Part shown: positions 1-413 of the stretch, in pieces | How the letters are laid out: each line of letters opens with the position of its first letter | Numbering within the stretch: the first letter of the stretch is position 1 | Source: Escherichia coli | Lineage (GTDB): Bacteria; Pseudomonadota; Gammaproteobacteria; Enterobacterales; Enterobacteriaceae | Assembly: GCF_003334355.1 (NCBI RefSeq) | Contig: NZ_QOWP01000108.1 | Reading direction: 5' to 3' (one strand) | Length of the DNA stretch: 413 nucleotides | Translations under genes and position numbers: made by a program | Notes under the pieces: generated by a model | Told to the model about the DNA's origin: nothing | The model's database searches: none | The model's input: the letters and a program-made list of their open reading frames with translations, nothing else

Positions 1-413
1 ACCTCGAAAAATCTTCCACCAGAAAGCTACCCAGTCGGCGCACCAATCCCGTGGCCATCAGATACCGTTCCGTCTGGTTATGCCCTGATGCAGGGGTAGA
101 CTTTTGACAAATCTGCATACCCGAAACTTGCAGCCGCTTATCCGTCAGGCGTGATCCCTGATATGCGTGGCTGGACGATTAAGGGCAAGCCCGCCAGTGG
201 TCGGGCCGTATTGTCTCAGGAACAGGACGGCATTAAATCACACACCCACAGCGCCAGCGTATCCAGTACGGATTTGGGGACGAAAACCACATCGTCGTTT
301 GATTACGGCACTAAATCCACGAATAACACTGGTGCGCATACCCATAGTGTTAGCGGTACGGCTGCTTCAGCCGGTGCACATACCCATTCGATGACATTTG
401 TTTCAGGTGGTTC
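1..413 (+). CDS. stf: Side tail fibre protein, lambda Stf-like, internal fragment open at both window edges; interrupted by an in-frame TAG at 97-99 (candidate pseudogene or amber allele)
   Basis: Frame +1 is open over 1-96 and 100-413, with a single stop (TAG, 97-99). The translation carries motifs I recall from lambda Stf and E. coli prophage fibre paralogs: [57 protein letters not shown] and the Gly/Ser/Thr-rich [24 protein letters not shown]. The family-like sequence continues straight across the stop, which argues for one disrupted gene rather than two adjacent genes. The reading frame enters at position 1 and leaves at 413 with no start or natural stop in view. The family-level symbol stf is used; the exact paralog cannot be told from this fragment. 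No alignment was run. Confidence 0.8.
331..390 (+). repeat. Imperfect direct repeat inside the coding sequence encoding two G-A-H-T-H-S His-box motifs
   Basis: ggtgcgcatacccat (331-345) and ggtgcacatacccat (373-387) are identical at 14 of 15 positions and both encode GAHTH in frame +1. A third His-box, SHTHS, lies at 238-252 but uses cac codons, so it is similar at protein level only. This is a coding-sequence repeat, not an intergenic repeat. Confidence 0.6.

Follow-up and report, generated by a model that had tools for sequence, protein, structure and literature searches.

A rare amber codon in the gp37-like collar region of an Escherichia coli prophage side tail fibre gene

In gp37 of phage T4, domain D10 (the 'collar') comprises residues 811-881 and 1010-1026, and domain D11 (needle and tip) comprises residues 882-1009 (PMC6957217). 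The needle holds seven iron atoms coordinated by histidines that are critical for function, folding of gp37 requires the dedicated chaperone gp38, and a tip fragment (residues 799-1026) co-expressed with chaperones binds OmpC and LPS (PMC6957217). Among lambdoid phages, lambda PaPa plates normally, with unchanged plaque counts, despite a frameshift in its side tail fibre gene stf, and side fibres speed up adsorption to OmpC+ cells by only 10-30 fold (PMC12617516). Loss of the side fibres has been reported to improve phage growth in soft-agar overlays (as stated in PMC3945230), and infecting lambdoid phages recombine with the prophages Rac and Qin through the stf-tfa region (PMC3945230). In strain K-12, stfQ of Qin is a truncated remnant of 320 aa, and stfE of e14 is annotated as a pseudogene.

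Here, a stretch of 413 nucleotides of Escherichia coli DNA (henceforth called the window) was analysed, in which an original prediction made from the letters alone had noted a TAG codon at positions 97-99 interrupting a side tail fibre reading frame.

Gene identity and domain context of the amber codon

Translation of the window returned the codon and its flanking peptide as predicted. Frame +1 contains a single stop in 137 codons, i.e., the TAG at 97-99, and the other five frames contain three to nine stops each; a 75-aa ORF in frame +2 and short minus-strand ORFs overlap the conserved coding frame and were regarded as spurious. Matches to the window (megablast) were present in 3,745 of the 5,426 finished E. 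coli genomes, where the matching gene is annotated as 'prophage tail fiber N-terminal domain-containing protein', stfR, or 'phage tail protein', and 27 finished genomes were identical to the window at 412 of its 413 bases. In one of these, Combat11I9 (locus L001), stf has 1075 codons and lies in the order gpJ, Ail/Lom, stf, tfa within a prophage adjoining appY-ompT; this relative carries CAG in place of the TAG. The window corresponds to residues 854-990 of the 1075-aa relative, with the TAG at residue 886, and thus represents the 3' portion of a side tail fibre gene of the stfR/stf family from a lambdoid prophage. The features located on the window were as follows:

1-96, plus strand: codons 854-885, the last 32 translated codons of the stfR-like gene, identical to stf of Combat11I9 (L001 6001-6096)
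37-180, plus strand: Phage Tail Collar domain (Pfam PF07484; residues 866-913 of the relative, i-Evalue 1.6e-11), with the TAG inside; window coordinates converted from residue positions of the 1075-aa relative
97-99, plus strand: amber codon TAG in place of CAG, from alignments (Gln886 of the relative, opposite Gln836 of T4 gp37, the latter number being derived here from a chain offset of 784)
100-413, plus strand: fibre coding sequence past the stop (residues 887-990 of the relative), untranslated unless suppression or restart occurs
151-165, plus strand: first in-frame starts past the TAG (GTG 151-153 and ATG 163-165)
160-163, no strand assigned: fixed recombination joint GAT/ATG with the crossover within the TA at 162-163, separate from the amber lesion and bordering the tip-tfa module
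241-249, 337-345, and 379-387, plus strand: first three His-x-His motifs, inside the window and 3' of the TAG

Pfam searches of the full-length relative placed the prophage tail fibre N-terminal domain (PF08400), by which the fibre is anchored to the tail, at residues 1-134 and weak Phage_fiber repeats after the Collar domain; the window and the contigs carrying the same TAG (see below) stop short of the 5' end of stf. No RNA families, tRNAs, or promoter-like sites were detected in the window, and two weak terminator-like hairpins within its coding sequence were judged not meaningful.

The prediction of fibre-like sequence on both sides of the stop held when the relative was compared with T4 gp37. 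A 289-aa segment across the TAG site matches the gp37 tip (PDB 2XGF; E = 5e-89), and the last 215 residues of the relative constitute the match to this receptor-binding tip. The TAG falls inside the Collar domain and removes the final 190 residues. Exactly seven His-x-His motifs are present in the full-length relative (residues 934-1047), three of them within the window, and all seven lie 3' of residue 886, so that the stop precedes the whole His-box region as had been claimed. The window gene belongs to those lambdoid Stf genes whose tip is gp37-like.

Origin, distribution, and genomic context of the TAG allele

In a base-by-base alignment to Combat11I9, which was the only one of the 27 near-identical genomes to be aligned in this way, the sole difference was window position 97 (T in the window, C in the relative). 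An 81-nt query centred on the TAG had no match at 100% among the 5,239 matching places in finished genomes, which locates the single mismatch of the other 26 records within window positions 58-138. CAG was found at the position of the TAG codon in lambda, phage mEp332, and strain EC2341, T4 gp37 (2XGF) has Gln opposite the TAG, and all 120 best matches in a collection of 5.8 billion proteins carry Gln at the site. The glutamine named for homologues in the original prediction is in agreement with these data. None of the 120 best database homologues terminates at ...LMQG, and a natural gene boundary at the TAG position, the possibility against which the prediction had been set, was found in no homologue; the 1075-aa gene, the 678-aa gene of mEp332, and orf-314 of lambda all read through the site. 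Because the relatives and homologues carry CAG or Gln at this position, the ancestral codon was CAG (Gln) and was converted to TAG by one transition, i.e., by the single C-to-T change that had been proposed. Deamination of 5-methylcytosine was considered as the cause of the change; the window is without a Dcm (CCWGG) site, and this process hence does not explain it. Of the 1,233 possible single substitutions in the window codons, 44 (3.6%) create a stop, and a lone nonsense change is by itself statistically unremarkable. The same TAG in two other, non-identical sequences, described below, is not chance.

Two phage records among the matches were recorded separately. Aeromonas phage AP1 (MT713136) has 94% identity to window positions 78-197 (120 nt), which suggests very wide sharing of the collar-coding block. 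The record 'Campylobacter phage CJLB-4' matches the window as lambda does and looks like a lambda-derived or contaminated record.

The TAG allele is rare. It was absent from the 5,426 finished E. coli genomes (at all 5,239 matching places), from 21 matching places in phage records, and from 95 in plasmid records, and exact-pattern scans did not find it in IMG/VR, the GTDB representatives (one genome per species; two patterns), or the JGI metagenomes. Exact look-ups of the 885-aa truncated protein, of the 172-aa product starting at GTG, and of the partial products that a contig consisting of just the window would yield gave no match, and neither the 38-aa fragment nor the 168-aa tip was an exact member of the protein cluster collection. 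The allele was carried by two Logan contigs. Within the window, ERR4578545_89 (L014) has one deviating base (336) and ERR1948964_624 (L017) has four (240, 260, 294, and 336); a comparison of the contigs with one another gave 12 differences in 1,123 bases. At least three of the variable sites (240, 260, and 336) are standing polymorphisms that also occur among CAG alleles. These patterns point to a heritable allele that may either have spread by recombination among stf copies or have arisen more than once. We infer spread by recombination rather than recurrent mutation, although the three haplotypes are also compatible with the latter, even though the site is not a Dcm (CCWGG) hot spot.

The genomic context of the allele was read from the carrier contigs, which begin 18 nt 5' of the window start. 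The window ends 5' of the overlap between stf and tfa, and the overlap was taken from L014, L017, and L001. In L014, the tip ORF (181-687) and the 191-aa tfa (687-1262) share a stop/start overlap (TAATG), and the contig runs through tfa into a pin-type recombinase gene. The tip ORF likewise ends, and tfa (Caudo_TAP) starts, at 687 in L017, and the same arrangement was present in L001. The lambda Tfa protein has a role for Stf that corresponds to that of gp38. In the 2.2 kb of L014, from which the Rac-type context was read, the tfa-pin stretch shares 98.3% identity with tfaR-pinR of Rac, a K-12 prophage annotated as cryptic, and 99.7% with a second locus of the Rac type. The stfR gene of K-12 itself is intact (1120 aa). 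Derivation of the window from a K-12 laboratory amber allele was considered and rejected, as K-12 stfR is just 95.8% identical to the window and matches it over positions 1-356 only. In strain EC2341 (L002, 4699-6303), a gene for a TIR domain-containing anti-phage reverse transcriptase and a frameshifted recombinase gene directly follow stf-tfa; the former appears to be defence cargo, located where such genes usually sit at the end of a prophage.

Other lesions of the same gene were found in related loci. Two Rac-context contigs, L019 and L020, of which one originates from a human gut metagenome and the other from a Logan run, have CAG where the window has TAG and carry a -1 frameshift in stf. 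One G is lost in AGAGATGGCTATGG (at approximately 1380-1400 in L019 and 1155-1175 in L020), approximately 45 codons 5' of the TAG position, which changes SSRDGYGF to SSRDAMVL, and the upstream ORF stops at a TGA overlapping the ATG at window position 88. This frameshift is an independent inactivation of the same gene. Deletions of the 5' part of stf or internal deletions occur in many further loci (L005-L011, L015, and L025-L034). Lesions of such variety across strains are what a gene released from selection would be expected to show. In the window, the disabling lesion is the TAG for CAG, while intact 1075-aa orthologues exist in finished genomes. The claim of a decaying cryptic prophage was favoured for carrier L014 by its Rac-type tfaR-pinR context, and also by the independent stf lesions elsewhere; for the window itself, which includes no flanking sequence, it is no more than a candidate reading.

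Mosaic edge and fixed recombination joint in the fibre gene

Many relatives lose nucleotide similarity to the window at position 28, 31, or 37, and the homology to the tail fibre S of phage Mu (PDB 8JU3) ends near this edge. The Pin crossover sites of e14 are located approximately eight codons upstream of the homologous PVGxPxPWPS motif. Because the e14 Pin sites map there, the mosaic edge at window positions 1-37 was equated with the constant/variable junction of invertible fibre genes. A search of the window for a pix-like site (AAACC-NN-GGTTT core) returned a best match with at least 10 mismatches in 21 positions, and L014 contained no relevant inverted repeat. A Pin/Gin/Cin-type invertible segment in the window was rejected, given that there was neither a recognisable pix site nor an inverted copy.

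A further discontinuity was located at window positions 160-163. The module consisting of the tip and tfa starts at ATG163 and is joined there, always at the same exact position, to unrelated sequences on its 5' side, of which at least 11 were counted, with similarity to the window starting abruptly at 160-162 after unrelated sequence in many loci (L005-L011, L015, and L025-L034); these loci comprise different prophages, one phage-plasmid-like replicon, and one finished genome. The joints were found via look-ups of the 168-aa product starting at ATG163 and of its Val-to-Ala variant. The joint reads GAT/ATG and lies 66 nt downstream of the TAG. The left partners were as follows:

Terminase gene A, at two different positions, one of them in the finished genome of strain FT130
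A DUF968/HNH-like gene
A DUF1441 gene
The region downstream of the ParB-like and TAGT genes of a Rac-type prophage
Three different positions inside fibre genes
Three further contexts

For L011, L015, and L008, the joint was compared with an exact native copy of the left partner, the DUF1441 gene in L025 matches at 100% through the TA, and for L010 the comparison was made with a diverged relative of the left partner only. As TA or GATA is all that the partners have in common with the fibre gene, the crossover was assigned to the TA at 162-163, and microhomology at the joints amounts to 2-4 nt only. Three of the six joints checked for reading frame were in frame and three were out of frame. The joint of the L025 type was absent from all finished genomes, and the joints were hence taken to be lineage-specific events; the stfQ remnant of K-12 Qin (320 aa) is of a different kind.

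Several origins of the joint were tried and rejected. A Pin/pix crossover was dismissed, with pix mapping to approximately window positions 1-27 and thus neither to 160-163 nor to the TAG. A stable hairpin or replication stall was not indicated by the folding score (z of about 0.2). A discrete cassette with a common right end did not fit, as similarity just ends near the 3' end of tfa, and one ancient event was ruled out by the at least 11 different left partners. By eye, no Chi, EcoKI, or EcoBI site and no known transposon end was seen at the joint. Ascertainment by the look-up alone is unlikely; a control look-up with a 193-aa product (start ATG88), as would be called for a deletion ending further 5', gave no deletion joints and returned only contig edges and frameshift alleles. 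The fixed end, the variable partners, and the microhomology of 2-4 nt suggest a site-specific break followed by end joining.

Many chimeric proteins were also observed among the database homologues (P0004, P0012, P0020, P0107, P0115, and others), in which terminase, portal, major capsid, tape-measure, or ParB sequence is joined to a tip with Collar and fibre repeats, and the junctions of these chimeras are spread over stf residues of approximately 600-835. Because such chimeras are many, large deletions that spare just the fibre tip and tfa are common in E. coli prophage remnants.

One reading connects these joints with the amber codon: the TAG would be one case of a recurrent uncoupling of tip and tfa from the fibre shaft, to which the frameshift and the at least 11 deletions ending at the TA in other genomes would also belong, brought about by a dedicated site-specific process or by selection. 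This we consider improbable. If it were true, the TAG would persist on several haplotypes because loss of the connection between shaft and tip is favoured and not merely tolerated, and a free-standing tip-tfa cassette might provide incoming phages with material for recombination or yield a protein that masks receptors. The joint is in its own right the more interesting lead and, if it marks a site-specific break or recombination site, would bear on how fibre-tip modules are exchanged and retained.

Interpretation of the allele and comparison with known systems

The TAG is very probably a natural nonsense allele (CAG for Gln886 to TAG) of a dispensable prophage side tail fibre gene, and the allele is most likely null; the original observation is confirmed by the alignments, and its core interpretation is supported. 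Following the single C-to-T transition, translation in a host without an amber suppressor would end 25 residues into the gp37-like collar domain and would give an 885-residue protein that retains just a small part of the collar and has neither the needle with its iron-binding His-x-His motifs nor the head that binds the receptor. As the His-x-His iron sites are critical and gp37 needs its chaperone gp38 (PMC6957217), the truncated fibre would be expected to lose its function, with no receptor binding and probably no Tfa-assisted folding. A polar effect on the downstream tfa may be added to this: the start of tfa overlaps the stop of stf (TAATG) and termination at the TAG occurs approximately 590 nt upstream, so that the translationally coupled tfa would probably be poorly expressed. 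Lambdoid phages can do without side fibres, which have no purpose in a defective prophage, and the allele may therefore be neutral or nearly so, persisting at low frequency and passing from one background to another as stf copies frequently recombine.

Against this interpretation, a sequencing or assembly error had been listed, i.e., CAG would be the true codon and the T an artefact of the source record. The absence of the TAG from the finished genome, phage, plasmid, IMG/VR, GTDB-representative, and JGI metagenome records agrees with an error, as does the window lying one base off each of the 27 finished genomes (that very base in the one aligned). However, two independent read-archive assemblies share the same T, on contigs of 1.1 kb and 2.2 kb from different run series and with different haplotypes, a random error has a very low probability of hitting the exact base that makes a stop, and a systematic artefact would show in many more of the thousands of assemblies with this conserved block. 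Since three non-identical sequences share the same stop, a one-off sequencing error is very unlikely, and error in any form is now regarded as highly improbable. The codon could alternatively be a suppressible amber allele, from which a host suppressor such as supE (glnV, inserting Gln) would produce full-length wild-type Stf at a reduced level. The in-frame UAG stands in place of a sense codon, supE would restore exactly the residue of the relatives, suppression is favoured when UAG is followed by A (as in the UAG-A of the window), and some natural coliforms are reported to harbour amber suppressors. Most natural E. coli are, however, without suppressors, the allele differs from the laboratory stfR of K-12 (95.8% identity over window positions 1-356), no tRNA genes are present on the window, L014, or L017, all of which are short, and nothing in the data calls for suppression; this explanation is accordingly considered very unlikely as well.

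Restart of translation past the stop would split the gene, with GTG151 or ATG163 initiating a tip protein of 168-172 aa that works with Tfa independently of the shaft. Gene callers do predict a 168-aa ORF from ATG163 in the carrier contigs, and many cryptic prophages conserve this ORF, together with the tfa that follows it, as a stand-alone unit, but such a product would have only the second half of the collar domain, the window is devoid of promoter-like sites, and by reading there is no strong Shine-Dalgarno match before ATG163 in TCCGTCAGGCGTGATCCCTGAT. Moreover, with half of the six frame-checked joints out of frame and with differing upstream contexts, expression of the stand-alone unit is not assured, and a functional split gene appears very unlikely. 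Recoding of the stop codon, in which the phage would read TAG as Gln, was already ranked last in the original prediction and is effectively refuted: the TAG does stand where relatives have Gln, but the nearest relatives are 99.8% identical prophage genes of E. coli with the standard code and CAG at the site, only one in-frame TAG occurs in 137 codons, the neighbouring tip, tfa, and pin of the carriers are ordinary full-length standard-code ORFs, and no suppressor tRNA is encoded on the window, L014, or L017 (approximately 2 kb of flank). Its probability is vanishingly small.

A natural nonsense allele of an accessory fibre gene belongs to the ordinary class of prophage pseudogenes, an already known kind of lesion and not new biology. 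It adds a nonsense codon to the known ways of inactivating an accessory fibre gene of a prophage, and affects only the annotation (as a pseudogene) and the host-range prediction for that prophage. Because lambdoid phages recombine via stf-tfa, an amber allele in a defective prophage could be transferred to active phages or repaired from them, and fibre-based host-range predictions should check for such lesions, given that the allele can move between prophage and phage.

Compared with T4, the lost region of Stf is a close homologue of the collar, needle, and head of gp37 and has the same seven His-x-His motifs, while T4 cannot do without gp37 and Stf is an accessory protein in lambdoid phages. 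Gln836 of gp37, which aligns with the TAG, is located in the collar and thus outside the tip subdomain that was mapped in PMC6957217, and the amber codons in gp37 were engineered for functional mapping (PMC6957217), whereas that of the window is apparently natural. The remnants StfR, StfQ, and StfE of the K-12 prophages Rac, Qin, and e14 share the gene family and the stf-tfa-pin neighbourhood with the window gene and L014, but arose by deletion or inversion, whereas the lesion of the window is a nonsense codon. The closest precedent is the stf frameshift of lambda PaPa (orf-401/orf-314), where a point lesion in a gene of this family eliminates the side fibre but leaves the gene otherwise intact; orf-314 has 86% identity to the window and carries CAG at the site. 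In lambda PaPa, the lesion is a frameshift further upstream that leaves two ORFs and stems from laboratory stocks, whereas the lesion of the window is a nonsense codon in the collar, approximately 190 codons from the end of the gene, in an allele carried by read-archive samples.

Follow-up and report, generated by a model that had tools for sequence, protein, structure and literature searches.

Introduction

[quoted passage not shown] Along the axis of the needle, seven Fe ions are held by di-His motifs, and the H929A or H931A substitution abolishes plaque formation. A 215-residue tip of this kind has been described as a family common to T4, Ur-lambda and enterobacterial prophages, and the side tail fibre Stf of Ur-lambda is reported to carry a gp37-type tip and to bind OmpC. 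In Bas63, the STF and LTF proteins harbour seven and six di-His motifs, respectively.

T4 gp12 has a single Zn site. The name 'His box' for HxH motifs, with the consensus GxHxH, is said to go back to work by Tetart et al. from 1996 and 1998; our literature search did not retrieve the phrase 'His boxes' together with gp37. Such boxes are textbook features of a tail-fibre tip module that is very common, and are thus already known.

We analysed a stretch of 413 nt, hereafter called the window, in which a first-pass annotation made from the letters alone had recognized three His boxes of the T4 gp37 type. That annotation had also stated that in T4 the His pairs coordinate metal ions along the fibre axis, in agreement with the published seven Fe-binding motifs.

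Results

The window belongs to a prophage side-tail-fibre gene

The frame +1 translation of the window comprises 137 residues and is open apart from a single TAG. Megablast searches against complete E. coli genomes found the window in 3,745 of 5,426 of them, the best matches lying in genes annotated as coding for prophage tail fibre proteins and differing from the window at one position out of 413. In the full-length homologue, a Stf-like lambdoid prophage side tail fibre of 1075 residues, the window corresponds to residues 854-990 and thus to the distal part of the fibre, where the first-pass annotation had placed it. The homologous prophage locus (L001) encodes in succession gpJ, a lom-family protein, the 1075-residue tail fibre protein and a tail fibre assembly protein. 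This gpJ-lom-stf-tfa arrangement is the lambdoid prophage order, and the gene occupies the same position as those of Ur-lambda Stf (orf-401/orf-314 in lambda PaPa) and of K-12 Rac StfR.

The prophage of L001 adjoins appY and ompT. The wider appY/ompT/envY neighbourhood of the homologous prophage is the position of DLP12 in K-12. Downstream of stf-tfa, homologous prophages also encode, on the opposite strand, a class I SAM-dependent methyltransferase, and a second tfa is present there as a pseudogene fragment (L001 6308-6976 and 7126-7293; same region in L002).

Comparison with lambda orf-314, which represents the C-terminal part of Stf, gave 64 identical, 39 synonymous and 19 nonsynonymous codons, as would be expected of a frame that encodes a protein and is under selection. 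Open reading frames in the other frames and on the minus strand, of at most 75 residues and overlapping the fibre frame, were rejected as genes, and an Rfam scan of both strands of the window matched no family. Using tblastn against phage genomes, we found 719 phage records matching the window; T4 gene 37 is 78% identical to it (E=7e-53). The first-pass annotation had proposed a search of tail-fibre families as a check, and significant matches were obtained to PDB entries, to PHROG tail-fibre families (down to E=3.8e-143) and to the Pfam Collar family. NCBIfam contained no family matching the tip or the full-length protein. The features of the window are collected in Table 1.

Table 1. Features mapped on the 413-nt window, with the support for each
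Feature	Position (nt)	Strand	Support and remarks
Internal fragment of a prophage Stf-like side-tail-fibre gene	1..413	+	412/413 identity to annotated E. coli genes
Phage Tail Collar domain, PF07484	37..180 (window residues 13-60)	+	Pfam i-E=2.7e-12, whole model (1-57 of 57)
In-frame TAG (amber), CAG in all close homologues	97..99	+	C97T; Gln886 of the homologue, equivalent to T4 gp37 Q836
His box 1 (H81-T-H83), equivalent to T4 gp37 H883/H885	241..249	+	2XGF alignment; His in 137/137 tips
Ser/Thr/Gly-rich stretch from box 1 to box 2	250..336	+	Nearly identical to gp37 residues 886-914
Two copies of GGTGCRCATACCCAT	331..387 (331-345 and 373-387)	+	Repeat search; 14/15 identical, 42 nt apart
His box 2 (H113-T-H115), equivalent to T4 gp37 H915/H917	337..345	+	2XGF alignment; His in 82-86% of 137 tips
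His box 3 (H127-T-H129), equivalent to T4 gp37 H929/H931, next to head	379..387	+	2XGF alignment; His in 74-77% of 137 tips
Start of hypervariable head (receptor-contact) region	388..413	+	Homologues diverge strongly after box 3; region cut off at window edge

The HxH motifs match the metal-binding boxes of T4 gp37

The pentapeptides SHTHS (nt 238-252), AHTHS (334-348) and AHTHS (376-390) are found in frame +1 at exactly the coordinates first reported for them, and all six histidines of the translation sit within these three boxes. As the region is compositionally biased, such HxH triplets might have arisen by chance or merely reflect the low complexity of a Ser/Thr/Gly/His-rich segment, with no specific role. 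In 200,000 composition-preserving shuffles, at least three HxH motifs arose with a frequency of 4.25e-4, which corresponds to P of about 4e-4 against a chance origin, and three HTH motifs did not occur once. The Gly/Ser/Thr-rich character that the first-pass annotation had ascribed to the spacers was recovered, with 17 such residues out of 29 between boxes 1 and 2 and 6 out of 11 between boxes 2 and 3. The role as linkers that it had given them did not hold up: by homology they would form beta strands of the six-stranded needle, the stretch between boxes 1 and 2 being its predicted outgoing strand.

The G-A-H-T-H sequence of boxes 2 and 3 is encoded by the 15-nt direct repeat GGTGCRCATACCCAT. 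One period of this motif amounts to 14 residues, which is the spacing of these two boxes and also the period of the Phage_fiber repeat, Pfam PF03335. The latter signature is listed among the precomputed Pfam domains of many close homologues. In the full-length homologue, it gave weak matches at six of the seven boxes (i-E 0.013 to 2.6); that these single-repeat matches are individually not significant speaks for the chance explanation.

We then used the last 275 residues of the full-length homologue as a phmmer query against all PDB sequences. The top match was 2XGF, the receptor-binding tip of T4 gp37, with E=3.8e-89 over homologue residues 861-1075 and 71% identity over 214 aligned residues, rising to 75% within the window part. 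The full-length homologue has seven HxH boxes in its tip, only the first three of which are held by the window, the other four lying past its 3' end. All 14 histidines of the module pair with gp37 histidines in the alignment. The three boxes of the window align one to one with metal-binding histidines of the solved structure (Table 1), and the four others correspond to gp37 H966/968, H980/982, H989/991 and H998/1000, so that the assignment of the boxes to the T4 gp37 type is supported.

Next, we examined the conservation of the boxes. A search of 1.84 billion cluster representatives yielded 2,131 proteins at E<=0.001, including 263 at E<=1e-30, and the best 150 representatives provided a set of 137 distinct aligned tips. 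In this set, histidines are present in 99-100% of the tips at boxes 5 to 7 (see Table 1 for the first three boxes), while the non-His positions average 67-70% conservation, below the histidines. An alignment of 49 sequences with identities as low as 57% shows no variation at H81 and H83 and at least 90% conservation at H113 and H115. Of 120 close homologues, more than 95% retain boxes 1 and 2 and about 45% retain box 3. Conservation of these positions in homologues, on which the first-pass annotation had made its claim depend, was thus found in all three sets. Box 3 lies at the border of the hypervariable head and, for this reason, is clearly less well conserved than the first two boxes. It is replaced by other residues, often Asp or Asn, in about one quarter of the 137 aligned tips, indicating that not every box is obligatory.

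Taken together, the shuffle test, the one-to-one alignment with 2XGF and the conservation across 137 distinct tips exclude a chance origin of the boxes, to which we accord practically no weight. With a probability of about 0.93, the HxH motifs of the window represent boxes 1 to 3 of the seven di-His metal-binding sites that make up the needle series in a receptor-binding tip of the T4 gp37 type, located at the C-terminus of a lambdoid prophage Stf protein.

The tip behaves as a C-terminal module

In the full-length homologue, the module spans residues 854-1075 of 1075, and tfa follows directly downstream in L001. C-terminal placement and a following chaperone gene, which are features of gp37/Stf-type tips, are thus seen in homologues, beyond the window. 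Of the representatives covering the whole module, 78 out of 78 have it ending at the last residue of the protein. As these proteins range from 277 to 1599 residues, the tip is a mobile C-terminal cassette.

The resemblance to the gp37 tip extends to the same order of collar, needle and head, to the seven aligned HxH boxes and to the C-terminal end ...NTVKNIAFNYIVRLA, which is identical in the full-length homologue. In contrast with the T4 distal half-fibre, the protein carrying the module is a side fibre of the lambdoid siphovirus type whose shaft is rich in Ala and Ser, and a Tfa-type assembly protein comes next rather than gp38. The DNA is too dissimilar to that of T4 for a megablast match. 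The head, between boxes 3 and 4, is two residues shorter than that of gp37 and unrelated to it in sequence, and hence receptor specificity may differ; this divergent head may specify a receptor other than that of T4 or lambda.

Lambda Stf shares the collar and the proximal needle with the window (86% DNA identity over nt 37-315; 78.8% protein identity). Unlike the window homologue, lambda orf-314 contains eight HxH boxes; its head is different and longer, and it also differs from the window by an extra 10-residue FDYGTK unit between boxes 1 and 2. Thus, the window harbours one copy of this unit (nt 286-324) and orf-314 two copies (residues about 157-176, 10-residue insertion). Some tip representatives carry two or three copies between these boxes, and the variation in copy number changes the spacing of boxes 1 and 2 among homologues.

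More distant relatives include T4 gp12-type short tail fibres and the Felixounavirus (Bas63) fibres, which resemble the homologue in having a Tail Collar domain and, after it, HxH metal sites that face the axis of a trimeric tip. Identity between the Felixounavirus tips and the window is about 35-37%. The short-tail-fibre chain 9cuy_c matches only the collar plus the linker after it (query residues 57-136, E=2.5e-9), with no His box aligned. We rejected a gp12-type short tail fibre tip, as the similarity to 9cuy_c does not extend beyond the collar into the metal-binding head.

The collar-needle block has a sharp distal edge

The Tail Collar domain, which is another feature of gp37/Stf-type tips, immediately precedes the needle. 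Both the collar part of 2XGF and the chain 9cuy_c align with it. Approximately 60 residues preceding the collar (GDTYILVNFYTGVGSCRTLQMKAHYRNGGLFYRSSRDGYGFEEDWAEVYT) match the tail fibre protein S of phage Mu (PDB 8ju3, E=3.3e-15), and the Pfam gp37_C signature (PF12604) weakly matches the same residues. The Mu-like region corresponds to L001 4842-5040, just upstream of the window, plus nt 1-27 of the window. The match to Mu protein S indicates that the fibre is a mosaic of Mu-like and T4-like modules.

At the other side, the start of the head region aligns with gp37 tip residues studied by mutagenesis. Tips that are near-identical elsewhere are hypervariable in sequence between boxes 3 and 4. 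At the DNA level, fibre genes of other E. coli prophages and phages become homologous to the window in a narrow band, at nt 1, 28, 31, 37 or 49, and cease to be so in another, nt 344-365, just 3' of box 2; most of the homology to other prophages stops 3-20 nt past this box. K-12 stfR is a case in point: it is 95.8% identical to the window over nt 1-356, and the homology stops just past box 2. These narrow edges delineate the collar and proximal needle as a conserved block whose distal edge is at His box 2. As judged from sequence comparisons, such a block with a sharp distal edge fits mosaic exchange of the head region.

His boxes were reportedly proposed by Tetart and Krisch as crossover points for T-even adhesins. 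The boxes might accordingly matter mainly at the DNA level, as crossover islands for the swapping of receptor-binding modules, with metal binding being secondary; this idea is compatible with the structural reading. The termination of megablast alignments to other prophages and phages just past box 2, the 15-nt repeat shared by boxes 2 and 3 and the hypervariability of the interval between boxes 3 and 4 all speak in its favour. However, the end points are found after the box and not in it, and they simply mark the start of the variable head region. Moreover, the histidines are kept in the T4 protein although its DNA is too diverged for megablast, the His positions are more conserved than their neighbours, and the loss of plaques with T4 H929A and H931A, the counterparts of box 3 of the window, reflects a requirement at the protein level. 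Conservation of the protein together with the T4 mutagenesis data show that a role in DNA exchange is not the whole story and is at best an additional one; as the main significance of the boxes we find it doubtful.

An amber codon interrupts the collar

An uninterrupted reading frame is a further feature of gp37/Stf-type tips, and from this the window departs. The C97T change that creates the TAG codon is the sole mismatch to the best genomic matches. It affects Gln33 of the window, which is inside the Tail Collar domain and is an invariant Gln in the 49 aligned homologues. As the TAG is upstream of all three boxes, the first of which begins at nt 238, a product ending there would be devoid of them, as the first-pass annotation had pointed out. 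Because of this interruption, the boxes may not be expressed in the source organism.

We searched for the amber allele in several collections. No 100% match was found in the 5,426 complete E. coli genomes by megablast, and a 42-nt pattern spanning the TAG was absent from the GTDB representative genomes, IMG/VR and the JGI metagenomes. Similarly, neither the two likely products of downstream open reading frames nor the truncated product of 885 residues had an exact match in a set of 15 billion proteins, and among the homologues examined, none starts just after the amber site or ends at it.

The boxes might thus be a silent remnant in a pseudogene truncated at the amber codon, whose product would be an 885-residue fibre lacking both needle and head. 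The replacement of an invariant Gln argues for this explanation, as does the fact that prophage tail-fibre genes are often degraded, with tfa pseudogene fragments occurring nearby in homologous loci. On the other hand, a single difference in 413 nt from intact genes implies that any inactivation is very recent. CAG to TAG is also the classic suppressible amber change, exactly reversible by a Gln-inserting suppressor, and the absence of the allele from all collections searched suggests that it may have arisen in the laboratory or been introduced, and not through natural decay. On balance, we regard the silent remnant as a serious possibility at somewhat less than even odds.

A Gln-inserting amber suppressor (supE) would restore the wild-type protein exactly at a CAG-to-TAG site. 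The TAG allele could therefore be conditional and dependent on a suppressor, either as a laboratory amber mutant or as a natural copy relying on read-through. We consider this quite improbable; were it true, suppression would switch on the His-box needle and the head, and hence fibre-mediated adsorption.

Proposed architecture of the prophage tip

An AlphaFold2 model of the 222-residue tip as a monomer, built with the 49-sequence alignment, had a pLDDT of 58.3 and a pTM of 0.25. A low monomer pLDDT is to be expected when a single chain is modelled out of an intertwined trimer. For a linker-joined trimer, consisting of three copies connected by 25-residue Gly/Ser linkers and modelled with a tripled alignment of 7 sequences, the corresponding values were 38.8 and 0.23. 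With such values neither model is reliable, and the trimer prediction proposed in the first-pass annotation thus yielded no usable structure.

By homology to the solved T4 structure, and in line with published mutagenesis, we infer metal binding and trimer geometry for the prophage tip as follows. Three chains would intertwine into a six-stranded beta needle, with each chain running from the collar to the small head along boxes 1 to 3 and then doubling back along boxes 4 to 7. The three HxH pairs at each box, one from every chain, would face the axis and together bind one metal ion octahedrally. This metal is Fe2+ in T4. The metal ions would pin the register of the chains and stabilize the thin needle, by which the variable head is offered to the receptor (OmpC/LPS in T4, OmpC in Ur-lambda). 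The Tfa protein encoded downstream would be the chaperone required for folding. In the copy carried by the window, the boxes would be made only if the collar TAG is suppressed or read through.

Significance

As the di-His iron sites have already been described both structurally and genetically, the identification of the boxes matters little beyond correct annotation. The boxes nevertheless mark the border between a conserved scaffold and a variable, host-range-determining head, which is relevant to tail-fibre engineering. For the copy present in the window, the lone amber codon upstream decides whether a functional tip can be made.

Follow-up and report, generated by a model that had tools for sequence, protein, structure and literature searches.

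The crystal structure of the T4 gp37 tip (PDB 2XGF), the closest described system of known fold, is that of an interwoven homotrimer with octahedrally coordinated iron (PMC6957217, PMC9603124). It comprises a collar (D10, residues 811-881 and 1010-1026) and a stem with its tip (D11), in which residues 882-931 form the outgoing stem strand, residues 932-959 the receptor-binding tip and residues 960-1009 the returning stem strand, and seven iron ions are bound by histidines along the needle (PMC6957217). The HxH motifs of T4 gp37 are found at positions 883/885, 915/917 and 929/931 of the outgoing strand and at positions 966/968, 980/982, 989/991 and 998/1000 of the returning strand. The homology of phage lambda Stf (orf-401/orf-314 in lambda PaPa) with gp37 has long been established, variation in the number of HxH motifs among phage fibres has already been discussed in the literature, and a 2022 paper deals with the family of T4/lambda receptor-binding proteins found in enteric prophages (PMC9659904).

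In the adhesins of T-even phages, His-box repeats (GxHxH, Pfam PF03335) are short conserved repeats that border a variable segment of the adhesin and serve as points of recombination. Duplications and recombination at conserved motifs of these adhesins were reportedly described by Tétart et al. in 1996 and 1998.

The window, i.e., the whole 413-nt stretch of DNA analysed here, reads in frame +1 as the C-terminal part of the side-tail-fibre (stf) gene of a lambdoid prophage, and it takes in the collar and the outgoing strand of the stem, together with the initial tip residues (Table 1). Of 5,426 complete E. coli genomes, 3,745 gave a megablast match to the window, as did 41 phage records; the matched features bear annotations as prophage tail fibre or side tail fibre proteins, and the best matches show 99.8% identity. 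One of these 99.8% relatives, the E. coli Combat11I9 locus (L001), codes for a Stf protein of 1,075 residues. Its stf gene is located downstream of J, between lom and a tail-fibre-assembly gene, in a prophage adjoining appY and ompT, and the CDS annotated as 'tail fiber assembly protein', which lies beyond the segment covered by the window, begins at the stf stop codon. The gene order J, lom, stf, tfa is common to lambda and to this relative; both the homology and the layout of the locus agree with the original prediction that the gene is a relative of lambda Stf, and lambda Stf with its chaperone Tfa belongs to the same gene family.

Table 1. Features of the window, in order of position, with the evidence or correspondence for each of them
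Feature	Position (nt)	Strand	Evidence or correspondence
stf C-terminal fragment	1..413	+	99.8% identity to prophage tail-fibre CDSs; homology to 2xgf
Phage tail collar domain (Pfam PF07484)	37..180	+	E 2.9e-12; residues 80-127 of L001:4800-5666, i.e., window codons 13-60
In-frame TAG (amber) for CAG (Gln)	97..99	+	Upstream of the repeat; equivalent of T4 gp37 Q836, in the collar
HxH1 (H-T-H), stem start	241..249	+	Translation; 2xgf alignment; T4 gp37 H883/H885
Decapeptide unit 1, with GTKTT at nt 277-291	268..297	+	Translation; unit consensus from 96 homologues
Decapeptide unit 2, with GTKST at nt 307-321	298..327	+	Translation; consensus; 27/30 nt identical to the third unit of lambda
HxH2 (H-T-H)	337..345	+	T4 H915/H917; most mosaic joints with relatives just 3' (nt 344-365)
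HxH3, last iron site of the outgoing strand	379..387	+	T4 H929/H931
Start of the hypervariable receptor-binding tip	388..413	+	Divergence among the 76 informative closest loci until the next HxH

The collar domain that precedes the stem corresponds to PF07484, and the 14-residue Phage_fiber signature (PF03335) gave weak matches at residues 143-155, 175-188, 190-199, 224-237, 239-250 and 248-259, all of which correspond to HxH units. The Pfam search returned no PF03335 match on the decapeptides themselves (residues 157-176), the match at residues 175-188 overlapping the end of unit 2 only. We found no NCBIfam family for the C-terminal domain, and the PHROGs search yielded generic 'tail fiber protein' families only. 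Rfam yielded nothing on either strand of the window, and the other frames, including those of the reverse strand, contain only short ORFs, none of them credible.

Two neighbouring segments of the Combat11I9 locus deserve mention. Just upstream of the collar, L001:4800-5020 (query residues 2-80) matches the structure of the phage Mu tail fibre protein S (8ju3, E 1.3e-19) and the Pfam gp37_C signature, and it represents a further mosaic module, fused to the needle of gp37 type. Downstream of stf-tfa, L001:6308-6976 and 7126-7293 harbour a gene for a SAM-dependent methyltransferase on the opposite strand and a pseudogene fragment of a tail-fibre-assembly gene, followed by appY, ompT and envY; this arrangement resembles the site of the DLP12 prophage in E. 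coli K-12.

A phmmer search against the PDB with the C-terminal part of L001 Stf retrieved 2xgf_A with an E value of 5.1e-89, query residues 75-289 being aligned with chain residues 27-242. The C-terminal 215 residues of this Stf are hence homologous to T4 gp37 residues 811-1026, i.e., over the whole C-terminal domain. As in T4 gp37, the full-length protein harbours seven HxH motifs in the same order, three of which are coded within the window, and the outgoing strands of the two proteins share one stem layout. In contrast, the tips between HxH3 and HxH4 are unrelated in sequence, the N-terminal shaft is of the lambdoid Stf type rather than of the T4 type, and the window copy, unlike T4 gp37, carries a premature amber codon (see below). 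T4 gp37 residues 892-913 correspond to the same two-unit segment as that of the window, with (G/S)TN(S/N)TG at its end. As the T4 gp37 tip structure of 2010 already shows this segment in resolved form, it is known in kind and represents an ordinary feature of the family rather than an unstable repeat.

The motif that drew attention to this segment, GTK(T/S)T, was described as occurring twice, about 10 residues apart, in frame +1 of nt 268-333, and its two occurrences are indeed found there with a spacing of exactly 10 residues, or 30 nt. On the window alone the repeat is statistically weak: a 4-of-5 pentapeptide recurrence at a distance of 5-15 residues was obtained in 642 of 5,000 residue shuffles of the window (~13%), as might be expected if a short peptide recurred by chance in a Gly/Thr/Ser-rich protein devoid of any repeat architecture. 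To go beyond the window, we collected 103 proteins, mostly of enterobacterial origin, that are complete from the collar to the C-terminus, using a word-indexed search and a 50%-identity representative search (the best 150 of 2131 representatives). The spacing between HxH1 and HxH2 is 22 residues in 2 of these proteins, 32 residues in 64, 41 or 42 residues in 30, 52 residues in 3 and 62 residues in a single one, which corresponds to one, two, three, four and five units, respectively. Three further proteins fall outside of these classes (spacings of 19, 64 and 69 residues), each of which is explained by an extra or a missing HxH motif. The unit consensus, established from 96 homologues, is [T/F]-D-[L/Y]-G-T-K-T-T-S-S, in which D2, G4 and K6 are nearly invariant, even across fibres with unrelated tips. 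Because the length classes of the homologues step by exactly 10 residues and the unit consensus is kept over one to five copies, the GTK(T/S)T motifs are genuine copies of one conserved 10-residue unit. A chance recurrence, to which we ascribe a negligible probability, is excluded by this survey.

The original prediction also stated that the number of FDYGTK(T/S)T units varies among lambda Stf relatives. This statement is borne out by the three units of lambda Stf compared with two in the window and by the range of one to five units in the family. Between lambda and the Combat11I9 relative, the DNA is 86% identical in the collar and 92% identical over the C-terminus and tfa. The two genes are colinear except for an unrelated tip and for two insertions in lambda, of 30 nt in the outgoing arm and of 27 nt in the returning arm. 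Decapeptide units thus number three in lambda and two in the relative, and returning HxH motifs number five (four of them nine-spaced) and four (three of them nine-spaced), respectively. The extra unit of lambda orf-314 is inserted ahead of the unit that matches unit 2 of the window. Tandem Repeats Finder detected a 30-nt array of 2.3 copies with 80% matches in lambda, and the extra unit shows ~73-80% DNA identity, versus 50% between the two units of the window.

These features of lambda, together with the presence of some mosaic joints at the repeat and with slippage or deletion events that look recent in the adjacent array of 27-nt His boxes (P0100, P0092 and P0114, see below), could be taken to mean that the segment is a near-tandem repeat currently prone to slippage or unequal recombination, with a copy number that is free among close fibres and drives their mosaicism. 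Such an array should show high DNA identity between adjacent units and copy-number polymorphism among close alleles. In the window, however, the two units are identical at 15 of 30 nt only, and neither Tandem Repeats Finder nor a separate repeat search found a 30-nt repeat in it. We also collected from IMG/VR the 80 loci that are most similar to the window, at 79-100% protein identity, and 76 of them have a readable repeat region; four loci lack an ORF with a collar, and one ends ahead of the repeat. All 76 informative loci have two units of almost invariant sequence, and their tips between HxH3 and HxH4 belong to many unrelated types. Similarly, among 60 E. coli records sampled evenly down the ranking of matches, about 56 are ungapped across nt 268-333, and only 2 have alignments that end at nt 315, a sign of the three-unit form. 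Among the phages, alignments end at nt 314/315 for lambda, phage Chlobot and two P1-like phages, and in every one of them three decapeptide units go together with four nine-spaced His boxes on the returning strand. In addition, unit number is coupled to a feature of the other strand in 211 of 214 sequences (see below). We therefore consider ongoing slippage at the decapeptides to be quite improbable, and this part of the original prediction is not retained. Its description of the segment as variable in copy number applies across the family but does not extend to close relatives. Two copies are the common, T4-like state, and the number of units varies across the family yet is constrained, rather than unstable, in this lineage.

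The constraint became apparent when both strands of the stem were considered. The nine-spaced HxH motifs at the end of the returning strand have the consensus G-x-H-x-H-x-V-x-I. Throughout the 103 complete homologues, n decapeptides are accompanied by n+1 nine-spaced returning HxH motifs (1/2, 2/3, 3/4, 4/5 and 5/6), the three proteins with off-class spacings conforming by unit count on inspection. When partial proteins and translated loci were included, the n/n+1 rule held in 209 of 214 sequences by regex count and in 211 after inspection, since two of the five exceptions are counting artefacts, caused by a degenerate third unit in P0226 and by a His-to-Tyr point change in one HxH motif of the IMG/VR locus L009 (AHAYTV). 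The matching of unit number to the number of HxH motifs on the return strand argues for a structural constraint rather than for free length variation. In the searchable literature, to which the primary structure paper does not belong, we found no statement of this rule; it is a modest possible addition to what is known rather than a discovery.

Three needles among the 214 sequences are truly unbalanced. In P0100, the returning His-box array contains a perfect tandem duplication of 9 residues (IGAHTHTLA-IGAHTHTLA), whereas P0092 and P0114 have lost 23 residues between two GAHTHSV repeats. Judging from these sequences, the changes look recent, and all of them are within the His-box array, not in the GTK repeat. 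No unmatched gain or loss of a decapeptide was found among the 214 sequences. Slippage or unequal recombination thus seems to occur at the His boxes and not at the GTK units, and the three variants indicate that an imbalance is at least encodable.

The lengths of the two arms agree with this coupling. The histidine-free filler of the outgoing strand comprises 7+10n residues, and the returning run of His boxes comprises 9(n+1) residues, both amounting to 27 residues at n=2, as in the window and in T4. As the two periods differ (10 versus 9 residues), the pairing would not be strictly one-to-one for values of n far from 2. On the T4 numbering, a linear antiparallel register defined by i+j=1891 gives the published G921-F970 contact, and the published G964-H929 contact falls within two residues of it. 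With this register, residues 892-913 are opposite H980/982, H989/991 and H998/1000, and the histidine-free segment 886-914, which contains both GTK units, faces three nine-spaced returning His boxes. From the linear register and the two published contacts, we infer that the decapeptides and the His boxes pack side by side.

Our preferred interpretation, which we regard as likely, is that each GTK(T/S)T motif is the core of a structural decapeptide, two of which are located in the outgoing stem of the gp37/Stf needle and are matched to the His boxes of the returning strand. In the proximal stem, the decapeptides would make up the part of the outgoing strand, from collar towards tip, that lacks histidines. 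Within the trimer, this part would run antiparallel to the returning strand of 9-residue His boxes, whose histidines are predicted to hold the axial iron ions, such that an outgoing filler of 7+10n residues would face n+1 His boxes. Because the filler and the His-box run are matched in length, the gain or loss of a decapeptide would require the matching change in His boxes on the other arm. Such a paired event is expected to lengthen or shorten the stem by one iron layer, both this one-layer step and the physical pairing of the two modules being deduced from the register and the length rule.

The decapeptides might alternatively constitute a functional surface, whose Lys, Thr and Asp residues, exposed along the flank of the stem, would mediate lateral binding to LPS or to a porin, or serve as a site for the Tfa/gp38 chaperone. 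The near-invariance of K6 and D2 would fit such a role, as would the requirement of gp38 for gp37 folding (PMC6957217) and the location of the tfa gene after stf. According to PMC5221442, Bartual et al. also put forward a transversal mode of docking, in which the head and needle domains both take part. However, the motif is unchanged in fibres with completely different tips, and hence with different receptors, and mutational mapping places the receptor contacts in the tip, at residues 932-959 (PMC6957217). We thus view a surface role as unlikely and favour the structural role in the stem.

The evolutionary changes in unit number probably followed two routes, neither of which involves ongoing replication slippage. 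The first one is the duplication of units or of blocks. P0186 and P0192, which harbour four and five units, respectively, have a periodicity of two units on each arm, as in a 20-residue block / TDLGTKTVSTFDYGTKTSSS on the outgoing arm together with ...VAMGAHGHTV... / ...IAMGAHGHTI... on the returning arm. This periodicity suggests that the four- and five-unit forms may have arisen by duplications of 20-residue and 18-residue blocks, a signal inseparable from the general similarity between units.

The second route is recombination, at the conserved repeats, of a cassette that comprises the stem and the tip. The right ends of the megablast alignments with the window cluster at nt 344-365, just past HxH2, and in the three-unit relatives they are found at nt 314/315, inside unit 2. 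These two clusters of ends appear to be the left joints of an exchangeable stem-plus-tip cassette. P0170, with two units, is identical to the three-unit proteins P0026 and P0175 from the collar through ...FDYGTK, after which the sequences diverge, to re-converge at IGAHTHSVAIGSHGHTITV; the collar and the C-terminus of three-unit proteins and of a two-unit protein are 100% identical. In a neighbour-joining tree built from the collar and the C-terminus, unit number is scattered, with a Fitch minimum of 21 changes. The scattering of unit number and the identity of the flanks show that a stem-plus-tip cassette has been exchanged between collar backgrounds. Its left joint would be the GTK repeat or HxH2, and its right joint the last His boxes. 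As both arms move together in such an exchange, the n/n+1 rule is preserved.

In this respect the family of the window resembles the T-even adhesins, with joints immediately past HxH2 and inside the last His boxes, and with rare duplication or deletion variants between His boxes. The GTK decapeptide differs from the T-even His boxes in that it is devoid of histidines and falls outside the PF03335 signature. The proposal that the segment contributes to fibre mosaicism is thus upheld in part: there are joints at the repeat in some lineages, but the truly hypervariable part of the gene is the downstream tip, from nt ~388 onwards.

The copy of stf found in the window differs from that of L001 by a single change over 413 nt, C to T at nt 97, and its reading frame through the C-terminus is not intact, with TAG where all its close relatives have CAG. 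An exact 35-mer that includes the TAG codon had no match in the GTDB representative genomes or in IMG/VR, and none of the best matches listed from the 5,426 complete E. coli genomes is 100% identical to the window, all of them being at most 99.8% identical. These comparisons point to a premature stop private to the window copy, which looks like an amber pseudogene unless the base is a sequencing error. Since an amber codon in the collar would deprive the protein of its entire needle, translation of the repeat within a functional fibre is improbable in this case, barring suppression or a sequencing error. Damaged stf copies are common among the IMG/VR loci that we fetched, as exemplified by L067, with a stop after ...QTFNKSA, and L080, which ends after ...TAASAG. 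In the IMG/VR locus L056, the third HxH is absent and the tip is shortened; in L067, L080, L009 and L056 alike, the matching region starts at position 1501.

For annotation purposes, the value of the segment is small, as it is a routine part of a tail-fibre gene that is very common in prophages, here with a premature stop. For the family, the coupling provides a design rule for swapping or resizing gp37/Stf needles, which is to keep n outgoing decapeptides with n+1 returning His boxes. For the engineering of fibre tips, natural crossover points are provided by the second GTK motif, by HxH2 and by the final two His boxes. More tentatively, and with less than even confidence, we propose that the proximal stem may be a modular ruler, in which a decapeptide and a His box are gained or lost only as a pair, in numbers n and n+1 with n = 1 to 5. 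The length of the needle would then change in quantal steps, perhaps tuned to the depth of the receptor under the O-antigen or the capsule.

Follow-up and report, generated by a model that had tools for sequence, protein, structure and literature searches.

An open reading frame (ORF) at positions 167..394 is the sole internal ORF of at least 60 amino acids in a 413-base stretch of Escherichia coli DNA, referred to here as the window, and raises the question whether it encodes a protein of its own or merely reflects another gene read in the wrong frame. A sequence-only reading of the window had proposed the latter, an out-of-frame overlap with a tail fibre gene. The present analysis arrives at the same answer: with a probability of about 0.97, the ORF is a shadow ORF that is not translated into a functional protein, and we infer that it is not expressed. 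It is enclosed by a reading frame supported by homology, has no protein family of its own, is not preserved as a frame among its relatives, has worse coding statistics than the enclosing frame, and is not preceded by a ribosome-binding site.

Open reading frames of the window

167..394, plus strand: shadow ORF in frame +2 with a GTG start, a TGA stop at 392-394, and a length of 75 aa; judged non-coding
152..154, plus strand: TGA that opens the stop-free run of frame +2, made by the frame +1 codons GTG ATC
1..413, plus strand: internal part of an stf-like gene for a lambdoid side tail fibre in its real coding frame (frame +1), codons 854-990 of a 1075-aa homologue

The coordinates proposed for the ORF were reproduced. 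It lies in frame +2, as (167-1) mod 3 = 1, and runs from the GTG to the TGA at 392-394, which is created by the frame +1 codons ATG and ACA; two further stops of frame +2 are located upstream, at 86-88 and 152-154. The predicted product is Arg/Pro-rich (12 Arg, 11 Pro, and 9 Leu among 75 residues), and the ORF lies entirely within the fibre sequence of frame +1, both as the sequence-only reading had described. The statement that this is the only ORF in the track holds for a minimum length of 60 aa but not for a cut-off of 20 aa, at which two short ORFs on the minus strand (216..290 and 238..345) are added. Frame +1 is itself absent from the ORF list because the listing omits ORFs that run off the ends of the source, and the window comprises 413 bases.

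Tail fibre homology of frame +1

37..180, plus strand: Phage tail collar domain (Pfam PF07484), which contains the amber codon; frame +1 residues 13-60, i-Evalue 7.7e-13, model positions 1-57 of 57
241..387, plus strand: three copies of the His-x-His motif in frame +1, within the needle region of the fibre (SHTHS at 241-249, AHTHS at 337-345, and AHTHS at 379-387)

Frame +1 is free of stop codons across bases 1-413 apart from an amber codon (TAG) at 97-99, at which its uninterrupted reading fails. When the amber was read as Gln for family searches, the translation of frame +1 matched a total of 23 PHROG families, nearly all of which are tail proteins, with phrog_295 ('tail fiber protein') as the best match (E = 2.9e-93). 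Among the structures in PDB, it matched the receptor-binding tip of T4 gp37 (2XGF; E = 6.2e-60) over residues 8-131, His-x-His repeats included. The His-x-His motifs of the window sit in weak matches to the Pfam repeat PF03335 ('Phage_fiber') and align with the corresponding repeats of 2XGF; at the DNA level, positions 331-345 and 373-387 form a direct repeat. A collar domain followed by His-x-His fibre repeats is thus present in frame +1, as shown by the PF07484 match, the PF03335 repeats, and the alignment with 2XGF. The real gene is that of a lambdoid side tail fibre, similar in its C-terminal part to the tip of T4 gp37.

The same identity is evident from the genomic relatives of the window, which shows only one difference in 413 bases (99.8% identity) to at least 27 complete E. 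coli genomes among the matches listed, with the CDSs at these positions annotated as 'prophage tail fiber N-terminal domain-containing protein'. In its nearest relative, the locus L001 of E. coli strain Combat11I9, positions 1-413 of the window correspond to positions 4001-4413, which lie within a CDS at 1442-4669 (1075 aa). The offset of 2559 equals 3 x 853, so frame +1 of the window is the annotated frame of this CDS. The gene order in L001 is J, a lom-like gene, the fibre gene, and the gene of a tail fibre assembly protein (tfa), located beside appY and ompT. The J - lom - stf - tfa block is seen in the near-identical L001; the window itself holds no flanking genes.

A fragment of the same frame is also found under the name of another organism. 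The 116-aa protein P0007 ('phage tail protein, partial'), attributed to Staphylococcus sp. GCP4, shares 100% identity with frame +1 of the E. coli fibre across 71 residues and then shifts frame; its 428-base contig is likely a case of contamination or mislabelling.

The amber codon

97..99, plus strand: amber TAG in frame +1, window codon 33, equivalent to homologue codon 886; CAG (Gln) in relatives
163..165, plus strand: ATG, Met55 of frame +1 in the window; along with GTG 151-153, the earliest site at which translation could resume beyond the amber

The amber codon is due to the sole difference between the window and L001, a T instead of a C at position 97, which turns CAG into TAG. All of the 82 relatives used for the conservation analysis (see "Conservation and selection among relatives") carry CAG at 97-99, and a Gln at this position is present also in T4 gp37, as seen in the alignment with 2XGF. 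Exact 29- or 35-mers containing the TAG were not found in viral contigs or metagenome contigs, and a TAG-containing k-mer was not found among one genome per species, which is a weak test for strain variants. Of the 5047 places at which a 61-mer centred on the TAG was located, spread over 3224 complete E. coli genomes and 20 phage records, none matched it exactly. The TAG may be an error of sequencing, an amber allele of laboratory origin, or a private mutation.

By descent, the sequence is a fibre gene; as written, it is a pseudogene or nonsense allele. The amber would terminate the fibre after codon 885 and remove its last 190 residues, among them the entire tip and most of the collar domain. 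Provided that the gene has the same end as in L001, a restart of frame +1 at GTG 151 or ATG 163 would give rise to an ORF of 172 or 168 codons, respectively, each of which would enclose the shadow ORF. The change from CAG to TAG should be fully corrected by a supE suppressor, which inserts Gln.

Homology searches with frame +2

Even at E <= 10, none of the collections PHROGs, Pfam, NCBIfam, and PDB contained a match to the 75-aa translation of frame +2. Far larger collections yielded only a small number of matches. A word-indexed search of 5.8 billion protein clusters retrieved 9 proteins, the cluster of each consisting of one member sequence, and an exhaustive HMMER search of 1.84 billion representatives retrieved 17 matches.

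The matches from both large searches were mapped back onto the fibre DNA. Nine of the mapped entries start in frame +1 and then slip into frame +2, which identifies them as indel-containing fragments of the fibre. Another ten consist of N-terminal pieces of other late-gene products that are fused out of frame to fibre DNA; the partners are Nu1, portal, FI, V (major tail protein), J, a tail-component-like protein, a fibre-like piece, and two unidentified pieces. One entry (P0019) stems from a diverged relative, where it is a shadow ORF of 161 aa at a contig edge, and two entries are unrelated low-complexity repeats that match by chance. An independent call of the 75-aa ORF 167..394 was not encountered among the protein collections searched.

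On the basis of these searches, the frame +2 peptide has no independent conserved family and is represented only by about 20 rare database entries. The outcome is the one anticipated by the sequence-only reading, with frame +1 matching tail fibre proteins and frame +2 matching either no family or fibre DNA in the wrong frame; a conserved family matching frame +2, which that reading had named as evidence to the contrary, was found in neither the family searches nor the large protein searches.

Coding statistics and origin of the stop-free run

Codon usage, proposed in the sequence-only reading as a means of telling the two frames apart, clearly favours frame +1. It was scored with two codon tables, one derived from 17 core E. 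coli genes and the other from the phage genes that flank the window in L001. Over the span of the ORF, the log-likelihood ratio of frame +1 was -2.5 bits with the core table and +19.1 bits with the phage table, whereas that of frame +2 was -43.1 and -43.6 bits with the two tables, which places frame +1 ahead by 40-60 bits. Rare codons, defined as a set of eight chosen from general knowledge as rare in E. coli, account for 19 of the 75 codons in frame +2 but for only 2 of 75 in frame +1.

The length of the ORF is within chance expectation. When the codons of frame +1 were permuted, an internal off-frame ORF of at least 75 aa arose in any of the five other frames in 14.6% of the trials and in frame +2 in 7.9%. 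The full-length fibre gene of L001 contains 10 off-frame ORFs of at least 60 aa, the longest of which comprises 353 aa. Three of the ORFs in this gene (L001 1442-4669) are far longer than ORF 167..394 (336, 353, and 249 aa) and could attract spurious annotation:

Gene coordinates 398-1408, frame +2: off-frame ORF in the L001 fibre gene
Gene coordinates 1944-3005, opposite strand: off-frame ORF in the L001 fibre gene
Gene coordinates 1982-2731, opposite strand: off-frame ORF in the L001 fibre gene

The open stretch in frame +2 is explained by the composition of the fibre. Frame +2 can acquire a stop only where a frame +1 codon that ends in TA or TG precedes one that begins with A or G. Such pairs are rare in this region of the fibre, which is rich in Ser, Thr, Gly, Ala, and His and poor in codons with T in the second position; the latter make up only 9 of the 76 frame +1 codons in the span, compared to a fraction of 0.288 in core genes. 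The scarcity of T in the second position thus renders stop-making codon pairs scarce and leaves frame +2 with a stop-free run, and the Arg/Pro-rich 'protein' represents nothing but fibre codons read one base later.

Alternatively, the ORF could be a gene in its own right, overprinted within the tail fibre gene in the manner of Rz1. Its location in a phage late gene and its Arg/Pro-rich product would fit such a gene, but several properties of the ORF speak against it. Shine-Dalgarno-like sequences (GGAG, GAGG, or AGGA) are absent from the 14 bases that precede GTG 167 (GATCCCTGATATGC), and inspection of the translation revealed neither a hydrophobic stretch nor an L-[AS]-[GA]-C box in the N-terminus of the frame +2 product, i.e., no signal peptide or lipobox of the Rz1 type. 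The high proportion of rare codons, a length that is within chance, and the lack of a homologue family among 5.8 billion clusters and 1.84 billion representatives point in the same direction.

Conservation and selection among relatives

Further evidence on the overprinted-gene alternative comes from 82 relatives with 86-99.8% DNA identity, all of which align with the window gap-free and in register. Frame +1 has no stop in any of them (0/82). The full 75-codon ORF in frame +2 is retained in 9 of the 82 relatives; in 48 of them, it is truncated at codon 3, 22, 36, or 61, and in the others it extends further. Added stops of frame +2 at positions 176, 233, 275, or 350 are found in many relatives. 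Truncating stops result from changes that are synonymous in frame +1 (ATT>ATA, Ile; TTG>TTA, Leu; GTT>GTG, Val; in the residue pairs IK, LG, and VS) or from conservative replacements in that frame (Thr>Met and Val>Leu).

The distribution of variable sites is likewise that of a gene in frame +1, whose third positions make up 46 of the 69 variable columns between positions 167 and 356. Pooled Nei-Gojobori estimates of pN/pS against the window were 0.09 for frame +1, 4.75 for frame +2, and 1.98 for frame +3; they are based on phylogenetically non-independent pairwise comparisons and describe a pattern rather than a calibrated estimate. Their direction is unambiguous: selection acts on frame +1 only.

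Two observations are compatible with an overprinted gene, the conservation of GTG 167 in 81 of the 82 relatives and a frame +2 that is open to or past position 392 in 34 of them, including 21 that have no frame +2 stop before the end of the window. The retention of GTG 167 is, however, to be expected, because this triplet is the overlap of the conserved frame +1 codons CGT GGC, and the tendency of frame +2 to stay open is explained by composition. Conservation with constraint in both frames, start signals of its own, and protein features of its own were all not found for ORF 167..394. A true overprinted gene in frame +2 would be of interest, but the tests argue strongly against it; with the ORF truncated in 48 of 82 close relatives through silent or conservative changes of frame +1, and with a pN/pS of 4.75, this alternative is extremely improbable and close to refuted.

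Prophage fusions and a recurrent junction

The out-of-frame fusions among the database matches of frame +2 are located in decayed prophages, where independent deletions have joined upstream genes to the fibre. One example is a decayed lambdoid prophage with the gene order Rz - bor - Nu1 - E' - FI'::fibre' - tfa - methyltransferase - ompT; other contexts are portal'::fibre' - tfa, V'::fibre', and Nu1'::fibre' - tfa. The Nu1 fusion is present also in NCBI assemblies, where the contigs that carry it measure 490 kb and more than 1 Mb. Assembly chimeras were rejected as the source of the fusion 'proteins' in view of the coherence of these decayed-prophage contexts, the size of the NCBI contigs, and joins with microhomology of no more than 0-6 nt.

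The existence of such entries raises a further alternative, namely that frame +2 is translated as a mere non-functional tail, entered by frameshifting near the amber or by fusion to an upstream gene. Entry into frame +2 by fusion or by indel is documented in the databases, and the fusions lie in coherent prophage contexts that include NCBI assemblies. In the window, however, any entry from upstream would be terminated before position 167 by the frame +2 stops at 86-88 and 152-154; moreover, each of the fusions is rare, occurs in other genomes, and has a structure different from that of the window. Translation of this kind is therefore very unlikely, if marginally less so than overprinting.

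158-163 of the window: junction loci L003 3107, L087 2700, L090 2358, L091 2680, L092 3335, L093 3502, and L220

Most of the positions at which the fibre sequence resumes lie close together. In 8 of the 10 fusions, which are independent events in different genomes and differ in the gene on the left (Nu1, portal, FI, V, J, a fibre-like piece, and two unidentified pieces), fibre homology resumes at positions 158-162 of the window. The joins show microhomology of only 0-6 nt. In the DNA, identity with the fibre begins at base 162 in four loci, at 160 in a further locus, and at 158 in another; the junction at 158 is shared by L093 and L094, which contain the same fusion protein. The events at 158-162 involve two fibre haplotypes, each with three different left partners. 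The six or seven junctions that were read from DNA are consistent with a single breakpoint at 161/162, which is separated by 1 nt from the ATG of frame +1 at 163. The junctions of the remaining two fusions are located at approximately 187 and 245. In decayed copies that were identified in other ways, the endpoints lie at -117, -84, -4, and approximately 37; the last is present in two loci, in which mosaicism may account for the break in homology.

A microhomology coincidence combined with detection bias could also produce such a cluster, since a junction is visible only if it follows the frame +2 stop at 152-154. Junctions were, however, detectable from this stop up to about position 280, and their concentration at 158-162 within this range lets the clustering look real. 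On a tentative and rather unlikely interpretation, it could mark a site-specific break or recombination point in lambdoid stf genes, or reflect selection in domesticated prophages for a separately expressed C-terminal fibre tip together with its chaperone.

Several candidate causes of a break at 161/162 were rejected. A crossover site of a Gin/Cin/Pin-type invertase does not apply, as the gix site of Mu lies at codon 170 of S ('IQNLGLQ'), in a region that is not homologous to the window; a AAACCNNGGTTT core is absent from the window even when two mismatches are allowed. The only near-match to a Chi site is at 16-23 on the minus strand, away from the junction. A DNA hairpin is not supported either, because the fold is no better than that of shuffled sequences (z = +0.71) and there is no inverted repeat at the junction.

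All 121 copies of the right-hand sequence in viral contigs have the normal upstream sequence and lack a junction of the 161/162 type; such junctions are thus rare and confined to decayed prophages. The same FI and Nu1 junctions were not among the matches listed for complete E. coli genomes, which contain related decayed prophages with other endpoints.

Related remnants show further rearrangements of the fibre gene. In E. coli KSC9, a 348-aa CDS (L096 1662-2708) is annotated as 'phage tail protein' (WP_072020952.1); its start lies where that of the terminase large-subunit fragment is found in the sister loci L097 and L098, and it ends like the fibre. WP_072020952.1 looks like an in-frame terminase'::fibre' fusion that has been accepted as a normal protein. 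Many decayed copies (L088, L096-L098, and L219) have kept a block of fibre', tfa, and a serine recombinase (pinQ-like) but have lost the upstream head and tail genes; the retention of fibre tip, chaperone, and invertase genes recurs across Qin-like remnants.

Implications for annotation

The sequence-only reading had warned that automated gene callers could annotate the shadow ORF as a hypothetical protein. The warning is justified in principle, as illustrated by the fusion 'proteins' and by a diverged relative at a contig edge, in which a caller assigned a 161-aa shadow ORF in frame +2 (L219 54-539, P0019) and left uncalled the true fibre frame, which is open from the contig end to the start of tfa. 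For the window itself, the warning is overstated, because there is no independent database call of the 75-aa ORF, because an ORF that is longer and scores better would follow the amber in frame +1 (from GTG 151 or ATG 163), and because PGAP marks broken copies as pseudogene fragments. The latter is the case in complete genomes, where broken copies are annotated as tail-protein pseudogene fragments and not as shadow ORFs. The risk that shadow peptides are annotated is real for this fibre gene family but rare.

ORF 167..394 should not be annotated as a hypothetical protein, and the appropriate description of the locus is a side tail fibre gene interrupted by an amber codon (nonsense allele or pseudogene). 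The finding is correct but ordinary, and its value lies mainly in annotation hygiene. It illustrates the routes by which shadow peptides enter the databases: assemblies riddled with indels, decayed prophages in which genes have been fused out of frame, and gene calling at the edges of contigs.

Comparison with known systems

AntiFam collects sequences of this kind, spurious ORFs that shadow a real gene in another frame. ORF 167..394 shares with them a real frame that encloses it, the lack of independent homologues and of a ribosome-binding site, poor codon usage, a length within chance, and breaks that are silent in the real frame. There is no essential difference; in the present case, the real frame contains an amber codon and runs off both ends of the window, which makes frame +1 invisible to a simple ORF list.

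The counterexample is Rz1 of phage lambda, which is located inside Rz in another frame and encodes a proline-rich product; it is conserved, has its own start signals, and carries a lipoprotein signal sequence. ORF 167..394 is likewise a short, proline-rich ORF embedded in a gene of a lambdoid phage in a different frame. Unlike Rz1, however, it is interrupted in 48 of 82 relatives, has a pN/pS of 4.75, and does not belong to any family.

The enclosing frame has its counterparts in lambda Stf, the StfR-type fibres of E. coli prophages, and the tip of T4 gp37, with which it shares the collar domain and the His-x-His repeats; it differs from the Stf and StfR-type fibres by the presence of TAG where all relatives have CAG. 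According to literature quoted in PMC3945230, stf sequences are shared between temperate and virulent phages, T4 included. A parallel to the lesion in the window is the stf gene of lambda PaPa, in which a frameshift (described in PMC3945230) has split the gene into orf-401 and orf-314; the lambda record J02459 lists 'orf-314' under the match. In both cases, a side tail fibre gene has been inactivated by a single small lesion that leaves fragmentary ORFs in the annotation, but whereas the lesion in lambda PaPa is a frameshift in a different part of the gene, that of the window is a nonsense substitution in the collar domain.
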